64,000 bases of DNA from an uncultured Erysipelotrichaceae bacterium. Its GTDB lineage: Bacteria > Bacillota_I > Bacilli_A > RF39 > UBA660. The notes under the pieces were generated by a model. The model searched no databases and had not been told where the DNA came from. It worked only from the letters and a program-made list of their open reading frames with translations. Shown one piece after another: positions 1 through 64,000 of the stretch. The DNA is taken from positions 34,727 to 98,726 of the forward strand of contig CADBCT010000001.1 of the NCBI GenBank assembly GCA_902793315.1. Direction: 5' to 3'. How positions within the stretch are numbered: the first letter of the stretch is position 1; each line of letters opens with the position of its first letter. A program made the position numbers and the translations under genes.

Positions 1-268
1 TCTTTGGGTCCTCAACTACACACAACACTTTAGAATCTTTTCTTCCTATATCATTGCAAACAAAACATAATTCTTCATCAGTCATCATATTACATTTACT
101 ACAGCGATGAATCTTATTCTTTGCTTCAATCATACTATCAGAAAAAACATTTATTTGTTCTTCATCCAGCTCTAAAAGTGCAAAAGCAAGACGTTCAGCC
201 GTTTTTGCACCTATTCCTGGTAAAGTCTTAAAAGATTCTATTAAGTTTTCTAAACTTTTAGGATACAT
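1..268 (-). CDS. recR: Recombination protein RecR, N-terminal portion (3' part runs off window start)
   Basis: Minus-strand translation from ATG (rc of 266-268): MYPKSLENLIESFKTLPGIGAKTAERLAFALLELDEEQ...HRCSKCNMMTDEELCFVCND. HhH motif plus C4 zinc finger typical of RecR. Synteny recR-ybaB-dnaX. Confidence 0.85.
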   Translation of the reverse strand, partial: MYPKSLENLIESFKTLPGIGAKTAERLAFALLELDEEQINVFSDSMIEAKNKIHRCSKCNMMTDEELCFVCNDIGRKDSKVLCVVEDPK

Positions 269-276
269 TCTACACC

Positions 277-600
277 TTAAAACATTCCTGGGATACTAGC
301 AAACTTACCCATTTTCTTTTCAGTTAAGTCATCAATTTTTTTGTTTGCATCATTAATTGCAACAAGAATCATATCTTGTAATGCTTCAATATCATCAGAA
401 TCAAGACTTTCTGCTTTTATTTCTACTTTTACTACTTCTTTTGTTCCTTTTAATGTAACCTTAACAAAAGAGCTTTCTCCTTCAAATTCAGCATTATCAA
501 TTTCCTCTTTTGCCTTCATCATATCTTTTTGTAATGCTTGTGCCTGCTTTAACATTGCTTGCATATTCATATTATATTTTCCTCCTTTATTCAAATTCAA
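277..600 (-). CDS. ybaB: Nucleoid-associated protein YbaB/EbfC
   Basis: 107 aa, ...NMQAMLKQAQALQKDMMKAKEE... and C-terminal GKFASIPGMF match the YbaB/EbfC (B. subtilis YaaK) family. Lies between dnaX and recR. Confidence 0.85.
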   Translation of the reverse strand: MNLNKGGKYNMNMQAMLKQAQALQKDMMKAKEEIDNAEFEGESSFVKVTLKGTKEVVKVEIKAESLDSDDIEALQDMILVAINDANKKIDDLTEKKMGKFASIPGMF

Positions 601-2236
601 CGATATCGCCGAACAAATCTACTGCATCGTTATCTATTATATCATCATTATCTAATTCTTCATAGTTTGGATCTGGTTCCGGTAATATTTCATAACTATG
701 CTTATTTTTTAAATTAATAATATATTCATCTTTTTCCTTTTGCCAATTATTCTCTGAAATCAAAACTAATTTTTTCTTTGAATTAACTATCTTATTATAT
801 ATTTCTGTTAATTTATCTAAAATTAATAGATTTTGTTCTACAACCGAATCATATTCAAAAGCTAGCAAAACAAGATCTTCACTAACAACTTTAATTTTAG
901 AATCTAACAAATTACATACAAGATAACCAAATTGTTGATCAAACGTATAATTATTAAGATTCTTAAATTTTTCTTCTTCTTTTTCCTTTTCTTTTTTGTC
1001 GGCCTTGGCTAGAACATTATTTATTCTGACTTTCATTATTTCATCAATATTTGTTACTTTTAAATTAGACTTTTTATCTTGTTTCTTTTGTTGTTTTGTT
1101 TTGTTCTTTAGTTCTTTTTCACTATTATTTTTTTGTATATCAATTTGTTCTTCTTTTTTAACAACATTTGTTGTTTTTTTATCTACATTCGTTGATAAAT
1201 AGTCGTTTATAAATTTTAATATAAACATTTCAATAAATATTTTCGAATTGGAACTTCTTCTAATATCTATTATTCGTTCATTTAATAAGTTAGTAAATTC
1301 TTGTAAATCATCAACACCCCATTTAATTTGATTGTTATCCAAATAGTAATCAACAATATAATTTCTTGCTAAATGCAATATTTGGGTAATAATTTGATTC
1401 AAGTTTTTTCCATTTTGATCAAAATTATCTATCATTTTCAACACTTGTGGAATATTTTTATCAAAAATGCAATCTAAAAACTCTTCTATCTCTGAATCTG
1501 ATATTATATCGTTAACCTCAATAAAATCTTTCATTGTTATTTTATTATTTGTATATGAAGTCAATTTATCCAACATTCCTAATGCATCTCTTAAACCACC
1601 ATCAGATAATGTTGCTATATTATTTAACACTTCTTTATCAATTGATATTTTTTCTTTTTTTGCTACATATTCTAATTGATTATTAATTTTTTCTTTTGAA
1701 ATTCTTTTAAATGAAAAGCACTGACACCTAGAAACTACAGTTTCTGGTACTTTTTGAGGATCTGTCGTAGCTAATATAAAAATTGCATGCTCTGGAGGTT
1801 CTTCTAGTGTTTTTAATAAAGCATTAAAAGCCCCAACAGACAACATATGAACTTCATCAATAATATAAACTTTATATTTTAATTTACTTGGTACCAATGT
1901 AATTTTGTTTCGTAATTCTCTTATTTCATCTACTCCATTATTTGAAGCTGCATCAATTTCAATGATATCAACACATTCTTTAGAAAAAGAAAACTTGCAA
2001 GCTTCGCATTTACCGCAAGCACTTCCATCTTGATTGTTAAGACAGTTGATATTTCTAGCGAAGATTTTAGAAACTGTTGTTTTACCAGTTCCACGAGGTC
2101 CATAGAACATATAAGCATGAGTAAAATTATGATTAATTATTGAATTTTTTAAAGTTTTTATAATAGAGTCTTGCCCTACTACTGTTTCAAAATCTATTGG
2201 TCTATATTTTCTATATAAAGCTTGGTACATAAGCAA
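587..2236 (-). CDS. dnaX: DNA polymerase III subunit gamma/tau
   Basis: 549 aa. LYRKYRPIDFETVVGQ, Walker A GPRGTGKTT, C-x-C zinc module (CGKCEACK), clamp-loader AAA+ motifs. Confidence 0.92.
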   Translation of the reverse strand: MLMYQALYRKYRPIDFETVVGQDSIIKTLKNSIINHNFTHAYMFYGPRGTGKTTVSKIFARNINCLNNQDGSACGKCEACKFSFSKECVDIIEIDAASNNGVDEIRELRNKITLVPSKLKYKVYIIDEVHMLSVGAFNALLKTLEEPPEHAIFILATTDPQKVPETVVSRCQCFSFKRISKEKINNQLEYVAKKEKISIDKEVLNNIATLSDGGLRDALGMLDKLTSYTNNKITMKDFIEVNDIISDSEIEEFLDCIFDKNIPQVLKMIDNFDQNGKNLNQIITQILHLARNYIVDYYLDNNQIKWGVDDLQEFTNLLNERIIDIRRSSNSKIFIEMFILKFINDYLSTNVDKKTTNVVKKEEQIDIQKNNSEKELKNKTKQQKKQDKKSNLKVTNIDEIMKVRINNVLAKADKKEKEKEEEKFKNLNNYTFDQQFGYLVCNLLDSKIKVVSEDLVLLAFEYDSVVEQNLLILDKLTEIYNKIVNSKKKLVLISENNWQKEKDEYIINLKNKHSYEILPEPDPNYEELDNDDIIDNDAVDLFGDIVEFE

Positions 2237-2265
2237 ACCTCCTCAATTATATTATACCATATATA

Positions 2266-2715
2266 TCAATCTTTTCTTTGATTTTTAAAAAAAGAATTTA
2301 AGATTTTTTTTGATTCTAATGGACTTAAATTTGAAATAAAATTAACTTCAGGATTTATTTTATCCTTTTTAAAAATTTCTGTAATTATTTGCAGATTATT
2401 TAAATCGGAATTACTAAGAGCTGAATAAACATTTTTAATTCTAGCTTGCTTTATAGCACTTGCACACATAGGACATGGATCTAATGATATATAAATATCA
2501 CAATCATTTAAACGCCAATTATTCAACTTTTTTTGAGCTATTTTAATAGCATTTAATTCAGCATGTTCTAATACAGAATTATTTTTTTCTTTTTTATTAT
2601 ATCCAAAACCAATTATTTTGTTATCTTTAACAATTACTGCTCCTACTGGAACTTCTTTTATCCTATATGCTTTATATGCATATTTTATTGCTAAATCTAA
2701 AAACTCTTTTTTCAT
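2266..2715 (-). CDS. tadA: tRNA-specific adenosine deaminase (CMP/dCMP-type zinc deaminase)
   Basis: HAELNAI...PCPMCASAI zinc-binding motifs. Start placed at the internal ATG (MKKEFLDLAIKYAYKAY) because it is preceded by GGAGGAATT. The 28-codon upstream extension in the ORF track overlaps an SRP RNA. Confidence 0.85.
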   Translation of the reverse strand: MKKEFLDLAIKYAYKAYRIKEVPVGAVIVKDNKIIGFGYNKKEKNNSVLEHAELNAIKIAQKKLNNWRLNDCDIYISLDPCPMCASAIKQARIKNVYSALSNSDLNNLQIITEIFKKDKINPEVNFISNLSPLESKKILNSFFKNQRKD

Positions 2716-2730
2716 AATTCCTCCAAATAA

Positions 2731-2808
2731 AAAGTGCACATGAAAGGTGAATTTTAAGGCTGCTATCTTCCGATTCTGACCTGGTTCAATTTCTTTCATT
2801 GCACGTAT
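2731..2808 (-). ncRNA. ffs: Small signal recognition particle RNA (4.5S/scRNA-type SRP RNA)
   Basis: Minus strand reads GTGCAATGAAAGAAATTGAACCAGGTCAGAATCGGAAGATAGCAGCCTTAAAATTCACCTTTCATGTGCAC. The terminal helix GTGCA(A)ATGAAAG/CTTTCAT(C)GTGCAC closes a hairpin. The ACCAGGTCAG...GGAAG..AGCAGCC core matches the conserved SRP RNA domain IV (E. coli 4.5S: ACCAGGUCAGGUCCGGAAGGAAGCAGCC). A U-tract follows. In B. subtilis scr lies next to dnaX, so the position is syntenic. Confidence 0.6.
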
Positions 2809-2890
2809 ATATTTTATTATAAAAAATAAAAAAAGTAAATATTTGTTATTATTTTTATTTTTTAAGGAATATTTTTGCTATTTTTAGTTA

Positions 2891-2906
2891 TGTTTCACGT
2901 GGAACA
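2891..2906. promoter_or_regulatory. parS: parS site 1 (Spo0J/ParB centromere-like site)
   Basis: TGTTTCACGTGGAACA is the exact reverse complement of the B. subtilis parS consensus TGTTCCACGTGAAACA. Confidence 0.8.
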
Positions 2907-2918
2907 TTTATTATTTCT

Positions 2919-2932
2919 ATTTCCTGGGAAAT
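2919..2932. promoter_or_regulatory. Noc-binding-site (NBS)-like palindrome 1
   Basis: ATTTCCTGGGAAAT versus the B. subtilis NBS consensus ATTTCCCGGGAAAT (one central mismatch). 6-bp perfect inverted arms. Confidence 0.55.
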
Positions 2933-2952
2933 AATTTTGTTACTTTTAGTTA

Positions 2953-2968
2953 TGTTTCACGTGGAACA
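2953..2968. promoter_or_regulatory. parS: parS site 2
   Basis: TGTTTCACGTGGAACA, perfect match to the parS consensus (reverse complement). 62 bp from site 1. Confidence 0.8.
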
Positions 2969-2980
2969 TTTATTGTTTTT

Positions 2981-2994
2981 ATTTCCTGGGAAAT
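2981..2994. promoter_or_regulatory. NBS-like palindrome 2
   Basis: ATTTCCTGGGAAAT, identical to copy 1. 28 bp downstream of parS site 2. Confidence 0.55.
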
Positions 2995-3018
2995 AATTTT
3001 GTTACTTTTAGTTATGTA

Positions 3019-3034
3019 TGTTTCACGTGGAACA
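3019..3034. promoter_or_regulatory. parS: parS site 3
   Basis: TGTTTCACGTGGAACA. 66 bp from site 2 (unit with a 4-bp TGTA insertion). Confidence 0.8.
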
Positions 3035-3046
3035 TTTATTGTTTTT

Positions 3047-3060
3047 ATTTCCTGGGAAAT
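3047..3060. promoter_or_regulatory. NBS-like palindrome 3
   Basis: ATTTCCTGGGAAAT. The fourth repeat unit is truncated before this element. Confidence 0.55.
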
Positions 3061-3080
3061 AATTTTGTTACTTTTAGTTA

Positions 3081-3096
3081 TGTTTCACGTGGAACA
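3081..3096. promoter_or_regulatory. parS: parS site 4
   Basis: TGTTTCACGTGGAACA. 62 bp from site 3. Array ends here, before the gyrA terminator. Confidence 0.8.
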
Positions 3097-3100
3097 TTAA

Positions 3101-3127
3101 CAAAAAAAAGATACGTTTCTGTATCTT
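3101..3127 (-). terminator. Rho-independent terminator downstream of gyrA
   Basis: AAAAGATAC-GTTTCT-GTATCTTTT hairpin flanked by an A8/T8 run immediately after the gyrA stop. Confidence 0.7.
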
Positions 3128-5575
3128 TTATTGTTCTTCATTAGTTTCTTCAAATGCTTCTTCTTCTTTTTCAACTAAAGCTACTGTGGAAACTTTTTGT
3201 TCATCCTTAAGATTAATTAATCTAACTCCTTGTGTAGCACGTTTTAAAGTAGATACTTGATCTAATGGTAATTTAATAATAATACCGCTATTAGTCATAA
3301 TCATTAAATCTAATGGTGCATCTACTCTTAAACATTTCAATGAAGACATCATACCATTCTTTTCAGTAACATTAAGAGCTTTAACACCTTTACTACCTCT
3401 ATGTGTTAATCTGTATTCATCAACTACTGTTTGTTTTCCATATCCATTTTCTGTTACGATTAATACCATATCACCAGATGATACAACTTCTGCTCCTACT
3501 ACGATAGATCCATCAAGTTCCATACCTTTAACGCCAGAACTACTTCTTCCCATGCATCTAACTTCGTTTTCATTGAATCTAACTAATCTACCATTGCTAG
3601 CACCAATAACTATTTCTCTATTTCCATCAGTACTTTTAACACTGATTAACTCATCATCTTCTTTAAGAACAATAGCTATTTTTCCACTCTTTCTAATATT
3701 ATCAAATTCGTTGATACTAGTACGTTTTACAATTCCTTTTCGAGTTGCAAACATTAAATATTTAGTAAAATCATCATCTTGTTTTATATTTATTATCGAA
3801 CTAACGTTCTCATCTTTCTCTAGTGGTAATAGATTAATTATTGGTAAACCTTTAGATTGTCTAGAGAATTCTGGAATCTCATAACCTTTCATTCTATATA
3901 CTTTACCTTTATTTGAGAAGAATAAGATATAATCATGCGTTGATGATGAAATTAAATGTTCTACAAAATCTTCTTCATTAGTTGCCATACCTTTAATTCC
4001 TACACCACCACGGTTTTGAGTTCTATACGTATCACTCTTTAATCTCTTAATATACCCTTTATTTGTTAAATTAATTACAATATCTTCTTCTGGAATTAAA
4101 GACTCATCTTCAATATATTCAATAGCTGTCATATCAATACTTGTACGTCTTTCATCTCCATATTTTTGTTTAATTTCAAGCAATTCATTCTTAATTACTT
4201 CTAAAATCTTTGCTTCACTAGCTAAAATTGCTTTTAATTCCTCAATAGTTTTTAATAAATCAGTAAGTTCATTTTCAATCTTTTCACGCTCTAAACCTGT
4301 TAATCTACGTAATTTCATCTCTAAAATTGCATTTGATTGAACTTCTGTTAATTTAAACCTACTCATTAATGTATCTTTAGCTATTTCATCGGTTTTAGAT
4401 CCACGAATTACTTTAATTACTTCATCAATATTATCTAAAGCTATTTTTAAGCCTTCTAAAATATGTACTCTTTTTTCTGCTACATCTAGATCAAATCTAG
4501 TTCTTCTAATAATTACTTCCTTTTGATAATCAATATATTTTGCAATAATATCTTTTAATCCAAGAGTTTTAGGAACTCCTTGATCTAACATTAAGAAGAT
4601 AATTCCATAAGATGTTTGAAAAGATGTATGTTTATATAACTTATTTAATACTACTTGAGCATTAGCATCTCTTTTTAATGTAATTGTTATCTTAATACCA
4701 TTCTTTAAATCAGAATGATAATCAGAAATACCTTCAATAGTTTTATTATGAACTAATTCAGCTACTTTATTTTTTAAATCTAAAGTATTTATACCATAAG
4801 GTACTTCATCAATAATAATTTGTTGTTTTCCATTACTTTCTTCAATAGTAGCCCTACTTCTAACTGTAATAGTTCCCCTACCAGTTTCGTAAGCTTTTCT
4901 AATACCACTATTTCCAAGAATAATTGCTCCCGTAGGGAAATCTGGTCCTTTGATATATTTCATTAATTCATCTAATTCAATATCAGGATTATCAATATAT
5001 GCAACACATCCATCAATAACTTCACTTAAGTTATGAGGTGGAATATTTGTTGCCATACCAACAGCTATACCTGTAGTTCCATTAACTAAAATATTAGGAA
5101 ATCTAGATGGTAAAACAACTGGTTCTTTTTCGCTTTCATCAAAATTTGGTACAAAATCAACTGTATTTTTATTGATATTTCTTAATAATTCCAATGATAT
5201 CTTTGATAAACGAGATTCAGTGTAACGCATTGCAGCAGCACCATAACCCTCAATATTACCAAAATTACCATGTCCATCAATTAACATATATCTATAAGAG
5301 AAATCTTGAGCCATACGAACCATAGCTTCATAGATTGAAGAATCTCCATGTGGATGGAAATTACCCATAACTTCTCCGACAGTTTTAGCACTCTTTCTAT
5401 GAGGTTTATCAGGTGTATATCCAGAAGAATACATAGAATATAATATTCTTCTATGAACAGGCTTTAAACCATCTCTTAAGTCTGGAATAGCACGAGCTGT
5501 AATAACACTCATTGAATAGTCTAAAAATGAATCTTGTACTTCTTTTACTATATTGTTATTTTCTAACCTATCCAT
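3128..5575 (-). CDS. gyrA: DNA gyrase subunit A
   Basis: 815 aa. [19 protein letters not shown], catalytic Tyr region, GyrA-box-containing C-terminal beta-pinwheel repeats. Confidence 0.95.
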
Positions 5576-5584
5576 ACAAACCTC

Positions 5585-7510
5585 CTAAACATCCAAATTT
5601 GCATAAGTTGCATTTTCTTCTATAAATTCACGTCTTGGACCTACTTCTTCACCCATAAGCTTAGCAAAAACTTCATCTGCAGCTTGAATATCTTCAACAG
5701 TTATCTTTCTTAAAATACGTTGATTTATATCCATTGTTGTTTCATTTAACTCATCTGCATCCATTTCTCCTAAACCTTTCATACGAGCAATTTCATACTT
5801 AGTATTAGCGTCTAAACTTGCTAAATATTCATCTCTTTCAGCTTCATCTAAGACATATTTACGTGTTTTACCATGTGTAATTCTATATAACGGTGGTTGA
5901 GCAGCATAAACATGACCAGCTTCAACAATTGGTCTAAAGAAACGATAGAATAAAGTTAATAATAATACTCTTATATGACTACCATCAACATCAGCATCTG
6001 TCATAATAATAATTTTATGATATCTAAGTTTACTTAAATCGAACTCATCACCAATTCCAGTACCAAATGCTGTTATAATAGTACGAATTTCTTCATTACT
6101 TAAAGCTTTATCTAATCTAGCTTTCTCAACATTTAAAATCTTACCTCTAAGTGGAAGAATTGCTTGTGTCATAGCATCTCTACCTTTAATAGCAGATCCT
6201 CCAGCAGAATCACCCTCGACTAAGAAAATCTCACTGATTGTAGCATCTTTACTCTTACAATCATTAAGTTTTCCAAAGAAATTAGTAATATCTAAATCTC
6301 CTTTACGACGAGTTAATTCACGAGCTTTTTTAGCAGCTACTCTTGCTCTACTCGCAGTCATAGACTTTTCTAAGATAATACGAGCTTGATCAGGATTTTC
6401 TAATAAGAATCTTTCAAATGATTCTGAGAATATCTTATCTGCTATACCTCTAACTTCACTATTTCCTAATTTTGTCTTAGTTTGACCTTCAAATTGTGGA
6501 TTAGGATGTTTAATAGAAATTATCAATGTAATTCCTTCTCTTACATCATCACCTGTTAAAGGTTCATCTTTATCTTTTAATAAATTATTATTAGTTGCAT
6601 ATTTATTAAGTATTCTTGTTAAAGCTCTTCTTACTCCATCCTCATGCGTTCCACCCTCAGGTGTAGTAATATTATTAACAAATGAATAAATACTTGAATT
6701 ATATGTTTCATTATATTGAAGTGCTACTTCTACTTTAATATCTTTTTCTTCTCCCTCAATATAAACCACTGTTTCATGAAGTGGATTCTTATTCTTGTTA
6801 AGCATATTAACATATTCTATTAATCCACCTTCATAGTGGAAAGAATCTTTTTTATCTACTTCTCTATCATCATATAATGATATTCTTAAACCCTTATTTA
6901 AGAAAGCTAATTCTCTTAATCTAGTTCTTAAAATATCATAGTCATATACAGTAGTTTCATCAAAAATCTTAGGATCTGGTAAGAAATGAACACTTGTACC
7001 AGTACGATCTTTATCACATTTATCAATAATTTTTAGATCTTCTTCAGGATGTCCACCATTGTTAAACCGTTGATAGTAAACATTTCCATCACGATATACT
7101 TTTACTTCTAACCATTCACTTAAGGCGTTAACAACACTAGCACCAACTCCGTGAAGACCACCAGATACTTTATATCCTCCTCCACCAAATTTACCACCAG
7201 CATGTAATACTGTATAAACTGTTTCAACAGTACTTTTACCTGTTTTTGGATGTATTTCTACTGGTATACCACGTCCATCATCTTTTACAATAATACTATT
7301 ATCTTTACAAATAGTAACCTCAATATGAGAACAATATCCAGCTAATGCTTCATCAATCGCATTATCTACTATTTCCCAAACTAAATGATGTAATCCCCTA
7401 GAACTAGTAGTTCCAATATACATTCCCGGTCTTTTTCTTACTGCTTCTAGACCTTCTAATACTTGAATTGAGGATGAATCATACTCTTTTTTTACTTTTT
7501 CTTCTGCCAT
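5585..7510 (-). CDS. gyrB: DNA gyrase subunit B
   Basis: 641 aa. GHKL ATPase motifs ([29 protein letters not shown]), Toprim EGDSAGG, C-terminal GyrB tail. Confidence 0.95.
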
Positions 7511-7519
7511 TCTTTCAAC

Positions 7520-8632
7520 CTACTTTCTTTCTACAAGACCATTTTCTACTTTGTAGATAAATGCATCTTCTAAATACTTCTTGTTTATATTTTTTAAATC
7601 TGTTGTTGTGATAATACTTTGTATATCATCTTTATTAACTATTTCTAATAATTTATTTCTCTTTTTTATATCTAATTCACTAAATATATCATCTAGTAAT
7701 AAAACAGGTTCTGTTTCACATATTTCATTAAATATAGGTATTTCAGAGATTTTAAATGATAAAACAGCTAATTTTTGTTGCCCTTGAGATCCAAAATATT
7801 TCAAATCATGATTATCATACTCAAAAATAAAATCATCTCTATGAGGACCATATATAGTCATACCATAATTTAGTTCTTTAAGATAATTCTTTTTAAAAGT
7901 ATGTTTTAATTTCTTTCTAATATTCTCCGAATCATAATCAGTTATTTCAATATTAGGAACATATTTTATTTTTAAACCAGAATCTCCTGATATAAAATTA
8001 TAATATTCATCAATATTTTTATTAACTAAATCAAGGTATTCCTTTCTTTTTTGATAAATAAATACAGCTTTTTCTATTAATTTATCAGTAATAATATCAA
8101 GATAATTCTCATCAGCTATATTATTATTAAATAAAACTTTTAAATATTCGTTACGAGTTTTCAATAATTTATTATATTCATTGTAATATTTAATATATTG
8201 CTTCGATATTTGAGATAACTCTATATTTAATAAGTTTCTTCTTACGCTTGGAGATCCCTTAACTATCTCTAAGTCATCAGGTGTAAAGATTATTACATTT
8301 AAATAAGAAATATAATCCATTACTTTATTAATATTTTTCTTATTTACTTTTAATTTTTTGTTATCTTCTGTTATTTCTATTTCTAAATTAGAAATAATTT
8401 TATTTTTTTTAACAGTTCCACTAAGTTTACATTTCTTTTTATCAAACATAATAATGTTAGGATTTACCCCTATTCTATGGGATTTTGTAAGGGCTAAAAT
8501 AGTAATTCCTTCTAAAATGTTAGTCTTTCCTTGAGCATTATTCCCAACAAAAATATTCATTTTACTTCCCAAACTAATAGACATATTAGAATAATTTCTA
8601 AAATTAACTAAGTTTATTTTACTAATTTTCAT
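7520..8632 (-). CDS. recF: DNA replication and repair protein RecF
   Basis: 370 aa. N-terminal Walker A GNNAQGKTNILE, SMC-like signature, C-terminal LLLDDIFSELD Walker B. Sits between gyrB and dnaN. Confidence 0.9.
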   Translation of the reverse strand: MKISKINLVNFRNYSNMSISLGSKMNIFVGNNAQGKTNILEGITILALTKSHRIGVNPNIIMFDKKKCKLSGTVKKNKIISNLEIEITEDNKKLKVNKKNINKVMDYISYLNVIIFTPDDLEIVKGSPSVRRNLLNIELSQISKQYIKYYNEYNKLLKTRNEYLKVLFNNNIADENYLDIITDKLIEKAVFIYQKRKEYLDLVNKNIDEYYNFISGDSGLKIKYVPNIEITDYDSENIRKKLKHTFKKNYLKELNYGMTIYGPHRDDFIFEYDNHDLKYFGSQGQQKLAVLSFKISEIPIFNEICETEPVLLLDDIFSELDIKKRNKLLEIVNKDDIQSIITTTDLKNINKKYLEDAFIYKVENGLVERK

Positions 8633-8720
8633 TTATTCACCTTTAAAAGCCCCATATAATCACCTTTCCCCTAATTAAGTATTCCTATACACCTATATAC
8701 ATTATAGCACATATAGGCCT

Positions 8721-8745
8721 TAAAATCACTAAAAAAATAGTTAAA
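8721..8745. terminator. Palindromic hairpin downstream of comK
   Basis: AAAAATAGTTAAATTAACTATTTTT, near-perfect palindrome with flanking A/T runs. Confidence 0.45.
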
Positions 8746-9192
8746 TTAACTATTTTTATGGTTTCTTAAAATAATATCTAATCTGGAAGCTCTAGATAAT
8801 TGATTTTCTATCGATCTATATGAACAATTAACTATTATTTCACGATCATTATCAAAAACTATTTTAGTACTATTAAATTCCATTTTCTCAAGTTTTTTAA
8901 CTCTTTTTAAAGATATCCAAACACAATCATCAGAAGATGGTGATGTTGTTGGAAAAACAATTAAATTATCACTATCTTCAATTACTATAGGTACTTTATA
9001 TTCAGCACCTAAAATATTTTTAGCACCATTTTTTCTTCCTTCGTAGGTACTTCCAAAATACTTACAACTTTCTTCCATAATACTAAAAGTTTTTTGATTG
9101 ATAATATAACTGTCATTATCCTCATAAACCAAACTACTTTCCAGATCATTAGGTACTAAAGCTAATGTACCTTTATTAATTTCATATTTCAT
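8746..9192 (-). CDS. comK: ComK-family competence transcription factor
   Basis: From MKYEINKGTLALVPND (ATG preceded by AAGGGGGATAAT). Several blocks align to B. subtilis ComK: YEVNGATIAVLPEE/YEINKGTLALVPND, CRFFGSSYAGRKAGT/CKYFGSTYEGRKNGA, IFLFPTLSSTRPQCGWISH/LIVFPTTSPSSDDCVWISL, NSFENQVYRTAWL/RSIENQLSRASRL. Confidence 0.75.
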   Translation of the reverse strand: MKYEINKGTLALVPNDLESSLVYEDNDSYIINQKTFSIMEESCKYFGSTYEGRKNGAKNILGAEYKVPIVIEDSDNLIVFPTTSPSSDDCVWISLKRVKKLEKMEFNSTKIVFDNDREIIVNCSYRSIENQLSRASRLDIILRNHKNS

Positions 9193-9326
9193 ATTATCCC
9201 CCTTAATGAAAACAATCCTTCGTTTTCGTGCAAAATATATCATATAAATTTGTAGAAATTTGTCGAATTTTGTAGAAAATTCTTGTTTTCTATAAATATA
9301 TTACGTATTTTTTTGAGTTTTCCACA

Positions 9327-9349
9327 AAAAAAGAGGAAAAATCCTCTAA
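9327..9349 (-). terminator. Rho-independent terminator downstream of dnaN
   Basis: Minus strand AGAGGATTTTTCCTCTTTTTTTGTGG: stem AGAGGA/TCCTCT followed by T7. A DnaA-box-like TTTTCCACA (9318-9326) abuts it. Confidence 0.6.
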
Positions 9350-10477
9350 TTAATAAGTTCTAATAGGTAAAACTAATTGTGTTAATGTCTCATCATCTTC
9401 TGATTTTATTAATATTGGCTTTATTTCACCTACAAAATGTAAATCAATATTCTCTGTTTGAAAACTTTTTAATGCATCCATCATATACTTAGAACTAAAT
9501 GAAATTTTTATATTTTCTTCATTATTCTTTGAAATCATCATTTTCTCTTCAACATGCCCTATTTCCATTGAACTACTCTTTAAAGTTAGTGTATTACCTT
9601 CTATTTCTAAAGTAACAATATTTTTTTCTTTATCACTTGTTAAAATACTAACTCGATCTATCACATTATATAAATCACTTAAATTAGTACTAACAACAAG
9701 TAATGAATCATTTGGTAATAAATTAGATGTATTAGGATATGTTCCATTAATAAGTCTAGATTCAAATTTTAAATTACCAGTTTTAAATAATATTTTATTA
9801 TTAAATATATGTAATTCAACATTATCATCATCTGAATTAAGTATCTTAGTAAATTCAATCAAATTACGACTAGGTATTACAATATTATAATTTTCATCAC
9901 TACTTTTGCCTAATTTTACAACTTTTCTTGCTAATCTATAAGAATCAGTTGAATTACATTCTAAAACATTACCTACTATATTAAAGTTAATACCTGTTAA
10001 AACTGGTTTACTCTCTTCATTAGAAGAAGCAAAAGCGGTTTGATAAACAATACTTTTTAAAGTAGCAGATGATAATTCAACTTTCTTTTTACTCTCCTCT
10101 AAATTAATATTAGGATATTCACTATCACTAATACCATTTAAATTAAATTCACTGTTTTCTGTGTAAATTAATATTTTTAAATCATCAATTACTTCAATAT
10201 TAATATATTCAGCAGGTAATTTACGTACTATATCTAAAATATATCTACCTTGAATAATAATACTTCCTTCTTTTTCAATCTTAAAGTCTTCGTCATTAGT
10301 AGATTCAATAATTGATTGTATAGTAATATCATTATCACTAGCTGTTAAAGTTAATTTTTTCTTTTTTAACTCAAATTTAATTCCTGCTAATACAGGTATT
10401 AAGTTTTTAGTTGAAATAGCTTTTGATACTTTTAATAAAGAGTCTAATAATAATTCCTTTTTTATTGTAAATTTCAT
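9350..10477 (-). CDS. dnaN: DNA polymerase III beta sliding clamp
   Basis: 375 aa. MKFTIKKELLLDSLLKVSKAISTKNLIPVLAGIKFE is a typical DnaN N-terminus. Three-domain length. Position next to dnaA. Confidence 0.92.
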   Translation of the reverse strand: MKFTIKKELLLDSLLKVSKAISTKNLIPVLAGIKFELKKKKLTLTASDNDITIQSIIESTNDEDFKIEKEGSIIIQGRYILDIVRKLPAEYINIEVIDDLKILIYTENSEFNLNGISDSEYPNINLEESKKKVELSSATLKSIVYQTAFASSNEESKPVLTGINFNIVGNVLECNSTDSYRLARKVVKLGKSSDENYNIVIPSRNLIEFTKILNSDDDNVELHIFNNKILFKTGNLKFESRLINGTYPNTSNLLPNDSLLVVSTNLSDLYNVIDRVSILTSDKEKNIVTLEIEGNTLTLKSSSMEIGHVEEKMMISKNNEENIKISFSSKYMMDALKSFQTENIDLHFVGEIKPILIKSEDDETLTQLVLPIRTY

Positions 10478-10608
10478 TTTTATATTCCTTCTTTCTTAAT
10501 ATATTTCTATTATTATAGTGGAAAAAGTTAAAAACTAACAAATTCCTTGATTTTATAAAGATTTAACTTGTTTTTATTTGTGGAAAAAATAATATTTTCA
10601 ATTATTAT
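10478..10608. promoter_or_regulatory. oriC: dnaA-dnaN intergenic oriC segment (DnaA-box-like sites plus AT-rich unwinding region)
   Basis: TGTGGAAAA (10579-10587; rc TTTTCCACA, 1 mismatch to TTATCCACA) and TAGTGGAAAAA (10516-10526), surrounded by a >80% AT tract. Conserved position of incC/DUE in Firmicutes. Confidence 0.5.
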
Positions 10609-11979
10609 TTACACACCACCTATATCTTTCTTTAATTTTTCTATAATATTAGCTAAATCTTTATTTATTTTTATTTCATTTTCAATTTTTTCAACTGAAT
10701 ACATTACTGTAGTATGATCTTTACCACCAAATTCAATAGCAATCTTTGGAAATGACTCGGTAGTCATATTTCTGCAGAGATACATAGCAATTTGTCTAGG
10801 AAAAGAAATATTAGCACTTCTTTTCTTACTTCTGATATCTTCAGTTGATATTTGAAAATATTCAGAAACTATTCGTTGAATTCGTTGAATGTTATTTTTC
10901 TCCCCTATTCCTTTACTTATATTATCTTTAAGAGCCTCAATTGCTAAATCTAAAGTAATTTTTTCTCCACCCATTATTGTGGAATAAGCAACTAATCTTG
11001 TAACAGCTCCTTCTAGTTTTCTAACATCAGGTCCTATATTATTAGCCATATATTCTATTACTTCGTCTGGAATATCATCATTAAAATCATTAGCAACTAT
11101 TTTTTTCTTTAATATTTCTTTCTTTAATGCTAATTCTGGAGGATAAATATTTGCTTGTAATCCCCATGTAAATCTTGTTCTTAATCGTTCTTCCAAAATT
11201 TTCAAATCATCTGGAGATCGATCAGAAGATATAACAATTTGTTTATTATCATTATGTAAAATATTAAAGGTATGAAAAAATTCATCTTGTGATTTTGAAG
11301 CACCACCTAAGAATTGAATATCATCAATTAATAGGACATCAACATTTCTATACTTATCTTTAAAGAAATCTACATAATTGAAATTGGTTCCATCATCATC
11401 TCTTCTACTGGCTTTAACAAAATCTTGTCTAAATTGTTCACTAGTAACATATAATACACATTTATTACTATGTTCTACAACATAATTTCCTATTGCATGC
11501 ATTAAATGTGTTTTACCTAATCCACTATTACCATATAGAAATAAGGGATTATAAAGTAAACCAGGATTCTCAGCAACACTTAAAGCAGAAGCCTGAGCAA
11601 ATTTATTACTATTTCCTACAATAAAATTATCAAAAGTATAATTTTTATTTAGATTACTATTAATATTCTCAACTTTCTTAGGAGTATTTTCATATAATTC
11701 TTTTTCTTCTTCTTTATTTTTTTCATCTTCTAATTCATCGCTTAAAATAAAGACAAGTTCATAATTAGTACCGGTTAAAATATTTAAATTATTCTTTATA
11801 ATATCAGAATAATTATTAGATAAATGTTTTTTATGAATAGCCATCGGAACTATTATATAAGCTTTTTCATTATCTAATTTATATAATTTGGTATCCGAAA
11901 ACCAAGTATCATAAGAGAGAGAGGTTAGTTCTGTTTTTAAATTTTCTAATAATTTAGACCATAAAACATCTACATTCAT
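10609..11979 (-). CDS. dnaA: Chromosomal replication initiator protein DnaA
   Basis: AAA+ Walker A GNSGLGKTHL, Walker B LLIDDIQFL, C-terminal DNA-binding helix ...KDHTTVMYSVEKI. Start set at ATG (MNVDVLWSKLLENLK) preceded by GGGGAGATGG. The ORF-track start is a TTG 6 codons upstream. Confidence 0.93.
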   Translation of the reverse strand: MNVDVLWSKLLENLKTELTSLSYDTWFSDTKLYKLDNEKAYIIVPMAIHKKHLSNNYSDIIKNNLNILTGTNYELVFILSDELEDEKNKEEEKELYENTPKKVENINSNLNKNYTFDNFIVGNSNKFAQASALSVAENPGLLYNPLFLYGNSGLGKTHLMHAIGNYVVEHSNKCVLYVTSEQFRQDFVKASRRDDDGTNFNYVDFFKDKYRNVDVLLIDDIQFLGGASKSQDEFFHTFNILHNDNKQIVISSDRSPDDLKILEERLRTRFTWGLQANIYPPELALKKEILKKKIVANDFNDDIPDEVIEYMANNIGPDVRKLEGAVTRLVAYSTIMGGEKITLDLAIEALKDNISKGIGEKNNIQRIQRIVSEYFQISTEDIRSKKRSANISFPRQIAMYLCRNMTTESFPKIAIEFGGKDHTTVMYSVEKIENEIKINKDLANIIEKLKKDIGGV

Positions 11980-12063
11980 TCTACCATCTCCCCACAAGAA
12001 CCATTAACAATTTTTATTCTACATTAAATAGTTAAAAAAATAAATGATTTTTTATTAAAAAAA

Positions 12064-12197
12064 ACAATCCACAAAGAATTCCCAAAGTTATACACAACAA
12101 AGATATTTATATAATAAAGATAAAATGCTGTTTTCCACATTTTCCACAAATTTTTAATAAACAACATAAAAAAAGTTATCAACAAGGTTGTGAATAT
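12064..12197. promoter_or_regulatory. oriC: DnaA-box cluster between dnaA and rpmH (oriC upstream box region and dnaA promoter)
   Basis: ACAATCCACA (12064-12073), TTATACACA (12088-12096), TTTTCCACA x2 tandem (12131-12139, 12140-12148), TTATCAACA (12176-12184), TGTGAATAT (12189-12197). All within 1-2 mismatches of TTATCCACA or its reverse complement. Confidence 0.55.
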
Positions 12198-12276
12198 TGT
12201 TGAAAATAATTTTTCATTGACAAATAAGTGATTCTATTATTATAATAATGTAGATTTATGTTTGGAGGTGGAAGGC

Positions 12277-12399
12277 ATGAAAAGAACATATCAACCAAAT
12301 AACCGTAAAAAATCTAAAAGACTTGGTTTTTTCGCACGTAAAAAAACAAATATCTTAAATCGTCGTCGTCGTAAGGGACGCAAAGTACTTTGTAAATAA
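12277..12399 (+). CDS. rpmH: 50S ribosomal protein L34
   Basis: [40 protein letters not shown] (40 aa). Preceded by GGAGGTGGAAGG. Missing from the ORF track because of its small size. Confidence 0.92.
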
Positions 12400-12446
12400 A
12401 ATACCGCTGTAAACAGTGGTTTTTTACTCTGAAAAGGAGTGATAGT

Positions 12447-12782
12447 ATAAGAAAACTATATATTGTAAGAACAACAAGAGATTTCGATGATATTATAAAA
12501 AACGGGAAAAGCATTAAAAATAAGTATTTTGTAATTCATTACAAAGATAATAATTTGCCATATGATAGATTTGGAATATCTGTTAGTAAAAAATTAGGAA
12601 ATGCTGTTTTTAGAAATAAGTATAAAAGAAAAATTAGAACAATAGTTGATAATTATAAAAAAGAGTATCTTAATAATAAAGATTATATTATAATATTAAG
12701 GAAAGAGGCATTATCTAGAAATTTTAAAGAATTAAATAAAGATTTTTTAGAATTAATGCAAAAAAATAAGAAAGGAATTTAA
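12447..12782 (+). CDS. rnpA: Ribonuclease P protein component. 5' end uncertain: no canonical start codon in frame.
   Basis: Frame continues upstream of the track ORF as ...IRKLYIVRTTRDFDDIIKNGKSIKNKYFVIHYKDNNLPYDRFGISVSKKLGNAVFRNKYKRKIR, which is the RnpA family. GGAG at 12435-12438. Only ATA/ATT/CTG codons are available between the upstream stop (12393) and conserved residues. Confidence 0.7.
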   Translation: MRKLYIVRTTRDFDDIIKNGKSIKNKYFVIHYKDNNLPYDRFGISVSKKLGNAVFRNKYKRKIRTIVDNYKKEYLNNKDYIIILRKEALSRNFKELNKDFLELMQKNKKGI

Positions 12783-12785
12783 GAA

Positions 12786-13721
12786 ATGAACAGTAAAAAT
12801 AAAAAGAGAATAATAGTAATACTTTTCTTATTAATCTTAACAACAGGATGTACTAAAACATTAACTGATGAAAATAAAAAGCCTGTTAGAAATGAGACAA
12901 CTGGTCAAACTTTGACAGCAAATATTTTGTGTCAGCCTACAAATAAAACAACTAAAGAATTATATAAGAAAAATGGTGTAAAAATAGATAAATTACCTGA
13001 ATGCAGTGAATTTAAAATAACTTCTGGAAAATATGAAGGTTTATGGACTTCTATTTTTGTTAAACCATTGGCTTATTTCTTATTAGTTTTAGGTAGTTTA
13101 GTTAAGAATTATGGTATTTCTGTAATAATAATAAGTTTAATAATTAGGTTTATTGCTTATCCAATCACTAAAAAAACAGCTATGCAATCAGAAATGATGA
13201 AAAAGGCACAACCAGAAATAAATAGATTACAAAAGAAATATGCTAATAAGAAAGATCAAGAGTCTATGATTAAACAAAATCAAGAGATGATGGCAATTTA
13301 TAAGAAATATAATATTAATCCAATGGGTGGTTGCTTATTTGCTATGATTCAATTACCAATTTTTGTAGCTTTCTTTGAAGCAGTACAAAGAACACCAGTA
13401 ATTTTTGAAGATAAGTTCTTAGGATTACAATTGGGTACAACACCTTCAGTAGGTATAGCAAATCCAACTTTTTATTCTTATATAATCTTAATGTTATTAA
13501 TTGCTGGAACAACATATTTATCATTCAAAATGACTGGAATGAGTAATAATGATGATCCTACAATGAAAATGATGCCAACTATGATGACAGTGATGATCAT
13601 TGTAACTGCAATGTTCATGCCAACAGGTTTAGGTATATATTGGATTACATCTAATTTATTTACGATGGCCCAAAATTATATTGTGAGAAGGAGTAAGAAA
13701 GATGGAAAAGCGAAAGTTTAG
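12786..13721 (+). CDS. yidC: Membrane protein insertase YidC/SpoIIIJ (lipoprotein type)
   Basis: 311 aa. Lipobox LILTTGC, then Oxa1/YidC 60-kDa IMP domain with 5 TM segments. rpmH-rnpA-yidC-jag operon order. Confidence 0.85.
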   Translation: MNSKNKKRIIVILFLLILTTGCTKTLTDENKKPVRNETTGQTLTANILCQPTNKTTKELYKKNGVKIDKLPECSEFKITSGKYEGLWTSIFVKPLAYFLLVLGSLVKNYGISVIIISLIIRFIAYPITKKTAMQSEMMKKAQPEINRLQKKYANKKDQESMIKQNQEMMAIYKKYNINPMGGCLFAMIQLPIFVAFFEAVQRTPVIFEDKFLGLQLGTTPSVGIANPTFYSYIILMLLIAGTTYLSFKMTGMSNNDDPTMKMMPTMMTVMIIVTAMFMPTGLGIYWITSNLFTMAQNYIVRRSKKDGKAKV

Positions 13722-14319
13722 TGGTAAAACAAAAGAAGAAGCTATTCAATTAGCTAAAGAAGAATTACAAGAGGTTGAAGAAAACTTATTCATAAGAGAA
13801 TTAGAATCAACAAAAGGTGGATTATTCAAGAGTAAAAAAGTTGAAATTGAAGTAATTGAAAAAAGAGAAGTAGTTAAAGATATTAAAGATTATTTAGTAA
13901 AATTATTAAAAAATATGGGATATTCTGTAAATATTGAAGTTAAAAATAAAGAAGAAGTTCCTAAATATATTATTTTCTCTGATAATGATGCTCTATTAAT
14001 TGGAAAAAATGGTAAAAACTTAAAGGCTTTATCATTAGTAGTAAGTGGATATTTAAATAAAGAGTTAGGTAGAAATTATAAATTTATTATTGATGTTAAT
14101 GAGTATAAAGAGAAGAGAGAACAGTCATTAGAAAGACTTGCAAAAAGAATAGCTAGAGAAGTAGGGCAAACAAAAATAGCAGCAAAGTTAGATCCTATGA
14201 ATTCTTATGAAAGAAGAATTATTCATAATATTCTTACAAATAATAAGAAAGTATATACAGAAAGCGAAGGAGAAGAACCAAATCGCTATGTTGTAATTAA
14301 ACCAAAAGAAGAAGCATAA
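13702..14319 (+). CDS. khpB: RNA-binding protein Jag/KhpB (KH + R3H domains)
   Basis: 205 aa. Jag_N, KH-like region (LIGKNGKNLKAL) and R3H (MNSYERRIIHNIL). Overlaps the yidC stop, as in the B. subtilis jag operon. Confidence 0.75.
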   Translation: MEKRKFSGKTKEEAIQLAKEELQEVEENLFIRELESTKGGLFKSKKVEIEVIEKREVVKDIKDYLVKLLKNMGYSVNIEVKNKEEVPKYIIFSDNDALLIGKNGKNLKALSLVVSGYLNKELGRNYKFIIDVNEYKEKREQSLERLAKRIAREVGQTKIAAKLDPMNSYERRIIHNILTNNKKVYTESEGEEPNRYVVIKPKEEA

Positions 14320-14374
14320 TTCTTCTTTTTTTGTTAATATTGTGCTATAATGTTATCAATAAAAAGGAGAAAAA

Positions 14375-15106
14375 ATGAAAAAGATATATTTAATAATTTT
14401 AATTTTAATAATTGGCATAACAACGAATGCAAAGGCATCAACACCGCCTTATATATGGACTATTGATAATGGTAATAAAAATTTAAGAGAAGATGTTACA
14501 ACAATAACAGATACAGCATTTTTAGAAAGAAAAGAAGGGCCTGAAAGTGGTGAATTTAAGATTTATGTTTTAAAATTAAACAATTATCATGGATCAGGTA
14601 TTGAATTAGAGTGTCGTGGAACAGGACAAAGTGGAATGCATTTTATTATTGAATTAACCGGAAAAAATGTAATTAACGATAACAATATTGGAATTAATTA
14701 TGATTATAGTCCTGATTTTGAATTCACTGGAAATGGATCACTAATTATAAATGCACCTATACCAATATCAAATAAAGAATATAAAAATCTTTTTACAATC
14801 GGTGATGTAACGCCGGAAGAAATAGAAAAAAGTGTGAATGATGTAGATTCTATGGAAGAATCATCAAAAGATGAAAATGTTCCAGAAGAAGTTGAAAAAA
14901 ATACTGTAAAAGATAAAGCAGAAGATGAAGATGAAGAGAACTTAATTGCTGAACAAAGAGAAAAAGAAGCAAGAGATTCAGAAAAAAAAGATAAAATAAT
15001 AATTTATACCTGTTTAGGGGCTTTTGTAGTTTTAATATTATTTATTGTTCTACGTATTTTAAAACAAAATAAAATAAAAAAAGAAAAAGAATTAAAAGAA
15101 GAATAA
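14375..15106 (+). CDS. Hypothetical surface protein: N-terminal signal peptide, acidic Glu/Asp/Lys-rich region, C-terminal TM anchor
   Basis: MKKIYLIILILIIGITTNAKAS signal. Hydrophobic LGAFVVLILFIVL near the C-terminus. Extended -10 TGCTATAAT upstream. Confidence 0.45.
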   Translation: MKKIYLIILILIIGITTNAKASTPPYIWTIDNGNKNLREDVTTITDTAFLERKEGPESGEFKIYVLKLNNYHGSGIELECRGTGQSGMHFIIELTGKNVINDNNIGINYDYSPDFEFTGNGSLIINAPIPISNKEYKNLFTIGDVTPEEIEKSVNDVDSMEESSKDENVPEEVEKNTVKDKAEDEDEENLIAEQREKEARDSEKKDKIIIYTCLGAFVVLILFIVLRILKQNKIKKEKELKEE

Positions 15107-15168
15107 TAGTCTTCTTTTTTTTATAATAATATTATGCTATAATACGTACAGGAAAAAGGAGGGATACC

Positions 15169-16533
15169 ATGAATGATACAATTTGTGCAATTTCTACTGC
15201 TCAAGGTTTAGGAGCAATTGCTATTGTTAGAGTTAGTGGAGAAGAAGCTATTGAAATAGTAAATAAAATCTTTAAAGGTAAAGATTTAACTAAAGTAGAT
15301 TCTCAAACAATAAATTATGGTCATATTGTAGATGAAAATAATAATATTGTAGATGAAGTATTAGTATCAGTAATGAAGGCTCCACATACATTTACTACTG
15401 AAAATGTTGTGGAAATTAATACTCATGGAGGTATTGCTCCTACTAATAAAGTATTAGAATTGTTATTAGAAAAAGGATGTCGTTTAGCAGAACCAGGTGA
15501 ATTTACCAAAAGAGCTTTTTTAAATGGTAGAATAGATCTTCTAGAAGCAGAATCAGTAATGGATATGATTGATGCTAAAACTGATGTACAAAGGAAAATG
15601 GCTATTAATGGGATAGATGGAAAAACATCCAATTTAATTAATGAATTAAGAAGTGATATGGTTCAAATTATTAGTAATATCAACGTAAATATCGATTATC
15701 CAGAGTATGATGATGTTGATATTATAACTAACGATGTATTAGTACCTAAAATAACTAATTTAAAAGAAAAAATAACAAAAATATTAAAAGAAGCAGAAAA
15801 TGGCAAGATAATTAAAGAAGGAATAAAAACTTCAATAATTGGTAGACCAAACGTTGGAAAAAGCTCATTACTAAATGCATTATTACAAGAAGAAAAAGCT
15901 ATTGTTACTGATATTGCTGGTACTACAAGAGATATTGTTGAAGGAGAAATTAATATTAATGGTATTTTACTTCATATAATTGATACGGCTGGTATTAGAG
16001 AAACAGATGACAAAATAGAATCAATTGGAGTAGAGAAGAGCTTAAAAATAATGGAAGATTCAGACTTAATTTTATTTATGATTAATAATAATGAAGAGTT
16101 AACAGATGATATAAAAGAATTATTAAGTAAGTTAAAAAATAAGCATTATTTGGTCTTAATTAATAAAAATGATCTAAAGTCAAAAATCGATAAAGTAGAA
16201 TTAATGGTGGATGAAGACAAAATTATTAATTTAAGTGTTACAAATAATCAAGGAATAGATGAATTGAAAAATAAAATCATTGAATTGTTTAATATTGAAG
16301 AAATTGAGTCTAAAGATCCAACATATTTAAGTAATGCTAGAAGTATAAGTATTCTAAAGAACTGTTTAAAAAAAGTAGAGGAAATAGAAAAATCTTTAAA
16401 GGAAAACTTACCAATAGATATGATTGAACTAGATATAAAGAGTATTTGGGAAGAATTAGGTAAAATAAACGGTTCAACATATGAAGAAGAGTTACTAGAT
16501 GAAATGTTTTCAAGATTTTGTCTTGGAAAATAA
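15169..16533 (+). CDS. mnmE: tRNA modification GTPase MnmE
   Basis: 454 aa. G-domain GRPNVGKSSLLNAL, DTAGIRE, and a C-terminal CLGK-type tail (FSRFCLGK). Confidence 0.92.
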   Translation: MNDTICAISTAQGLGAIAIVRVSGEEAIEIVNKIFKGKDLTKVDSQTINYGHIVDENNNIVDEVLVSVMKAPHTFTTENVVEINTHGGIAPTNKVLELLLEKGCRLAEPGEFTKRAFLNGRIDLLEAESVMDMIDAKTDVQRKMAINGIDGKTSNLINELRSDMVQIISNINVNIDYPEYDDVDIITNDVLVPKITNLKEKITKILKEAENGKIIKEGIKTSIIGRPNVGKSSLLNALLQEEKAIVTDIAGTTRDIVEGEININGILLHIIDTAGIRETDDKIESIGVEKSLKIMEDSDLILFMINNNEELTDDIKELLSKLKNKHYLVLINKNDLKSKIDKVELMVDEDKIINLSVTNNQGIDELKNKIIELFNIEEIESKDPTYLSNARSISILKNCLKKVEEIEKSLKENLPIDMIELDIKSIWEELGKINGSTYEEELLDEMFSRFCLGK

Positions 16534-16547
16534 AAGAAGGTGAAAAA

Positions 16548-18416
16548 ATGTATGAAATTATTGTAGTAGGTGGAGGACATGCTGGAATAGAAGCTGCTCA
16601 TGCTGCATCTATAAAAGGTCATAAAACACTATTAGTTACTGCAAATATTAAAAATATAGCTGATATGCCTTGTAATCCGCATATAGGTGGAAGTGCTAAA
16701 GGTATTGTAGTTCGTGAAATAGACGCTTTAGGTGGAATTATGGGTAAAGTAGCTGATAAAACTCATCTTCAAATAAAAATGCTAAATAAAGCTAAAGGAC
16801 CTGCTGTTCAATCTTTAAGAGCTCAAGCAGATAAAATAACTTATCCAAAAGAAATGTTAAAAGAATTAAAATCATTAGAAAATCTAACTATAAAAGAGGC
16901 TATGGTTGAAGATTTAATAATAAAAAATAATAAAATTAATGGTGTAATTCTTGAGAATGGTGAAAAAATCGAGTCAAAAATAGTGATTTTAACTACTGGA
17001 ACATACTTAAAAGCAGATATTTTAGTAGGTGATACTAGAACTAGACAGGGACCACATGGTGAAAAAACTTCTCTACATTTAAGTGATAAATTAAAAGAAT
17101 ATGGATTTCAAATAATCAGATTAAAGACAGGTACTCCTCAAAGAATTGATAGAAATAGTATTGATTTTTCAAAAGTTAAAGTAGAACCAGGTGACGATGA
17201 ATATTTAACATTCAGTTATGATTTAGAACCACAATATAAAATAGAGAATCAGATTCCATGTCATTTAACCTATACAACGGCAGAAACTCATAAAATAATC
17301 ATGGATAATCTAAATAAATCAAGTATGTATGGGGCTTTAGATGATATTGAAGGTATTGGCCCTAGATATTGTCCATCAATTGAAGATAAAGTAGTAAGAT
17401 TTAAAGATAAAGAAAGACATCAATTATTTATAGAACCAGAAAGTAGATATTATGATGATATGTATCTTCAAGGTTTTTCCACATCTATGCCACCTGAAGT
17501 ACAAGAAAAAATGGTTCATAGCTTACCAGGCTTTGAAAAAGCTAAAATATTGAAGTATGGTTATGCTATTGAATATGATGCAATATATCCAACCCAATTA
17601 AAAGCATCACTTGAAACAAAAGTAATAGAAAATCTATATACTGCAGGCCAAATCAACGGAACTAGTGGTTATGAAGAAGCTGCTTGCCAAGGATTAATGG
17701 CAGGAATAAATGCAAATTTAAAATTAGAAGGTAAAGAACCTTTAGTATTAAAAAGAAATGAAGCATACATAGGTGTATTAATAGATGATCTAATTACTAA
17801 AGGAATTAGAGATCCATATAGATTACTTACAAGTAGGGCAGAATTTAGATTGCTACTAAGAAGTGATAATGCAGATTTAAGACTTAGAAATTATGGTTAT
17901 CAAGTAGGTTTAATTGATGAAGATAGAATGAATAAATTAAGGGAAAAAGAAAACAAAATAGAAGAAATATTTGAATGGAGTAGAGAAAATAAGATAAAAA
18001 TAACTAAAGATATTGAAAAAATCTTTGTAAAAAACAATAAAACTATTCCTACAAGTACTATGTCAGTAGAAAACTTATTAAAAAGACCTGAAATAACTAT
18101 TGAATTCTTAGAAAAAATGATAGAAATACCATTTGATAAAGAAATAAAGGAACAATTAGAAATAAAATTAAAATATGATGGTTATATAAAAAAAGCTTAT
18201 AAAGAAGCAGAAAAAATGTTAAAGTTAGAGAAAAAACAAATACCTGCAGATATTGACTACAATAAAATAAAAAACATTGCTAGTGAAGCCCGTCAAAAAC
18301 TAAATGAAGTACGCCCAACAACAATAGCTCAAGCTATTAGAATTAGTGGGGTAAATCCTTCTGATATTTCAATATTATCGGTATATTTAAAGAAAGAGTA
18401 TGGTAAGAATGACTAA
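16548..18416 (+). CDS. mnmG: tRNA uridine 5-carboxymethylaminomethyl modification enzyme MnmG (GidA)
   Basis: Starts at MYEIIVVGGGHAGIEAA (FAD dinucleotide fold), preceded by AAGGTG. The ORF-track start 16518 is upstream and overlaps mnmE. Confidence 0.92.
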   Translation: MYEIIVVGGGHAGIEAAHAASIKGHKTLLVTANIKNIADMPCNPHIGGSAKGIVVREIDALGGIMGKVADKTHLQIKMLNKAKGPAVQSLRAQADKITYPKEMLKELKSLENLTIKEAMVEDLIIKNNKINGVILENGEKIESKIVILTTGTYLKADILVGDTRTRQGPHGEKTSLHLSDKLKEYGFQIIRLKTGTPQRIDRNSIDFSKVKVEPGDDEYLTFSYDLEPQYKIENQIPCHLTYTTAETHKIIMDNLNKSSMYGALDDIEGIGPRYCPSIEDKVVRFKDKERHQLFIEPESRYYDDMYLQGFSTSMPPEVQEKMVHSLPGFEKAKILKYGYAIEYDAIYPTQLKASLETKVIENLYTAGQINGTSGYEEAACQGLMAGINANLKLEGKEPLVLKRNEAYIGVLIDDLITKGIRDPYRLLTSRAEFRLLLRSDNADLRLRNYGYQVGLIDEDRMNKLREKENKIEEIFEWSRENKIKITKDIEKIFVKNNKTIPTSTMSVENLLKRPEITIEFLEKMIEIPFDKEIKEQLEIKLKYDGYIKKAYKEAEKMLKLEKKQIPADIDYNKIKNIASEARQKLNEVRPTTIAQAIRISGVNPSDISILSVYLKKEYGKND

Positions 18417-19044
18417 AGAAGAATTTTTAATAGAATTAGAAAAAATCGGTATAAAACCAACCGAAAAGCAACTAAAACAATTAGAAAAATTCTATGAATT
18501 ATTAATAGAATGGAATCAAAAAATTAATCTAACTAGAATTACTAGTAAAGAAGAAGTATATTTAAAACACTTTTATGATAGTCTTACTCTAAATAGAGTA
18601 GTTGATTTAAAAAATATTAATAATCTGTGTGATATTGGTACAGGTGCAGGATTTCCGGGAATAGTTTTGAAAATCATATTTCCTAATATAAAAATAACAT
18701 TGATTGATTCTCTTCAAAAAAGAGTTAATTATCTAAATATAGTAATTAAAGAATTAGGATTAGAAAAAATAGAAGCAATTCACACGCGTGGAGAAGATTT
18801 TAAAGGCAATTTTGATGTAGTTACATCACGAGCAGTTGCCAATATTGAAAAATTAGTTAATTATACAATGCATTTAGTTAGTAATAAAGGAGTTTTTGTT
18901 GCTATGAAAGGTGATATTGATAATGAATTAACTCCAGAAGTAGAACAAAAACTTAATAAAAAGTATAAAATTATTAAGATAGAAAAATTTCTATTACCAC
19001 TTGAAGAAAGTAAGAGAAGTCTAGTTGTAATGAAAAATAAATAA
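18400..19044 (+). CDS. rsmG: 16S rRNA (guanine527-N7)-methyltransferase RsmG (GidB)
   Basis: 214 aa. SAM motif DIGTGAGFPGIVLKI. Follows mnmG as in gidA-gidB. Confidence 0.88.
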   Translation: MVRMTKEEFLIELEKIGIKPTEKQLKQLEKFYELLIEWNQKINLTRITSKEEVYLKHFYDSLTLNRVVDLKNINNLCDIGTGAGFPGIVLKIIFPNIKITLIDSLQKRVNYLNIVIKELGLEKIEAIHTRGEDFKGNFDVVTSRAVANIEKLVNYTMHLVSNKGVFVAMKGDIDNELTPEVEQKLNKKYKIIKIEKFLLPLEESKRSLVVMKNK

Positions 19045-19055
19045 TTAATTCATAA

Positions 19056-19085
19056 TAGTAACTTTAAAGGTTACTTCTTTTTTTG
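19056..19085 (+). terminator. Rho-independent terminator after rsmG
   Basis: GTAACTTTAAAGGTTAC hairpin followed by TTCTTTTTTTGTTTTTT. Confidence 0.6.
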
Positions 19086-19164
19086 TTTTTTAGTTGAAAT
19101 AAAAAGTAAAATCAAGTATAATGCTAATATAGGGTAAATAAGAGAATAAAGAAAGGGGAATAAC

Positions 19165-20430
19165 ATGTATCCAGATACTAAAGATGAAGTAGTACAATTA
19201 TATCTAGATGACATTATTCCAAATAGGTTTCAACCAAGAGAAGTATTTGATGAAAAAGCCTTAAAAGAATTAGCTGTATCTATTAAAGAACATGGTGTAA
19301 TACAACCAATAATTGTACGAAGTGTAAATGGCAAATATGAAATAATAGCTGGAGAAAGAAGATATAAAGCTTCAGCTTTAGCTGGTCTTACTAAAATTCC
19401 CGCTATTGTTAGAGATTTAGATGATAAAGAAAGTTCAAAAGTAGCTTTACTTGAAAACTTACAAAGAAAAAATTTAAATCCAATTGAGGAAGCGAAAACA
19501 TATCAAAAAATATTAGAAATAGATCAAATGACTCAAGAAGAATTAGCTAGAACAATGGGTAAAAGTCAATCAGCTGTAGCTAATAAATTAAGACTTCTTT
19601 CTTTACCAGATGAAATTCAAGAATATCTATTGAAAGAAGAATTATCAGAAAGACATGCTAGAGCACTACTTAATTTAGATGATGCTGAAAAACAAAAAGA
19701 AATGGCTAAAAAAGTTATTGATAATAAAATGAGTGTTAGGAATTTGGAAGCAGAAATTAAAGAAATGACTGGTAAAACTAAACCAAAACAAGAAGAAGCT
19801 TCTGAAACACCTGAAGTAATAGCTTCAACAAAAGCTTTTGTTAATGATAATCCATTAATTCCAACAGCTAAAGTTGAAGAAGATAAGTCAAACTATGGAA
19901 AAGTAACAATTGCACCACCAGAAGGAGAAGAAATGCCTTCTAGTAAATTTATAAATTATGGTGAAATAGATAAGGAAGAAGAAAAAACACCAATGCCTAT
20001 ACCAAATGTTATAACTTCAATAGATGTTAATGATGTTAAAGAGAATACCAATGATATTAAATCTGATGATACAAGCAATTCTGGAAACGCCTTAGATAGT
20101 TTGTTAAATTTAGGTAATCCCACATCATCTATACCGGCAAATGAATTTATAACACCAGCAGAAAAAATTGTAAAAACCGATTCATTAGAAGATCCTATAG
20201 AAGATACTTCTTCAGAATATTTTAATACATCAGATTTATCAAATATTGAATTACCACCAAGTATAATAAATCCTTCTGAAGAAGAAAATACTGGAACTTA
20301 TAGTATAGAAGAAGCAGTAGAAAAAATAAAAAATACTATAGAAGATTTAAAAAAGCATGGAATTAATCTAAATGCTGATGAAATGGATTTTGAAAAATCA
20401 TATCAAATGATTATAAAGATAGAAAAATAA
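19165..20430 (+). CDS. noc: Noc-like ParB-family protein (nucleoid occlusion protein paralogue) with a long low-complexity C-terminal extension
   Basis: The N-terminal 200 aa align to B. subtilis Noc/ParB: DIIPNRFQPR, GVIQPIIVR, EIIAGERRYKA, ALLENLQRKNL, AVANKLRLLSLP, SERHARALL. Position between rsmG and soj is the same as B. subtilis noc. Residues about 200-421 are E/S/T/N/P-rich with no Noc counterpart. Sigma-A-like promoter TTGAAA-N17-TATAAT at about 19094-19125. Confidence 0.7.
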   Translation: MYPDTKDEVVQLYLDDIIPNRFQPREVFDEKALKELAVSIKEHGVIQPIIVRSVNGKYEIIAGERRYKASALAGLTKIPAIVRDLDDKESSKVALLENLQRKNLNPIEEAKTYQKILEIDQMTQEELARTMGKSQSAVANKLRLLSLPDEIQEYLLKEELSERHARALLNLDDAEKQKEMAKKVIDNKMSVRNLEAEIKEMTGKTKPKQEEASETPEVIASTKAFVNDNPLIPTAKVEEDKSNYGKVTIAPPEGEEMPSSKFINYGEIDKEEEKTPMPIPNVITSIDVNDVKENTNDIKSDDTSNSGNALDSLLNLGNPTSSIPANEFITPAEKIVKTDSLEDPIEDTSSEYFNTSDLSNIELPPSIINPSEEENTGTYSIEEAVEKIKNTIEDLKKHGINLNADEMDFEKSYQMIIKIEK

Positions 20431-20435
20431 TAGAA

Positions 20436-20470
20436 AAGTAGATGGTGATAAAAATCTACTTTTTTTTATA
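20436..20470 (+). terminator. Rho-independent terminator after noc
   Basis: AAAGTAGAT-GGTGATAAAA-ATCTACTTT followed by T7. Confidence 0.6.
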
Positions 20471-20523
20471 AAAGCATTTAAAAAAAACGTATTATTTGGT
20501 ACAATAAAAAAGGAAATTGAAAA

Positions 20524-21324
20524 ATGGGTGATTCGATGGGAAAAATAATATCGTTAGTAAATCAAAAAGGTGGAGTTGGTAAGACAACTACTAGTATAAA
20601 TTTATCTGCTTCATTAGCAGTATTAGGTAAAAAAACACTTTTAATAGATTTAGATCCTCAAGGAAATACAACAACAGGTGTGGGAATTAACAAAGGAGAT
20701 ATTAATAAAAGTATTTATGAAGTTTTAACAGGCGAATGTAGCATTAAAGAAGCAATATTAAAAACAAAATACAAAGATTTTTTTGTTATACCATCAACAA
20801 TCAATTTAGCTGGATTAAATGCTGAATTTTTAGAAAAGAGTAGAACACAAGCAGGTTATAAAAAAGGAGAACAATTAAAGAATTGTCTTGCTGACATCAA
20901 AGATAGCTTCGATTATATAATTTTGGACTGTCCTCCAGCGCTTGATGTTATTACTACAAACGCTTTAACAGCTTCTAATTCTGTAATAATTCCAGTGCAA
21001 TGTGAATTTTTTGCTTTAGAGGGAATAACTCAACTATTAAAAACAATAATGTTAGCACAAAAAACTTTAAATCCTAACTTGGATATTGAAGGAGTTTTAT
21101 TAACAATGTTAGATTCAAGAACTAACTTAGGATTTGAAGTGGTTGAAGATATTAGAAGCTTCTTTAAAGAAAAAGTATATAACACAATTATTCCAAGATT
21201 AGTAAAACTAACAGAAGCTCCATCACATGGAGAACCTATAATAACTTATGAACCAAAAAGTAGAGGTGCAGAGGCTTACCTAAATTTAGCAAAGGAAGTG
21301 ATTGAAAGAAATGGAAACAAATAA
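20524..21324 (+). CDS. soj: Chromosome partitioning ATPase ParA/Soj
   Basis: Deviant Walker A KGGVGKTTT, DLDPQGN, ParA/MinD fold. Followed by spo0J. Confidence 0.92.
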   Translation: MGDSMGKIISLVNQKGGVGKTTTSINLSASLAVLGKKTLLIDLDPQGNTTTGVGINKGDINKSIYEVLTGECSIKEAILKTKYKDFFVIPSTINLAGLNAEFLEKSRTQAGYKKGEQLKNCLADIKDSFDYIILDCPPALDVITTNALTASNSVIIPVQCEFFALEGITQLLKTIMLAQKTLNPNLDIEGVLLTMLDSRTNLGFEVVEDIRSFFKEKVYNTIIPRLVKLTEAPSHGEPIITYEPKSRGAEAYLNLAKEVIERNGNK

Positions 21325-22222
21325 TATTTCTGAAAGTGGAATTCCTAAAAGAAGAGCTTTAGGAAAAGGATTAGAAGAATTGTTTAATAACGAAGTCATT
21401 GATTATAGTGCTGTAGAAGAAAAAATAGTTAATGAAACACCAAGAGAAGAAATAGAAATGTTAAACTTAGATGAATTAAGAAGTAATCCATATCAACCTA
21501 GAAAAAATTTTGATGAAGAAGCACTAAAAGAATTGGCTGAATCAATTAAAGAACATGGAGTAATCCAACCGATAATAGCTAAAAAATCAATCAAAGGATA
21601 TGAAATAATAGCTGGAGAAAGAAGAGTAAAAGCATCAAGAATGGCAGGTTTAACAGAAATCCCTGCTATTGTAAAAGATTTTAATGATAAACAAATGATG
21701 GAAATCGCGTTACTTGAAAATCTTCAAAGAGAAGATTTATCAGCAATTGAAGAAGCATCAGCTTATAAAAAATTACAAGAGACTTTAGTATTAACTCAAG
21801 AAGAATTAGCAAAGAGATTAGGTAAAAGTAGAAGTCATATAACAAATATGCTAGGGTTGCTTTCTTTACCTCAAGATATTCAACAACAGATAGTTAATAA
21901 AGAATTATCAATGGGGCATGCAAGAGTTTTAAGTAAATTACAAGATTCTGAGCAACAAGAAGAATTAGCAAAAAGAGTAATATCAGAAGGAATAAGTGTA
22001 AGAGAATTAGAAAAGTTGACTATGGAGCCAACAATAATTAAAACTAATCCTCAAAAGAAGAAACAAGAAAAAAATTCTCAATATGTTTATCTTCAAACAG
22101 AATTAAGTGAAAAGTTGGGTACGAAAGTAACAATTAAAAAGAATAAAATAGAAATTAGTTTTGTAAATGATAATGATTTAAATAGATTATTAGAATATAT
22201 GAATATTGAGGTTGAAGAGTAA
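21302..22222 (+). CDS. spo0J: Chromosome partitioning protein ParB/Spo0J
   Basis: 306 aa. ParB box motifs (GVIQPIIAK, EIIAGERRVKASRMAGL, LLENLQRE), HTH (AKRLGKSRSHITNMLGLLSLP), C-terminal dimerisation domain. Confidence 0.92.
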   Translation: MKEMETNNISESGIPKRRALGKGLEELFNNEVIDYSAVEEKIVNETPREEIEMLNLDELRSNPYQPRKNFDEEALKELAESIKEHGVIQPIIAKKSIKGYEIIAGERRVKASRMAGLTEIPAIVKDFNDKQMMEIALLENLQREDLSAIEEASAYKKLQETLVLTQEELAKRLGKSRSHITNMLGLLSLPQDIQQQIVNKELSMGHARVLSKLQDSEQQEELAKRVISEGISVRELEKLTMEPTIIKTNPQKKKQEKNSQYVYLQTELSEKLGTKVTIKKNKIEISFVNDNDLNRLLEYMNIEVEE

Positions 22223-22223
22223 T

Positions 22224-23033
22224 ATGATTAAATTATTTGGATTAGATGTTGAATTAAAATTAATAATTGTTCCTTTTGTTTATATAATTATTGGAATAAT
22301 TTCTTTTACAGTCTTAAAAAAGATAATTTCAAAGCTAGTTGATAAAAGAAACTTAAAAGGAGAAAAAAAACAACGTATTAACACTTTAAAAGTTTTGATA
22401 ATTAATATAATTAAGTATTTAATAATTATTTGTGTTATCTTAGCAATTCTATCTGTTTTTGGTGTTAATGTTAAGTCTATTGTAGCAGGATTAGGAATAG
22501 GAACAGCAGTTATAGGACTAGCATTTAAAGATTTAGCTACTGATCTTATTGCTGGTTTCTCAATTATCACTGAAGGAGAATATGAAATAGGTGATACTAT
22601 CGAAGTAGATGGATTTATGGGAGAAGTAACATTTATAGGATTAAGAACTACAAGAATTAGAAATTTTAAAGGAGCTACTAAAATTATAGCTAATCACTAT
22701 ATGGACAATATTATTAACTATAGTGAAAATAATTCTTTAGCAGTAATTGATGTATTAATTGCATATGAATGTAAGGAAGAAGATATTGAAAAAGCATTTG
22801 AACAATTAAAAGAAAGATTAAGTGGAAAAATACCAAATGCAACAGGAGAATTGGAAGTTTGGGGTGTTAATTCATTATCTGATTCAGGACTTGTTTATCG
22901 AGTTGTTGTTGAAACAGAGTCAATGAAACAATTTGCTACAGAAAGATTTCTAAGAAAAGAGATAAAAAAAGAATTTGATAAATCAAAAATTAAAATCCCA
23001 TATCAACAAATAGAGGTGCATAATGGAAAATAA
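22224..23033 (+). CDS. Small-conductance mechanosensitive channel (MscS family)
   Basis: Three N-terminal TM helices then an MscS beta-domain (GDTIEVDGFMGEVTFIGLRTTRIRNFKG). Start taken at MIKLFGLD immediately after the spo0J stop. Confidence 0.7.
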   Translation: MIKLFGLDVELKLIIVPFVYIIIGIISFTVLKKIISKLVDKRNLKGEKKQRINTLKVLIINIIKYLIIICVILAILSVFGVNVKSIVAGLGIGTAVIGLAFKDLATDLIAGFSIITEGEYEIGDTIEVDGFMGEVTFIGLRTTRIRNFKGATKIIANHYMDNIINYSENNSLAVIDVLIAYECKEEDIEKAFEQLKERLSGKIPNATGELEVWGVNSLSDSGLVYRVVVETESMKQFATERFLRKEIKKEFDKSKIKIPYQQIEVHNGK

Positions 23034-23208
23034 AAATTATGATTTAGGTACAAAAGTAGTAATGAAGAAACAGCATCCATGTGGTGGTAATGAATGGGAA
23101 ATTGTTAGAGTAGGGGCAGATATTAAAATAAAGTGCCTTAATTGTGGAAGAACAGTTCTTATTCCCAGAATAGATTTTAATAAAAAAATCAAGAAAATTC
23201 TTGATTAG
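23023..23208 (+). CDS. DUF951-like small zinc-ribbon protein
   Basis: 61 aa with CGGNEW...CLNCGR. Conserved position downstream of spo0J in Bacilli (yyzM-like). Confidence 0.5.
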   Translation: MENKNYDLGTKVVMKKQHPCGGNEWEIVRVGADIKIKCLNCGRTVLIPRIDFNKKIKKILD

Positions 23209-23220
23209 AAAGGATCTTAT

Positions 23221-24816
23221 ATGAGAGACAGAAGAAAATTAAAATTAAAGAAGTTTTATTTTCATCCGATAACAGTATTTATTTTTTTAACTTTCTTAGT
23301 AGTATTATTAAGTGGATTATTTTCACTTTTACAAGTTCAAGCTACTTATAATATAGTTAATGTAAATACTAAAGAATTGGAACCTACGTTGATTACTGTT
23401 GAGAATCTTTTATCGTTTGATGGAATAAAATTTATAATTAGTAATGCTGCGAAAAACTTTCTTAGTTTTGGACCATTAGGAATGTTACTATTATCATTAA
23501 TAGGAATAACTGTTGGTGAGGGAACGGGTTTTATAGAAACATTTACGAGGAGACATCTAAGCAAAATTCCTAAAGCAGCTTTAACTTTCTTGGTAATTTT
23601 TATTGCTATAACTTCATCATTGATTAATGAAGTAGGGTATGCAATTTTAATTCCTTTGGTAGCAATAGTATATTTTATAAATAATAGAAATCCTATTTTA
23701 GGTATTGTTACAGCATTCTGTGGAGTTTCATTTGGTTATGGAGTATCAATTTTTGTTGGTTCAATGGAAATGGCTTTAATGAATTACACTAAAGATGCTG
23801 CAATGTTAATTGACGATACAACACATATAGCATTAAGTTCTAATTTGATATTTATCATTGTTACAACAATAATTTTATCAATAGTAGGAACTTTTACAAT
23901 TGAAAAAATAATTGCTCCTAGGATTGGAAAATATAAGAAAGATGATGAATTTTCTAAGACAGAAACTTATAAAGTTATAAATATTGAAGAAGAAGAACAA
24001 AGATTGATTGAGAAAGATAAATATGAGAAAAAAGGATTAAGATCAGCATTGGTTGTTTCAATTATAGTTTTATTAATATTTATTTATTCTCTAATTCCAA
24101 ATTTACCATTTTCTGGTTTATTATTGGATATGAATGAAAACACTTATGTAAATCAATTATTTGGTGAAAATTCATATTTTCAAGATGGTTTTACATACTT
24201 GGTTTCATTACTATTTGTTTTAGCAGGAATTGCTTATGGATTTGGAAGTAAATCGATAAAAAATGACAAAGAAATAATTGAGAATGCCAGTAAAAGATTT
24301 TCTGGAATTGGAAGTATTTTTATATTAATATTTGTTGTTTCACAATTTATAGCTGTGTTTAGAAAAAGTAATATCGGTATGATTATAACCGCTTGGTTAG
24401 CTAGTTTATTAGAATATATGACTTTAGGAGGAATTCCATTAATAATAATTTCATTATTGTTGATAGCTCTATCAAATTTCTTCTTAACATCTTCAGCTAG
24501 TAAATGGATGATTTTTTCACCAATCATGGTTCCGATGTTTATGCAATCAAATATATCACCACAATTTGCTCAAATAGTTTTAAGAGCAGGTGATTCTATG
24601 ACGAAAGGATTTACTCCTTTACTTGCATCATTTGTAATATATATTGGGTATTTAAATATCTATAATTTACATAAAGAAAAACCTTATACAATAAAAAAGT
24701 CACTTAGTATGATTGCTCCATATTTTGTAATTATATCAATAACATGGATACTTATTATAATAGGATGGTATATTATAGGAATACCTATAGGACCTGGAGT
24801 ATCTCCAACAATATAA
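23221..24816 (+). CDS. AbgT family transporter (p-aminobenzoyl-glutamate/antimetabolite transporter family)
   Basis: 531 aa polytopic membrane protein with more than 10 TM segments. N-terminal region and length are typical of the AbgT/MtrF family. Confidence 0.65.
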   Translation: MRDRRKLKLKKFYFHPITVFIFLTFLVVLLSGLFSLLQVQATYNIVNVNTKELEPTLITVENLLSFDGIKFIISNAAKNFLSFGPLGMLLLSLIGITVGEGTGFIETFTRRHLSKIPKAALTFLVIFIAITSSLINEVGYAILIPLVAIVYFINNRNPILGIVTAFCGVSFGYGVSIFVGSMEMALMNYTKDAAMLIDDTTHIALSSNLIFIIVTTIILSIVGTFTIEKIIAPRIGKYKKDDEFSKTETYKVINIEEEEQRLIEKDKYEKKGLRSALVVSIIVLLIFIYSLIPNLPFSGLLLDMNENTYVNQLFGENSYFQDGFTYLVSLLFVLAGIAYGFGSKSIKNDKEIIENASKRFSGIGSIFILIFVVSQFIAVFRKSNIGMIITAWLASLLEYMTLGGIPLIIISLLLIALSNFFLTSSASKWMIFSPIMVPMFMQSNISPQFAQIVLRAGDSMTKGFTPLLASFVIYIGYLNIYNLHKEKPYTIKKSLSMIAPYFVIISITWILIIIGWYIIGIPIGPGVSPTI

Positions 24817-24821
24817 AAAAT

Positions 24822-24850
24822 AAACTCGTAAAATCGAGTTTTTTTATTTG
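24822..24850. terminator. Bidirectional terminator between the abgT-like and araC-like genes
   Basis: AAACTCG-TAAAA-TCGAGTTT flanked by A/T runs on both sides. Confidence 0.6.
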
Positions 24851-25311
24851 AATATAGATAAAGATTTAACTGTAGTTTTAGGAGGAATATTAGTAAGATA
24901 TGAATCAATTTTACGCAATTTATAATCCAGTTTTGAAAGATTAGTTTGAATGGTATTTATTTTTTCATAAGAAAGAGAACTTTCAAATAACACAAATTTG
25001 TGATAATCAGTAGGTGCTACACCAATAATTTTATGAAATATCTCACAAAAGTACTCTTGAGAATAAAAACCATAATTAATAGAAATATTTAAAATAGATA
25101 TATTCTTATATTTGAATGATATTAATGAATTATAGATTCTCTTATGATTTATATAATCAATAATAGTATAGCCAATTTCTTTTTTAAACAGTCTCATAAT
25201 ATAGTCTTTATTGTAATGAAAAGTAATAGATAATTCATCTATTGATATTTTTTTATAAAGATTGTTTTCTATATAAATTAATATTTGTATGATTAAATCA
25301 TTAGAAAACAT
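24844..25311 (-). CDS. AraC-family helix-turn-helix domain protein (short, HTH domain only)
   Basis: 155 aa with an AraC-type HTH signature (ISIDELSITFHYNKDYIMRLFKKEIGYTIIDYINHKRIYNSLISFK...ISINYGFYSQEYFCEIFHKIIGVAP). Confidence 0.55.
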   Translation of the reverse strand: MFSNDLIIQILIYIENNLYKKISIDELSITFHYNKDYIMRLFKKEIGYTIIDYINHKRIYNSLISFKYKNISILNISINYGFYSQEYFCEIFHKIIGVAPTDYHKFVLFESSLSYEKINTIQTNLSKLDYKLRKIDSYLTNIPPKTTVKSLSIFK

Positions 25312-25404
25312 TTACATCACCAAGTAAATTATATCATAAAAGTCGTTATTGTTTAAATAATTTTGAAAATGTGTAGTTTAATATAAGCAGAAAGGAGGAA
25401 TAAT

Positions 25405-26760
25405 ATGAGTTATTCAGAATGGTCCACAAGAGAAGCGATGCAGAAGAAAGCAGCAGCAGTAAATCTAGATACAGGAGTAAAAAAATCTGGATTACCAGTA
25501 ATGTATGATGATAAATATCTATACATTGATACAAGTGAAGCACATAATCTATTAATTGGAAGTACAGGTAGTGGAAAGACTCAGACTGTTATCTTACCGC
25601 TTCTAAAATTAGCAATGATGGCAGAAGAATCAATAGTGATAAATGACCCTAAAGGTGAAATTTTTGGAAGAACAGCCCAAAAATTAGAAGATGAAGGTTA
25701 TAAAAACATTGTGATAGATTTTGAAGATTCACGTATGGGAAATAGTTGGAATCCACTTACTTTAGCTTATAAGCAATTTAAAGAAGGAAATTCAGATAAA
25801 GCAATAGAGTTAATTGAGGATTTAGGTTACTATTTAATTGCTGATACACATAGACAAGAAACTGATCCTTTTTGGACAAATTCAACTATTAATTATTTTA
25901 CTGGATTGGTATTATATTTATTTAGAAATGCAAAAGATGAAGAAATTAATTTAAATAGTGTTGCAAAATTAGCTAATTCATTGTTGGATAAAACTTCCAG
26001 TGAAAAGTTTTTAAAGAAATCAGAAAAGGATCCTATAATGTTCATGAAATTAGCAGGGACATTACAAGCTCCACCAGAAACTAGAGGAAGTATTATCTCA
26101 GTATTTAATCAAAAGATTGAAAGATATTTATCTAAAGAAAATTTAGCTAATATGCTTTCAACTAGTGACTTTGATTTTTCTACAGTAAGTAATGAAAAGA
26201 CAGCTATCTTTATAGTAACTGGTATTAATAGTTTTTGTCGTAATTTAATCCCATTATTTGCTAATCAAGTGATGGATGCAGTTTCACTATATGGCAATAA
26301 AGAAAAAAGATTAAATTTACTATTAGATGAGTTTGATTCGTTGATACCTATTAAAGATTTTGCATTGAAATTAGGTTATTGTAGATCAATAAATATTAGA
26401 GTTACAGTAGCTATTCAAAGCTTTGTACACTTAGCTAATATGTATTCTAAAGAGGATGTTGAAATACTAAAAATGTGTTTTGGAAATACTATTTATCTAT
26501 TATCAAATGATATTTACACATTAGAAGAAATATCTAAAAATTGTGGTACACACATAGTAGATAACAAAGAAGAACCTCTAATTTCTGTTGCTGAATTAAA
26601 AACGCTTAGTATTTTTTCAGCAATTATCTTAATGCCAAGAATGATGCCTTTTAAGACTAAGTTATTACCAGACTATGAAATAGACTGGGGTTATGAAATG
26701 AAAAAGGCAACTATTCCTAGTAGAGAAACTAATACAATAAAAATATATGAAGAAAAATAA
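25405..26760 (+). CDS. TraG/TraD/VirD4-family P-loop ATPase (type IV coupling-protein-like), orphan
   Basis: 451 aa. Walker A GSTGSGKTQ, Walker B LLLDEFDSL, and architecture of the T4SS coupling-protein (TrwB/VirD4) ATPase domain. No N-terminal TM anchor and no other conjugation genes nearby. Confidence 0.6.
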   Translation: MSYSEWSTREAMQKKAAAVNLDTGVKKSGLPVMYDDKYLYIDTSEAHNLLIGSTGSGKTQTVILPLLKLAMMAEESIVINDPKGEIFGRTAQKLEDEGYKNIVIDFEDSRMGNSWNPLTLAYKQFKEGNSDKAIELIEDLGYYLIADTHRQETDPFWTNSTINYFTGLVLYLFRNAKDEEINLNSVAKLANSLLDKTSSEKFLKKSEKDPIMFMKLAGTLQAPPETRGSIISVFNQKIERYLSKENLANMLSTSDFDFSTVSNEKTAIFIVTGINSFCRNLIPLFANQVMDAVSLYGNKEKRLNLLLDEFDSLIPIKDFALKLGYCRSINIRVTVAIQSFVHLANMYSKEDVEILKMCFGNTIYLLSNDIYTLEEISKNCGTHIVDNKEEPLISVAELKTLSIFSAIILMPRMMPFKTKLLPDYEIDWGYEMKKATIPSRETNTIKIYEEK

Positions 26761-26815
26761 TACCTTTAGGTATTTTTTTCTTTGTGTTATAATAAGTGAA
26801 GAAAAGAGGGATACT

Positions 26816-27916
26816 ATGAGTTTAACAGCAGGAATAGTAGGTTTACCAAACGTAGGGAAGTCTACACTTTTTAATGCAATTACTAATCAAAAAATATTAG
26901 CAGAAAACTATCCTTTCGCAACAATAGAACCAAATGTTGGTGTAGTAACAGTACCAGATGAAAGAATGGATAAATTAAAAGAAATGTATGATCCAGAGAG
27001 ATTTATTCCAACAGCCTATGAATTTACTGATATCGCAGGATTAGTAAAAGGAGCATCTAAAGGTGAAGGTTTAGGAAATAAATTCTTAGCTCATATTAGA
27101 GAAACAGATGCTATTGTTGAAGTAGTAAGATGTTTTGATGATGGTAAAATAATCCATGTAGAAGGTGGAATAGATCCAATTAGAGATATTGAAACAATTA
27201 ATCTTGAATTAGCAATCGCAGACTTAGATATTATTAATAGTAGATTAGAAAGAGTTGCTAAGAAAGCAAGAACTACTAAAAATAAAGATGATATCTTAGA
27301 AACTGAAGTCTTAGAAAAATGTAAAAAGGCCCTAGAGGAAGAAAAACCTCTTCGTCAATTAGATTTATCTGATGAAGAAAAGAAGATTATTAAATCATAC
27401 AGTTTTTTAACATTAAAACCAATTATTTATCTAGCAAATATCAAAGAAGAAGAATTAGATAATCCTGATAATGAATATGTTTTAAAAGTAAAGGAATATG
27501 CATCTAAAGAAAACGCTAGAGTAGTTAGCTTATGTGCTAAAGTAGAAGAAGAATTAAGTGAATTAGATCCAGAAGACAAGCAAGAAATGCTTGAGGGACT
27601 TGGATTAGATGGTAGTGGGTTGGATAAATTAATAAAAGCTACTTATGATATTCTAGGACTTGCTACATATTTCACAGTAGGAAAAGATGAAGTAAGAGCT
27701 TGGACTTTTAAAAAAGGAATGAATGCTAAAGAATGTGCTGGTATTATCCATACTGATTTTGAAAAAGGATTTATAAGAGCAGAAGTAATATCTTATGAAG
27801 ATTTAATTAATTATGGTAGTGAATTAAAAGTTAGAGAAGCAGGAAAGGCTAGAGTAGAGGGAAAAGACTATTTAATGCAGGATGGAGATATCTGTCACTT
27901 TAGATTTAATGTTTAA
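26816..27916 (+). CDS. ychF: Ribosome-binding ATPase YchF
   Basis: Starts MSLTAGIVGLPNVGKSTLFNA (Obg-family G1) with an AGAGGGATACT RBS. Has a C-terminal TGS domain. The ORF-track N-terminal extension is not supported. Confidence 0.92.
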   Translation: MSLTAGIVGLPNVGKSTLFNAITNQKILAENYPFATIEPNVGVVTVPDERMDKLKEMYDPERFIPTAYEFTDIAGLVKGASKGEGLGNKFLAHIRETDAIVEVVRCFDDGKIIHVEGGIDPIRDIETINLELAIADLDIINSRLERVAKKARTTKNKDDILETEVLEKCKKALEEEKPLRQLDLSDEEKKIIKSYSFLTLKPIIYLANIKEEELDNPDNEYVLKVKEYASKENARVVSLCAKVEEELSELDPEDKQEMLEGLGLDGSGLDKLIKATYDILGLATYFTVGKDEVRAWTFKKGMNAKECAGIIHTDFEKGFIRAEVISYEDLINYGSELKVREAGKARVEGKDYLMQDGDICHFRFNV

Positions 27917-28688
27917 TATGAAGAGTAAAATAGTAATATTTGAGAGTAATAAATTAGATGGGAAAATGTCAAAAAACCCAAAGTTTTATCCTAAAGGAGT
28001 CAGCGAAGAAGAAAGATATGAAAAGTATCATCAAGATAGATTGAATTTAGGAAAAAAACTAGGTGTTGATGGTAATCACATATTTAGGGCTAGACAAAAA
28101 GGACTAAGTCCTGTAGATTATCCTGATGGAAAATATATTTTATTAGATAAGTCACATATGAATAAAGAAGATTATTTTTATGAAGATTTACCAGCAGATA
28201 TTTTAGTTATTTCTCAAAAATATCCTAAGATTATAGTTGGTAATCCTCAAGCTGACTGTCCAATTATAATCTGTGAAGATAGAAAAAAAGGATATACAGC
28301 TTTAGCCCATTGTGGAGCTCCATATATAAATAGAAACTTACCACAAGATACAATTAAAGCTTTATTTGGTTGCTGTGGTAGTGATATTAATGATATTTAT
28401 GTTTATATAGGAAGTTGTATAAAAAAAGAATCTTATGTCTATGATAAATATCCGAAGTGGGCAACAAATAAAGATGTATGGGATAATTTCATAATAAAAC
28501 AAGGAGATAATTATCATATTGATTTAGTAGGAGCAATAGAAAAGCAATTAAAAGACCTTGGTATAACTCATATAGAAATTTCACCTATAGATACAGTAAA
28601 AGATTCTAATTATTATTCACATGTAGAAGAAGTAAAAGGAAACCAAACTGAAGGTGGACAAAACTTTGTAGGCTTCTATTACAAATAA
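27909..28688 (+). CDS. YfiH/PgeF-like (DUF152 'laccase domain') protein, divergent
   Basis: ADCPIIIC...ALAHCGAPY...IGSCIKKESYVY resembles the ADC(L)PV...HAGWRG...IGPxIxxxxYEV motifs of PgeF/YfiH. Start uncertain (27909 or 27918). Overlaps the ychF stop. Confidence 0.45.
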   Translation: MFNMKSKIVIFESNKLDGKMSKNPKFYPKGVSEEERYEKYHQDRLNLGKKLGVDGNHIFRARQKGLSPVDYPDGKYILLDKSHMNKEDYFYEDLPADILVISQKYPKIIVGNPQADCPIIICEDRKKGYTALAHCGAPYINRNLPQDTIKALFGCCGSDINDIYVYIGSCIKKESYVYDKYPKWATNKDVWDNFIIKQGDNYHIDLVGAIEKQLKDLGITHIEISPIDTVKDSNYYSHVEEVKGNQTEGGQNFVGFYYK

Positions 28689-28707
28689 AAAAAGAGCATT
28701 GCTCTTT

Positions 28708-29430
28708 TTATTTTTGTGATACTTGATATTCACTTTCTAAAGGTTTTATTACTTCATTTTCAAAAGTCTCAATATCTTCATAACCATAAGTAAATTCTGA
28801 TTTATCTTCAGTAAGATAATATTCAGGAGCTTCTATTTTTCCATTATCTAATTGAAAAACTATAGAACTTCCTTTCCTTAAGTCTTCATATTTGATAGGT
28901 ACATAGATAAAAACTCTATTTTTTTCAAAAGTCTTTTTATAACCTACTTTGTAAACTACATAAATTGTATTAGTCTTACCTTTTTTATCATATATAAGGT
29001 ATGTTTTTTGTCTTTTTCGTGAATCTAAATTAAAATCATTTAAATTATCATCATTTTCTCTTATTACAAAAGGAGCATTATTATCAAAATCACCATAATC
29101 TTCATTATTAAATTGAGCTACATCAGTATATAGTGATCCACCAGTAAAGGCACCTAAAATCTGAGAACCAATTATAATAAACATAACAATGCCAATGATT
29201 CCAATGATTCCAGCAACAATATAACTACCAATAAAAGCCTTTTTAGCTACCTTAAGAGGAGCTTGTAATTCGCTCAAATTAAATTGTTCAGCTATATTAT
29301 TAACATCTAACTTTTCATCTCTTTCAATTTCAAACGCTCTATGACAATACTCACATTTACAAGATTTAGCTGTTTCACTAAATTCTAAACTTCCTCCACA
29401 ATTAGGACATTTCTTTTCTATTAATTTCAT
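28708..29430 (-). CDS. Zinc-ribbon plus single-TM protein (long paralogue, with extracytoplasmic C-terminal domain)
   Basis: N-terminus MKLIEKKCPNCGGSLEF...CKCEYCHRAF (Cys4 ribbon), a TM helix at about residues 65-90, then a 150-aa C-terminal domain. Confidence 0.5.
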   Translation of the reverse strand: MKLIEKKCPNCGGSLEFSETAKSCKCEYCHRAFEIERDEKLDVNNIAEQFNLSELQAPLKVAKKAFIGSYIVAGIIGIIGIVMFIIIGSQILGAFTGGSLYTDVAQFNNEDYGDFDNNAPFVIRENDDNLNDFNLDSRKRQKTYLIYDKKGKTNTIYVVYKVGYKKTFEKNRVFIYVPIKYEDLRKGSSIVFQLDNGKIEAPEYYLTEDKSEFTYGYEDIETFENEVIKPLESEYQVSQK

Positions 29431-29447
29431 CTAATTACCTCCACAAA

Positions 29448-29744
29448 TTAACTTCCTATGATTGCAAATATAATAACACCTATTATTAATATAAATCCAA
29501 TAGTAAATATAATCATAAACGGTGTGTTTTTAGGCATCATTTTATCAAGTAACTTATTTGCAGCTTCCATGTTCTTTTCTAATTCTTTTAAATCAAACTG
29601 TTCAGCAAAATTTTCTACATCTAAAGTAGTATTTTTCTCAATCATAAAACTTCTATGGCAATAATTACAAGTACAAGATTTATCATTATCACCAAATTCC
29701 AATGACGCTCCACAATTAGGACATTTTTTTTCAATTAATTCCAT
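29448..29744 (-). CDS. Zinc-ribbon plus single-TM protein (short paralogue)
   Basis: MELIEKKCPNCGASLEF...CTCNYCHRSF followed by one C-terminal TM helix. About 60% identical over the ribbon to the downstream gene. Confidence 0.5.
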   Translation of the reverse strand: MELIEKKCPNCGASLEFGDNDKSCTCNYCHRSFMIEKNTTLDVENFAEQFDLKELEKNMEAANKLLDKMMPKNTPFMIIFTIGFILIIGVIIFAIIGS

Positions 29745-29823
29745 TTAATCACCTTAAAGAAATTATAACATTAAATATTTTATAAAACTAGACATTTAAG
29801 AATTATTTTGTTATAATACATAC

Positions 29824-29881
29824 GAGTATTTTAAATACTCCTTGCTATCAAGTGATAGCCATTAGTCCAAAAGGAGGTGCA
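29824..29881 (+). promoter_or_regulatory. Structured rpsF 5' leader (candidate S6:S18 autoregulatory element), downstream of a TGTTATAAT promoter
   Basis: Extended -10 TGTTATAAT at 29809-29817. Hairpins GAGTAT-TTTAAA-ATACTC (29824-29840) and CTATCA-AGT-GATAG (29845-29858) lie before the GGAGG RBS. Confidence 0.35.
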
Positions 29882-29884
29882 ATG

Positions 29885-30172
29885 ATGAATAAATACGAAA
29901 TAATGTTCATTGTTAGACCAGATATGGAAGAAGCTGAAATCAAGAATACAGCTGAAGCTATGAAAAAGGTTTTAACAGATGCAAAAGCAAAAGTAGTAGA
30001 TGAAAAAGCAATGGGACAAAAAGAATTAGCTTACGAAATTAAAAAATATACTACAGGATATTATTATTTATTAGTAGTAGAAGCTTCTAAAGAAGCAGAA
30101 CAAGAATTTAATCGTGTAGCTAGAATCAATGAAAATCTACTTCGTCATTTAATCGTAAAAGTAGAAGATTAA
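29885..30172 (+). CDS. rpsF: 30S ribosomal protein S6
   Basis: MNKYEIMFIVRPDMEE...is S6. Start chosen 7 nt after GGAGGT. The ORF-track start 29852 has no RBS. Confidence 0.92.
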   Translation: MNKYEIMFIVRPDMEEAEIKNTAEAMKKVLTDAKAKVVDEKAMGQKELAYEIKKYTTGYYYLLVVEASKEAEQEFNRVARINENLLRHLIVKVED

Positions 30173-30191
30173 GAAAAAAAGAGGTAATGTT

Positions 30192-30665
30192 ATGAATAAA
30201 GTATTTTTAATAGGAAGATTAACAAGAGATCCAGAATTAAGATATACAGGTAATAATACTCCTGTTGCTACATTTTCACTTGCTGTAAATAGAAATTTTT
30301 CTAATCAACAAGGAGAAAGAGAAGCAGATTTTATTAACATAGTGGTATGGAGAAAACAAGCAGAGAATGTTAAGAATTATCTTTCTCAAGGTAGTCAAGT
30401 AGCTATCGATGGTAGAATTCAAACTAGAAGCTATGATGATAAAGATGGCCAAAAAAGATATGTAACAGAAGTAGTTGCTGATAATGTTGAATTTTTAGGA
30501 TCAAAGAATTCCTCAAATAATAGTTCAAATGGATCACATAATGAGGAACCTACACCATATGATTTTGGAGATGAAAAAGAACCAAAAGGTACGGATGTAG
30601 ATAGTAATCCATTTGCCGATTTCGGATCAAGTATCGAAATTAGTGATGATGAATTACCATTCTAA
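30192..30665 (+). CDS. ssb: Single-stranded DNA-binding protein
   Basis: OB-fold [19 protein letters not shown], acidic C-terminal tail DDELPF. Conserved rpsF-ssb-rpsR order. Confidence 0.93.
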
Positions 30666-30679
30666 AAAGGAGGGAAATT

Positions 30680-30895
30680 ATGGCAGAATTCAATCGTAAA
30701 AAGAAAAAAGTATGTGCTATGTGTACTGGTAAAACAGTTGATTATAAAGATGTAGAAACATTAAAGAGATATACAAATGAAAAGGGAAAAATTGTTCCAA
30801 GACGTGTAACAGGAAACTGTGCATTACATCAAAGATATATTTCAAAGCAAATAAAAAGAGCTCGTGCAATAGCATTAATGCCTTATTCAAGATAA
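30680..30895 (+). CDS. rpsR: 30S ribosomal protein S18
   Basis: 71 aa. ...[41 protein letters not shown]. Confidence 0.93.
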
Positions 30896-30982
30896 AATTT
30901 AATATTTTATCTTTTTTTTTTAAATATATTGAAAAAAAATCCTAAAATTAGTATACTTTGTATAGATAGTAGGAGAATTAAA

Positions 30983-31975
30983 ATGAGAACAAATAATAAA
31001 AGAAAAATTATGATAATAGTAACGATTGTTTTATTACTTGCAATTAGTATTGGATATGCAGCAATACAATCTACATTGAATATAACAGGAACAGCTGGTA
31101 TCAATAATCCCACTTGGAATATTCATTGGGAAAATGTCCAGATAACTAGTGGAAGTGTTAGTACTAGTAATGCAAATAAAGCTACTATTGATGCTGCAGG
31201 AACAACAGTTAATTATACTATTTCATTACCTAATCCAGGAGATTTCTATGAATTTACTGTAGATGCAGTAAATTCTGGAACAATTGATGGTATGATTTCT
31301 TCAGTAACATCAAAGCGTAATGGAGCAACTATTACTACATTACCTGACTACTTAGAATATTCAGTAAAATATGCAGATGGAATAGCTATTCAAGAAAATC
31401 ATTTATTAGCTGCTGGAGATAGCGAGTCTTTTCGAGTAAGAATTGCTTATAAATCAAATATTGATGCTAGTCAAATGCCTTCAACAGCAGAATCAATGAC
31501 TTTTAGTTTCACAGTTACTTATCAACAAGCTAATAATAGTGCTCAAAGTATAAGAGATTATCTTTATAGAGATAATGATAATACTGTATCAATTGGAGAT
31601 TCATCATCAAGTTTAGGAACAACATATACTAGTTATGAGGGATTATCTAGTGTTACAGGATCAACAGTATTCTTAAGACATAAGATAAAAAATGGTTTGG
31701 TGGATACAGCTGAAATAGGATTTGTTTATGAAGGAAACGTTTATTATTTAAGAGGTGGAGTAAACGAATCAGGAGAAGACGACAAGCCAATTTATGAAGC
31801 TAATATAGGAGCAATTAATGCTAGTACAGTAGCAACATGTACTTATCCTTCAACTCGTTGTATGTTCAGTAAGTCAGGAACAGCAGGAATGATATATCCA
31901 TCTGGACAAGTATATGTATCAGCAGGTGGATTAAGGTGTGATGTTACTACTGAGGGTGATTCATATTGTCATTAA
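30983..31975 (+). CDS. Hypothetical secreted/membrane-anchored Ser/Thr/Gly-rich protein
   Basis: Start at MRTNNKRKIMIIVTIVLLLAISIGYAA (GTAGGAGAAT RBS). N-terminal signal/anchor, no other recognisable motifs. Occupies the slot of yybS in the B. subtilis rpsR-yybS-gdpP-rplI arrangement. Confidence 0.45.
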   Translation: MRTNNKRKIMIIVTIVLLLAISIGYAAIQSTLNITGTAGINNPTWNIHWENVQITSGSVSTSNANKATIDAAGTTVNYTISLPNPGDFYEFTVDAVNSGTIDGMISSVTSKRNGATITTLPDYLEYSVKYADGIAIQENHLLAAGDSESFRVRIAYKSNIDASQMPSTAESMTFSFTVTYQQANNSAQSIRDYLYRDNDNTVSIGDSSSSLGTTYTSYEGLSSVTGSTVFLRHKIKNGLVDTAEIGFVYEGNVYYLRGGVNESGEDDKPIYEANIGAINASTVATCTYPSTRCMFSKSGTAGMIYPSGQVYVSAGGLRCDVTTEGDSYCH

Positions 31976-31997
31976 TAGTAAATAAAAAAAGATAAGT

Positions 31998-32029
31998 AAA
32001 AAACAAGATTATTAAATCTTGTTTTTTTT
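31998..32029 (+). terminator. Rho-independent terminator
   Basis: AACAAGATT-ATTAA-AATCTTGTT followed by T8. Confidence 0.7.
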
Positions 32030-32107
32030 GATAATTTTAAATAGTGATTTATTAGACAAAAATACTAATCTATTATATAATAATAATGAGTTCTTATAGG
32101 AGGAATT

Positions 32108-33094
32108 ATGAGTATAGTTAATGAAAGAAGAAAAATTAATAAAGCTATAAATAAAGCTAAACATGTATTTTTAATGGCTCATAAAGACTTAGACTTAGAT
32201 GCACTAGGTAGTTCTATTGGAATGTATATGATTTTAAAGCGCCGTAAAAAGAAAAGCTTTATAGTCATCGATGATAAAACACATGAACCAGGTGTTGAGA
32301 AAGTTTTAAGAGAATTAGATGGGGTTATTGAAGTAATTAAGAGTGAAAATATAGAAGAATATATGTTTCCTAATGAAAGCAAAAATTTACTAGTAATACT
32401 AGATACTAATAAAAGTGAATTAGTTCAAGCGCCAGAGTTATTAAAGAAATTTGATAATAAATTGATTATTGATCATCATGATCTTGGTAAAACATCAATT
32501 AAAGATGGGATTATGATTAATGATAATAAAGTATCTAGTACTTGTGAGATGGTTACTAGTTTAATTGAATATTATGATGTTGAGATTGATTCATATTATG
32601 CTACCATTCTTTTATCAGGTATAGTTCTTGATACTAATAACTATACATTGAATACTACAGCTGAAACATTTTATACATCATATTATTTAACATCATTAGG
32701 AGCAAGTGCCAAAAAAGTTCAATATTTATTGAAACAAGATATTGTTGAATATACTGAACGACAAAAATTAATGGCTGCAATTGAGACTTTAGAAGGTAAT
32801 GTTGCATTTACTAAAGCTACTCAAAATACTATTTATAGAAGAGAAGATTTAGCTAAAGTGGCAGAGACATTATTATTCTTTAATAATATTGAAGCTTCTT
32901 TTGTAGTAGGAAGAATAGGAAAGGATACTATTGGTGTTAGTGCAAGAAGCTTAGGAAACTATGATATTACTAAGGTTTTAACCAAAGTTGGTGGCGGAGG
33001 AGATACTTATAGTGGAGCTGCTAAATTTGAAGATAGCACTGTTAATAAAGTAGCACAAGAAATTAAAGCAATAATTAAAGAAGAAGGCGAGTAA
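32108..33094 (+). CDS. DHH/DHHA1 family phosphoesterase (standalone, NrnA/GdpP catalytic-domain-like)
   Basis: DHH motif [13 protein letters not shown]1 glycine-rich motif [15 protein letters not shown]. Only 328 aa. Sits where the 659-aa GdpP (YybT) sits in B. subtilis, immediately upstream of rplI. Confidence 0.7.
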
Positions 33095-33095
33095 A

Positions 33096-33536
33096 ATGGA
33101 AGTAATTTTTATCAAAGATTTAAAGAATCAGGGTAAAAAGGGGCAAATAAAAAACGTCAAAGATGGTTATGCTGAAAACTTTTTGATTAAAAATGGATAT
33201 GCTGTCAAGAAAACAAAAGAAAATCTTGCTAAATTAGAACATGAAAAAGCAAAAAAAGCTAAAGAAGAAGAAATAAATAAAGAAAATGCTAAGAAAATGA
33301 AAGAGGCTTTATCAAAAGAAACATTGGAATTCAAGGTAAAAACAGGTGCTGGAGATAAAGTTTTTGGAAGTATTAGCGTTAAACAAATAAAAGATGAATT
33401 AGAAAAAAAGGGATATAAAGTAGAAAAAAATATGATAGATATTGATGGTTCAATTTCAACACTAGGTTTCCATAGTGTTAAAATTAATCTTCATCAAGAT
33501 ATAGTTGCAGTTATAAAAGTTCATGTAATAAAGTAG
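33096..33536 (+). CDS. rplI: 50S ribosomal protein L9
   Basis: [37 protein letters not shown] is the L9 N-domain. 146 aa. Confidence 0.93.
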
Positions 33537-33546
33537 AGGTGATAAA

Positions 33547-34914
33547 ATGCCAACAAAGGTATTACCCCACAATTTAGAAGCAGAGCAAGCCGTTTTGGGA
33601 TCATGTTTTCTATCAAAGTATGCTATTCAAAAAGCTGCTGAAAGATTGATGCCAGAATCTTTTTATAGTGAAAAAAATGGTAAAATATTTTCTGCTATGA
33701 CAACTTTATTAGATGAAAATACACCAATTGATGTTACAACAGTAACAAGTATTTTACAAAAGAAAAATGAAATAAGTGCTGTTGGAGGGGTAGAATATTT
33801 AACAGAGATATTAAACTATGTACCAACAGCTGCTAATATAGACTTTTATCTTCAAGCAGTTGAAGAATCAGCTATTTTAAGGAACTTGATAGAAACAGCT
33901 ACTGAAATAGCTTCAGATGGTTATCGAACTGATGAAACAGTAAATGAAATTTTAGATAGTTCTGAAAAGAAAATATTAAATATTGTAAAGAAGAGAACTA
34001 GTAGTGAATTTAGACCAATAAAAGATGTAGTAGCAAAAGTTCAAGAAGATTTAGAAACTTTATCTGAGCAAAAAAGAGAAATAACGGGTTTAGCTACTGG
34101 ATGGTATGATTTTGATAGGATTACTACAGGATTACATCCTAATGAATTGATTATTTTAGCCGCTAGACCAGCTGTTGGAAAAACAGCCTTTGCTTTAAAT
34201 ATAGCTACACATGTAGCTATGACACAGGATAAATCTGTAGTATTGTTCAACTTAGAAATGAATGCAGAACAATTAGCTATGCGTATCTTATCATCTTTAG
34301 GGCAAGTAGATGGGTTTAAACTTAGAACAGGTAATTTATTAAATCAAGATTGGAAGAGAATTAATGAAGCTGCTGCTCAATTATCTTCATCAAATTTAAT
34401 AATTGAAGATACTGCTGGAATAACTATTGGTGAATTAAGAGCTAAATGCCGTAGATTAGCTAGTAGTGAAAAGGGATTAGCTTTAATCATAGTCGACTAT
34501 TTACAATTATTATCAGGTGGAAAGAACTATGGAGCTAATCGTCAACAAGAAGTTTCAGATATTTCAAGAAGTTTAAAGACCTTGGCACTAGAATTAGGAG
34601 TTCCAATAATAGCACTATCACAATTATCACGTAGTGTAGATCAAAGAGAAGATAAAAGACCGGTATTAAGTGACTTAAGGGATTCAGGATCAATTGAACA
34701 AGATGCTGATATTGTTACATTCTTATACCGTGATGACTACTATAAAAATACAGATATATCAAAAACTGATGATAATAGTATAATTGAAGTAAATATAGCT
34801 AAGCATCGTAGTGGACCTACAGCTAGAATAGAGCTATTATTTAAGAAAAATACATCAACATTCTTAAATTTAAGAAAAGATAATAAAAATATGGAGGAAA
34901 AATCAAGTGAATAA
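33547..34914 (+). CDS. dnaB: Replicative DNA helicase (DnaB family; DnaC in B. subtilis nomenclature)
   Basis: 455 aa. N-terminal LPHNLEAEQAVLGS, Walker A ARPAVGKTAFALN, Walker B LIIVDYLQLL, RecA-like fold. Confidence 0.93.
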   Translation: MPTKVLPHNLEAEQAVLGSCFLSKYAIQKAAERLMPESFYSEKNGKIFSAMTTLLDENTPIDVTTVTSILQKKNEISAVGGVEYLTEILNYVPTAANIDFYLQAVEESAILRNLIETATEIASDGYRTDETVNEILDSSEKKILNIVKKRTSSEFRPIKDVVAKVQEDLETLSEQKREITGLATGWYDFDRITTGLHPNELIILAARPAVGKTAFALNIATHVAMTQDKSVVLFNLEMNAEQLAMRILSSLGQVDGFKLRTGNLLNQDWKRINEAAAQLSSSNLIIEDTAGITIGELRAKCRRLASSEKGLALIIVDYLQLLSGGKNYGANRQQEVSDISRSLKTLALELGVPIIALSQLSRSVDQREDKRPVLSDLRDSGSIEQDADIVTFLYRDDYYKNTDISKTDDNSIIEVNIAKHRSGPTARIELLFKKNTSTFLNLRKDNKNMEEKSSE

Positions 34915-36409
34915 AAATATTAAGATTATAATGACAATACTTTTATTATTTTCACTAGTGATTACTACCGGTTTTACCAATATTAATAACGAACCACATA
35001 CAGTTTATCGAGTTTATTTAAAAGGTAAATCTTTAGGACTTATTAAGTCAAAAAATTCTTTTGAGAATTATATTGATGAAAAACAGGAAGAAATAAAAAG
35101 AAAGTATAATGTTAATAAGGTTTATGCTCCTACTGATTTAGATATTGAAAAAGAAATAACTTTTAGTAATGAATTAAAAACAAATAAAGAAGTTTATGAA
35201 GAAATAAAAGATATTTCACCTTTTACTATCGATGGTTATATTGTTAAAATCAGAGGTATTGAAACAAAGAATGAAAAGGGTAAGACGGAAAAGCCAAAAA
35301 CTCAAAGTATCTATGTATTGAAGAAAGAAGTTTTTACTAATTCAATAGAAAAGACAGCTAAATCATTCATTAAACCTGAAGATTATGATAACTTTGCTAA
35401 TAATACTCAAAAAGAAATACAAGATACAGGGAAAATAATTGAGGCAATATACATAAAAAATAAGATTACAATTAAACGAGCAAAGATACCTGTAGATAAG
35501 CAAATTTATGAATCAGAGGATGATTTAAGTAAGTATTTATTATTTGGTACAACAGAAGATCAAGCTAAATATACAATTAAAGATGGAGATACTATTAGTG
35601 ATGTAGCATTTAATAATAAAATATCAGTAGAAGAATTTTTAATAGCTAATCCTGATTTACAAGATGAAAACAGCTTATTATCACCAGGTCAAGTTGTAAC
35701 TTTGGGTATTTTAAAACCACAATTTAGTTTAGTAGAAGAAGATCATGTGGTAAAAAGAGAGCAAAAGAAGTATAACACTGAAACAAGATATGACAATAAT
35801 CAATTAGTGGGATATGAAAAAGTACTTCAAAAAGGAGTAGCTGGAGAAAATAAAGTTACTCAGAAAGTTCAAAAAATCAATGGAGAAACAGTAAATGCAG
35901 TTACTACTTCGACAGAAATAATAAAGGATCCAATTAATGAAATTATTATTAAAGGTGGTAAAAAATCATATTATTCAGAATACTATGGTGGAGGATATGG
36001 TACTGTAGTTGCAACAAGAGGTCAATGGGGATGGCCAGCATCTTGCTCAAGTGTTTCAAGTCCATTTGGTTGGCGTTGGGGATCATTCCATGATGGTACT
36101 GATATTAATGGTTGTGGATATGGATCAAATATCTTTGCAGCTCAATCAGGAACAGTAGTTCAATCAAGTTATAAATATGATAATGGACAATTCATCACTA
36201 TTGATCATCATAATGGATACTATTCTATGTATGCACATTTATGTAATGGTTGTCGCTATGTAAAAGCTGGTGACTATGTAGAAAAAGGACAAGTTATAGG
36301 TGGAATGGGACAAACTGGTTTTGCAACAGGAGTACATTTACACTTTGCTATTTGGAAAGGTTATCCATATCGTGGAGGCGTAGCACTAAATGCTATGAGT
36401 TTCTATTAA
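34907..36409 (+). CDS. LysM-domain M23 family metallopeptidase
   Basis: Signal/TM N-terminus, LysM (YTIKDGDTISDVAFNNKISVEEFLIANP), C-terminal M23 LytM motifs (HDGTDING, HLHFAIW). Confidence 0.7.
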   Translation: MNKNIKIIMTILLLFSLVITTGFTNINNEPHTVYRVYLKGKSLGLIKSKNSFENYIDEKQEEIKRKYNVNKVYAPTDLDIEKEITFSNELKTNKEVYEEIKDISPFTIDGYIVKIRGIETKNEKGKTEKPKTQSIYVLKKEVFTNSIEKTAKSFIKPEDYDNFANNTQKEIQDTGKIIEAIYIKNKITIKRAKIPVDKQIYESEDDLSKYLLFGTTEDQAKYTIKDGDTISDVAFNNKISVEEFLIANPDLQDENSLLSPGQVVTLGILKPQFSLVEEDHVVKREQKKYNTETRYDNNQLVGYEKVLQKGVAGENKVTQKVQKINGETVNAVTTSTEIIKDPINEIIIKGGKKSYYSEYYGGGYGTVVATRGQWGWPASCSSVSSPFGWRWGSFHDGTDINGCGYGSNIFAAQSGTVVQSSYKYDNGQFITIDHHNGYYSMYAHLCNGCRYVKAGDYVEKGQVIGGMGQTGFATGVHLHFAIWKGYPYRGGVALNAMSFY

Positions 36410-36410
36410 A

Positions 36411-37166
36411 ATGAAGTTTAAAATTATCGCAAGTGGATCAAAAGGAAATTGTACAATAGTGCTATGTGATAATACTAATTTAATAATTGATATGGGAATT
36501 TCTTACTTAACTTTAAAAAGAAGTTTAGAAGAAAATTCCCTTTCTTTTACTAATTTTTCAGGGATTCTCATAACACATTGTCATAATGACCACATAAAAG
36601 GATTAGGAGCTCTTTTAAAGCATACTAAATTAAATATTTATATCCCCAAAGAAATGTATGAAAGCCTTAAAGAATATGTTGAATTAGATAGATGTATTTT
36701 TATTGAAGATAACTTTATGATTAATGATATTAATATAGAGTTAATTCATACTTCACATGATGTTCCTTATTCAGTAGGTTATATCATAAATTATTTAAAT
36801 AAGAGCTTAGTTTATGTGACTGATACCGGTTATATAAATAGAAAGTATTTAAATAAAATGATAGATAAAAATGCTTATATAATAGAAAGTAACCATGATG
36901 AAATAATGTTAATGGATGGTCCATATCCTAGATTCTTAAAAGAAAGAGTAATTAGTGATCAAGGGCATCTATCTAATAAAACAACAGCTAAGTATTTAAA
37001 AAAAGTAATTGGTAAAAATACCAAACTAGTAGTTTTAGCACATCTAAGTGAAAAAAATAATACTCCAGAAAAAGCATTAGAAGCGATGCAAGAAGTAGGA
37101 ATAGATAAATCAGTAGATATAATGATTGCTAAGCAATATGAAGAATCCACAATAATAGAGGTGTAG
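36411..37166 (+). CDS. MBL-fold metallo-hydrolase (YycJ/WalJ-like)
   Basis: HxHxDH motif (THCHNDHIKG), conserved His/Asp downstream. 251 aa. Confidence 0.7.
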   Translation: MKFKIIASGSKGNCTIVLCDNTNLIIDMGISYLTLKRSLEENSLSFTNFSGILITHCHNDHIKGLGALLKHTKLNIYIPKEMYESLKEYVELDRCIFIEDNFMINDINIELIHTSHDVPYSVGYIINYLNKSLVYVTDTGYINRKYLNKMIDKNAYIIESNHDEIMLMDGPYPRFLKERVISDQGHLSNKTTAKYLKKVIGKNTKLVVLAHLSEKNNTPEKALEAMQEVGIDKSVDIMIAKQYEESTIIEV

Positions 37167-37167
37167 T

Positions 37168-37980
37168 ATGAAAAAAATAACAATTGATGATTTACCAGAG
37201 AATAGTTTTTTTCATTTTACACATATAAGTAATATAGAAGATATTAAGGAAAATGGTTTAAAATCAACTGTTGGAGAGAATTCTGCAGGAATAGAAAATA
37301 CACCTAAAGTATTCTTTAGTGTTGGTGAAATAGGAATTCTTGAAATAATGGAAGTATGGTTAAGAATTCTAATCAATAAAATATATGGATCTAAAGACAT
37401 CTTAAATCTTTATAATTATGAAAGATATGAAGAAAAACAAGAAAGATTAATTACTTGGGCAGATGAATTTATATCTCAGAAATATTTAGATGATTCTATT
37501 AGAAAAGGTCTATTATTTGAATACTTCTATAACTATTTAAAAGAAAGAATTTATCTAGTATTAGATATTGAAGAGGGGAAAGATTATTTGATAGATGATT
37601 TAGATGAACATAAAGCTAAATTGAATAATGAACAAGCTTCTCTTGAATATCTAATTGCCAAAGAACAATATGGGCCATTTAGTGATTTTAATACTAATCA
37701 AGTAGACAATTGGAATATGCATACAAAAACTAATACTTCTATTAGTAGAGATAAAATAAAGCAAGTAACTACTAATATTGGAGAAGAAGATGTTTTATCA
37801 ATAGTTCTAGAAGTATATGCCAAGAATAAATGGAAAATAGAGTATAGGTTACTATTAGATGATTTTATAGAATATGCTAAAAATAAAGAATTAATAAAAG
37901 AAGGTCGAGAATATGATCAAAATAATAACAGTAGGATTTATAAAAGAAAAGTACTTACAAGAAGCGATAAAAGAATATAA
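37168..37980 (+). CDS. Hypothetical cytoplasmic protein
   Basis: 270-aa ORF with AT-biased but coding-like composition. No recognisable motifs. Its last 68 nt overlap rlmH. Confidence 0.35.
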   Translation: MKKITIDDLPENSFFHFTHISNIEDIKENGLKSTVGENSAGIENTPKVFFSVGEIGILEIMEVWLRILINKIYGSKDILNLYNYERYEEKQERLITWADEFISQKYLDDSIRKGLLFEYFYNYLKERIYLVLDIEEGKDYLIDDLDEHKAKLNNEQASLEYLIAKEQYGPFSDFNTNQVDNWNMHTKTNTSISRDKIKQVTTNIGEEDVLSIVLEVYAKNKWKIEYRLLLDDFIEYAKNKELIKEGREYDQNNNSRIYKRKVLTRSDKRI

Positions 37981-38368
37981 AAAAAGAATTTCTAAGTATA
38001 CAAACTTGGAAATTATTGAAATAAAGGATGAGGGTTTAGTTGAGAAAACAAAAGCTATTTCCCTAGAAGCTTCTAAAATAGAGAAGTATCTTAATGAAAA
38101 AGATTATGTAATTACTTTAGAGATTGAAGGTGAAGAGTATTCATCTCCTGAATTTGCTGAAAAAATAAGAAAAGTTTTAATTAAGAATAGTAATATAACT
38201 TTTGTTATAGGAGGAAGTTACGGCTTAGCTGATAGTATTAAGAATAAAGCTAATATGCATTTATCTTTCTCAAAGATGACTTTTCCTCATCAGCTGTTTA
38301 GAGTAATTCTTTTAGAACAAATATATAGAGCTTATAAAATTAATAATAATGAAAGTTATCATAAGTAG
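37913..38368 (+). CDS. rlmH: 23S rRNA (pseudouridine1915-N3)-methyltransferase RlmH
   Basis: MIKIITVGFIKEKYLQEAIKEYKKRISKY...FVIGGSYGL...MTFPHQLFRVILLEQIYRAYKI is the SPOUT RlmH family. Confidence 0.88.
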   Translation: MIKIITVGFIKEKYLQEAIKEYKKRISKYTNLEIIEIKDEGLVEKTKAISLEASKIEKYLNEKDYVITLEIEGEEYSSPEFAEKIRKVLIKNSNITFVIGGSYGLADSIKNKANMHLSFSKMTFPHQLFRVILLEQIYRAYKINNNESYHK

Positions 38369-38375
38369 GTGAAAT

Positions 38376-38990
38376 ATGAAAAATATAATATTTGATTTTG
38401 GTAATGTATTAATGACTTTTAATGCTAAGGAAATAGCCAAGAAATTTACTTCATCAGAAGAAGAACAAGATTTCATAGTGAATAATGTTGTAAATTCTCC
38501 AGAATGGGGAGGATTGGGACTTATTGATACTGGTTATCTTTCTAGAAAAGAAATTATTGATATTATAAATGATCGAAGTAATAATAAATATAAAGACTTA
38601 GTAATAGATTTTATGAATAATTTTGATAAATATAGGCATATTCAACAAGAAGTAATAGAAATAATTAAAGATTTAAAAAAGCAAGGATACAAAGTATATC
38701 TATTATCTAATACTAATGAATATAGTTATGAAAAAGTTATAAAAGATATAGAATACTTATTTGATGGAGTAGCTTTATCTTATCAAATACATATGATTAA
38801 ACCTTATGAAGGCATATATAAGTACTTAATTGATAAATATAGTATTAATCCAGAAGAGAGTTTATTTATAGATGATAGGGAAGATAATATTAAAACAGCT
38901 AATTTGTTTGGAATTAAAGGAAGAGCAGTTAAACCTGATGATGTAGAAGATATAAAACTAGTATTAAAAGAATATGAAATAGGTGACTAA
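38376..38990 (+). CDS. HAD-superfamily hydrolase
   Basis: Motif I IIFDFGNVL, motif III/IV KQGYKVYLLSNTN...FIDDREDN. Confidence 0.6.
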   Translation: MKNIIFDFGNVLMTFNAKEIAKKFTSSEEEQDFIVNNVVNSPEWGGLGLIDTGYLSRKEIIDIINDRSNNKYKDLVIDFMNNFDKYRHIQQEVIEIIKDLKKQGYKVYLLSNTNEYSYEKVIKDIEYLFDGVALSYQIHMIKPYEGIYKYLIDKYSINPEESLFIDDREDNIKTANLFGIKGRAVKPDDVEDIKLVLKEYEIGD

Positions 38991-39654
38991 TATGATAGGA
39001 AATGATTGGGATATTCTTTTACAAGATGAATATCAGAAGGAATACTTTAAAAAACTATTAAATTTTGTAAAAAAAGAGTATCAAACAAAAACAATTTATC
39101 CTAAACAAAATGAAGTATTTAATGCTTTTAGATATACTTCTTTTGATAATGTAAAAGTAGTAATCTTAGGCCAAGATCCATATCATGGACCTAATCAAGC
39201 TGAAGGATTATCCTTTTCTGTAAGCAATGAGGTTTTAAAACCACCATCTCTACAGAATATCTTTAAAGAATTAGAAAGTGATTTAGGAATATCTTTTCCT
39301 AAGTCTAATTCTCTAAAACCTTGGGCTAAACAAGGGGTATTATTATTAAACGCAGTTTTAACAGTAGAAGAACACAAGCCTACATCTCATAAAGATAAAG
39401 GTTGGGAGACCTTTACTGATGATATTATAAAGATACTAAACAATAAACAAGAACCAGTAGTATTCATATTATGGGGAGCTTATGCAAGAAATAAAAAAAG
39501 TCTAATTACTAATTCTAGGCATTTAATTATTGAATCAGCTCATCCATCTCCATTTTCAGCTAGAAATGGGTTCTTTGGAAGTAAACCTTTTTCTAGAACC
39601 AATAAGTTCTTACGAGAAAATAATTTAAAAGAAATAGATTGGAGAGTGGAATAG
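38983..39654 (+). CDS. ung: Uracil-DNA glycosylase
   Basis: Family 1 UDG motifs: VVILGQDPYHGPNQAEGLSFSV, water-activating loop, C-terminal HPSPFSA. Confidence 0.92.
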   Translation: MTNMIGNDWDILLQDEYQKEYFKKLLNFVKKEYQTKTIYPKQNEVFNAFRYTSFDNVKVVILGQDPYHGPNQAEGLSFSVSNEVLKPPSLQNIFKELESDLGISFPKSNSLKPWAKQGVLLLNAVLTVEEHKPTSHKDKGWETFTDDIIKILNNKQEPVVFILWGAYARNKKSLITNSRHLIIESAHPSPFSARNGFFGSKPFSRTNKFLRENNLKEIDWRVE

Positions 39655-40415
39655 TGAAAAAGATACTAAAAAAGTTTCCAGATTATTATTTAACTTTTTG
39701 TGTATATGCTTTAATAGGTTGGTTATATGAGGTGTTTTGGATGTGGTTTGTAGTACCACCATTTCATTTCATAAATAGAGGTGTTTTGTTTGGACCTTTT
39801 CTTCCTATTTATGGGTTCGGAATTCTAATATTATTATTTATGTTAGATAAATTCATGAATAAAAAGCATAAAATAAGTAATAATTTATATTTAATAATTT
39901 CTATTTTAACAATAATAACATTTATATATATAACAATAATAGAGTATACTACTCCAAAAATTTTTCATATAAGTGAGTTTATGAGTAAATATGGAATAGG
40001 GTTAATTATTGTAAACTTAGTATCTCTAGGACTTGGATTCTTAATATTAAATAAGACTAAGTCGAAAAAGATTAAAAATCTAGATGTCACAATAATTTTA
40101 GTGTTTTTACTGATTTGGATTATCACTACTGTGATTGAGTATGCTTCTCATTTTATGACCGATAAGTTATTCCATACAATGTTATGGGATTATTCAAAAG
40201 ATTTTTTAAATATTAATAAACGCGTTAACTGGGATGCATCTAGAAATTTTGCAATAGGTGGAACGTTATTACTATACTTAGTTCAACCACAAATAGATAA
40301 ATTCTTAAAAAAGCTTCCAAACAATAGAAAGATATACATTACATTAATAATTGGAATACCAATGTTAATAGACTTAATAGTTAATGTAATCTCAAAATAT
40401 GTGGTGATATTATGA
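39639..40415 (+). CDS. Hypothetical polytopic membrane protein
   Basis: 258 aa with about 6 predicted TM segments, Trp-rich N-terminal helix. No family assignment possible by eye. Confidence 0.35.
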   Translation: MESGIVKKILKKFPDYYLTFCVYALIGWLYEVFWMWFVVPPFHFINRGVLFGPFLPIYGFGILILLFMLDKFMNKKHKISNNLYLIISILTIITFIYITIIEYTTPKIFHISEFMSKYGIGLIIVNLVSLGLGFLILNKTKSKKIKNLDVTIILVFLLIWIITTVIEYASHFMTDKLFHTMLWDYSKDFLNINKRVNWDASRNFAIGGTLLLYLVQPQIDKFLKKLPNNRKIYITLIIGIPMLIDLIVNVISKYVVIL

Positions 40416-40450
40416 AAAAAATAAAAATATCCACAATTTTTGTGGATATT

Positions 40451-41437
40451 TTATTTTGTTTGTGCTTGAACAGCTGTTATAGCAACTACACCAACTATGT
40501 CTTCAGAACTACATCCTCTAGATAGATCATTTACTGGAGAAGCAATTCCTTGGGTTATTGGACCATAGGCTTCAGCTTTAGCTAATCTTTGAACTAATTT
40601 ATAACCAATATTACCAGCATCTAAATCTGGGAAAATAAGAACATTAGCATGCCCAGCAATTTCACTATCTGGAGCTTTACTTTTAGCAACTTCAGGAACA
40701 ATAGCAGCATCTAATTGTAATTCTCCATCAATCTTATATTGTGGAAATTTTTCTTTAGCAATTCTAGTTGCTTCAACAACTTTATCAACATCGGCATGAC
40801 TAGCACTGCCTTTAGTTGAATGAGAAAGCATGGCTACAATAGGCTCTTTTTCTACTAGTAATTTAAAACTTTCGGCACTACTAGCTGCAATAGAAGCAAG
40901 CTTTTCACTATCTGGATTTTGCTCTAGTCCACTATCAGCAAAGATAAAAGTGCCATTAGAACCATATTCACAATTAGGAACAACCATTAAGAAGAAAGCA
41001 GATACTAATTCTACTCCAGGAGCAGTTTTAATAATTTGTAATGCAGGTCTAAGAGTATTAGAAGTTGAATGACAAGCTCCAGATACAACTCCATCAGCTT
41101 TACCATCTTTTACTAGCATACAAGCAAAATACATATAGTCCTCTAGTAATAATTTTTTAGCTTCTTCATAAGTCATACCTTTTTCTTTACGAAGTTCAAA
41201 TAATTTATTAGTAAGATCTTCAGTTAATTCTGAAGTATTAGGATCAACAATAGTAGCTTTCTCTAGATCAAATCCTTTATTTTTAATATCATCAGAACCA
41301 ATAATAATTAAATTAGCAATTCCTTCTTGTAAAACAATTTCTGCAGCTTTTAAAACTCTTTCATCCATTGATTCAGGAAGAATAATAGTTTTTATATTAC
41401 TTTTAGCTCTTTCTTTAACAGATTCAATAAAATTCAT
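40451..41437 (-). CDS. pta: Phosphate acetyltransferase
   Basis: 328 aa matching the Pta/PTA_PTB family (DERVLKAAEIV..., GKADGVVSG, SRGCSSEDIVG). Confidence 0.9.
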   Translation of the reverse strand: MNFIESVKERAKSNIKTIILPESMDERVLKAAEIVLQEGIANLIIIGSDDIKNKGFDLEKATIVDPNTSELTEDLTNKLFELRKEKGMTYEEAKKLLLEDYMYFACMLVKDGKADGVVSGACHSTSNTLRPALQIIKTAPGVELVSAFFLMVVPNCEYGSNGTFIFADSGLEQNPDSEKLASIAASSAESFKLLVEKEPIVAMLSHSTKGSASHADVDKVVEATRIAKEKFPQYKIDGELQLDAAIVPEVAKSKAPDSEIAGHANVLIFPDLDAGNIGYKLVQRLAKAEAYGPITQGIASPVNDLSRGCSSEDIVGVVAITAVQAQTK

Positions 41438-41451
41438 AGTCTCATCTCTTT

Positions 41452-41979
41452 CTATTTTTGATTCAAAATTTCAAAAATTTCTCTTTTCTCATTATTATAA
41501 AATTCTAATTTTTTATACCTTCTAACTAAAGCAATTAAGTTACAAGGAAAAGATACAACTAATTGATTAAATTCAACTACTGAATCATTATAATACTTAA
41601 TAGCTCCTACAATATTTTCTTCATTATCATTTAACTCTTCTAATATTTTAACTAAAGAATCACTTTTTAATAGTTTTTCATTTTCATCAAGTGTTTTAAA
41701 TAATTCATTATAATTACTTTTTAAAAGATTATGCTTTTCAAAATTATTAAGATCATTATTGTATTTATCTAATTCTCCTAAAAATTCTTTTATTTTCAAC
41801 TCTTTTTTTACAATAGGTACAGTTCTTGTAAGTAATTCCTTCTTTTTTTCTAAATAAATATCTATATCTTCTTCAGCTTTATCTATCTTTATAATAGTTA
41901 ATTGAAACTTATTATTAATAATAACAATAATAAAGGCTAATAAAGAAATAATAACAAATATAAGTAAAATGGTTTCCAT
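41452..41979 (-). CDS. LemA family membrane protein
   Basis: N-terminal TM helix. C-terminal YYNDSVVEFNQLVVSFPCNLIA matches the LemA YNxxVxxFNxxIxxFPxNLVA signature. Confidence 0.6.
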   Translation of the reverse strand: METILLIFVIISLLAFIIVIINNKFQLTIIKIDKAEEDIDIYLEKKKELLTRTVPIVKKELKIKEFLGELDKYNNDLNNFEKHNLLKSNYNELFKTLDENEKLLKSDSLVKILEELNDNEENIVGAIKYYNDSVVEFNQLVVSFPCNLIALVRRYKKLEFYNNEKREIFEILNQK

Positions 41980-42041
41980 ATAATACCTCCATACTATCTA
42001 AATTATATCAAATTAACTTATATTATACAATAAAAAGAGTC

Positions 42042-44006
42042 TTAAGACTCTTTACTTTTAGCATTTATTTCATCAAATGTAGGATCAGTATCTTGAGGTT
42101 CTGTTCCTTTTAAAAAATATATTAATTTTGTATTTTTATTTTTATCTAAAGAAACTTTTCCTGTAATAGGTTCTACTAATAATCCAACAACATTAGAAGG
42201 CTTTTTATACCAGGTATTTTCTTTATCTTTTTCAAGCTCTTCTACTGTTTTAGACCATATGTTTTGAGCATACTTATAGTCTGATTTAACCAATTCATTA
42301 TTATTATCATATCCAACCCAAACAGAGCAAACTAAATCTTTGTTAAAACCAATATTCCAATTATCACCACTAGTTGTTCCGCTTTTTAAAGCATATTTAT
42401 GGTTTAATTTACCTGATAAACTAATTGCAGTAGGATAATTATAATCAATATACAGAGGATCATAGGTAGCCGTTAAGATGTTGTTTAGAATAAAGACTAA
42501 ACTAGGATTTAAAACTAATTCCTTTTCTTCAGAATATTTATATAACGTATTGCCATTACCATCAACTACCTTTGTTATAAAATGTGGTTTGATTTTATAA
42601 CCAGTATTAGCAAAAGCTGCATATCCAGCAGTCATATTAATAATATTTATTTCATTAGTACCTAGAGGAAGAGAAGCTACGCTATCTAGTTTTTCTTTAA
42701 TTCCGACTCTCTTAGCTACATTAATTAAAGAATCATAACCTAAAAACATATGTGTTTTTACTGCATAAATATTCTCACTATAAGCGATTGCTGTAGCCAT
42801 AGATATTGGTTTATTTCCATATTTTTCATTATAGTTTTTAGGAGTATATACTTTATTGTTTTCCAATGGAAAAGAGGTTGGTTCACTAGTAAATTGTGAG
42901 CTAGCAGTAAAACCATTCTCTAAGGCTGCATAGTATAAATAAGGTTTCATAGTTGAGCCAACTTGTCTCTTTGAGTCAGTAGCTCTATTAAAAGTAGATT
43001 TATTATAATCTCTACCTCCAATTAGAGCAATAATTCCTCCGGTATTGGGATTCATAATTACACTAGCAACTTCTAAAGTAGATTCACTTGGAAAAGACTC
43101 TTTAATATTTTTTTCTAGGATACTTTGAGCATTATAATCTAAAGTAGTATAAATCTTTAAACCATTGATTTTACTATAATTACTTGGAACAGTAGAAATA
43201 CTTTTAAGTTCATCTAATACAGCATCTTGATAATAATTAATGCTCGATAAGACATCTTCATTTTCTTTACCAACTAGTTTTATTTCTTCGTCATAAGCTT
43301 TGTCCTTATCTTCTTCAGTAATAATATTATTTTTTACTAAATTATTAAGTATTAATAATTGCCTTTTTTTACAAGTATCATAGTCAATAAAAGGTGAATA
43401 ATTACTAGGTGCTTTAGGTATAGATGCTAAGATAGTAGCTTCGGCCAAGTCTAATTCTTTTGCAGACTTACCAAAATAGTACTTACTGGCATTCTCAACT
43501 CCGTATTTTCCATGACCATAATTAATTGTATTAAGATATCCCTCTAAAATTTCATCTTTACTATAATTAGCTTCTATACGCATTGTATACCACATTTCAT
43601 CCCATTTTCTTTTCCAAGTTTTATCAAAATCTAAAAAAAGATTCTTTGCATATTGCTGAGTTATAGTAGAAGCTCCTTGTTGATTATTCTTATTAATAAT
43701 ATTAGTATATAAAGCTTTTCCAATTCTTAGAAAATCAAATCCAAAATGTCGATAGAAATTTTTATCTTCTGTATTTATAGTAGCTTTTATTAAATAATCA
43801 CTAATATTATTTAAATCTACCCATTCTTTTGATTCACTCCCTTTAAAGAAAGAATTATTATCCTTATCATATAAAACAATATTATTCGCACTATTAATAA
43901 TTATTTTAGGAGAAGTTTTAACATAAATAAAACATCCTATAGATGATAAAATAATTATAATAATAAATAGCTTTAAAAGCTTAAATAATAGTTTAAAATA
44001 TTTCAT
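42042..44006 (-). CDS. Class A penicillin-binding protein (glycosyltransferase + transpeptidase)
   Basis: GT51 motifs (EDKNFYRHFGFD, GASTITQQYAKNLF), SxxK (STMKP), SxN and KTG-like motifs. 654 aa, N-terminal TM. Confidence 0.85.
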   Translation of the reverse strand: MKYFKLLFKLLKLFIIIIILSSIGCFIYVKTSPKIIINSANNIVLYDKDNNSFFKGSESKEWVDLNNISDYLIKATINTEDKNFYRHFGFDFLRIGKALYTNIINKNNQQGASTITQQYAKNLFLDFDKTWKRKWDEMWYTMRIEANYSKDEILEGYLNTINYGHGKYGVENASKYYFGKSAKELDLAEATILASIPKAPSNYSPFIDYDTCKKRQLLILNNLVKNNIITEEDKDKAYDEEIKLVGKENEDVLSSINYYQDAVLDELKSISTVPSNYSKINGLKIYTTLDYNAQSILEKNIKESFPSESTLEVASVIMNPNTGGIIALIGGRDYNKSTFNRATDSKRQVGSTMKPYLYYAALENGFTASSQFTSEPTSFPLENNKVYTPKNYNEKYGNKPISMATAIAYSENIYAVKTHMFLGYDSLINVAKRVGIKEKLDSVASLPLGTNEINIINMTAGYAAFANTGYKIKPHFITKVVDGNGNTLYKYSEEKELVLNPSLVFILNNILTATYDPLYIDYNYPTAISLSGKLNHKYALKSGTTSGDNWNIGFNKDLVCSVWVGYDNNNELVKSDYKYAQNIWSKTVEELEKDKENTWYKKPSNVVGLLVEPITGKVSLDKNKNTKLIYFLKGTEPQDTDPTFDEINAKSKES

Positions 44007-44112
44007 TAGTAAGTCTCACCTAATATTAGTATTATTATTTAAGAGAAAATTATGTATTAAAAAGCATAATATTGTGTTATAATCATTACATTGAATTTAA
44101 GTGGGTGGGGCT

Positions 44113-44457
44113 ATGGCAAAAATAGAAGTAGACGTAACTATCAAAAACAGAGAAGTTAATGAATGTCTAAGGACACAAGCTATTGTACAAGAAAATAGTA
44201 TTAAGTACTTAGAAAAAGATGACACAAAAGTAGTTTTTGACTATAATAAAAACAAACTAATAAGAGAAAATACAACTATGAAAATGACTTACTATTTTGA
44301 TAATAATACTGAGAGTGATATTTTGGTCAAGGACTATAATCGCCATCTAAAATTTATGATTAAGACTAACAAATTAAAGAAAAAAGATTATAATTTAGAA
44401 GTAGATTATCAAATAGATAATGATAAATTTTTATATAGAATCGAGGAAATAAAATGA
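44113..44457 (+). CDS. DUF1934 (YwiB-like) small beta-barrel protein
   Basis: About 115 aa, immediately upstream of and overlapping argS, mirroring ywiB-argS in B. subtilis. Confidence 0.5.
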   Translation: MAKIEVDVTIKNREVNECLRTQAIVQENSIKYLEKDDTKVVFDYNKNKLIRENTTMKMTYYFDNNTESDILVKDYNRHLKFMIKTNKLKKKDYNLEVDYQIDNDKFLYRIEEIK

Positions 44458-46202
44458 GTGTAATTAAAAAATTAGAAACAGATATAAAAGGAATTTTAAA
44501 AAAAGCTGGCTATGAAGTAGATAAAGTATTGTTAGAGCCATCTAATAGAAGAGATTTGGGTGAATATCAAATTAATAATGCTATGCAGTTAACTAAAATT
44601 TATCATGAAAATCCTCGTGATATAGCTGCTAAAATAGTAACTGAATTAGAAAAAGATAATAGATTTACTAACATCAATATTGCTGGACCTGGATTTATCA
44701 ATATTAGTTTTAGTGATCAATATATTTATGATTTTTTAAACGAAATACATGAAGATGTTCATAATAATATTGATAAAAAAGAACCTAAAAAGATTATTGT
44801 TGATTATGGAGGTGCTAATGTAGCTAAAGCATTACATGTAGGGCACCTAAGAACTGGTAACATTGGAGAAGCTTTAAAGAGATTAGCTTTATTACTAGGC
44901 TATGATGCCTTGGGAGATGCTCATCTAGGAGATTATGGTAGACCATTAGGCTTAGTATTAAGAGAAATAAAAGAAAGATATCCTGAATTAAAATACTTTG
45001 ATGAAAACTATACTGGTGATTATAGCGAAGTAGAATTACCAATTACAAATAAAGACTTAGAAGAAATTTATCCAGTAGCTTCTAATAAAGCAAAAGAAGA
45101 TGAACAATATCTAGAAGAGGCTAGAATTATTACTGCTAAAATTCAAAGTCATGAAAAAGGGTACTATGATTTATGGAAAAGAGTAGTAGATATTTCTAAA
45201 GAAGATATTAAGAAAACTTATGAATCATTAAATGTTTCATTTGAAATCTGGAATGGTGAATCAGATGAAATGGAATACTTTGATGAATTACTTAAAATCT
45301 ATGAAGATAAAAATCTACTAGTAGATAGTGAAGGAGCTCGTGTAGTAGAAGTAGCTACTCCAGAAGATAAAGCTCCTATGCCACCATTACTATTTATTAG
45401 AAGTAATGGAGCTGCTTCTTATGAAACAACAGATTTAGCAGCTATCTTAGAGAGAAAAATAAACTATAATCCTGATGAAATATGGTATGTAGTAGATGCT
45501 AGACAAGCACTTCATTTTGAACAAACATTTAGAGCTGCTAGAAAAGCTAAATTAGTAGAAGATAGAGTAGTATTAGAACATGTAGGTAACGGTACTATGA
45601 ATGGTAAAGATGGAAAGCCATTCAAAACTAGAGATGGTGGAGTAATGAGCTTAAAAGCTTTAATGGATTTAGTTTACGATGAAACATATAAGAAGATAAC
45701 AAATGAATCTATTAAGGAAGAAGAAAAGAAAGAAATAGCTAGAATAGTTGCAATGGCAGCAGTAAAATATGCAGATTTATTACCATATAGAGGAACAGAC
45801 TATATTTTCGAATTAGAAAAATTTACTGATTTAGAAGGAAAAACAGGACCTTATCTATTGTATTCAACAATTAGAATGAGATCATTACTTAAAAAAGCAG
45901 AAGAATTTAAAGCTACTAAGATTACTAAACTAAAAGGAGCAGCTGAAAAAGAAATAGCTTTAACTCTTTTAACTTTACCATTAGTTTTAAATAGAGCAGT
46001 AGAGGCAAAGACTTTAAATGAAATAGCAGAATTCCTTTATAAATTAACTGCTTGCTATAACTCATTTTATGCTGAAAACAAGATTATAATTGAAGAAGAT
46101 GCTGATCTTAGAAATTCTTGGATAGTCTTAACAGAAACTGTTTATAATATAAATATGTTGCTACTAGGTATACTTGGAATAGAAGTACCTGAAAAAATGT
46201 AA
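44454..46202 (+). CDS. argS: Arginine--tRNA ligase
   Basis: Class I HIGH (KALHVGHLR), KMSK-like region, anticodon-binding DALR domain. 582 aa. Confidence 0.92.
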   Translation: MSVIKKLETDIKGILKKAGYEVDKVLLEPSNRRDLGEYQINNAMQLTKIYHENPRDIAAKIVTELEKDNRFTNINIAGPGFINISFSDQYIYDFLNEIHEDVHNNIDKKEPKKIIVDYGGANVAKALHVGHLRTGNIGEALKRLALLLGYDALGDAHLGDYGRPLGLVLREIKERYPELKYFDENYTGDYSEVELPITNKDLEEIYPVASNKAKEDEQYLEEARIITAKIQSHEKGYYDLWKRVVDISKEDIKKTYESLNVSFEIWNGESDEMEYFDELLKIYEDKNLLVDSEGARVVEVATPEDKAPMPPLLFIRSNGAASYETTDLAAILERKINYNPDEIWYVVDARQALHFEQTFRAARKAKLVEDRVVLEHVGNGTMNGKDGKPFKTRDGGVMSLKALMDLVYDETYKKITNESIKEEEKKEIARIVAMAAVKYADLLPYRGTDYIFELEKFTDLEGKTGPYLLYSTIRMRSLLKKAEEFKATKITKLKGAAEKEIALTLLTLPLVLNRAVEAKTLNEIAEFLYKLTACYNSFYAENKIIIEEDADLRNSWIVLTETVYNINMLLLGILGIEVPEKM

Positions 46203-46311
46203 AAAAAGTGTTGCTAATATATAAGATATATGTTATAAAAGTTATTGTGATTTTATTACTACACATAAAGTTATAATTAACATATAATGTTTTGATATAG
46301 GAGGTCTTTTT

Positions 46312-46749
46312 ATGGGTTTAAAATTAAAAAAAGAAGAACTTGAGTCATTATCTAGTAAAGATGTTGCTTATATGATAATGGAAGCAAGTAAGAGAAAATT
46401 AAATACAGCAGATCTATTTAAGAAAGTTATTACTCTAATGGAGTTACCTGAAGATACTTTTGAAAAGAAAGTTGCTGATTTTTATACATCTTTATCAACT
46501 GATAAAAGATTTATCCTATTAGAAAACGGAAAATGGGACTTAAGAAATAATCATTCTTCTGATAAACTTGTAAAAGTAACTGACGACGAAGAGGAAGAAG
46601 ATGAAGAAGAAGCTATTGATAAGGAAGAGGAAGAAATAGAAGAAGATAGTTTCGATGATACTGATGACGAAGAATATGATGATGAAACTAATGAAGAATT
46701 AAAAGATTTAGTTATTATCGATGAAGATGAATTAGAACTAGAAGAATAA
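46312..46749 (+). CDS. rpoE: DNA-directed RNA polymerase subunit delta
   Basis: N-terminal HARE-HTH region aligns with B. subtilis RpoE (FYTSLSTDKRFILLENGKWDLR vs [22 protein letters not shown]), followed by the characteristic poly-acidic Asp/Glu tail. Confidence 0.8.
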   Translation: MGLKLKKEELESLSSKDVAYMIMEASKRKLNTADLFKKVITLMELPEDTFEKKVADFYTSLSTDKRFILLENGKWDLRNNHSSDKLVKVTDDEEEEDEEEAIDKEEEEIEEDSFDDTDDEEYDDETNEELKDLVIIDEDELELEE

Positions 46750-46811
46750 TCTAGTTTTTTTCATAGTAAAATTATGATATAATAGGACTGATTAAAGGGA
46801 CAGGTGAAAAA

Positions 46812-47879
46812 ATGATAGATAGATTAGAAACTATATTAGCAAAATATAATAGCTTAGAAATGGAATTAACTAAACCTGAAGTATTAAGTGATATAAAAAA
46901 GACAAAAGAATATTCTAAAGAAATGGCTAACCTAGAAGAAGTTGTTATCGAATATAAAAAGTATAAAAAAATTCTTGATGACATAAAAGATACTAAAGAA
47001 ATGGTAAAAGATCCAGAATTAGGAGAAATAGCTAAAGAAGAATTAAAATCTTTAGAAGAAGAAAAGGAAGAATTAGATAAGAAACTAGAAATTTTATTAA
47101 TTCCAAAAGATCCTAATGATGGTAAGAATGTTATTATGGAAATTAGAGGAGCTGCTGGTGGTGATGAAGCAAACATCTTTGCTGGAGATCTATTTAGAAT
47201 GTATACAAGATATGCTGAAAAGAAAGGTTTTTCTTATCAAGTATATAACTCTATAGATGGTACAGCAGGTGGTTTTAGTCAAATAGAATTAATTATTAAA
47301 GGAAAAGGTGCATATTCTTTATTAAAATATGAAAATGGTTCTCATCGAGTTCAAAGAGTACCAGTAACAGAATCTAATGGAAGACTTCAAACTTCAACTG
47401 CTACAGTATTAGTAATGCCAGAAGCAGATGATGATATTGATATTGTGATAGATCCTAATGATTTAAGAATTGATATTTATAGATCAAGTGGTAAAGGTGG
47501 ACAAGGAGTAAATACAACAGATTCAGCAGTTAGAATTACCCATTTACCTACAGGCTTAGTAGTAACTTGTCAAAATGAACGTAGTCAAATTCAAAACAAA
47601 GAACAAGCTATGAAAGTACTAAAATCAAGACTTTATGAATTACAAGAACAAGAAAAATTAGAAAAAGAAGGAAATGAAAGACGTAGTAAAATAGGTACAG
47701 GTGATAGAGCAGAAAAAATAAGAACCTATAATTATCCACAAAATAGAGTAACAGATCATCGTATCGGTTATACTACTAATAATTTAGATAGAGTTATGGA
47801 TGGAGCATTAGATGATATTATTGATGCTTTAATTGGGGAAGATCAAAAGAGAAAACTACAAGGCGAAGAAAGTGAATAA
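46812..47879 (+). CDS. prfA: Peptide chain release factor 1
   Basis: PxT-type tripeptide region, GGQ motif (SGKGGQGVNTTDSAVRITHLPTG). 355 aa. Confidence 0.93.
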   Translation: MIDRLETILAKYNSLEMELTKPEVLSDIKKTKEYSKEMANLEEVVIEYKKYKKILDDIKDTKEMVKDPELGEIAKEELKSLEEEKEELDKKLEILLIPKDPNDGKNVIMEIRGAAGGDEANIFAGDLFRMYTRYAEKKGFSYQVYNSIDGTAGGFSQIELIIKGKGAYSLLKYENGSHRVQRVPVTESNGRLQTSTATVLVMPEADDDIDIVIDPNDLRIDIYRSSGKGGQGVNTTDSAVRITHLPTGLVVTCQNERSQIQNKEQAMKVLKSRLYELQEQEKLEKEGNERRSKIGTGDRAEKIRTYNYPQNRVTDHRIGYTTNNLDRVMDGALDDIIDALIGEDQKRKLQGEESE

Positions 47880-47880
47880 T

Positions 47881-48705
47881 ATGACTATAGAAGAATTATT
47901 AGTATTTGGAAAAAGTCATTGTCATTCAGATCATGCTAAAATTCTATTGGCAAATCTTTTAAATAAAAATCCTTTAGAACTATTAAATTATTTAGATGAA
48001 AAGGTAGATAATGATACAGTAGAGCTATATAAGAAAGAAGTATTAGCCTTAGAAGGAGGGAAACCACTACAATATGTTATTGGTAGTGTTAATTTCTTTG
48101 GTAATAGGTTCTATGTTGATGAGAGAGTCCTAATACCAAGATTTGAAACAGAAGAATTGGTTGAAAATACTATTAAAATTATTGAAAGAAATTTTAATGA
48201 CCCCCTTGATATCATTGATTTAGGATGTGGCAGTGGAGTAATAGGATTAACTCTAGAAAAGAAAATATCCACAAAATCTGTGGATTTAGTAGATATTTCA
48301 AAAGAAGCTTTGGAAGTAACTAAAATTAATATGAACAATTTAAATAGTAAAGCAAGTATTATAGAAAATGATTTCTTAAGTAATATTGATAAAAAGTATG
48401 ATTTAATTATTAGTAATCCGCCATATATTATGACTACTGAAGAAATAGAAGAGATAGTAAAGGAAAATGAACCAGAAATAGCTTTATATGCTGGTGAGTA
48501 TGGCTTGGATTGTTATAAAGAAATATTATCTAAAGTAAAAAATAATATGAAAGATAAATGCTTAATAGCTTTTGAAATAGGCTGTACTCAAGCAAAAGAT
48601 ATCATTAATTTAGTACATCAATATTTAGATGATGTCAAAGTAGAAGTAAAGAAAGACTTATCTGAAAGAGATAGAATGCTATTTATTTTAAAAAATATTG
48701 AATAA
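47881..48705 (+). CDS. prmC: Release factor glutamine N5-methyltransferase PrmC (HemK)
   Basis: Starts MTIEELL right after the prfA stop. SAM motif DLGCGSGVIG and NPPY motif (ISNPPYI). Confidence 0.88.
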   Translation: MTIEELLVFGKSHCHSDHAKILLANLLNKNPLELLNYLDEKVDNDTVELYKKEVLALEGGKPLQYVIGSVNFFGNRFYVDERVLIPRFETEELVENTIKIIERNFNDPLDIIDLGCGSGVIGLTLEKKISTKSVDLVDISKEALEVTKINMNNLNSKASIIENDFLSNIDKKYDLIISNPPYIMTTEEIEEIVKENEPEIALYAGEYGLDCYKEILSKVKNNMKDKCLIAFEIGCTQAKDIINLVHQYLDDVKVEVKKDLSERDRMLFILKNIE

Positions 48706-48751
48706 AAACTATTAAAAAATCTCACTATTATTATGAAAGTGAGGTTTTATT

Positions 48752-49252
48752 ATGAAAAAAATAATTATTATTTCAAGTATAATTATTTCAATTTTAGTAA
48801 TTAATAAAGAAAATGAAATAATTATTCCAAAAGAAGCAATAAGATTTAGAGTAATAGCTAATAGTAATAGTGAACAAGATCAAATAATAAAAAAAGAAAT
48901 TGTAAAAAGTCTATCAAAAGAAATAATTACTCCTAATATTAAGAATATTAATGAAGAAAGAATATTTTTAAAGGAAAATTTACCAAAATTCACAAAAACT
49001 GTGAAAAAAACTCTTACCGATAATAATTATTCTAGTAAATTTGATATAAACTATGGTAAAAACTATTTTCCAGAAAAGACATATAGAAATATTACTTATC
49101 CAGAAGGCGAATATGAATCATTAGTAGTTACTATTGGTAACGGTCAAGGTAAAAACTTTTGGTGTGTGTTATTTCCTCCACTATGCTTAATTGATGAAGA
49201 TACTGAATCATATCCTTCGTTAATTAAAGAAATTATTAATAAGTATTTTTAA
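48752..49252 (+). CDS. spoIIR: Stage II sporulation protein R homologue
   Basis: AIRFRVIANSNSEQDQ (B. subtilis AIRLRILANSDSDQDQ) and TYPEGEYESLVVTIGNGQGKNFWCVLFPPLCLID (VYPAGEYEAILITLGEGDGANWWCVLFPPLCFLD). N-terminal signal peptide. Confidence 0.78.
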   Translation: MKKIIIISSIIISILVINKENEIIIPKEAIRFRVIANSNSEQDQIIKKEIVKSLSKEIITPNIKNINEERIFLKENLPKFTKTVKKTLTDNNYSSKFDINYGKNYFPEKTYRNITYPEGEYESLVVTIGNGQGKNFWCVLFPPLCLIDEDTESYPSLIKEIINKYF

Positions 49253-49286
49253 AATACATTTAGAATAAAATATATAAGGTGATAGA

Positions 49287-49814
49287 TTGAGTCTCTTTAT
49301 ATATTTTTTTGTTGGTCTAAGTTTAAGTGTAGATGCTTTCTCAATTGCCTTAGCTTTAAGTGCTAGTACTGGTGGAAAGGTAAATTATTTACTACCAATT
49401 ACTGTTGGTATATTTCACTTTATAATGCCTATTATAGGAAGTTATATTAGCTTACTTTTTATAAATATATTGCTTGATAAGGCAAATACGATAATTGCAA
49501 TAGTTTTTTTAATTTTAGCTCTTGAGATTTATCACTCTAAAGATACACAGAAGTCTTTAATAATAGATAATATATTAACAATTATTATTATTTCAGTAAC
49601 AGTAAGCCTAGATAGCTTATTAGTAGGTTTAGCACTAAGTCTAAAAGAAATTAATATTTATGTTATGTCTTTTATATTTTCTTTAGTTAGTAGTACTTTA
49701 ACTGTAATAGGAATTAATATAGGAGTAAAATTAAAAAATCGCTATCATAATTTAGCTAATTACGTTGGAATTGGTATTCTAGTAGTCCTAGCAATCAAAT
49801 ATTTTGTAAGCTAA
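49287..49814 (+). CDS. mntP: Putative manganese efflux pump MntP family membrane protein
   Basis: 175 aa, 6 TM. N-terminus MSLFIYFFVGLSLSVDAFSIALA matches the MntP/DUF204 signature (SxDAFxV/I). Confidence 0.6.
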   Translation: MSLFIYFFVGLSLSVDAFSIALALSASTGGKVNYLLPITVGIFHFIMPIIGSYISLLFINILLDKANTIIAIVFLILALEIYHSKDTQKSLIIDNILTIIIISVTVSLDSLLVGLALSLKEINIYVMSFIFSLVSSTLTVIGINIGVKLKNRYHNLANYVGIGILVVLAIKYFVS

Positions 49815-49876
49815 TATTTGACGACAAATATTAGGATAATTTGGCTATTTAATTGACAAAGAAAGACTAATTTCTT

Positions 49877-50734
49877 ATGATTAACTTGGGTGATTATGTG
49901 TTAGTAAATTTTAATGAAATGCTTTTGAAAGCTAAGAATGAAAAGTATGCTGTACCACACTTAAATATTAATAATTTAGAGTGGACAAAATATATATTAG
50001 AAGAATGTCAAGAATTAAGTATTCCTGTTATTTTAGGAGTTAGTGAAGGAGCTGCTAAATACATGGGAGGATTTGAAACTATTGTTGGAATGGTAAAGGG
50101 ATTAATCAAAGACAAAGATATCCCAGTATGCCTACATTTAGATCATGGTCAATCATTTGATAGTTGTAAGGCTGCTATTGATGCAGGATTTACTTCAGTA
50201 ATGATTGATGCTTCTAGATTAGAATTAGAAGAAAATATTAAAACAACAAAAGAAGTTGTAGATTATGCTCATGCTAGAGGAGTATCAGTAGAAGCTGAAG
50301 TAGGACATATAGGTGGAACCGAAGATAATATTACATCTACTGAAACTAACGCTACTTTAGATGAATGTAAGGCTATTTATGAAGGCACTGGTATTGATGC
50401 TTTGGCGCCAGCACTAGGAAGTGTTCATGGATTATATAAGGGAGAACCAAATTTAGATTTCGAAAGGATGGAATTAGTTAATAAAGAACTACCTATTCCA
50501 TTAGTATTACATGGAGGTAGTGGTATTCCAGATGATAAAATAAAGAAAGCAATAGAATGTGGAACTTCAAAGATAAATGTTAATACTGAGTTACAAATAG
50601 CTTGGACTGCTGCAGTAAGAGAGTTTTTAAATAAAGACAGTGAGTCATATGATCCAAGAAAAGTAATTGGTAGTGGGGAACAGGCAATAAAGGATAAAGT
50701 AAGAGAAAAAGTAACATTATTTGGAACAAAATAA
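49877..50734 (+). CDS. fba: Class II fructose-bisphosphate aldolase
   Basis: Aligns to B. subtilis FbaA ([23 protein letters not shown]...). Metal ligands HLDHG, HG (HGLYKG) and HGGSG. True start may be GTG at 49898 (MLVNFNEM), preceded by GGGTGA. Confidence 0.9.
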
Positions 50735-50751
50735 GATTTCAGGAGGTTAAT

Positions 50752-52008
50752 ATGAAAGTAATAGAAATAGAGGGAGCAAGACAGCTAAGTGGAGCCATTA
50801 GAATTAGTGGTGCTAAGAATGCTACTGTAGCTTTGATACCAGCTGCTATTTTAACAGATGAAGAAGCTACTATTTGCAATGTGCCAGAAATAACAGATAC
50901 AGATGCTTTATGTGATATTTTAAAGCAACTTAGTGTTAATGTTAATCGTTCAACAGAAAGCCTAGTTATTAATCCTCAAAATATGAAAAATGTTGAAATA
51001 AAAGAGGAATATTCTAAAAAATTAAGAGCTTCATACTATTTTATGGGAGCCTTACTGGGAAAATTTAAAAAAGTAGTTATGCATTTTCCTGGAGGTTGTT
51101 CAATAGGTGCTAGACCAATTGATCTACATTTAAAAGGTTTTGAAGCATTAGGAGCAAAAGTAACTAATGAAAAGAATAAGTATACCGTTGAAGCGAAGGA
51201 ACTAAGAGGAGCTAATATTTATTTAGATATAGCTTCTGTAGGAGCAACAATTAATATTATGTTAGCAGCCGTAAAAGCTAAAGGAACAACTATAATTGAT
51301 AATGCTGCTAAAGAGCCAGAAATTGTTAATGTAGCCACATTTTTAAACTTAATGGGTGCTAAAATTACTGGCGCAGGTACTTCAACAATTAAAATTGAAG
51401 GAGTAGATAGATTAGGTAAGTGTTTTCATGAAGTAATACCTGATAGAATTGAGGCTGGTACATATATTATAATTGGTGCATTATGTGGTCATAATCTAAA
51501 GATTGATAATGTAATTCCTGAACATATAGATTCTTTATTATCAAAATTAGAAGAACTTGGATTACATCTAGAGATAGGAGCAGATTATGTTATTGTTTTA
51601 GATAGTCCAAAAGAATTAAAACCAACTAATATTAAAACAGCTGTCTATCCAGGATTTGCTACTGACTTACAACAACCTTTTACAGTTTTGTTGACTAGAG
51701 CTAATGGCAAATCAAAAGTAGAAGAAACTATTTGGGAAAATAGATTTATGCATGTGCCATATTTAAATAAATTAGGAGCAAATATAACTGTAAAGAATCA
51801 AACAGCTATTGTTCAAGGACCAACTGAATTAAAAGGGTGTGAAGTAGTTGCTACTGACTTACGAGCAGGAGCAGCTATGGTAGCCGCAGGACTTTTAGCT
51901 GAAGGAAAGACAACTATTACTAATGCTGAACATATTTTAAGAGGATATGAACAAATAGTAGAAAAATTAAAATCTGTAGGTGCTAAAATAGTTATTAAAG
52001 AAATATAA
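50752..52008 (+). CDS. murA: UDP-N-acetylglucosamine 1-carboxyvinyltransferase
   Basis: 418 aa EPT family. Active-site Cys region (FPGGCSIGARPIDLHLKG), KNAT motif at the N-terminus. Confidence 0.92.
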   Translation: MKVIEIEGARQLSGAIRISGAKNATVALIPAAILTDEEATICNVPEITDTDALCDILKQLSVNVNRSTESLVINPQNMKNVEIKEEYSKKLRASYYFMGALLGKFKKVVMHFPGGCSIGARPIDLHLKGFEALGAKVTNEKNKYTVEAKELRGANIYLDIASVGATINIMLAAVKAKGTTIIDNAAKEPEIVNVATFLNLMGAKITGAGTSTIKIEGVDRLGKCFHEVIPDRIEAGTYIIIGALCGHNLKIDNVIPEHIDSLLSKLEELGLHLEIGADYVIVLDSPKELKPTNIKTAVYPGFATDLQQPFTVLLTRANGKSKVEETIWENRFMHVPYLNKLGANITVKNQTAIVQGPTELKGCEVVATDLRAGAAMVAAGLLAEGKTTITNAEHILRGYEQIVEKLKSVGAKIVIKEI

Positions 52009-52042
52009 TAAAATAGTTATATTTCTTTTTTTATGGAGGCCT

Positions 52043-52729
52043 ATGAATAGATTAATAAAGTTAATTATCTTAATAATTTTAAGTTCCTCAGTTTATTTTA
52101 TTTATAATATTACTAAGGATTCTAAAATAAATGTTTTAACCTTAGGAGATGGACTATGTGAAGGCATTAACTCCTATGGAAATAAAGGATATGGTTATAG
52201 CGATTATTATTTAATTGATTCATCAAAAGAAAATGTTAGTCTAGTAAAAGAATGTTCAAAAGATATGTCAGTAGATAAAATGAATGTTTTAATTCAAACT
52301 GATTCAAAAATAAAAAAGAATTTAAAAGAAGCTCACAATCTAATAATAAATTTAGGTTATAATGATTTACTGTATAAGATGAGTATTGCAGAAGACTTAA
52401 ATATTTATAAAATGAATTATATTATTAATAATATTGAAGATAACTACAATAATTTAATTACTGAAATAAGAAAGTATTATAGTAATGAAATAATAGTAAT
52501 AGGATATTTTAAATCTAATAGTAATAATCAATATATTAATTACGGAATAAAGAGATTAAATAGTTATTTACAAAGCAATAAAAATATTAATTATATTGAT
52601 ACATATTATTTACTACATAACTCTGAAAAATACTTTTCTAATCCAAATAGTTATTATCCAAATAGTCAAGGTTATATAGAAATAGCAAATAAAATCAAGA
52701 AAAAACTTGAAAAAGACAAAAAAATTTGA
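52043..52729 (+). CDS. SGNH/GDSL-like hydrolase family protein (signal-anchored)
   Basis: N-terminal hydrophobic anchor. LTLGDGLCEG is a GDS(L)-like block near the N-terminus. 228 aa. Confidence 0.45.
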   Translation: MNRLIKLIILIILSSSVYFIYNITKDSKINVLTLGDGLCEGINSYGNKGYGYSDYYLIDSSKENVSLVKECSKDMSVDKMNVLIQTDSKIKKNLKEAHNLIINLGYNDLLYKMSIAEDLNIYKMNYIINNIEDNYNNLITEIRKYYSNEIIVIGYFKSNSNNQYINYGIKRLNSYLQSNKNINYIDTYYLLHNSEKYFSNPNSYYPNSQGYIEIANKIKKKLEKDKKI

Positions 52730-52791
52730 TATATTAATAACGCATTTGATTACTATGACAAGTATTTTGTCATGGCGGAAGGAGAGATAGT

Positions 52792-53004
52792 ATGAAAAAA
52801 GATATACATCCAGAAATTAAGGATTGTAAAGTAACTTGTGCATGTGGAGAAACTTTCACTTGCAAATCAACTAAATCAGAAATAAATGTTGAAATTTGTT
52901 CAAAATGTCATCCTTTTTACACAGGAAAACAAAGTAGAGCTTCACGTGCAGGAAGAGTTGATAAATTCAACAAGAAATATGGATTTACTAAAGAAGCAGA
53001 ATAA
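52792..53004 (+). CDS. rpmE: 50S ribosomal protein L31 (type A, zinc-binding)
   Basis: [11 protein letters not shown]...CACGETF...[10 protein letters not shown] is canonical L31 with a CxxC...CxxC motif. Confidence 0.93.
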
Positions 53005-53045
53005 TCTGCTTTTTTTGTGTTATAATTTAGGAGAGATGATTTAAT

Positions 53046-53960
53046 ATGAGATTGTTAGAAAGAAATAATATTACAATTGAAAGTGAACAAGAAATACCCG
53101 AAAAATATCGAGAACAAGTTTTACAAAATATAACTGAAGAACTACCAGAAATAGGTGAAGAAAGAATTGTTCCTGGAGAACTAGGAAACTCTTTTGATTC
53201 TAGAGTAGAACTAATAGATGTATTTAGTGATACTGAAAACTTTTACTTTTGTCATGGTACAACTGGTAATGAAGAAGTTATAGACTCAATTATGAAGATT
53301 GGATTGAATGTTAAAAATCCTAGTGATATTTCCGGCTATGATTCTCATTTAAGAGGATTGACTAGTACTACTAAAGTTTATGGGGAAGGGAATTCTGAAT
53401 TATTTTTAGAACAAGAGGAAGAATTGAATAATTGGCCTCATAAAGAAGCAAAAACTATTGTAATAGTTTCATTACCAAAAAAATATTGTTTTTCTAATGG
53501 TGAAGTATATTTTCAACATGATAATTATGAGCAATTCTACGTAGGAAGTGTTCATGAAGGTTTTTATCTTAGACCAGAATTTATTATAGGAATCTATGAT
53601 GCTTCTACGCATTCTTTTAAGCCTAATCGCAACTTTTATAAAAATTTATCTGTAGAAGACCAAGCTAAATTATTTGCTGAAATAGATGAAAGATACATTA
53701 GAGCATATGCTAAAAATGCTCTTGTTAATCCAGAAACAAAAGAACTTCCTATAGATAAGTCAAAAAGAGATATATTAATCGTTGAATGGTATAAAGAACA
53801 AGTGAAAAAGTTAAGAGAAAATGAATTTAGTCAATCTGAACAATTAACAGAAATGTTTGAAGAAAATAATCAAAGCAGTACACCATCTCTTGATATAGAA
53901 TGGACTGATGATTGGGATGATGACTGGGAAGATACTAGTTCGACTAGTAATCGCAAATGA
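53046..53960 (+). CDS. Hypothetical protein with Trp/Asp-rich C-terminal tail
   Basis: 304-aa ORF with coding-like composition. C-terminus DIEWTDDWDDDWEDTSSTSNRK. No recognisable family. Confidence 0.35.
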   Translation: MRLLERNNITIESEQEIPEKYREQVLQNITEELPEIGEERIVPGELGNSFDSRVELIDVFSDTENFYFCHGTTGNEEVIDSIMKIGLNVKNPSDISGYDSHLRGLTSTTKVYGEGNSELFLEQEEELNNWPHKEAKTIVIVSLPKKYCFSNGEVYFQHDNYEQFYVGSVHEGFYLRPEFIIGIYDASTHSFKPNRNFYKNLSVEDQAKLFAEIDERYIRAYAKNALVNPETKELPIDKSKRDILIVEWYKEQVKKLRENEFSQSEQLTEMFEENNQSSTPSLDIEWTDDWDDDWEDTSSTSNRK

Positions 53961-54008
53961 TTTACTGCCAGTTTTATTCATGTTATAATTAATTAAAGGA
54001 GAATGATT

Positions 54009-54458
54009 ATGAAAATAGCTATTGCCAGTGACCATAGAGGTTATAAATTAAAAGATTATTTAATAAATGAATTAGAAAAAGAATATGAAGTTATAGATTT
54101 AGGTACTAATTCAGAAGAATCAACTGATTATCCAGACTATGCTTTTATGTTAGGAGAAGCTGTAATTAGTGGAGTAGCAGATTTTGGAGTAGCTATTTGC
54201 GGATCTGGAATTGGTATTAGTATAGCTTGTAATAAAGTAAAAGGTATTCGTTGTGCAAAAGTATCTAATTCAGAAGAAGCAAAATATACTAGAGAAGATA
54301 ATGATGCTAATATAGTTGCTTTTGGAGAAAAAACTAATAATAAAGAAGCTTTAGAAATAGTAAAAACATTTATTAATACACCATTTTCTAATTTAGAAAA
54401 GCACCAACGAAGAATAGATAAAATAACTACTTATGAGGAGCAAAATAATGACAGGTAA
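54009..54458 (+). CDS. rpiB: Ribose-5-phosphate isomerase B (RpiB/LacAB family)
   Basis: MKIAIASDHRGYKLKDYL, active-site region GVAICGSGIGISIACNK. Start at the second ATG, 8 nt after GGAG. Confidence 0.88.
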   Translation: MKIAIASDHRGYKLKDYLINELEKEYEVIDLGTNSEESTDYPDYAFMLGEAVISGVADFGVAICGSGIGISIACNKVKGIRCAKVSNSEEAKYTREDNDANIVAFGEKTNNKEALEIVKTFINTPFSNLEKHQRRIDKITTYEEQNNDR

Positions 54459-54645
54459 ATTTTTTCTATATATAATAGTAACTATCTTAGTGATTTGGTC
54501 ATTAGATTCTGTTAATATTAATAAAATATTTAAAAAGAATAAAGTCTTACAAGCAACTGTATTTTATTTTTTACTAGGGGTTTCACTAATCTACTTAGTA
54601 ACTAATTTTCTAATGGATTTATTCACTTCAATAAAATTAATTTAA
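54433..54645 (+). CDS. Possible small two-TM membrane protein
   Basis: 70-aa ORF with two hydrophobic helices. Overlaps the rpiB 3' end. Weak evidence. Confidence 0.25.
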   Translation: MRSKIMTGKFFLYIIVTILVIWSLDSVNINKIFKKNKVLQATVFYFLLGVSLIYLVTNFLMDLFTSIKLI

Positions 54646-54695
54646 AAAGAGTATAAAACTCTTTTTTTTGTTCAAACTTATACTGAGGTGATAAA

Positions 54696-55328
54696 ATGAC
54701 CAAAGAAAGGTTAAAACTGAGATATGTTCCATTAACAATCTTTATATTAGTAATGATTCCTATTATTACACTTGTTGTATTATTTAATGCTAGCTTAAAA
54801 GAAAAAACTGATGTAGATATAAGTAAAGATAACGAGATAATAGAAAGTACTTTGCCTGTAATTAATACCACTATTAAACCAATTGTTCCTTACACTGATC
54901 AAACTGTTAAGATAGGTAAAACATATTATGATTATCTAGCTGAAGAAGCATCTCAAGAAAATGCAATTATAAAGCATGACAATACATATATCCAAAATAC
55001 TGGAATAGATTATGTAGGGAATAATATCTTTGATGTAGTAGCTATCCTTGATGGTACTGTTGAAAAAATAGTAGAGGACGATTCTACAGGTAAGACTATT
55101 GAAATAAAACACGGTGATAATAGTATTTCTATATATGGAAGCTTAAGTGAAATAATAGTTAAAAAAGGTGATACAGTAAATCAAGGGCAACAAATCGGTA
55201 AAAGTGGAACTAATGAATTAGACAAAGAAATGGGAAATCATTTACATTTTGAAGTATATAATAATGGACAAAATATGAATCCAGAAGTATATCTAAATAC
55301 TGAACAGAAGATTAAGGGAGAAGAATAA
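54696..55328 (+). CDS. M23 family metallopeptidase, membrane-anchored
   Basis: N-terminal TM. LytM-domain motifs HxxxD-like (IKHGDN) and HLHFEV. Confidence 0.65.
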   Translation: MTKERLKLRYVPLTIFILVMIPIITLVVLFNASLKEKTDVDISKDNEIIESTLPVINTTIKPIVPYTDQTVKIGKTYYDYLAEEASQENAIIKHDNTYIQNTGIDYVGNNIFDVVAILDGTVEKIVEDDSTGKTIEIKHGDNSISIYGSLSEIIVKKGDTVNQGQQIGKSGTNELDKEMGNHLHFEVYNNGQNMNPEVYLNTEQKIKGEE

Positions 55329-55410
55329 TTCTCTCTTTTTTAATAAAAGATATATTTTTATTATAAATGAATAAAATTATGGTAAAATAATTAATGGAAG
55401 GAATGATGTT

Positions 55411-56406
55411 ATGTCAGCAAAAGATATTGGTATAGATTTAGGTACTGCTAATGTGTTGATTTATGTAAAGGGTAGAGGGGTTGTTCTAAATGAACCTAGC
55501 ATTGTTGTAATAGATACTGAAACTAAAAGTGTTATAGCTGTGGGAAATGAAGCAAAAGAAATGCTAGGCAGAACTCCTGGAAAAATTAAAGCTATTAAGC
55601 CAATGAAAGATGGAGTTATTGCTGACTTTGAATTGACTGAAATAATGTTAAATTCATTCATAAAAAAAATAAAAGCTCGTAATTTATTCTTTAGACCAAG
55701 AATATTAATTTGTTGCCCTACAAATATAACACCAGTAGAGAAAAATGCTATTAGGGAAGCTGCCGAACAAACTGGGGCTAGAAAAGTATATATTGAAGAA
55801 GAACCAAAAGTAGCTGCTATTGGAGCTGGGATGGATATTTCAAAGCCAACAGCTAATATGGTTTTAGATATTGGTGGAGGAACTACTGATATTGCAGTAT
55901 TGTCATTAAATGGAATTGTTTCATCATCATCAATTAAAACTGCAGGAAATACTTTAGATCAGGATATCATCAAATATATTAAAGAAAAATACAAACTATT
56001 AATTGGTGAACAAACAGCAGAAGATATAAAAATTAATTTTGCCAATGTTTATAAACCAAGTAAAAAAGAAAAACTAGAAATAAAAGGAAGGGATTTAATT
56101 ACTGGGCTTCCTAAAGCTATAGAAATAAATCAAGAAGAAACCAAAACAGCTATGACTGAAGGAATTAATAAAATCGTTAAAGAATGCAAAAATGTTTTAG
56201 AAAAGACACCACCAGAATTATCCGCAGATATTGTGGAAAAAGGTGTAATACTAACTGGAGGAGGATCTCTTTTAACAGGTTTAGTAGAAGTTTTAGAAGA
56301 AGAATTAACAATACCTGTTTTAATTGCAGAAACACCACTTACATGTGTAGCTGAAGGTACAGGAATTCTATTAAACAATATTAAGCTACTTGAAGAAGAC
56401 CAATAA
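55411..56406 (+). CDS. mreB: Rod-shape determining actin homologue MreB/Mbl
   Basis: IGIDLGTANVLIYVKGRGVVLNEPS, phosphate-1/2 and adenosine motifs (DIGGGTTD). 331 aa. Confidence 0.92.
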   Translation: MSAKDIGIDLGTANVLIYVKGRGVVLNEPSIVVIDTETKSVIAVGNEAKEMLGRTPGKIKAIKPMKDGVIADFELTEIMLNSFIKKIKARNLFFRPRILICCPTNITPVEKNAIREAAEQTGARKVYIEEEPKVAAIGAGMDISKPTANMVLDIGGGTTDIAVLSLNGIVSSSSIKTAGNTLDQDIIKYIKEKYKLLIGEQTAEDIKINFANVYKPSKKEKLEIKGRDLITGLPKAIEINQEETKTAMTEGINKIVKECKNVLEKTPPELSADIVEKGVILTGGGSLLTGLVEVLEEELTIPVLIAETPLTCVAEGTGILLNNIKLLEEDQ

Positions 56407-56451
56407 TATTGGTTTTTTTTTCTTCTTTTGATATAATTCTATTAGAAAGAA

Positions 56452-57540
56452 GTGGTTATTATGAAATTACAAGTACTAGAAGCATCAAAAATAGTATTAG
56501 TAACATTTGCTTTTTCAGCTATAATAATGTTTTTAATGAAAGGAATAGCTAATCATATTGGGGCTCTAGATGTTCCGAGAACAGAAGAAGGACATAGACA
56601 TATTCATAAGAAAATTACTCCTAAATTAGGAGCTTTAGGTATTTTCTTAGCTTTTCTTTTTGGATATATGCTCTTTGGAGAACAAAGTGTTAGAATGAAT
56701 TCTATTTTAATTGGTAGTTTTATTATTATCTTAACAGGTATTATTGATGATGTTAGACCAATCAGAGCTAGTTATAAAATACTTGGACATTTAGTAGCTG
56801 CTATGGTAATAGTGTTTTATGGAGGAATATTACTAAATAATATTACTGCTTTTGGATTTACTTTTGACTTTGGTATATTAGCTTATCCAATTACTATTTT
56901 ATTTATAATTGCTTGTACAAATATTATTAATTTAATAGATGGTCTTGATGGTTTAAGTGGTGGAATTTGTACTATTTTCTTTATTACTATTGCAATTATC
57001 GGATTTTATCAAGGAAGAGCAGGAAGTTTAGTAATGGTTTTAACTTTGATTATGTTAGGATCTACATTAGGATTCTTATTACATAACTTTTATCCAGCTA
57101 AAATATTTGCTGGAGATTGTGTAACTTTCTTAGGATTTATAATTGCTGTTATTACTCTATTAGAGTTTAAAGGACCGGCATTAATTTCATTCTTTGTACC
57201 GGTTACAATCCTAGGAATTCCAATCTTAGATACATTATTTGCTATTATTAGAAGATTATTAAAAGGGCAACCTCCTTTTAAAGCAGATAAAGAACATTTA
57301 CATCATCAATTATTGGGTATGAATTTTTCTCAAAGAACTACAGTATTAATCATTTATGCAATCAATATACTATTTGCTGCAGCTTCTATTTTCTATACAT
57401 TAAAAGATCCAATAATTGGACAAATACTTTATATAATTATCTTTATTATAGTAATGTGGTTTGTTCTACATACAACAATTATTTATGATAAAAGCAATAT
57501 AAAGCAAAAAAATTTCAAAAAACTATTTCATAAAAGATAA
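56452..57540 (+). CDS. tagO: Undecaprenyl-phosphate N-acetylglucosaminyl-1-phosphate transferase (TagO/WecA, MraY-like GT4)
   Basis: Polytopic membrane protein. IDDVRPI-type DDxxD (IIDDVRP), NLIDGLDGL, FYPAKIFAGDCVTFLGF. Strong similarity to B. subtilis TagO throughout. Confidence 0.82.
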   Translation: MVIMKLQVLEASKIVLVTFAFSAIIMFLMKGIANHIGALDVPRTEEGHRHIHKKITPKLGALGIFLAFLFGYMLFGEQSVRMNSILIGSFIIILTGIIDDVRPIRASYKILGHLVAAMVIVFYGGILLNNITAFGFTFDFGILAYPITILFIIACTNIINLIDGLDGLSGGICTIFFITIAIIGFYQGRAGSLVMVLTLIMLGSTLGFLLHNFYPAKIFAGDCVTFLGFIIAVITLLEFKGPALISFFVPVTILGIPILDTLFAIIRRLLKGQPPFKADKEHLHHQLLGMNFSQRTTVLIIYAINILFAAASIFYTLKDPIIGQILYIIIFIIVMWFVLHTTIIYDKSNIKQKNFKKLFHKR

Positions 57541-57562
57541 AGAACACAAAAGTGTTCTTTTA
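57541..57562 (+). terminator. Terminator after tagO
   Basis: AGAACAC-AAAA-GTGTTCT followed by TTTT. Confidence 0.55.
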
Positions 57563-57605
57563 AAGTGTTTTAAATAATGATAAAATATTATCGGATGTGT
57601 GAGAA

Positions 57606-58334
57606 ATGATAGAATTTATAATATGTGAGGATGAGAAGGATTTCAGAACTAAGTATGAAAATATTTCTGAACAAGTAATGATGAATTATGATTTAGAATA
57701 TAAAATTACTAGTTTTAGTGAGTATTCTTCTAATTGGAAACAAAAGATTAATAACAATAATTTTAAAATATTTATTTTAGATTTAAAGACAAAGCAAGGG
57801 TCTGGATTAGATGCAGCTAGATATATAAGAGAAGAGCTTGATGATTGGCAATCTATGATTATAATTATTACTGCCTATCCAGAATATAAATATGAAGCTT
57901 TAGGTAAAAGATTAATGCTCGTTGATTTTGTCTATAAATTAGATGATTATGAAAATAGACTGAGAAATGCTATTAAAATAAGTTTAAAAAATTTTGATAA
58001 AAGGCCTAATAAATTGAAGTATACTTATAAAAAAGTAGTTTATAATATTGATTATCAAAAAATAATATATATTGAAAAAGAACAAGATAATAAGAGATGT
58101 ATTATAAAAACTAATGATAAGAATTATTATATTCAAGGTAATTTAAATCAAGTAGAAAAATTGTTAGACAAAAGATTCATCAAGTGTAATAGAAGTTATA
58201 TAATTAACTTAGAACAAGTGGAATCATATAACACTAAATCTAATATATTGACTTTCAAAAATGGCAAAACATTATATGCAGTATCTAGAAATAAGAAGAA
58301 GGAGATAGTTAATCATGTTAGAGGTGTTAATTAA
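57606..58334 (+). CDS. agrA: LytTR-family response regulator (AgrA-like)
   Basis: Receiver domain (IFILDLKTKQGSGLDAARYIR) plus C-terminal LytTR DNA-binding domain (YIEKEQDNKRCIIKTNDKNYYIQGNLNQVEKLLDKRFIKCNRSYIINL). Confidence 0.75.
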   Translation: MIEFIICEDEKDFRTKYENISEQVMMNYDLEYKITSFSEYSSNWKQKINNNNFKIFILDLKTKQGSGLDAARYIREELDDWQSMIIIITAYPEYKYEALGKRLMLVDFVYKLDDYENRLRNAIKISLKNFDKRPNKLKYTYKKVVYNIDYQKIIYIEKEQDNKRCIIKTNDKNYYIQGNLNQVEKLLDKRFIKCNRSYIINLEQVESYNTKSNILTFKNGKTLYAVSRNKKKEIVNHVRGVN

Positions 58335-59616
58335 TTTTATCTGTGCATTTATCCTTGTTTTAGCAGGCTTCTATATTATTAAAAAAATTACTGGTAGTAA
58401 TCAGAAAATATCACTTAGAGTGATAGGTTATTTGTTACTTAACAGCAGTTTAATTGCTATAGTTCATTACTTAAATTATAGTTTTATATCACTAATGTTA
58501 AATTTTATTATTAATACTTTAACTTATAAAGGTATTTTTAAAGTTTCCCTTGAAGAAGCAGTAGTTCAAACAGGTATTTTAACTATGTATTTATTGATAT
58601 TTGATACTATATTTGTAATTATTCAAATAAATGCAATACCACTAAAAGTAGTTCAAAATAATATATTAGTTTATTTAATTAGTAATATATTAGTAGTTCT
58701 CATGACTTATTTATCTATTCAAATTAGTTTCATTTATAAAAGATTGAGAAAATTTTATCAAGTATTAGTAAATAAAGATTTAAGATTAAATATGATTTTC
58801 ATTATTTTGATAATTATAACTGCCTGTGGAATTCTTTATAGTTTTATAATAAATAATAAGTTTAATCTTAGGTTTTATACAGATTTAACAGTAATAGCAT
58901 CATTATTAATTATAGGAATAATATTTATTAAAAATAAGGATGTATATAATAAGTTATCCTCTGAATATGATATTTTATTATCTAGTGTTCAAAATTTTGA
59001 AGATTGGATAGAAAAAGAACAATATTTAAGACATGAATATAAAAATCAATTAGCTATTTTATATGGAATATCTTCTGAAAAAGAAGTAAAGAATAAAATA
59101 CAAGAAATAATAGATCAGAATCTTGATATTAATAATGATGTTGTTAAACAATTAAGTATGTTACCTAGAGGAGATTTAAAAGGTATTTTACATTATAAAA
59201 CTATTGTAGCCCAAAAACATAAAATAAAACTTACAGTTGATGTTAGTATTCAAGATAATGGTATTATTAATAAACTTGATAAAAAAGAAATAAATACTTT
59301 AGCTAAGCTAATCGGTATTTTTTATGATAATGCAATTGAAGCAGCTGCTGAAAGTAAAAAAAGAATTGTTCTACTAGAAATATATGAATTGAAAGGTAGA
59401 GTTAATTTTGTAATATCAAATACTTTCAAAAAGAATAGTATTATTAATAGTCAACATGAAAGGGGAATATCTTCTAAAGGTAAAGGTAGAGGAAATGGTT
59501 TATATTTTGCTAATAAAATATTGAATAAAAACAAGTGGATTATTGAAAAAAATGAAATTATTGATAATTACTATGTTGAGACTATTACAGTAATCAAAAA
59601 CACTTCTAAAAAATAG
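58315..59616 (+). CDS. agrC: AgrC-like sensor histidine kinase (HPK10 family)
   Basis: N-terminal 6-7 TM sensor module. His-box region (EYKNQLAILYG), GHKL ATPase with G-box GRGNGL. Overlaps the agrA-like gene by 20 nt. Confidence 0.75.
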   Translation: MLEVLINFICAFILVLAGFYIIKKITGSNQKISLRVIGYLLLNSSLIAIVHYLNYSFISLMLNFIINTLTYKGIFKVSLEEAVVQTGILTMYLLIFDTIFVIIQINAIPLKVVQNNILVYLISNILVVLMTYLSIQISFIYKRLRKFYQVLVNKDLRLNMIFIILIIITACGILYSFIINNKFNLRFYTDLTVIASLLIIGIIFIKNKDVYNKLSSEYDILLSSVQNFEDWIEKEQYLRHEYKNQLAILYGISSEKEVKNKIQEIIDQNLDINNDVVKQLSMLPRGDLKGILHYKTIVAQKHKIKLTVDVSIQDNGIINKLDKKEINTLAKLIGIFYDNAIEAAAESKKRIVLLEIYELKGRVNFVISNTFKKNSIINSQHERGISSKGKGRGNGLYFANKILNKNKWIIEKNEIIDNYYVETITVIKNTSKK

Positions 59617-59621
59617 AAGTG
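59601..59621. terminator. Bidirectional hairpin terminator between convergent agrC and agrD
   Basis: CACTTCT-AAAAAAT-AGAAGTG with T-runs on both strands (TTTTTATT on plus, TTTTTGATTA on minus). Confidence 0.6.
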
Positions 59622-59627
59622 TTTTTA

Positions 59628-59750
59628 TTAATCTAGATTTAAACTAGTAGCATTTGGTTCATCAATAACAAGCCAAATACATCCCATGCTAGCAGCTCCA
59701 GTAGCAAGTACTGCTACAGCAGCTAATAATTTAGCTAATCTCTTTTTCAT
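59628..59750 (-). CDS. agrD: AgrD-like autoinducing peptide precursor (40 aa), not in ORF track
   Basis: Minus-strand ORF MKKRLAKLLAAVAVLATGAASMGCIWLVIDEPNATSLNLD. Strong RBS AAAGGAGGT 6 nt upstream. Amphipathic leader, Cys followed by 4 residues (CIWLV, thiolactone ring size), then an acidic DEP recognition tail as in AgrD. Lies 41 nt downstream of agrB on the same strand. Confidence 0.7.
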   Translation of the reverse strand: MKKRLAKLLAAVAVLATGAASMGCIWLVIDEPNATSLNLD

Positions 59751-59791
59751 AATATACCTCCTTTACTATATGCCAAAATATTAAAATATTT

Positions 59792-60376
59792 TTAGCTGTT
59801 TTTATAATTGTTATATTTAACACCCAGTAATTTATAACACAATGGATTAATTACAATACTTTCAATTATTAAAGAACTTAGTATAGGAACTCTTAACTTA
59901 TCGAAATATATAGCTATTACAAAGAAGAGAACTCCTAAAATTAATGAACATATCTTTCTAATAATACGTTTATTTTTGTTTGTTAAAGGTCTTTTTTCAG
60001 TATCACTAGGTGCAAATAATAGGAATGAGGTAATTGCAAAAATAGAAATAATAATTATTAAAGGTAATTTAATAGTAATTTTTAATAATAAAAAAGGTAA
60101 AATATTAAATTGTAAGATGGATGTTATTAAACATTGCCAACTATTTTTAGCATGTACTCCAAAAGCAAAGAATCTCAAAAAATTAAAGAATAAAAGAGTA
60201 ATAATAACTGTATCTAAGTATTTAAAAATAATGCCTATTAATAAAATAATAAGAACTTTAGAAATAGTTAAATAAATTCCTTCTAAGCCATATCTAATTT
60301 TTAATAGTTCATATTCTGTATAATGAGTATTCTTTTTAATAAAGTTATATGTAGTATTAAGAATAAAATTATTCAT
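59792..60376 (-). CDS. agrB: AgrB-like accessory gene regulator protein B (membrane endopeptidase)
   Basis: 194 aa, about 6 TM. Aligns to S. aureus AgrB: LKIRYGLEG/LQVRLGMQV, FAFGVHAKNSWQCLITSIL/HAHGAHAPSSFWCYVESII (catalytic His and Cys), FAPSDTEKRPL/YAPAATKKKPI. Confidence 0.82.
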   Translation of the reverse strand: MNNFILNTTYNFIKKNTHYTEYELLKIRYGLEGIYLTISKVLIILLIGIIFKYLDTVIITLLFFNFLRFFAFGVHAKNSWQCLITSILQFNILPFLLLKITIKLPLIIIISIFAITSFLLFAPSDTEKRPLTNKNKRIIRKICSLILGVLFFVIAIYFDKLRVPILSSLIIESIVINPLCYKLLGVKYNNYKNS

Positions 60377-60602
60377 ACTATCACCAATTAAAATTATAAG
60401 TAAATAATTAATGACAAATAGAAAAATCTATAAATGGTAAAAAAATAATAAATATATCGATTTTTGTCGAAAAAAATCACAAAAAAAGCAAAAAACAATA
60501 CAAAATATACACTTTTAGGAAATTTTTAATATGAATAGTATTGTTTGTTAAAATGAAATAGCCAAAAATAATAATTGGCGGAAGAGAGGTGTAGCATTAG
60601 TG

Positions 60603-60818
60603 ATGACCGGACGCGTGAAATGGTTTAATAATGATAAAGGATATGGATTTATTGGATTTAAAGAAAATGAAGATATCTTTGTTCATTATTCAGCTATAGA
60701 ATTGGATGGATATAAGACATTATCAGAAAATCAATTGGTTGAATTCAAACTAATTGAGACAAGTAAAGGGTATCAAGCTGTCAATGTAAAGTTATTAAAA
60801 GAAACTACTATGGGTTAA
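60603..60818 (+). CDS. cspA: Cold-shock protein (CspA family)
   Basis: MTGRVKWFNNDKGYGFI...VHYSAI has RNP1/RNP2 motifs. GAGAGG RBS. The ORF-track GTG start is one codon upstream. Confidence 0.93.
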   Translation: MTGRVKWFNNDKGYGFIGFKENEDIFVHYSAIELDGYKTLSENQLVEFKLIETSKGYQAVNVKLLKETTMG

Positions 60819-60874
60819 AAAAGTAGTTTTTTTAATTGTGTTGTGCTATACTAAGATTATAAAGGAGGGATAGT

Positions 60875-61411
60875 ATGGAAATTATTATTCATGGAGATAA
60901 GATTAAAGTTACTAAAGCTATGAGTGATTATATTGAAGAAAAGCTAGAAAAATTAGATAAATATCTAGAAAATAGCGATAATGTTCGCGCAAACGTCATA
61001 GTAAAAGTAAAAAATCATGAACAGACAGTAGAAATTACCATACCATTAAAAACAATTATTTTAAGATCAGAAGAAACAAAAGAAGATTTTTATGCATCTG
61101 TTGATAAGACAATTGACAAGTTAGAAAGACAAATAAGAAAGAATAAGACTAGACTAATGGCTAGACAGTCAAAACCTAGTTATGATTTTAATTTTTCAAA
61201 AATAGATTTTGCAGATGAAAAAGAAAAGGAAGAACATAAAATTGTTAAAAGAAAGAGTGTAGAAGTAAAACCAATGAGTGAAGAAGAAGCTATTCTTCAA
61301 ATGGAATTACTAGGACATGAATTCTTTATGTTTAAAGATGCTGATACTGACAATTTCGCAGTAGTATATAAAAGAAAAGATGAGAACTACGGAATTATTG
61401 AATCAGAATAA
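60875..61411 (+). CDS. hpf: Ribosome hibernation promoting factor (long HPF)
   Basis: 178 aa. N-terminal YfiA/RaiA domain (MEIIIHGDKIKVTKAMSDYIEEKLEKLDKY) plus C-terminal dimerisation domain. Extended -10 TGTGCTATACT upstream. Confidence 0.92.
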   Translation: MEIIIHGDKIKVTKAMSDYIEEKLEKLDKYLENSDNVRANVIVKVKNHEQTVEITIPLKTIILRSEETKEDFYASVDKTIDKLERQIRKNKTRLMARQSKPSYDFNFSKIDFADEKEKEEHKIVKRKSVEVKPMSEEEAILQMELLGHEFFMFKDADTDNFAVVYKRKDENYGIIESE

Positions 61412-61416
61412 TTAAT

Positions 61417-61451
61417 AAAAAGAGAATAATACTTTAAATTCTCTTTTTTTT
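61417..61451 (+). terminator. Rho-independent terminator after hpf
   Basis: AAAGAGAAT-AATACTTTAA-ATTCTCTTT followed by T10. Confidence 0.7.
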
Positions 61452-61485
61452 TTGATAAAATAGGTATTTGAAGGAGATGATGCAC

Positions 61486-63975
61486 ATGGGTATATTAAAA
61501 GTATTTGATCATGAGTATCGTGAATTAAAAAGATTTAGAAAAATTGCTGATGAAGTAGTAGCACTAGATGAAGAATATTCTAAATTAACTGATACAGAAT
61601 TACAGAATAAAACAGAAGAATTTAAAGATAGATTAAGAAATGGAGAGACACTTGATGATATCTTAGTAGAAGCATTCGCAACTGCAAGAGAGGCAGCTTT
61701 TCGTGTTATTGGTGAAAAACATTTCTATGTTCAAATATTAGGTGGTTTAGCAATTCATTATGGTAATATTGCTGAAATGAAAACTGGTGAAGGAAAAACT
61801 TTAACGTCAGTTTTACCAGCTTATTTAAATGCTTTAACTGGTGAAGGAGTTCATATAATTACAGTTAATGAATACCTAGCTGGACGTGATGCTGAATGGA
61901 TGGGTGGAATTCATAGATTTTTAGGATTAACTGTTGGAGTTAATAGAAGAGATTTAAGTCCAAAAGAAAAACAAGAACAATATGCTTGTGATATTTTGTA
62001 TTCTACCAATAATGAAATTGGATTTGACTACTTAAGAGATAATATGGTAGTAAGAAGTACTGATAGAGTTCAAAGAAAGCTTAATTTTGCTATTATCGAC
62101 GAGGTTGACTCAGTATTAATTGATGAAGCTAGAACCCCATTAATTATCTCTGGTGGAGAAATGGCTAATTCTAATCTTTATGTTCAAGCAGATAGATATG
62201 CTAAAAGTTTAAAAGAAGATAAAGACTTTATCTATGATGAAAAAACTAAGAGTGTTAATTTAACTGAAAGTGGATCTGATAAAGCTGAAGCTACTTTCCA
62301 TGTTAAAAATCTATATGATATAGATAATGCTAAGCTATTACATTTTATCAATCAAGCATTACGTGCTAATTATTCAATGAAAAATGATGTTGATTATGTA
62401 GTACAAAATGATGAAATAGTTATTGTTGACCAATTTACAGGACGTTTAATGAAAGGTAGAGCTTATTCTGATGGCTTACATCAAGCAATTGAAGCTAAAG
62501 AAGGAGTAACCATCAATGAAGAAACTAAAACAATGGCTACAATTACTTTCCAAAATTTATTTAGAATGTATAAGAAATTATCTGGTATGACTGGTACTGC
62601 TAAAACAGAAGAAGAAGAGTTTAGAAATATTTATAATATGTATGTTGTAGAAATTCCAACCAATAAACCAGTTATCAGAATTGATGCTCCAGATTTAGTA
62701 TATGCTACAAAAGAAGCTAAATATAAAGCAATAATTGCCTTTGTAAAAGAAAGATATGAAAAAGGACAACCAGTACTTATTGGTACTATTGCAATTGAAA
62801 CTAGTGAATTAATTAGTAATTTATTAAAACAAGCTAAAATACCACATGAAATATTAAATGCTAAGAATCATGAAAGAGAAGCAGAAATTATTTCAAAAAT
62901 TGGATTAAATAAATCAGTTACTATTGCTACTAACATGGCTGGTCGTGGAACCGATATTAAGTTATCAGATGAGACAAGAGCTTTAGGTGGATTATGTGTA
63001 GTAGGTACTGAAAGACATGAATCACGTCGTATTGATAATCAGTTACGTGGACGTTCTGGTCGTCAAGGAGACCCTGGATATACTCAATTCTTTGTTTCAA
63101 TGAGAGATGACTTAATGGTTAGATTTGGTTCTGATAGAATTGGTGCTATGATGGAAAATATGGGATTTGGTGATAATTCTATTCAGTCAAAAACATTTAC
63201 TAAATCAGTAGGAACAGCTCAAAAAAGAGTTGAAGGAAACAACTTTGATATTCGTAAAAGCTTACTTCAATATGATGATGTTATGAATAATCAAAGAGAA
63301 ATTATTTATGATAAAAGAAATAAGATTTTAGATAATGAATCTATTCATGAAATGATTTTATCTACTTTCAGACATCATATTGAAGATTTAGTTAATTCAC
63401 ATCTAGCTCCAGAAGGATATTTAACTGAAGAAGACTATGAAGATATCAGAGAGTTTGCTAATGAAAATTTATTAAAGAAAGATTTAAAAAAGAAAGAAAT
63501 AGAAGGATTAGAAGCTCCAGAAATAATTGATTTATTAGCTAAAAAAGTAATTGATGAATATGAAACAAAATTAAAAGAACTTCCTCAAGAAGTAACAGAT
63601 GAATTTGAAAAAGTAATTACTCTTCAAGTATTAGATAATTATTGGATGGAACATATTAATACAATGTCACATTTGAGAGAGGGTATTCATTTACGTGGAT
63701 ATGCCCAAGAAGATCCATTAAGAGCTTATACTATGGAAGGATTTGATATGTTTGATTCAATGTTACAAAAGATTGATAAAGATGTTTCAATTTTGTTATT
63801 AAAAGCAGAAATTAGACAAAACATTGAAAGAGTAGAAAACAAAACTAAAATGATAACAAATGATTCAGAAGAAGCACCTGTCAAAAGAAAGCCTAAAAGG
63901 GTCCAAAAGATAGGTAGAAACGATCCATGTCCATGTGGCTCAGGGAAAAAATACAAACAATGCCATGGTAAGTAG
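61486..63975 (+). CDS. secA: Preprotein translocase ATPase SecA
   Basis: DEAD-like motor domains (MKTGEGKT, DEVDSVLIDEARTPLIISG), preprotein cross-linking domain, C-terminal zinc finger CPCGSGKKYKQCHG. Start at MGILKVFD, 9 nt after AAGGAG. The ORF-track TTG start lies inside the RBS. Confidence 0.95.
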   Translation: MGILKVFDHEYRELKRFRKIADEVVALDEEYSKLTDTELQNKTEEFKDRLRNGETLDDILVEAFATAREAAFRVIGEKHFYVQILGGLAIHYGNIAEMKTGEGKTLTSVLPAYLNALTGEGVHIITVNEYLAGRDAEWMGGIHRFLGLTVGVNRRDLSPKEKQEQYACDILYSTNNEIGFDYLRDNMVVRSTDRVQRKLNFAIIDEVDSVLIDEARTPLIISGGEMANSNLYVQADRYAKSLKEDKDFIYDEKTKSVNLTESGSDKAEATFHVKNLYDIDNAKLLHFINQALRANYSMKNDVDYVVQNDEIVIVDQFTGRLMKGRAYSDGLHQAIEAKEGVTINEETKTMATITFQNLFRMYKKLSGMTGTAKTEEEEFRNIYNMYVVEIPTNKPVIRIDAPDLVYATKEAKYKAIIAFVKERYEKGQPVLIGTIAIETSELISNLLKQAKIPHEILNAKNHEREAEIISKIGLNKSVTIATNMAGRGTDIKLSDETRALGGLCVVGTERHESRRIDNQLRGRSGRQGDPGYTQFFVSMRDDLMVRFGSDRIGAMMENMGFGDNSIQSKTFTKSVGTAQKRVEGNNFDIRKSLLQYDDVMNNQREIIYDKRNKILDNESIHEMILSTFRHHIEDLVNSHLAPEGYLTEEDYEDIREFANENLLKKDLKKKEIEGLEAPEIIDLLAKKVIDEYETKLKELPQEVTDEFEKVITLQVLDNYWMEHINTMSHLREGIHLRGYAQEDPLRAYTMEGFDMFDSMLQKIDKDVSILLLKAEIRQNIERVENKTKMITNDSEEAPVKRKPKRVQKIGRNDPCPCGSGKKYKQCHGK

Positions 63976-64000
63976 TTGATTTTATGCGGGTTTGCGAGGA

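Follow-up and report, generated by a model that had tools for sequence, protein, structure and literature searches.

A minimal 4.5S-type SRP RNA gene directly upstream of tadA in an uncultured member of the Bacilli

Results

The minus strand directly upstream of tadA carries a gene (ffs) for a minimal 4.5S-type RNA (~71-80 nt) of the signal recognition particle (SRP), which delivers membrane proteins to the membrane; the gene occupies positions 2804-2734 together with a short U tail to about 2725. The locus lies in a 64-kb stretch of DNA (hereafter the window; 24-29% GC) from an uncultured member of the Bacilli with ~27% GC that is found in rumen and gut samples, and the ffs-tadA sequence is identical across five independent assemblies of one species. 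We give a probability of roughly 0.93 to the explanation as a whole, namely: a minimal ffs with a predicted promoter and a putative leaky terminator, a tadA gene that would be expressed by read-through, and an apparent N-terminal extension of tadA that is a chance open frame. The features of the locus are as follows:

2834-2839 (-): predicted -35 element of ffs, TTTACT; found by consensus scan and matching the clade-conserved TTG at -38 to -36
2811-2816 (-): predicted -10 element of ffs, TAAAAT; found by consensus scan and matching a TAtAAT-like block at -15 to -10
2721-2813 (-): extent of the Rfam Bacteria_small_SRP match, including AT-rich flanks that are probably outside the mature RNA
2734-2804 (-): core SRP RNA hairpin, 71 nt (helix 5 and helix 8), reading GUGCAAUGAAAG...ACCAGGUCAGAAUCGGAAGAUAGCAGCC...CUUUCAUGUGCAC; from the minimum free energy (MFE) fold, RNAalifold, covariation and the alignment to E. 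coli ffs
2758-2785 (-): domain IV core, ACCAGGUCAG-AAUC-GGAA-GAU-AGCAGCC, predicted binding site of the Ffh M-domain; from invariance and knowledge of SRP RNAs (PMC5454536)
2737-2740 (-): invariant UGUG of the distal element with the bulged G2739; its 5' partner CAA is at 2801-2799
2725-2733 (-): T-run (TTTTTATTT) directly after the closing helix; likely 3' end and putative leaky intrinsic terminator
2720-2724 (-): Shine-Dalgarno (SD) sequence of tadA, GGAGG, read from the sequence; a purine-rich SD lies between T-run and ATG in relatives too
2716-2799 (-): spurious 28-codon in-frame extension of tadA, over the SRP RNA gene; from Pfam, relatives and gene calls
2266-2715 (-): tadA (tRNA adenosine deaminase family), true 149-aa ORF including the stop; from Pfam and public gene calls

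Read along the minus strand from 2840 downwards, the order is thus TTTACT (2839-2834), 17 nt, TAAAAT (2816-2811), ATATAC and the hairpin (2804-2734), followed by TTTTTATTT (2733-2725), GGAGG (2724-2720), AATT and the tadA ATG at 2715 (MKKEFLDL...).

Identification of a small SRP RNA

A scan of the whole window against Rfam 15 matched Bacteria_small_SRP (RF00169) at 2721-2813 on the minus strand with 54.8 bits (gathering score 40; E 3.1e-9), and the match spans model positions 1-97 of 97. At gathering thresholds, the scan returned two matches in the 64 kb, of which this is one. A custom covariance model (R1), built from 24 small SRP RNAs, gives 95.7 bits over 2721-2814. Every sequence and structure feature of RF00169 that can be checked here was found in the window RNA. 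The preliminary description of this DNA had proposed a minimal SRP RNA of about 78 nt directly upstream of the true tadA start, and had quoted its domain IV as ACCAGGTCAGAATCGGAAGATAGCAGCC. That string is present letter for letter at 2785-2758 (-), and the proposal itself is borne out by the RF00169 match, by covariation among 24 homologues and by the alignment to E. coli ffs.

No other significant SRP match was found within the window; a second model match, at 52958-53035 (16.8 bits, E 0.19), is noise. An L31-Firmicutes ribosomal protein leader (RF03156) is matched at 52753-52784 (+) with 36.4 bits against a gathering score of 33.3.

A reading of the gene as a large SRP RNA (RF01854, the B. 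subtilis scRNA type) was rejected. The small model is the best in its clan, and there is no room for the Alu domain (helices 2-4) of that ~260-270-nt type: because the predicted promoter ends 7 nt before the helix, and the T-run and the tadA SD come directly after it, no sequence is left for such a domain. Genuine large SRP RNAs in Bacillaceae loci score 235-250 bits.

The folding energy of the 100-nt region is not distinctive (-18.5 kcal/mol, z = -1.09), as is expected of an AU-rich RNA with conserved internal loops. Since shuffled sequences fold equally well (27 of 200 did so), folding energy was dropped as evidence, and the case for an SRP RNA is built on covariation and the covariance-model match, with no weight given to thermodynamics.

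Structure, conserved motifs and covariation

The closing helix consists of 12 pairs between GUGCAAUGAAAG (2804-2793) and CUUUCAU-G-UGCAC (2746-2734), with one bulged G at 2739 that is unpaired in both the MFE structure and the RNAalifold consensus. This helix had been recognised in the preliminary description; the additional A and C quoted in brackets there are absent from the DNA, and the real irregularity is the bulged G2739 in the 3' arm. Helix 8 is capped by a GGAA tetraloop of the GNRA type at 2771-2768, closed by AUC/GAU.

For the comparative analysis, 24 RNAs were aligned with MAFFT, without consulting their structure, and the consensus was derived by RNAalifold. It agrees in outline with the single-sequence MFE structure and comprises four helical segments with 23 pairs. 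The CAA, GUCAG, AGCA and UGUG columns are invariant among the 24 homologues, and the neighbouring G, G and C of domain IV are invariant or nearly so. The domain IV loop nucleotides also agree with the Rfam consensus. Compensatory (double) changes occur in 18 of the 23 pairs. Paired cells make up 95.8% of the total, compared with 65% in column shuffles and 34-50% when the partners are shifted by 1-3 columns; for covariation, the score of 0.82 stands against 0.09-0.14 for the controls and was reached by none of 500 shuffles.

The E. coli 4.5S query was checked against 5,426 E. coli genomes and agrees with the annotated ffs at every position (100% identity); the gene is present in one copy per genome in all 5,425 genomes with a match. 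In the model alignment, the G2804-C2734 hairpin corresponds to E. coli 4.5S nt ~20-88, with the window UGUG at U82-G85 and CAA at C23-A25. The E. coli RNA, type member of RF00169, has the same GGAA tetraloop, GGUCAG/AGCAGCC loops and CAA/UGUG element as the window RNA. The spacing from tetraloop to distal element is similar too: the window RNA has the same number of nucleotides between them on its 5' side and 2 nt more on its 3' side. The two RNAs differ in length. E. coli 4.5S RNA, at 114 nt, continues for ~19 more positions on each side past the distal element, whereas the 71-nt window hairpin closes just 5 bp past it, so that the window RNA keeps nothing of 4.5S RNA beyond its two functional modules (nt ~20-88): the tetraloop/Ffh module and the distal one.

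By homology, the CAA/UGUG element with its bulged G would be the distal site where the Ffh-FtsY GTPase dimer triggers GTP hydrolysis. The bulged G2739 would be the counterpart of E. coli G83, which we take to be the base that inserts into the GTPase site. In the published mechanism, docking of FtsY at the tetraloop comes first; once the Ffh-FtsY NG dimer has relocated to the distal region, a base of the RNA is inserted there into the GTPase site (PMC5454536); a GTPase-activating role of the distal element in the window RNA is suggested by this work on E. coli. Neither Ffh nor FtsY is among the 20 larger ORFs scanned in the 64-kb window. YidC is encoded at 12786-13721 (+).

Minimal SRP RNAs of comparable length (~75-80 nt) are found in the Mollicutes, for example the ~77-nt RNA of Mycoplasma mycoides, which is a single hairpin. 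The Mollicutes are wall-less, unlike the window host, in which genes for a class A penicillin-binding protein and a LysM/M23 peptidase were found. A search of the literature gave no citable statement on the smallest SRP RNAs.

Gene order and distribution among relatives

Relatives were collected by a DnaX-centred scan with one genome per species, which returned 80 loci, the closest of them from an uncultured rumen 'Bacilli bacterium' (57% identity). Among the nearest loci, 22 were scanned with Rfam, and 18 of these have RF00169 matches of 50-66 bits at ~460-810 nt upstream of dnaX; tadA was placed in the gap between ffs and dnaX by tblastn. The order ffs-tadA-dnaX is common to 17 reference species, listed as uncultured Bacilli, Bacillota, Erysipelotrichaceae or Erysipelotrichia. 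In addition, seven contigs that encode exactly the 149-aa TadA of the window share the neighbours recF, gyrB, gyrA, tadA, dnaX, ybaB, recR and holB.

The exact 24-nt core GGTCAGAATCGGAAGATAGCAGCC was found in 115 metagenome stretches, with a single match in each. When 80 of these were fetched, tadA was found directly after the hairpin in 75, while two are cut by the contig end and three have an unrelated context. The gyrA C-terminus and parS are seen in most of the fetched loci that have enough upstream sequence. These matches belong to related species, whose hairpins are at best 66/71 identical to that of the window; no contig of the same species is among the stretches returned by the 24-nt core scan.

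The arrangement gyrA-parS-ffs-tadA-dnaX is therefore a conserved layout that a large clade shares, made up of uncultured Bacilli and Erysipelotrichia from gut and rumen. The location of ffs between tadA and parS had been pointed out before; the order is correct, and it is not peculiar to this genome, since it recurs in the 17 species and in 75 of the 80 metagenome loci. It should be noted that parS lies between ffs and tadA in L010 and L016, where the two genes are ~180 nt apart, and in at least the metagenome loci L108 and L143, so direct abutment of ffs and tadA is not obligatory. As a side observation, L010 and L014 are reference metagenome-assembled genomes titled 'uncultured Muribaculaceae bacterium' that carry a Firmicute-type, low-GC ffs-tadA-dnaX locus; these contigs are probably mis-binned or mis-named.

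Outside this clade, SRP RNA genes are also found close to dnaX. In 52 of the 80 loci, R1 detected an SRP RNA that precedes dnaX on the same strand. The order in six Bacillaceae loci is tadA, large SRP RNA, dnaX, in agreement with the earlier statement that B. subtilis scr sits between tadA and dnaX, and in contrast to ffs-tadA-dnaX in the window. B. subtilis scr (RF01854) has the same function and the same origin-near neighbourhood (tadA, dnaX, ybaB and recR), and the domain IV of Bacillaceae SRP RNAs is homologous to that of the window RNA (R1 matches positions 13-79). The B. subtilis scRNA itself is 271 nt long and contains an Alu domain; RNase III and RNase J1 cut it from a 354-nt precursor, which has a 3' terminator hairpin of its own (PMC1935012). 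Lactobacillaceae and some Clostridia (L026, L040, L053; L037, L046, L047, L085, L038) have an RF00169-type RNA (57-62 bits) that lies ahead of dnaX and shares its strand; for three loci from each of the two groups, the order was established as tadA, small SRP RNA, dnaX. In the Clostridia loci, as in the window, the SD and ATG of the next gene follow close behind the T-run. Unlike in the window, tadA is upstream of ffs in both groups and the helices extend further past UGUG, and in the Lactobacillaceae loci a GC-rich terminator hairpin stands separately behind ffs. The linkage of ffs to dnaX is thus old and widespread, and the position of tadA between the two is clade-specific. E. coli ffs, by comparison, stands alone between unrelated genes, whereas the window ffs adjoins tadA. 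Our search for literature on linkage or co-transcription of ffs, tadA and dnaX found nothing on this arrangement.

Promoter, 3' end and predicted expression of tadA

A consensus scan found TTTACT-17-TAAAAT upstream of ffs. Because promoter-like sites are no commoner in the window than in shuffled sequence (6 found, 7.3 expected), promoter calls were used only where conservation backs them. For ffs it does: a TTG at -38 to -36 and a TAtAAT-like block at -15 to -10, with positions counted from the invariant CAA, are conserved in 76 distinct upstream sequences. Transcription from this clade-conserved promoter would start ~7 nt past the -10 element, at about G2804, with which the helix begins.

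On the 3' side, a T4-8 run lies directly behind the helix in all 18 clade genomes compared, and in 16 of the 18 the tadA ATG is 9-23 nt (median 13) past the T-run, with just an SD between; the same succession of T-run and tadA repeats in 75 of the 80 metagenome loci. In the window, by our count, the SD comes 5 nt and the ATG 13 nt after the U-run. A simple terminator scan does not call the hairpin and T-run, as the loop exceeds its size rule. The stem is a 71-nt irregular one in place of a short GC-rich one, and the part of it beside the U-run is AU-rich save for GUGCA/UGCAC.

On the basis of these features, we propose that the hairpin and U-run would end most transcripts, and that the primary transcript would be essentially the mature RNA, with little or no processing needed. 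E. coli differs in this respect, as the 4.5S precursor is processed at its 5' end by RNase P (PMC1935012), whereas the start of the window RNA is predicted at the start of the helix. The remaining transcripts would extend into tadA from the ffs promoter. Such read-through is the most likely way in which tadA is expressed, because the spacing of SD and ATG leaves no room for a separate promoter. RNA ends, termination and read-through are all predictions from sequence.

Further downstream, an extended -10-like sequence, TGgTATAAT, lies at 2251-2259 (-), between the tadA stop (2268-2266) and the dnaX ATG (2230). dnaX may have its own promoter there, in which case the start would fall at the edge of the dnaX SD.

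Alternative readings of the locus

The six-frame ORF at 2266-2799 is 177 aa long, i.e. 28 codons longer than the 149-aa ORF that begins on the same strand at the GGAGG-preceded ATG 2715, just as had been described. It could be taken at face value, as a TadA with a genuine 28-residue N-terminal extension (MKEIEPGQNRKIAALKFTFHVHFLFGGI) and an SRP RNA likeness of secondary importance, because the frame is indeed open from ATG 2799. However, the extension falls outside the deaminase domain, given that the Pfam matches to dCMP_cyt_deam_1 and MafB19-deam begin at residue 3 or 4 in the 149-aa form (30 or 31 in the 177-aa form), and nothing resembling an SD precedes ATG 2799, in contrast to the GGAGG before ATG 2715. 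Moreover, an in-frame stop closes the frame within or just after ffs in 17 of 17 related species, none of which has a comparable extension; a collection of 153 billion gene positions holds no record of the 177-aa product, and the region shows covariation of the RNA type. The 177-aa reading is therefore effectively refuted already, and the extension is a chance open frame across an RNA gene, an accident of AT-rich sequence. It had been expected that automated annotation would over-extend tadA or miss the RNA. This did not occur: gene callers are not misled by the frame, with the 149-aa TadA on record on seven public metagenome contigs (rumen and gut assemblies) and the 177-aa form on none, and a default Rfam scan finds the RNA. 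A further thought, that the genome has its functional ffs elsewhere and the present locus is a redundant or decaying duplicate, takes its strength from the fact that our scan covered 64 kb of the genome. It is very improbable in view of the state of the gene, in which every family-invariant position is intact and whose sequence is identical in the five independent assemblies, and in view of its distribution: 17 other species and 75 metagenome loci have ffs in this position, each metagenome stretch has a single match, and ffs is single-copy in the 5,425 E. coli genomes.

With respect to transcription, the competitor of read-through is that ffs terminates fully at the U-run and that its 3' half contains a separate promoter for tadA, or that tadA is translated from a very short or leaderless transcript, the close spacing being a matter of genome compaction. 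-10-like hexamers are easy to find in a 27% GC genome, promoter scans are weak here, as noted above, and the ~180 nt with parS that separate tadA from ffs in L010 and L016 indicate that tadA can be expressed without abutment. Against this, only 13 nt (range 9-23) separate T-run and ATG in 16 of 18 genomes, and a promoter for tadA would have to sit within helix and UGUG positions that are constrained by the function of the RNA; the consensus scan detected no -35/-10 pair between 2804 and 2716, and the retained SD argues against leaderless translation. We regard a separate tadA promoter or leaderless transcript as rather unlikely, and expression by read-through from the ffs promoter as the preferred reading.

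Surroundings of the locus

Between gyrA and ffs are four exact parS sites (TGTTCCACGTGAAACA), at 2891-2906, 2953-2968, 3019-3034 and 3081-3096, arranged in direct repeats of 62-66 nt that cover 2884-3098; the 64 kb contain no further parS site. The repeat region varies between assemblies of the same species, with missing units or N-gaps, and 62 of 72 related loci have parS no more than 600 nt upstream of ffs. Another palindrome-like motif, TTTCCnnGGAAA, occurs at 2920-2931, 2982-2993 and 3048-3059 (three matches, 0.12 expected). Each of the four parS sites is followed by an interval, and the motif is present in all of these intervals but the last one, beside ffs. Upstream of ffs it was found in 33 of the 72 related loci, at 1.6 per kb compared with 0.09 per kb elsewhere in those loci. 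An AT-rich inverted repeat with 12-nt arms (92% complementary) and a following T-run is located at 3103-3132 (-), immediately behind the gyrA stop codon; it resembles a terminator and would separate gyrA from parS and ffs.

The GC skew flips near 12 kb, between the divergent genes dnaA (10609-11997, -) and yidC, and the replication origin is probably in the ~790-nt gap between them, at about 11998-12785. As this flip is beside dnaA, the ffs locus is close to the origin. Other genes observed in the window include a ComK-family gene between dnaN and recF (8746-9243, -; PF06338, E 7e-45), which is also present in the same-species contig L002; a ParB homologue of 421 aa at 19165-20430 (+), in which Pfam ParB domains cover residues 8-201 only; and a homologue of VirD4/TraG-type coupling proteins at 25405-26760 (+), next to ychF.

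Discussion

The SRP RNA described here adds one more member, from an uncultured lineage, to a well-known family, and is detectable with routine tools. Standard Rfam scanning finds this textbook component, and standard gene callers leave it undisturbed. At the same time, six-frame ORF lists can swallow small RNA genes, and in this instance a real non-coding RNA within such an ORF was recognised by eye. With little more than the tetraloop/Ffh module and the distal element, the RNA is near the smallest workable SRP RNA.

Stable-RNA genes are known to head mRNA operons, as in E. coli ssrS-ygfA and tRNA-tufB. If read-through holds, ffs-tadA would resemble these cases, with a structural RNA providing the promoter and the 5' portion of the message; it would differ from them in that the RNA's own hairpin and U-run are proposed to act as a partial terminator. 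Tentatively, and at somewhat below even odds, the SRP RNA may be dual-purpose throughout the clade (more than 90 genomes and contigs), serving both as the RNA of an essential ribonucleoprotein and as a promoter-proximal leader and leaky terminator that sets a low level of expression of tadA, an essential gene for tRNA editing, and perhaps of dnaX-ybaB-recR too. Given its conserved place next to parS and the other palindrome (TTTCCnnGGAAA), a very strongly transcribed RNA gene would then stand right beside the ParB loading zone, near the origin. The fixed layout, in which there is no room for a tadA promoter, would make this clade a testable case of a stable-RNA gene that both drives and throttles an essential gene.

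Follow-up and report, generated by a model that had tools for sequence, protein, structure and literature searches.

The question that is raised by this locus is why a short interval beside gyrA should hold, in regular alternation, the palindromes that are associated with two different proteins of the ParB family. ParB and Noc are textbook examples of diverged paralogues, the former acting in chromosome segregation and the latter in division-site control, and their respective sites, parS and the Noc-binding site (NBS), differ by two bases in each half-site and are distributed differently over the chromosome. A preliminary description of the window, i.e., the whole 64-kb stretch of DNA that was analysed, had drawn attention to the alternating sites. 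Its observation of the repeat and of the sites was confirmed, with the corrections that are given below, and its interpretation was partly supported.

The repeat array and its position near oriC

A single tandem array was found in the window by TRF, at positions 2846-3098 (period 62 bp, 4.0 copies, score 393; neither the array nor its palindromes are assigned to a strand), with 90% matches between the copies. It is composed of four units, one of which is 66 bp long because four bases, ATGT, are duplicated. The array contains four exact copies of TGTTTCACGTGGAACA, which are located at 2891-2906 (nearest to ffs), 2953-2968, 3019-3034 and 3081-3096 (nearest to gyrA), with start-to-start spacings of 62, 66 and 62 bp, exactly as was first reported. 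The reverse complement of this 16-mer is TGTTCCACGTGAAACA, and all four are exact copies of the palindrome TGTTNCACGTGNAACA of the Firmicutes chromosomal type. The exact palindrome, its proximity to the origin and the gene for a parS-type Spo0J in the window all support the view that these are genuine parS sites. A search of the 64 kb in which up to three mismatches were permitted gave eight strand-hits as compared to 0.23 expected, a number that was reached in none of 100 shuffles. No further parS was found in the window outside of the array in this search, nor in one with up to two mismatches, which agrees with the earlier statement that there are none elsewhere in the 64 kb.

A second palindrome with the core ATTTCCTGGGAAAT is present three times, at 2919, 2981 and 3047, each time 28 bp past the start of a parS, and this part of the original observation was also reproduced. 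With its flanks it reads TATTTCCTGGGAAATA, at 2918-2933, 2980-2995 and 3046-3061; all three copies were recognised by sequence match and the first additionally by the clade consensus. This sequence matches the NBS consensus TATTTCCCGGGAAATA at 15 of 16 positions, differing in one central base, and the specificity positions 1 (A) and 6 (C) are of the NBS type in both half-sites of these copies. The three intact NBS lie within 145 bp of the window, and no other NBS with up to three mismatches was found in the 64 kb, a stretch in which approximately one NBS would be expected at the density of B. subtilis. The fourth unit had been described as truncated; instead, the terminal degenerate unit holds a decayed fourth NBS, TATTTTTTAAGGAATA, with five mismatches, at 2856-2871, which was recognised from its register with the TRF consensus unit. 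The order of the sites in the array is S-N-S-N-S-N-S (S, parS; N, NBS), and the centres of parS and NBS within a unit are 27 bp apart. The centre of the NBS in the window, CCTGGG, is a minority variant that occurs in 17% of the sites of the clade. Restriction avoidance was considered as its source and was rejected, CCGG not being depleted in the window (15 occurrences, 9.1 expected); a CpG-to-TpG transition that was then copied along with the unit accounts for this centre more simply.

The array sits between the terminator of gyrA and the promoter of ffs. Its conserved upstream neighbour, gyrA (3128-5575, minus strand), was identified by the NCBIfam gyrA model (1152 bits) and by synteny, and its stop codon is followed by a terminator-like hairpin (GATAC...GTATC) and T8 at 3103-3130 on the minus strand. 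This hairpin was recognised by eye, having been missed by the scanner, which needs at least three G-C pairs. Directly downstream of the array lies the SRP RNA gene ffs (2721-2813, minus strand; Rfam RF00169, 54.8 bits with a gathering score of 40), and a sequence scan revealed a promoter-like site upstream of it, consisting of TTTACT, a 17-nt spacer and TAAAAT (2811-2839, minus strand). The earlier placement of the array in the gyrA-tadA interval therefore holds on the side of gyrA; on the other side the neighbour is ffs and not tadA directly. Its nearness to the origin stands, as the DnaA-box cluster that marks oriC is found at 12088-12184 on the plus strand, approximately 9 kb away, and the GC skew changes its sign beside this cluster, at about 12 kb.

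A DnaA-box cluster was also sought inside the array and was absent. A CRISPR test showed that the full 62-bp unit is repeated, the "spacer" included, and there were no cas genes among the neighbours. The RNA folding score of the array (z = -7.8) is uninformative because repeated palindromes of any kind would fold in this way, and with Rfam blank within the array, a function as an RNA or a hairpin was set aside. The true copy number of the window array is uncertain; for the same species, short-read contigs have two, three or at least four parS, or a break or a gap at the array. Such arrays break short-read assemblies right beside oriC in an abundant uncultured gut lineage.

Palindromes and spacers in related genomes

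The genomes of relatives were scanned with one genome per species, using a composite pattern in which the flank and centre positions of the NBS were left free. At least 120 of the species representatives, all of them MAGs from uncultured gut Bacilli, carry the parS and NBS composite, which lies in the slot between gyrA and dnaX in approximately 115 of them. The array had been taken for a unique arrangement; however, the same composite recurs in this slot in more than 100 species, and the GyrA of these relatives is only 56-88% identical to that of the window. At the positions that were left free, the relatives have the flanking T in 98% and the flanking A in 97% of the sites, and the centre is CG in 110 of 137 (80%) and CA/TG in 23 of 137, the background frequency of C or G being about 13%; 80% of the clade sites match the NBS at 16 of 16 positions. 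The emergence of the NBS consensus at positions that were unselected by the pattern argues that the second palindrome is a genuine NBS, as had been supposed. Moreover, when the loci were picked by GyrA alone, with at least 600 bp downstream, at least one NBS was present in 39 of 49, nearly all of them together with parS, and neither site was found in the 3-4 kb of the upstream coding sequence of these loci. No publication on alternating parS and NBS was found in the searchable literature, which is in line with the earlier assertion that the arrangement was undescribed.

An alignment of related loci had been suggested as a check on the conservation of the palindromes, and both proved to be kept. 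In 12 arrays from different species, the parS were 93% and the NBS 97% identical, whereas the spacers were 41% identical, with a shuffled baseline of 40%. The palindromes are conserved and the spacers are random, and therefore the module must have been amplified independently many times, with the palindromes alone being constrained. Close relatives have strictly alternating arrays with units of approximately 60 bp (4-5 copies), 77 bp (about 14 copies), 105 bp (6 copies) and 112 bp (6 copies), and across all of the relatives the unit length ranges from 60 to 393 bp.

The 62-bp spacing had been interpreted as a constraint that keeps the sites on the same face of the DNA. This range of unit lengths and the lack of helical periodicity in 261 adjacent parS-parS spacings (power 2.7) contradict that view and rule out a lineage-wide helical phasing of parS with parS. 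The phasing of parS with NBS is only suggestive: in the raw data none of 5000 nulls reached the observed value, but once the related spacers had been collapsed the phasing weakened to a mixed picture, the value being reached by 3, 592 and 221 of 5000 nulls (3 in one set and 592 in the other). The palindromes never overlap, the smallest distance between the centres of parS and NBS being 18-21 bp, and because of this a direct competition of the paralogues for one site, which had been offered as an alternative, is unlikely. Hetero-adjacent pairs of sites numbered 408 as compared to the 337 that were expected from orders shuffled within the loci, and the 1:1 ratio of parS to NBS in the tandem arrays is partly trivial because the copying of a unit takes the neighbouring site along.

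The two putative reader proteins

Genes for putative readers of both sites are located in the window. Spo0J/ParB (21302-22222, plus strand), the putative parS reader, has the specificity residues R-M-S-G, the CTP motifs GERR and ENLQR and the C-terminal dimerisation domain of ParB, and its gene is adjacent to that of the Soj/ParA ATPase (20524-21324, plus strand). The putative NBS reader is a Noc-family paralogue of 421 aa (19165-20430, plus strand) that was recognised by profile, structure and residue comparison. It keeps the GERR and ENLQR motifs and has Q135-K141-S146-R163, with a spacing equal to that of Q158-K164-K169-R186 in B. subtilis; 12 orthologues share Q, K and R without exception, and at position 146 they have S, G or A. 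According to the published rules, R173 and G201 lead to parS, and Q173 and R201 together with K or R at 179 or 184 lead to NBS, the specificity residues of Noc being Q-K-K-R (PMC7383237). The reader has S and not K at position 184, a difference that K179 is predicted to make tolerable. By their residues, Spo0J (R-M-S-G) would be of the parS type and the paralogue (Q-K-S-R) of the NBS type, which bears out the claim that both cognate paralogues are encoded in the window.

The label "Noc-like", which had been given to the paralogue, is partly justified. The ParB-family fold and the NBS-type residues speak for it, and the protein is nearest to the Noc structures and the Noc HMM, with KorB also among its structural relatives. 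However, its score against NCBIfam TIGR04285 is 299.7 bits with a cutoff of 315, the match covering only profile positions 1-220 of 255, and no N-terminal amphipathic membrane helix was found in it. The maximal ORF begins at approximately residue 22-25 of Noc, and the paralogue family as a whole shares the N-terminal sequence MYPDxKDEVV, with no extension upstream of it. Noc requires an N-terminal amphipathic helix of about 10 aa for nucleoid occlusion (PMC8429893). The paralogue further has a linker of approximately 170 aa with conserved motifs that is followed by a small C-terminal domain, and no Pfam domain was found in the linker and C-terminal region (best E = 0.13). In the AlphaFold2 model, the linker is predicted to be disordered and is accompanied by a small helix-strand-strand domain, the confident part being the ParB/Noc core. 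Judging by these features and by the concentration of its putative NBS at the centromere in the window, the helix-less Noc-type protein is probably a second origin-bound adaptor rather than a classical chromosome-wide nucleoid-occlusion factor.

A probable loading array for two clamps and the alternatives

We consider it probable that the repeat is a composite, origin-proximal and centromere-like loading array for two CTP clamps of the ParB family. The loading platform that was suggested in the preliminary description fits the identities of the sites, their conservation in the lineage and the two cognate readers, from which we infer the binding itself. A dimer of Spo0J/ParB would nucleate at the perfect parS of each 62-bp unit, and the Noc-family paralogue, which is encoded 16 kb away, would nucleate at the near-perfect NBS. 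The array may have been born from the tandem amplification of one parS-NBS module, and its multiple copies would make the loading of both clamps faster. Once loaded, the clamps would slide over the shared oriC-proximal DNA and form a mixed nucleoprotein complex in which the two proteins may cooperate, and the conserved short motifs in the long linker of the Noc-type protein may recruit some partner. The same pairing at the same spot in more than 100 related species points to an undescribed two-protein centromere. A more far-reaching version, which we put forward tentatively, is a two-clamp centromere that is common to a large clade of uncultured gut Bacilli and whose partition site would consist of obligatorily paired ParB and Noc-derived sites. 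The paralogue, having lost its membrane binding and gained a motif-rich linker, would then form with ParB a mixed complex at the origin, perhaps with helical phasing, and might serve, e.g., in origin anchoring, the regulation of SMC/ParA or the control of replication initiation.

It is also conceivable, although unlikely, that the two proteins counteract each other. A Noc-type protein on the NBS would then be a roadblock that limits the sliding of the ParB clamps from parS, so that the partition complex is confined or that gyrA, oriC or ffs is shielded from ParB spreading. The tight interleaving of parS and NBS without any overlap would suit such an insulation, as would the many relatives in which one or two NBS on the gyrA (oriC-proximal) side precede a run of parS (NSSSS) and the final element before dnaX, which is parS in 95 loci and NBS in 24. 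However, many of the N-first loci come from one human-gut species group and are therefore not independent. Moreover, in the window, as in several of the alternating arrays, parS is outermost at both ends, and hence the NBS do not bound the array; the NBS as an outer boundary of the cluster was rejected because it does not fit the order of the sites in the window.

We regard it as very unlikely that the multiplicity of parS alone matters, i.e., that the array is an ordinary multi-parS centromere in which the NBS are passengers, either decayed parS or a neutral copied neighbour. In this lineage parS generally occurs in clusters of 2-10, a minority of the related loci have parS only, and tandem duplication copies any neighbour automatically. 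However, passengers would not be expected to be 97% identical across species amid spacers at the random level, nor to yield the exact NBS consensus at the free positions, including both specificity positions. In addition, the NBS copies are better kept than the parS copies in one related locus (L137), non-tandem clusters retain several NBS amid unrelated spacers, and the window encodes the cognate Q-K-x-R reader.

A role of the palindromes mainly as operators, through which ParB-family proteins would regulate ffs-tadA-dnaX, much as KorB does or as in ParB-mediated silencing, seems hardly credible. KorB, a structural relative of the paralogue, is a CTP-dependent repressor of the ParB family, and the end of the array is approximately 50 bp upstream of the promoter-like site of ffs. 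However, the sites have the canonical sequences of chromosomal centromeres and NBS, the length of the cluster (up to 2.5 kb) and its place relative to the downstream genes vary widely between species, and the intact units fall outside of the -35/-10 region. Finally, a neutral recent VNTR, an assembly artefact or a dispersed REP/MITE-like copy, the last of which had been named at the outset as a counter-explanation, can practically be dismissed, the dispersed-repeat and artefact versions being largely refuted: the units are near-identical and their number differs among assemblies of one species, with contig breaks at the array, but there is no second copy in the window, the locus is kept consistently between gyrA and dnaX in more than 100 species, each with units of its own, the viral, plasmid and phage collections contained no match to the array, and a long-read MAG (L067), in which the array extends over 2.5 kb and has 9 parS and 10 NBS, shows that the arrays are not short-read artefacts.

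The proposed loading array for two clamps shares features with several known systems. As in the parS/Spo0J-Soj system of the B. subtilis type, the same 16-bp palindrome is found near the origin, and a ParB with the R...G residues and the CTP motifs is encoded beside soj. However, parS sites occur one by one across hundreds of kb in B. subtilis, whereas all of those in the 64-kb window lie within approximately 200 bp and form a tandem repeat that is interleaved with the sites of a second paralogue. The 15/16 match of the second site and the Q, K and R residues and CTP motifs of its putative reader resemble Noc and NBS of B. subtilis and S. aureus. The known NBS are dispersed through the half to two-thirds of the chromosome that is nearest to the origin (PMC5540599, PMC8429893), whereas those in the 64 kb that were examined are clustered with parS. 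The paralogue also departs from Noc in lacking the 10-aa membrane helix, in its conserved linker of approximately 170 aa and in its score below the NCBIfam cutoff for Noc.

Among plasmids, the iterated centromere sopC of the F plasmid (cf. PMC3597684) is composed of tandem 43-bp repeats, each with an inverted repeat that is bound by SopB. The window array is similar in being a direct-repeat tandem array with a 16-bp ParB-family palindrome in each unit and in having a variable copy number that is probably higher than needed. As far as is known, plasmid arrays serve one ParB-family protein and lie beside their own parAB, whereas the window array has two kinds of sites per unit. Unlike sopC, it is chromosomal, 18 kb from soj-spo0J, and shows no similarity to plasmid or phage records. 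By analogy, the paralogue could also be likened to RicO of S. aureus, RocS of S. pneumoniae and RacA of B. subtilis, each of which is a second DNA-binding protein at origin sites alongside ParB. RicO is a sequence-specific origin-proximal binder that organises or positions the origin beside ParB (bioRxiv 10.64898/2026.03.06.710092), and RocS is described in the same terms (PMC13042908). The three proteins are not known to be ParB paralogues and have a membrane-binding helix, whereas the second protein in the window, in which no membrane anchor can be recognised, would be a CTP clamp of the ParB/Noc family whose putative sites alternate with parS at the base-pair scale.

If both sites are kept side by side at a centromere, an unstudied functional coupling of two CTP clamps would be implied, which would deserve attention all the more since the membrane helix is missing from the Noc-type protein of this lineage. 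The arrays would be a natural substrate on which to ask whether clamps that are loaded tens of bp apart coexist, collide or co-condense. Additionally, the ParB/Noc-type proteins of 412-467 aa with the conserved linker represent a previously unannotated family, its members currently being labelled just "ParB/RepB/Spo0J family partition protein". NBS might, moreover, have first split from parS among neighbouring copies in a tandem centromere array, a setting that the alternating arrays may still reflect, and they would illustrate a concrete route by which a new protein-DNA specificity pair may arise inside a tandem array.

Structure and location of the parS–NBS array

The tandem repeat at 2846-3098 (period 62 bp, 4.0 copies) carries four exact copies of parS, the ParB site, as TGTTTCACGTGGAACA at 2891, 2953, 3019 and 3081, which bears out the preliminary description; the Firmicutes parS, TGTTCCACGTGAAACA, is its reverse complement. 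No further match to TGTTTCACGTGGAACA was found in the 64 kb at up to three mismatches (chance expectation 0.23), as had also been claimed, and the observed number was reached by no shuffle. Three copies of ATTTCCTGGGAAAT are present at 2919, 2981 and 3047, which, when read with their flanks as TATTTCCTGGGAAATA, are identical in 15/16 positions to the Noc-binding site (NBS) TATTTCCCGGGAAATA and deviate, as first described, in one central base only. According to Jalal et al. (PMC7383237), each half-site of NBS departs from that of parS at positions 1 and 6 alone; in the window copies, both positions are of the NBS type (A and C) in both halves. The last unit, initially considered to be truncated, is instead degenerate, because a decayed fourth NBS copy, now TATTTTTTAAGGAATA, is present at 2856-2871, while the 66-bp unit originated from a 4-bp ATGT duplication. 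The rest of the window contained no NBS at up to three mismatches and no parS at up to two. The copy number in the window is uncertain, since the same-species short-read contigs have two, three or at least four parS or break at the array. Such arrays systematically break assemblies beside oriC, and the copy numbers that are reported for them are unreliable. Very often, short-read contigs from this lineage stop, or contain an N-gap, less than a few hundred bp past gyrA, as was observed for the contigs L002 (end at 6592), L003 (end at 6553) and L001 (6534-6633) and for many of the loci that were retrieved by GyrA (L124-L203). The arrays themselves are real, because a long-read MAG (L067) carries one of 2.5 kb.

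The array is located about 9 kb from oriC, based on the sign switch of the GC skew at ~12 kb, a cluster of four DnaA-box-like sites just upstream of dnaA (12088-12184) and the minus-strand gene order dnaA, dnaN, a ComK-family ORF, recF, gyrB and gyrA. The gyrA stop is followed by a hairpin and a T8 run, both recognised by eye, and then by the array. A promoter-like site (2839-2811, minus strand) and the SRP RNA gene ffs (2813-2721, minus strand) lie beyond it, followed by tadA and dnaX. The placement on the gyrA side and proximal to oriC was therefore correct, but the array lies in the gyrA-ffs gap and not directly beside tadA, as ffs intervenes. The other side of oriC has rsmG, the 421-aa ParB-family gene, soj and spo0J. 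The maximal tadA ORF (2266-2799, minus strand) overlaps ffs; the true start codon of tadA is the ATG at ~2715, which is preceded by a GGAGG ribosome-binding site, and a protein of 149 aa that matches exactly in public assemblies confirms this. The placement of the ComK-family ORF (8746-9243, minus strand) between dnaN and recF is shared by at least 23 related loci, and an L31-Firmicutes ribosomal-protein leader was matched at 52753-52784 on the plus strand (36.4 bits; gathering score 33.3).

Conservation of the composite in related genomes

With every bacterial and archaeal species represented by a single genome, a scan for parS lying 5-35 bp from TTTCC-NN-GGAAA identified at least 120 species-representative genomes (L004-L123). 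Nearly all of the listed matches, which came from gut and rumen samples, were MAGs labelled uncultured Bacilli, Erysipelotrichaceae, Tenericutes, Mycoplasma sp. or Clostridium sp. CAG, and all of the genomes compared were MAGs. As real parS sites are numerous in bacteria, we roughly estimated that a few dozen co-occurrences of the two patterns would be expected by chance across the collection, and therefore used tests that could not be biased by the pattern selection. Among the matches listed, the free flank positions of 137 sites were T in 98% and A in 97%, and the free centre was CG in 110 sites and CA/TG, the variant of the window, in 23, with C and G each having a background of ~13-14%. 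Since the free positions reproduce the consensus so far from background, the selected sites are, judged by their sequence, full NBS sites. About 115 of the 120 listed clusters lie between the gyrA 3' end and dnaX, with GyrA proteins that are 56-88% identical to that of the window. In an independent sample of 80 metagenome loci, which were fetched by the GyrA C-terminus alone, both sites were found downstream of gyrA in nearly all of the loci with enough sequence, with at least one NBS in 39 of the 49 that had at least 600 bp downstream, and the upstream coding DNA (3-4 kb) was free of both. 

True tandem repeats covered the cluster in 29 of 121 loci among the matches listed, of which about 20 combined a single parS with a single NBS in each unit (periods of 62-393 bp); the others of the 121 were irregular clusters of 1-9 parS with 0-10 NBS. 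Alternating arrays of close relatives had units of ~60 bp x 4-5 (L129), 105 bp x 6 (L128), 112 bp x 6 (L151) and 77 bp x ~14 (L137, 4295-5350), the last with the CCTGGG centre of the window, and apparent NBS-only arrays really alternate with parS copies that are off only at the outermost base. In L137, the NBS was better kept than parS, many copies of which had 1-3 mismatches. Across 12 arrays from different species, identity was 93% for parS and 97% for NBS, and 41% for the spacers compared with 40% when shuffled. Taken together, the free positions, synteny, independent sample, array types and conservation show, at the level of sequence, that both palindromes and their proximity at this locus are under long-term selection and that the parS-NBS module was amplified repeatedly and independently.

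Three architectures were distinguished. The sites alternate strictly in the window and in its nearer relatives; a human-gut group (GyrA 64-66% identical) has one or two NBS towards gyrA, proximal to oriC, and then a run of parS; and the third type has parS only. In the human-gut group (L166-L203), a single perfect NBS was observed ~130 bp after gyrA, with 2-10 parS ~280 bp further. Although 62 bp does correspond numerically to six helical turns, the proposed location of the sites on the same face is not conserved, as adjacent parS-parS distances had no helical periodicity (power 2.7). The parS-NBS centre distances peaked near 26, 36, 47 and 57 bp (27 bp, and 35 or 39 bp, in the window), and their Fourier power at 10.5-11.5 bp was matched by 0/5000 uniform nulls in the raw data. 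When related spacers were collapsed, the signal persisted in the GyrA-selected set (3/5000 nulls, n=31) but was gone in the pattern-selected set (592/5000), with 221/5000 for the combined sets, and hence this phasing is suggestive only. The two sites never overlap, their smallest centre distance being 18-21 bp.

None of 2.9 million viral contigs contained the composite, and the window array had no similarity to plasmid and phage records. The flanks of L004-L123 contained, among the matches listed, 74 full NBS (TATTTCC-NN-GGAAATA) outside the parS clusters in ~822 kb, which is far above chance by our rough composition-based estimate, and therefore some species of the clade also have scattered NBS; the window has none in the 61 kb outside its array. 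A contig labelled Candidatus Moraniibacteriota (CPR; L099, 7273-7805) has a 186 bp x 2.9 repeat beside dnaA-dnaN with two parS per unit, which matches the loose NBS pattern and not the full consensus.

Spo0J and the Noc-type protein

The window encodes a putative cognate reader for each site, in line with the preliminary description. The four specificity positions of Spo0J (21302-22222) are R-M-S-G, and it also has the CTP motifs GERR and ENLQR and a ParB C-terminal domain; the Noc-type protein (19165-20430, 421 aa) has Q135-K141-S146-R163, with spacing identical to Q158-K164-K169-R186 of B. subtilis Noc. Specificity for parS was assigned to R173/G201 and that for NBS to Q173/R201 plus K or R at position 179 or 184 (PMC7383237). 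The affinity of the Noc-type protein for an NBS with the CCTGGG centre is a prediction, as is the influence of S at position 184. The protein is 51% identical to Spo0J across the N-terminal and DNA-binding domains; its nearest solved structures are Noc (217 bits) compared with ~180 bits for ParB/Spo0J, and it scored 299.7 bits against the NCBIfam Noc model, below the cutoff of 315 (Spo0J, 242 bits).

Its maximal ORF starts at a position that aligns to Noc residue ~22-25, and therefore, unlike Noc, it does not have the N-terminal 10-aa amphipathic helix, which is needed for the membrane binding and nucleoid occlusion by Noc (PMC8429893). It also differs from Noc in a ~170-aa segment between the DNA-binding domain and a small C-terminal domain. 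AlphaFold2 predicted a ParB/Noc core (1-202), a disordered region (205-373) and a helix-strand-strand domain (381-419), and a Pfam search of the linker and C-terminal half gave no match. The best 120 relatives in the database were all 412-467 aa at full coverage, and their sole annotation was 'ParB/RepB/Spo0J family partition protein [Bacilli bacterium]'; the protein belongs to a family of 412-467 aa without a name. Across 12 aligned relatives, there was no variation in the short N-terminus, at Q135, K141 and R163 or in the CTP motifs, and the linker motifs AFVNxNPLIPTA, SNYGKVTIAPPEG, KFINYGE, LDSLLNLGN, FITPAEKIVKTD and DYF were conserved. The Spo0J C-terminal motif ISFVNDNDL is similar to the linker motif AFVNDNPL, which could be a remnant of the ParB C-terminal domain or a coincidence.

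A proposed composite loading platform near the origin

In the literature, NBS sites are scattered (PMC5540599, PMC8429893). In the full-text literature searched, which covers a minority of subscription-journal papers, we encountered no account of parS and NBS sites that adjoin or alternate, in agreement with the initial claim of novelty, or of a helix-less Noc paralogue with a long linker. Each component can be assigned to a known family; neither the arrangement nor the protein variant corresponds to a described system. The evidence best supports a composite loading array, in which ParB-CTP clamps would bind and nucleate at parS and Noc-type CTP clamps at NBS, tens of bp away, with both spreading across the same origin-proximal DNA, where they may cooperate. 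Its main rival is antagonism, in which the protein on NBS would block the sliding of ParB; the architecture with one NBS before a run of parS (NSSSS) favours it, but the window array ends in parS, which does not. Readings of the array as a passenger, an operator, a VNTR or artefact, or a dispersed repeat are each contradicted by specific results.

Because the Noc-type protein has no membrane helix, and because its linker, which may contribute to its function, is conserved and rich in motifs, we infer that it would be an origin-bound adaptor and not a classical nucleoid occlusion factor. Such a role is plausible, since in B. subtilis the timing of the Z-ring is under the joint influence of Spo0J and Noc (PMC6852036), in S. 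aureus Noc holds back the initiation of replication (PMC5540599), and in cocci separate origin-anchoring adaptors operate next to ParB, namely RicO (bioRxiv 10.64898/2026.03.06.710092) and RocS (PMC13042908).

Follow-up and report, generated by a model that had tools for sequence, protein, structure and literature searches.

A ComK-family regulator gene conserved beside the replication origin in RF39 bacteria, and phased Spo0A-type boxes upstream of comK and agrBD

Results

The comK region of the window and the protein it encodes

The window, by which we mean the whole 64-kb stretch of DNA analyzed, is placed in or near the RF39 lineage, which to our knowledge is known from metagenomic assemblies only; these bacteria are abundant in gut and rumen and have small genomes. 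The minus strand of the window carries the gene string dnaA (10609-11997), dnaN (9350-10477), comK, recF (7520-8632), gyrB and gyrA. The first-pass annotation had placed comK within the dnaA-dnaN-recF-gyrB string, and this location is correct: comK (8746-9192, minus strand) is flanked by dnaN and recF, and no S4/yaaA-like ORF is present between these two genes in the window. The features of the region, in the direction of transcription, are the following:

9332-9347, minus strand: intrinsic terminator of dnaN, stem AGAGGATTTTTCCTCT followed by a T-run (sequence reading)
9273-9292, minus strand: upstream hairpin TAGAAAA-CAAGAA-TTTTCTA (read from the spacers)
9234-9242, minus strand: extended -10 promoter element TGATATATT (TGnTAnnnT at the same place in most loci)
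9208-9227, minus strand: stem-loop of the 5'-UTR, GAAAACGA-AGGA-TTGTTTTC, beginning approximately at the predicted transcript start
9197-9204, minus strand: Shine-Dalgarno sequence AAGGGGGA (sequence reading; AGGGGGA kept in nearly all loci)
8746-9192, minus strand: comK, coding for a short ComK-family protein of 148 aa (full-length match to PF06338)
8731-8757, minus strand: comK terminator, made up of an AT-rich hairpin AAAAATAGTT..AACTATTTTT with the stop codon inside it and a T-run after it (sequence reading)
8701-8709, minus strand: recF promoter TGCTATAAT, an extended -10 (sequence reading)
8679-8690, minus strand: recF leader hairpin GTATAGGAATAC (hairpin motif in 50 of 56 loci)
8629-8655, minus strand: upstream ORF of eight codons (M-x-L-F/L-...), whose stop overlaps the recF ATG

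The open reading frame called mechanically spans 8746-9243 (minus strand). We took the ATG at 9192-9190, downstream of AAGGGGGA, as the comK start; close ComK homologues are all 146-150 aa long, and an identical ComK is encoded on a 1.07-Mb contig. The upstream ATG at 9243, which would give a 165-aa ORF, was rejected because it falls within the -10 element.

The product had been assigned to the ComK family, and blocks shared with Bacillus subtilis ComK had been pointed out. Both statements are confirmed. A search with the Pfam family model PF06338 gave an end-to-end match of 153.2 bits (E 5.6e-45, cutoff 22.3), covering ComK residues 2-144 and model positions 3-149 of 152, and the conserved blocks are those of B. 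subtilis ComK, with which the window protein shares 34% identity along 139 aa (E 9e-34). An NCBIfam search with the 148-aa protein returned no matching model. B. subtilis ComK has 192 residues, and the window ComK ends at the equivalent of about residue 160, so that the C-terminal 32 residues are absent. The whole Pfam ComK domain is retained, and 33 columns are invariant across the two clades described below.

An AF2 model of the protein (pLDDT 84, pTM 0.80) predicts a beta-rich fold that also has a long helix at the C-terminus. The PDB entries that match it best are DNA-binding domains of the LytTR type (3d6w, ComE 4cbv and AgrA 4xqn), with probabilities of 0.89-1.00 yet weak E-values of 0.01-0.2, and a sequence-based search detected no solved structure for any ComK relative. 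A 2026 preprint had already placed a ComK model alongside AgrA-LytTR and RemA (PMC13232269).

Two other regions of the window are mentioned for completeness. The gene at 25405-26760 (plus strand), which adjoins ychF, encodes a coupling protein of the VirD4/TraG type (T4SS-DNA_transf, E 1e-46), with an AraC-type regulator gene (24844-25311, minus strand) upstream of it on the opposite strand; no further conjugation genes were seen near it. A small SRP RNA (RF00169, 54.8 bits) at 2721-2813 (minus strand) overlaps the 5' end of the mechanically called 177-aa tadA ORF, whose true start is placed further downstream, since L070 has a called product of 149 aa.

The position of comK beside the origin is conserved

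A scan with one genome per species yielded 57 related loci (L001-L057), with ComK identities of 42-84%. The order dnaA-dnaN-comK-recF-gyrB-gyrA was found in every one of the 57 loci long enough to show it. ComK proteins of about 150 aa also form a second large clade, which is deeper; the two loci fetched from it (L072 and L073) both keep this order, which brings the total sampled to 60 genome loci of uncultured gut Bacilli, including the window. One of the related loci, L032, is from Candidatus Faecimonas intestinavium (GTDB genus CAG-877, order RF39; PMC8035907), and its DnaN is 82% identical to that of the window, which puts the organism of the window in RF39 or close to it. The gene had been described as inserted into the origin string; the arrangement is instead conserved across all the relatives sampled.

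ComK diverges at about the same rate as its neighbours RecF and DnaN; in L052, for example, the identities to the window proteins are 42% (ComK), 38% (RecF) and 49% (DnaN). The gene is intact in the 57 related loci and in L072 and L073, and it is therefore under selection. Judged by its sequence, the comK gene of the window is a genuine, selectively maintained gene for a ComK-family transcription factor, in a short form that consists of the Pfam ComK domain alone.

The genes around the origin form one of the most stable gene strings in bacteria, and the simplest reading of the conserved synteny is therefore that comK persists at this position by inertia.

comK has its own promoter, leader and terminator

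The 57 dnaN-comK spacers share a common plan: the dnaN terminator, an AT-rich motif plus hairpin, one to five short boxes (see below), the extended -10 element, the stem-loop, AGGGGGA and the ATG. The region upstream of comK had been proposed to contain the dnaN terminator, which is indeed found there as AGAGGATTTTTCCTCT plus a T-run (9347-9332). The conserved AT-rich motif TTG.TAATAATATAAATAG (9291-9306, minus strand) leads into the upstream hairpin, which covaries; here ATAATATAAATAG was found, at one mismatch or fewer, in 14 of 55 spacers versus 0.3 in shuffled controls. In many relatives this hairpin and its T-run are the dnaN terminator, and the clade of the window has a second terminator upstream of the hairpin. 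In L030 (5276-6000), the dnaN-comK spacer is enlarged to 731 nt by an extra segment, which apparently carries an oppositely oriented ORF; next to comK, this locus retains both the boxes and the -10 element.

The stem-loop of the 5'-UTR was found in 34 of 58 loci, using a pattern that tolerates mismatches and does not force pairing. Compensatory changes turn A-T into G-C at the second and fifth pairs and C-G into T-A at the sixth, there are no disruptive pairs, and the loop varies from 3 to 11 nt between loci. These features agree better with an RNA element than with a protein operator, and this conserved 5'-terminal hairpin of the comK mRNA is probably an mRNA stabiliser. No Rfam family matched the comK 5'-UTR or the recF leader.

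Downstream of comK, most loci have a hairpin and T-run at the position of the comK terminator, and the stems covary. In 49 of 56 loci (comK-recF spacers), the short upstream ORF ends within an ATGA or TTGA in which its stop codon and the start codon of recF overlap, which suggests translational coupling. Because comK has its own terminator and recF restarts from its own promoter, comK is insulated from both dnaN and recF. As predicted from these elements, it is a self-contained transcription unit with a promoter, a 5'-UTR hairpin, a strong ribosome-binding site and a terminator.

DnaA boxes in the dnaN-comK spacer do not exceed the background

Besides the promoter, the spacer of the window contains a motif resembling the DnaA boxes of the nearby origin:

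9318-9326, plus strand: single DnaA-box-like 9-mer TTTTCCACA, identical in sequence to three oriC boxes (at 10579, 12131 and 12140)
10579-10587 and 12088-12184, no strand assigned: DnaA-box clusters of oriC flanking dnaA (box search; listed span 10579-12148)

The first-pass annotation had drawn attention to this 9-mer, which is present, and had suggested that competence regulation may be coupled to DnaA occupancy or origin activity. According to this idea, DnaA bound to TTTTCCACA, just past the dnaN terminator, would modulate comK and tie competence to occupancy by the initiator. In its favour, TTTTCCACA is the main oriC box variant of the lineage, accounting for 164 of the 285 boxes in the two oriC spacers, and five of the seven spacers that bear a box have it at the position seen in the window (the window itself, L001, L004, L009 and L011). 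However, the DnaA boxes of the dnaN-comK spacers (at most one mismatch) amount to 0.77 per kb (7 of 56 loci) versus a coding background of 0.94 per kb; in the two oriC intergenic regions the density reaches 10.2 per kb (ahead of dnaA) and 13.9 per kb (in the dnaA-dnaN spacer). The box is thus not conserved, and it is absent from the deeper clade. In the window it is a lone box, located about 85 bp upstream of the -10 element and overlapping in part the T-run of the terminator. These data lend no support to the proposed coupling, and we regard control of comK by DnaA as highly improbable. What is left of a coupling to the origin is a possible effect of gene dosage, which we infer from the position of comK.

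Phased 7-bp boxes in the comK promoter

The repeated motifs that had been noticed near comK are present as three copies with 10-bp spacing across 9246-9285:

9251-9257, minus strand: box 1, TTCTACA (reverse complement TGTAGAA), about -30 to -24 (sequence reading)
9261-9267, minus strand: box 2, TTCGACA (reverse complement TGTCGAA, a perfect 0A box), about -40 to -34 (kept in nearly all loci of both clades)
9271-9277, minus strand: box 3, TTCTACA, about -50 to -44 (sequence reading)

The period is exactly 10 bp, made up of the 7-bp box and a 3-bp spacer. The pattern of two such boxes was matched three times in the 64-kb window versus 0.21 matches expected; chance is therefore not the explanation of the repeats. 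In the other loci, promoters have one to five boxes, with the variants TTCGACA, TTCTACA, TTTGACA and TTAGACA. The perfect heptamer occurs in 24 of the 55 dnaN-comK spacers of normal length, and its density is 3.46 per kb in the spacer versus 0.05 per kb elsewhere in the loci (about 70-fold), with a strand bias of 26:3. The most conserved word of the spacers is TTCGACAAA: when a single mismatch was tolerated, 42 of 55 spacers had it versus 0.9 in shuffled controls, although such controls overstate the significance because the related loci share ancestry.

The boxes are in a constant register with the promoter: between the end of the last box and the TG of the extended -10 element there are always 8 nt. 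In the deeper clade there is a single box, which ends 18 nt before the TG, that is, one helical turn further. The nearly universal box at -40 to -34, with the sequence TTCGACA or TTTGACA, is separated from the -10 hexamer by 21 nt, which is too far for a normal -35 element.

The same boxes precede an agrBD locus

The only other place in the window with the two-box pattern is upstream of agrB, in a locus with the following features:

57606-58334, plus strand: LytTR response regulator (PF04397, PF00072)
58315-59616, plus strand: AgrC-like histidine kinase (weak AgrC match, NF046015, 40.9 bits)
59628-59750, minus strand: AgrD-like precursor of 40 aa (…GCIWLVIDEP…), small ORF MKKRLAKLLAAVAVLATGAASMGCIWLVIDEPNATSLNLD (ORF listing)
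59792-60376, minus strand: agrB (PF04647 AgrB, 111 bits)
60455-60471, minus strand: tandem boxes TTCGACAAAAATCGATA upstream of agrB, the same boxes as at comK

The genes for the response regulator and the AgrC-like kinase are convergent with agrB and the AgrD-like ORF. Perfect copies of TGTCGAA number three in the 64-kb window, of which two are those in the comK and agrB promoters. These boxes are also found in four related agrB loci from metagenomes, and the five agrB upstream regions all contain TTTTCGACA without any change. In about 700 kb of fetched sequence, tandem boxes were found in comK promoters, in agrB promoters and at two sites upstream of dnaA, and nowhere else. From this near confinement to the two kinds of promoter, comK and agrBD very likely share one regulator.

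The two sites upstream of dnaA are tandem 0A-type boxes in the oriC region of two relatives (L047:2927 and L072:3126), and they recall the binding of Spo0A at the B. subtilis origin; in the fetched loci, 0A boxes are not enriched at oriC. A gene for a cold-shock protein is divergent from agrB in the window and likewise in the related loci L058-L061. An AAAGTGT repeat upstream of the response regulator gene was considered and rejected as a signal, since it belongs to a terminator hairpin and is not enriched. The more distant agrB loci L063-L069 have TTTTGTCA[CT]-N12-TTTTGTCAT upstream, a direct repeat with the 21-bp period typical of LytTR regulator sites, which differs from the RF39 boxes in sequence and orientation.

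ComK and the LytTR regulator as candidate binders of the boxes

Two regulators encoded in the window itself were weighed as binders. The first is ComK. AT-boxes of the B. subtilis type (AAAA-N5-TTTT) had been brought up in connection with auto-activation, but none are properly spaced at comK in the window, and the repeats found there match the 0A box instead. A search upstream of comK for K-box pairs (two AAAA-N5-TTTT motifs spaced by 8, 18 or 31 bp) gave one spacer of 55 with such a pair and no pair in the window. The phased boxes might still be this lineage's own ComK sites, through which ComK would activate its own gene and also turn on agrBD. In favour of this idea, ComK of B. subtilis activates its own promoter (PMC3297582), and the modelled ComK fold resembles LytTR domains, which bind direct repeats. 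Besides the lack of K-box pairs of the B. subtilis type, the fact that the heptamer and the 3-bp spacer exactly match the consensus of another regulator speaks against it, and so does the single box of the deeper clade. The geometry does not help either: LytTR sites, such as those of AgrA and ComE, typically consist of 9-bp repeats about 21 bp apart, unlike the boxes described here. We consider auto-activation through these boxes unlikely.

The second candidate is the Agr-type LytTR response regulator (57606-58334), which could bind the boxes of both agrBD and comK, as ComE does in pneumococcus. The boxes are indeed common to the two promoters, the window has a locus with agrBD, regulator and kinase, and boxes 1 and 3 of the comK promoter are identical and 20 bp apart. 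The boxes recur every 10 bp, which puts alternate boxes of a three-box promoter 20 bp apart; the agrB promoters have a pair of neighbouring boxes, and those of the deeper clade a single box. This arrangement does not readily fit LytTR sites of 9 bp + 12 bp. Moreover, the distant agrB loci do have a 21-bp repeat (TTTTGTCA-N12-TTTTGTCA), with another sequence and orientation, and in the window there are no boxes ahead of the regulator-kinase operon. Binding by this regulator is, in our view, improbable. As far as the sequences tell, a period of 10 bp and promoters with a single box make binding by either ComK or the LytTR regulator less likely.

Discussion

Spo0A as the leading candidate

What is new here is that the dnaN-comK-recF arrangement is conserved in all the relatives sampled, and that phased Spo0A-type boxes are common to comK and agrBD. 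The reverse complement of the box, TGTCGAA, is the core of the 0A box, with a perfect copy at 9261-9267. This core, in which Spo0A contacts G2, C4 and G5, is conserved from Bacillus to Clostridioides difficile (PMC3485338), Spo0A sites in which two boxes are separated by 3 bp have been documented (PMC2731898), and Spo0A~P binds directly to activating and repressing sites in the B. subtilis comK promoter, PcomK (PMC3297582).

Whether RF39 bacteria sporulate is disputed in the literature. RF39 has been predicted to be capable of forming spores, and spo0A, treated there as an absolute requirement, is not among the genes listed as lacking in this order (PMC10868615); another study, which retained exclusively spo0A-positive MAGs, names RF39 among the orders represented (PMC11536998). 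On the contrary side, RF39 MAGs have been scored at 0% sporulation probability (PMC12536801). Two genes of the window have matches to sporulation proteins:

48752-49252, plus strand: SpoIIR (PF09551, 131 bits; TIGR02837, 137 bits, just below the cutoff of 151.9)
54696-55328, plus strand: SpoIIQ-like M23 protein (best match NF053738, 147 bits, below the cutoff of 250)

Given the TGTCGAA consensus, the 3-bp spacing of dimer sites and the sporulation genes kept in the lineage, the best candidate for binding the boxes would be Spo0A~P. In the circuit that we propose, a response regulator would bind the one to five phased 7-bp boxes (TTCGACA with 3-bp spacers), whose centres are near -27, -37 and -47. 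A starvation or cell-density signal would raise Spo0A~P, which would in turn induce ComK and the autoinducing peptide, and ComK would then switch on a competence (K-state) regulon. Several points count against this reading: no spo0A gene was seen in the part of this genome covered (the window and about 7 kb of housekeeping genes reached through gyrA), RF39 MAGs have the 0% sporulation score cited above, the window has no late competence gene, the protein is without the C-terminal 32 residues of B. subtilis ComK, and the flanking boxes of the window are TGTAGAA, in which the contact base C4 is altered, and a change of C4 lowered affinity about 10-fold in assays with C. difficile Spo0A (PMC3485338). 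Weighing these points, we give about an even chance to the proposal that this ComK is a competence regulator under Spo0A-type control.

The locus thereby offers a testable regulatory hypothesis, with Spo0A-type boxes upstream of comK and agrBD, and the compact RF39 comK promoter could be transferred to B. subtilis. Should Spo0A prove to drive comK in this lineage, the connection of Spo0A with ComK would go back further, and would be more direct, than one would gather from the circuit described in B. subtilis.

The role of ComK in RF39

A role in DNA uptake is predicted for the RF39 ComK from its family membership. None of the late competence genes comG, comE, comF, dprA and ssbB was found in the 64-kb window (Pfam and NCBIfam searches of about 50 window ORFs), and a literature search on competence or DNA uptake in RF39 found nothing relevant. 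The protein might be a repurposed regulator with a ComK fold that serves sporulation, growth arrest or replication and repair, hence its place beside dnaN and recF. The missing C-terminal 32 residues, the lack of competence genes in the window and the strict synteny with replication and repair genes would all agree with such a change of role. However, the origin string is highly conserved across bacteria, so that the position can persist by inertia; comK is transcriptionally insulated on both sides; and the whole Pfam ComK domain is kept, including the 33 invariant residues. We find repurposing doubtful.

A bolder variant would make the RF39 ComK an origin-embedded developmental switch, a minimal LytTR-like regulator, fixed beside oriC and recF and driven by Spo0A~P and the Agr autoinducer, which in these bacteria of very small genome size would link quorum and starvation signalling and origin copy number to a state of growth arrest or DNA repair and might play no part in DNA uptake. 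It would turn the strict synteny into a matter of function, not of inertia; we consider it a long shot. Whatever the role of the protein, the order dnaN-comK-recF is a simple genomic marker of the RF39 lineage.

Comparison with known systems

The competence master regulator ComK of B. subtilis belongs to the same PF06338 family as the window protein and has the same conserved blocks, with 34% identity. It differs in having 192 residues versus 148, the window protein being without the C-terminal 32 residues, and in the location of its gene, which lies elsewhere on the chromosome and not in the dnaN-recF slot. That slot, which we take to be occupied by the S4-like gene yaaA in B. subtilis and staphylococci, is identical in chromosomal terms; yaaA encodes an unrelated protein, whereas in the window the slot holds comK, followed by recF with a conserved leader and an upstream ORF of eight codons.

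At the level of the promoter, in spoIIG-type promoters activated by Spo0A, 0A boxes overlap a -35-like element whose distance to the -10 is about 22 bp. The nearly universal comK box, 21 nt upstream of the -10 hexamer, resembles this arrangement, and by analogy the box at -40 may act as in such activated promoters. Unlike them, the RF39 comK promoter has the TG of an extended -10, and the clade of the window has an extra box in the spacer. In the B. subtilis PcomK, too, boxes of the 0A type surround the core promoter and extend upstream of it, namely the Spo0A~P sites A1-A3, R1 and R2 (PMC3297582). By analogy with R1 and R2, the extra spacer box could be repressing. In contrast to PcomK, the lineage of the window has a regular 10-bp array of predicted sites, with up to five near-consensus copies; this array also precedes agrBD, and ComK boxes are absent from the RF39 promoter.

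Finally, Streptococcus pneumoniae encodes a master regulator of competence near oriC as well. The closeness of comCDE to oriC has led to a model of gene dosage under replication stress, which is itself disputed (PMC8394987), and a comparable benefit might apply to the RF39 comK. The pneumococcal regulator is of another family, and the comK gene of the window lies within the dnaA-gyrA core string itself.

What the first reader, a model, noticed from the sequence alone, without database searches (positions are those of the whole stretch)
19165..20430. Noc-like ParB paralogue that lacks the N-terminal membrane-targeting helix and carries a ~220-aa low-complexity C-terminal extension
The gene is in the canonical rsmG-noc-soj-spo0J position. 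Its first ~200 aa are clearly Noc/ParB-like (DIIPNRFQPR...GERRYKA...ANKLRLLSLP...SERHARALL). However the protein starts only about 15 residues before the ParB-box core. There is no room for the ~10-aa amphipathic helix that B. subtilis Noc uses to bind the membrane. It is 421 aa versus ~283, and the extra C-terminal half is E/S/T/N/P/I-rich with no Noc counterpart. Its only NBS-like targets in this window sit interleaved with parS (see the parS/NBS array finding). This paralogue may therefore have a function other than classic nucleoid occlusion.
Basis: partly seen in the sequence, partly recalled or inferred. Interest (0 to 1): 0.6.

Follow-up and report, generated by a model that had tools for sequence, protein, structure and literature searches.

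The report
Noc orthologue lacking its membrane helix
[quoted passage not shown] It has lost the N-terminal membrane-binding peptide thought universal in Noc, and carries about 165 extra disordered residues with conserved short motifs between its DNA-binding and dimerisation domains.

Summary
The ORF (19165-20430, 421 aa) is real and is a Noc orthologue. It sits in rsmG-noc-soj-spo0J synteny. Its best solved-structure matches are Noc, while its neighbour Spo0J matches B. subtilis Spo0J best. Its specificity residues are Q-K-S-R (Noc QKKR, ParB RTAG), and the CTP-motif residues are intact.

The extra sequence is not a C-terminal extension. It is an insertion of about 165 aa in the DBD-CTD linker, and the last ~45 aa are the normal Noc C-terminal domain. 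The linker is acidic and predicted disordered, yet it evolves under purifying selection and holds conserved short motifs. One motif, KFINYGEID-KEEE, resembles the canonical Noc N-terminal motif SRFFNFGEKEQEE (p about 0.01-0.02).

The architecture is widespread. All 150 best representatives at 50% clustering share it.

NBS-like sites are interleaved with parS downstream of gyrA. At least 120 metagenome loci carry adjacent parS and NBS sites, mostly at this syntenic position.

Verdict: a new variant of a known kind. How it works is inferred, not shown.

The parts
19094..19122 (+). Promoter-like site TTGAAA-17-TATAAT (11 of 12 matches), about 40 nt upstream of the start codon
   Evidence: This is a consensus match only.
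19165..20430 (+). noc orthologue, 421 aa, including the stop codon
19186..19464 (+). ParB N-terminal (CTP-binding) domain, residues 8-100. It holds box I PNRFQPR (19219-19239), GERR (19351-19362; R66 corresponds to Bs Noc R89) and ENLQR (19453-19467; N98 corresponds to Bs Noc N121).
   Evidence: Pfam PF02195 E=3.6e-35. These residues are invariant in 39 homologues. Residue roles come from PMC8429893 and PMC4331003.
19468..19767 (+). HTH DNA-binding domain, residues 102-201. The specificity residues are Q135 (19567-19569), K141 (19585-19587), S146 (19600-19602) and R163 (19651-19653). They correspond to Caulobacter positions 173/179/184/201.
   Evidence: Pfam PF17762; alignment to Geobacillus and B. 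subtilis Noc; rule from PMC7383237; Q-K-[S/G/A/T]-R in 80 species
19777..20289 (+). Inserted acidic, disordered DBD-CTD linker, residues 205-375 (net charge -23, pLDDT below 50). It holds conserved short motifs: FVNDNPLIPT 19837-19866, SNYGKVTIAPPEG 19888-19926, ALDSLLNLG 20089-20115, FITPAEKIVKTD 20146-20181, EYFNTSD 20215-20235.
19945..19971 (+). KFINYGEID motif, followed by KEEE. It resembles the canonical Noc N-terminal membrane-targeting motif SRFF[GSN][LF]GEKE.
20290..20427 (+). Noc-type C-terminal domain, residues 376-421 (helix 381-397, strands 402-408 and 413-419)
   Evidence: TIGR04285 positions 215-255, E=5e-4; pLDDT 74-82; conserved ...DEM[DN]FEKSYQIIIKIDK in all relatives
20434..20468 (+). 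Hairpin (GTAGAT...ATCTAC) followed by a T-run, a likely terminator after noc
   Evidence: Read directly. The G+C-based scan did not call it.
2891..3096 (.). Array of 4 parS (2891, 2953, 3019, 3081) interleaved with 3 NBS-like sites (2918, 2980, 3046), between gyrA and tadA-dnaX. These are the presumed loading sites of Spo0J and of this Noc.
20524..21324 (+). soj (parA)
21302..22222 (+). spo0J (parB). It has the N-terminal KRRALGKGLEELF peptide, R...G parS-type specificity residues and a ParB_C domain.

Best explanation
This is the Noc orthologue of a large, uncultured, low-GC gut and rumen Bacilli lineage, in a remodelled form.

Shown:
- It keeps the ParB-type CTP-binding N-domain, an NBS-type helix-turn-helix domain and the Noc C-terminal dimerisation domain.
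- It lacks the whole N-terminal peptide (membrane helix alpha1, helix alpha2 and the connecting loop).
- It has gained an acidic, disordered linker of about 165 aa. The linker is under purifying selection and carries conserved short motifs.

Inferred:
- It loads as a dimer on NBS sites.
- It binds CTP, closes into a sliding clamp and spreads. It does so side by side with Spo0J, because its NBS sites are interleaved with parS in an origin-proximal array between gyrA and tadA-dnaX.
- The effector function that canonical Noc places at the N-terminus is supplied by the flexible linker.

My preferred guess is that the [KR]-F-[FI]-N-[YF]-G-E-acidic motif is a displaced or re-invented copy of the Noc membrane-targeting motif. 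It would tether the origin-proximal Noc/ParB-DNA complex weakly and multivalently to the membrane. DNA-membrane tethering or occlusion would then be focused on the origin region rather than spread over the chromosome.
For: Orthology:
- The synteny mnmG-rsmG-noc-soj-spo0J is seen in 62 of 80 loci. The other loci show subsets of this order and one has soj and spo0J inverted.
- Best solved-structure hits are reciprocal. Noc-like to Noc scores 217 bits, against 172.5 to Bs Spo0J. The window Spo0J to Bs Spo0J scores 221, against 171 to Noc.
- Foldseek's top hit is 7NFU, TM 0.79.
- TIGR04285 scores 300-310 bits here, against 242 for the paralogue.

DNA specificity:
- The residues are Q173/K179/R201. 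One permissive Lys at 179 or 184 suffices for NBS recognition (PMC7383237).
- NBS-like sites are present in the window, and canonical ATTTCCCGGGAAAT dominates in related metagenome loci.

CTP switch:
- GERR R66 and ENLQR N98 are invariant.

No N-terminal peptide:
-, compared with canonical Noc.

Linker:
- It is an insertion and the CTD is retained.
- dN/dS is 0.15-0.25 and motifs are conserved in 79 species.
- [KR]F[FI] occurs in 61 of 148 linkers, against 7.7 in shuffles.

Motif resemblance:
- A PSSM built from the family motif picks the N-terminal FSRFF..GEKE site as the best of about 270 positions in 112 of 120 canonical Noc proteins. Only 23 of 2000 shuffles reach that score.
- The reverse PSSM's best hit in the window linker is KFINYGEI, p about 0.02.

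Co-loading with ParB:
- The window has the interleaved array.
- At least 120 metagenome loci carry parS-NBS clusters. 79 have a gyrA match and 93 have a tadA match.
- 208 of 287 NBS sites lie within 60 bp of a parS.
Against: - No membrane, CTP or DNA binding has been measured.
- The motif lacks equivalents of K2 and F5 of the canonical helix. It sits in a strongly acidic region (-23), has a low helical hydrophobic moment (0.25), and is not predicted helical.
- The motif similarity is short. The statistics (p about 0.01-0.02) come from sequences that are not independent.
- A linker-borne motif would not be gated by CTP-driven N-domain engagement in the way described for canonical Noc.
- In the wider family only part of the linkers carry this motif.
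- The protein scores just below NCBI's Noc cut-off (309.7, against 315).
- The genome-wide NBS distribution is unknown, because only 64 kb was seen.
- Related loci also carry isolated NBS sites away from the main cluster: 24 in 519 kb of flank.
- The link between the arrays in other genomes and helix-less Noc is inferred, not shown.
Confidence: 0.5

Rival explanations
1. Protein-adaptor model. The helix-less Noc never touches the membrane. Its NBS-loaded clamps decorate the origin region, and the conserved linker motifs (FVNxxPLxPT, SNYGKVxIAPP, KFINYGEI, LDSLLN, FITPAExIVK, DYF) recruit protein partners. Candidates are Soj/ParA, divisome components, or replication or condensin factors.
For: - Several separate motifs are conserved, with variable spacers between them, as is typical of docking motifs.
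- ALDSLLN resembles the GLEELFN part of the same organism's Spo0J N-terminal, ParA-interacting peptide.
- [LIVF]D[SNAY]L[FL] occurs in 20 of 148 linkers, against 0.5 in shuffles, and is sometimes repeated.
- The acidic linker is ill-suited to bind anionic membranes.
- Noc and Spo0J loading sites are interleaved.
Against: - No partner has been identified.
- For B. subtilis Noc, extensive searches found no protein partner (PMC4331003).
- The motifs are subfamily-specific, not family-wide.
- The LDSLL/ParB-peptide resemblance was not tested statistically against ParB peptides.
Confidence: 0.3
2. Passive-linker model. The long acidic disordered linker has no specific ligand. It acts as a spacer or entropic bristle that changes the physical properties of the mixed ParB/Noc nucleoprotein complex, such as clamp spacing, condensate behaviour or steric exclusion.
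For: - Linker length varies from 31 to 546 aa across the family.
- Composition is always acidic and N/E/P/S-rich, with almost no R, H, W or C.
- The linker is predicted disordered.
Against: - Discrete motifs are conserved at 80-95% or more over 79 species.
- Linker dN/dS is as low as that of the folded CTD.
- Specific motifs are strongly enriched over shuffles.
Confidence: 0.12
3. It is a second parS-binding ParB, a duplicate centromere protein, and not a Noc.
For: - Position 184 is S, not K.
- NCBI pipelines name it 'ParB/RepB/Spo0J family partition protein'.
- It scores below the TIGR04285 cut-off.
Against: - It has Q173 and R201 instead of the R173 and G201 that are invariant in ParB.
- It lacks a ParA-interacting N-terminal peptide and a Pfam ParB_C hit.
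- The reciprocal best hits go to Noc.
- NBS sites are conserved in the lineage.
Confidence: 0.03
4. It is an artefact or a decaying gene: a mis-called start, a frameshift or a junk low-complexity insertion.
For: Some metagenome copies are split or truncated. For example, P0122 and P0136 lie on one 3.8-kb contig.
Against: - The same start context, with upstream stops, occurs in 80 species.
- Full-length ORFs occur in the 150 best 50%-identity cluster representatives.
- All three segments are under purifying selection.
- The catalytic and DNA-binding residues are intact.
Confidence: 0.02

Closest known systems
Canonical Noc of Bacillaceae (B. subtilis, Geobacillus thermoleovorans; PDB 7NFU, 7NG0, 7OL9, 6Y93; NCBIfam TIGR04285)
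   Same: - Gene position after rsmG and before soj-spo0J.
- ParB-type CTP domain with GERR and ENLQR.
- HTH domain with Q173, K179 and R201.
- Noc-type C-terminal domain.
- 52% identity and TM 0.79 to 7NFU.
- An NBS motif is present in the genome.
   Different: - No N-terminal membrane-targeting helix alpha1, helix alpha2 or loop. 18 residues precede PNRFQPR, against 35-56.
- Position 184 is S, against an invariant K in 120 canonical Noc.
- The DBD-CTD linker is about 165 aa longer and acidic, where the canonical one is short and basic (GERKPKPKRKA).
- NBS sites are clustered with parS rather than only scattered.
- It scores below the curated cut-off (310, against 315).
Chromosomal ParB/Spo0J (the window's own paralogue at 21302-22222; PDB 6SDK)
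   Same: - Same fold and CTP motifs.
- Presumed clamp-and-slide mechanism.
- Loading sites lie in the same array.
   Different: - Specificity residues are Q..R, not R..G.
- No LGKGL ParA-interacting N-terminal peptide.
- No Pfam ParB_C hit.
- Long linker.
ParB-to-Noc intermediate variants with one permissive lysine (for example QKAR) from the deep mutational study of Jalal et al. 2020 (PMC7383237)
   Same: The natural family has Q-K-[S/N/T/A/G]-R. That is both switching residues plus a single permissive Lys, a class the paper reports as sufficient for NBS recognition.
   Different: Those were engineered Caulobacter ParB variants. The exact QKSR variant was not found in the text of the supplementary files held.
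KorB of plasmid RK2, a ParB-family CTP clamp that acts through partner proteins
   Same: It is a ParB-family clamp whose biological output depends on contacts outside the core clamp. It is a weak sequence and fold relative.
   Different: It differs in DNA site, in partners (KorA, IncC) and in biological role (gene silencing). There is no evidence here for a repressor role.
Origin-membrane anchoring proteins such as RicO of S. aureus (bioRxiv 10.64898/2026.03.06.710092; abstract only)
   Same: Conceptually similar if this Noc tethers the origin region to the membrane.
   Different: No sequence comparison with RicO was made here, and this is an analogy only. I did not read the paper beyond its abstract.

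Membership tests
Noc (nucleoid occlusion protein, TIGR04285) | ParB-type N-domain with CTP-binding and hydrolysis residues (GERR R89, ENLQR N121 in B. subtilis numbering) | tested here: met
   R66 and N98 are present and invariant in 39 homologues. Their roles come from PMC8429893 and PMC4331003.
Noc (nucleoid occlusion protein, TIGR04285) | NBS-specificity residues Q173, K179, K184, R201 | tested here: inconclusive
   Q, K and R are present, but position 184 is S (S/G/A/T/N across the family), against an invariant K in 120 canonical Noc. The literature says one Lys at 179 or 184 suffices, so function is likely kept. Binding was not measured.
Noc (nucleoid occlusion protein, TIGR04285) | N-terminal amphipathic membrane-targeting helix (aa 1-10/15), described as extremely conserved and necessary for function | tested here: not met
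   A stop lies 5 codons upstream. Only 11-18 residues precede YLDDIIPN in 80 species. N-terminal residues 1-11 have net charge -2. Canonical Noc has MKH[SP]FSRFF...
Noc (nucleoid occlusion protein, TIGR04285) | Noc-type C-terminal domain | tested here: met
   The last 50 aa match TIGR04285 positions 215-255 (E=5e-4). The linker-spliced protein aligns 1-255/255.
Noc (nucleoid occlusion protein, TIGR04285) | Curated whole-protein score cut-off (315 bits) | tested here: not met
   299.7 bits native and 309.7 bits with the linker removed.
Noc (nucleoid occlusion protein, TIGR04285) | Gene position rsmG(gidB)-noc-soj-spo0J and orthology by reciprocal best hits | tested here: met
Noc (nucleoid occlusion protein, TIGR04285) | Cognate NBS sites in the genome, scattered over the chromosome except the terminus | tested here: inconclusive
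   NBS-like sites exist, but within the 64 kb all three lie in the parS array. Related loci show clusters plus 24 isolated NBS sites in 519 kb of flank. The whole-genome distribution was not available.
Noc (nucleoid occlusion protein, TIGR04285) | CTP- and DNA-dependent membrane association and inhibition of division over the nucleoid | not testable with these tools
   This needs liposome co-sedimentation, localisation and genetics.
Chromosomal ParB/Spo0J | R173 and G201 (parS recognition) | tested here: not met
   Q135 and R163 occupy these positions.
Chromosomal ParB/Spo0J | N-terminal ParA-interacting peptide (LG[KR]GL...) | tested here: not met
   It is absent at the N-terminus and present in the neighbouring Spo0J (KRRALGKGLEELF).
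Chromosomal ParB/Spo0J | ParB_C dimerisation domain (PF23552) | tested here: not met
   There is no Pfam hit in this protein, while the Spo0J paralogue hits it.

The most novel reading that the evidence does not exclude
In this lineage Noc has been converted from a chromosome-wide, CTP-gated membrane tether into a co-centromere factor. It would load from NBS sites deliberately interleaved with parS next to the origin and co-spread with ParB. It would act through a long disordered linker, into which the ancestral N-terminal membrane-targeting motif has moved or been re-invented alongside other docking motifs. This would uncouple effector exposure from N-domain gating and tie origin segregation to membrane or divisome contact. 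Its Q-K-x-R interface would be a natural example of the single-permissive-lysine state inferred for the ParB-to-Noc transition.
Probability: 0.3. Interest if true: 0.8.

Novelty: new variant of a known kind. Interest (0 to 1): 0.62.

Why it matters
The N-terminal amphipathic helix is treated as the defining, universally conserved and essential effector of Noc (PMC4331003, PMC8429893). CTP is thought to work by releasing that helix.

Here a very large natural clade shows that the Noc scaffold can work without it. The clade covers all 150 best-scoring 50%-identity cluster representatives and 80-230 species-level genomes. These proteins keep the CTP domain, the NBS-type DNA-binding domain and the Noc C-terminal domain, but drop the helix and expand the linker.

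The clade offers three ready-made natural experiments:
- whether membrane binding can be supplied from an internal motif;
- what a ParB/Noc mixed complex on interleaved parS/NBS arrays does;
- how the ParB-to-Noc specificity switch looks with only one permissive lysine.

It also flags a systematic annotation gap. These proteins are named generic ParB because they fall just under the Noc model cut-off.

Tried and rejected
- Linker-only database search. It returned only fragments or split copies of the same family, with no other domain context. So the linker is specific to this family, and no partner clue emerged.
- The listing of cluster members for ten distant representatives. It gave no names or taxa.
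- hmmsearch with a 16-residue HMM of canonical N-termini. Scores were all about 0 or below, and shuffles scored no worse. The method is unsuitable for such short profiles, so I replaced it with ungapped PSSM scans with shuffle controls.
- Helical hydrophobic-moment scan. It shows only that no cationic amphipathic segment exists at the N-terminus. The most amphipathic linker segments are FITPAEKIVK and ALDSLLNLG, and both lack net positive charge.
- NBS and parS search in 680 kb around noc in 80 species. None were found, so the gene is not flanked by its own sites.
- Search of the held supplement text of PMC7383237 for QKSR, QKNR, QKTR and QKAR fitness values. They were not found in that text.
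- Literature searches for helix-less or long-linker Noc. Nothing was found in the library.
- I considered and rejected a parS-binding duplicate ParB, a mis-called start, and a decaying gene (see the rival explanations).
Full report
**1. The observation**

The ORF at 19165..20430 (+) is real. It is 421 aa, starts with ATG, and has AAAGGGG a few bases upstream. A promoter-like TTGAAA-17-TATAAT (11 of 12) sits at 19094-19122. A hairpin plus T-run follows the stop codon.

Upstream genes are mnmE, mnmG and rsmG (Pfam GidB). Downstream genes are soj and spo0J. The window is about 27% G+C. Its GC skew flips near 12 kb, between dnaA and yidC, so noc lies about 7 kb from the presumed origin.

Reading upstream in frame gives '...NANIG*IRE*RKGNN-M'. 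A stop lies five codons before the ATG, with no ATG, GTG or TTG between. An N-terminal extension is therefore impossible without a sequencing error.

**2. Identity**

- Pfam finds ParB_N (residues 8-100) and HTH_ParB (102-201).
- NCBIfam's Noc model TIGR04285 is the best hit at 299.7 bits. That is below its 315-bit cut-off, but well above the neighbouring Spo0J's 242 bits.
- Among solved structures, the best sequence matches are Geobacillus and B. subtilis Noc (217, 217 and 193 bits), ahead of ParB proteins (180 or less).
- The window's Spo0J does the reverse. B. subtilis Spo0J scores 221 bits and Noc scores 171.
- This reciprocal pattern, together with the conserved synteny mnmG-rsmG-noc-soj-spo0J-mscS, argues for orthology with Noc. 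The full order is seen in 62 of 80 related loci. The others show subsets of it, and one has soj and spo0J inverted.
- An AlphaFold model (mean pLDDT 62.5) has a folded part whose best Foldseek match is 7NFU, Geobacillus Noc (TM 0.79, rmsd 2.8 A, 52% identity).

**3. DNA specificity and the CTP switch**

Jalal et al. 2020 (PMC7383237) showed that four positions set specificity: R-T-A-G in ParB and Q-K-K-R in Noc. Q173 reads adenine 1 of NBS and R201 reads cytosine 6. A single permissive lysine at 179 or 184 is sufficient.

From the alignment to Noc structures, this protein has Q135-K141-S146-R163, that is Q-K-S-R. All 80 species-level relatives have Q-K-[S/G/A/T]-R (one is QKQK). The wider family has Q-K-[S/N/T/A/G]-R. 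All 120 canonical Bacillaceae Noc proteins have QKKR. The window's Spo0J has R...G.

The residues equivalent to B. subtilis Noc R89 (CTP binding) and N121 (hydrolysis) are R66 and N98. Both are invariant in the family. I therefore infer an NBS-specific, CTP-dependent clamp. This has not been measured.

**4. The missing N-terminal peptide**

Canonical Noc begins MKH[SP]FSRFF[GSN][LF]GEKE..., and 35-56 residues precede PNRFQPR. Here 18 residues do.

The alignment to 7NFU starts at chain residue 25 against query residue 6. So helix alpha1 (the membrane-targeting sequence), helix alpha2 and the 8-residue loop described in PMC8429893 are all absent.

In all 80 relatives, only 11-18 residues precede YLDDIIPN, usually with stop codons within a few codons upstream of the start.

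Adams et al. 2015 (PMC4331003) reported that this N-terminus is 'extremely' conserved in all Noc homologues examined. They also reported that Noc lacking its first 10 residues is non-functional.

**5. The extra sequence is a linker insertion, not a C-terminal extension**

- The last 50 residues alone match TIGR04285 positions 215-255 (E=5e-4).
- Deleting residues 214-371 gives an end-to-end alignment (1-255/255, 309.7 bits).
- AlphaFold predicts residues 1-204 as folded, 205-375 as disordered (pLDDT below 50), and 381-419 as a confident helix plus two strands.
- The insertion has net charge -23 and is rich in E, S, P, N and I.

The insertion is constrained. Motifs FVNxxPLxPT, SNYGKVxIAPPxG, KFINYGEI, LDxLLN, FITPAExIVKxD and DYF are conserved across 79 species, which share 52-83% identity with the window protein overall. 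Against the three closest relatives, dN/dS is 0.15-0.25 in the linker, 0.06-0.09 in the N-domain plus DBD, and 0.19-0.30 in the CTD.

**6. Breadth of the architecture**

- The first database search returned 120 full-length homologues of 412-467 aa at 64-100% identity. All came from metagenomes or MAGs, and the few that carry a name are called 'ParB/RepB/Spo0J family partition protein'.
- In the species-representative genome collection, 230 stretches encode a relative. The best 80 are MAGs labelled Bacilli, Mollicutes, Tenericutes, Mycoplasmatota or Erysipelotrichaceae, from gut and rumen. One named example, Candidatus Faecimonas intestinavium, is 'Bacilli incertae sedis'.
- An exhaustive HMMER search of 50%-identity cluster representatives listed 150 best hits. 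Nearly all have the same layout: the match starts at residue 2-9 for most, lengths are mostly 335-798 aa, a ...EEFDFExxYQIIIKIDK-type CTD is present, and the specificity pattern is Q-K-x-R.
- Their linkers span 31-546 aa (median 217). All are acidic (-0.12 per residue) and N/E/P/S-rich.
- The linker was not found attached to any other domain.
- I found no paper describing such Noc proteins.

**7. Linker motifs**

Across 148 diverse linkers, several patterns are far more frequent than in composition-preserving shuffles:

| Pattern | Linkers with it | Shuffle expectation |
|---|---|---|
| [KR]F[FI] | 61 | 7.7 +/- 2.7 |
| KF[FI]N | 26 | 0.8 |
| [KR]F[FIL]x[YLFIM][GLP][ED] | 16 | 0.1 |
| [LIVF]D[SNAY]L[FL] | 20 | 0.5 |

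The first group (PKFINYGEIDxDE, NKFFNFLEDE) resembles the canonical N-terminus (SRFFNFGEKEQEE). I tested this two ways.

- A PSSM built from 60 family motif instances was scanned over 120 canonical Noc proteins. It ranks the N-terminal site first of about 270 positions in 112 of them. For Geobacillus Noc, 23 of 2000 shuffles reach that score.
- A PSSM built from canonical N-termini finds its best match in the window linker exactly at KFINYGEI, p about 0.02. For the core RFFGLGE, 38 of 227 linkers pass a 1% threshold, against 2.3 expected.

The sequences are related, so these counts are not independent, and the evidence is suggestive only.

Points against a membrane role:
- There are no equivalents of K2 and F5.
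- The surroundings are acidic.
- The helical moment is low (0.25).
- No helix is predicted there.

A second motif, ALDSLLN, looks like the GLEELFN part of the organism's own Spo0J N-terminal peptide. I did not test this statistically.

**8. The DNA sites**

The window has four parS sites (TGTTTCACGTGGAACA, 1 mismatch) at 2891, 2953, 3019 and 3081. Three NBS-like sites (TATTTCCTGGGAAATA, 1 mismatch) at 2918, 2980 and 3046 are interleaved with them. No other match of either kind occurs at up to 3 mismatches, against 0.3 expected by chance. The array lies between the 3' end of gyrA and tadA-dnaX.

A metagenome scan for parS followed within 5-25 bp by an NBS core stopped at its 120-locus limit.
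- The loci have a median G+C of 26%, and clusters hold up to 7 parS plus 9 NBS sites.
- 79 loci carry a gyrA match and 93 carry a tadA match. GyrA identity to the window is 46-88%.
- 208 of 287 NBS sites lie within 60 bp of a parS. Flanks more than 1 kb from the main cluster hold 24 further NBS sites in 519 kb, but only one parS. By my reading of the coordinates, several of these lie inside or beside dnaX.
- No NBS or parS site occurs in 680 kb around noc in the 80 species.

The Noc and Spo0J loading sites are therefore deliberately juxtaposed in this lineage. That the other array-bearing genomes also encode helix-less Noc is an inference.

**9. Mechanism**

Shown by sequence analysis and structure prediction: the architecture, the conservation, the site types and the site arrangement.

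Inferred:
- NBS-specific loading, CTP-dependent clamping, and spreading together with Spo0J over the origin-proximal region.
- An effector function carried by the linker.

I rank the possible effector functions as follows:
- An internal membrane-targeting-like motif gives weak, multivalent membrane tethering of the origin region. This is my preferred reading.
- The motifs act as protein-docking sites (0.3).
- The acidic linker is a passive spacer (0.12).

A parS-binding duplicate ParB and an artefact are essentially excluded.

**10. Verdict**

The 'C-terminal extension' is in fact an insertion.
- This is a new variant of a known kind. It is widespread and currently annotated only as generic ParB.
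- It departs from two features regarded as defining for Noc: the N-terminal helix and scattered NBS sites.

Noticed in passing
window 2891-3096: Four parS sites and three NBS-like sites strictly alternate with a period of about 62-66 bp, in the gap between gyrA and tadA-dnaX. At least 120 metagenome loci carry adjacent parS and NBS sites; 79 have a gyrA match and 93 a tadA match (GyrA 46-88% identical to the window). Clusters there hold up to 16 sites.
   Followed up: yes
L081 7172; L083 7115; L122 2677; L128 6003; L161 3083; L177 4434; L178 281; L179 7744: In related loci, a solitary canonical NBS site recurs inside or next to the dnaX gene, about 1.5-3 kb from the parS/NBS cluster. The window's own dnaX (587-2236) has none at up to 3 mismatches.
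   Followed up: partly
L089 1270-1318: One contig with 63% G+C also has a parS-NBS pair. The other hits have a median of 26% G+C, though a few reach 31-38%. This may be a different lineage with the same juxtaposition, or a chance or chimeric hit.
   Followed up: no
L201 3001-4854 (protein P0252, 617 aa): A distant member of the helix-less Noc family sits after mnmG-rsmG, but unrelated genes follow it instead of soj-spo0J. Its linker is P/S/T/A/V-rich rather than N/E-rich.
   Followed up: no
window 14375-15106: A 243-aa ORF lies between jag (KH/R3H) and mnmE. It has an N-terminal signal-like segment, an acidic low-complexity stretch and a C-terminal hydrophobic helix. It has no Pfam hit.
   Followed up: no
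window ~12000-12800: GC skew changes sign between dnaA (10609-11997, minus strand) and yidC (12786-13721), marking the likely replication origin. noc lies about 7 kb to one side and the parS/NBS array about 9 kb to the other.
   Followed up: partly
proteins P0180, P0290, P0303, P0271 (distant family members): Some linkers carry several repeats of short aromatic motifs. P0180 has FDSLF, IDSLF, VNSLF, SGLFG and QDLFG. Others have KKFFNLLENE or GRFFSAPLE. This suggests multivalent docking motifs that differ between subfamilies.
   Followed up: partly
proteins P0122 and P0136 (same 3,843-bp metagenome contig): The gene appears split into an N-terminal piece (255 aa) and a linker/CTD piece (165 aa) on one contig. 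The cause could be a frameshift or an assembly error in the A/T-rich linker.
   Followed up: no
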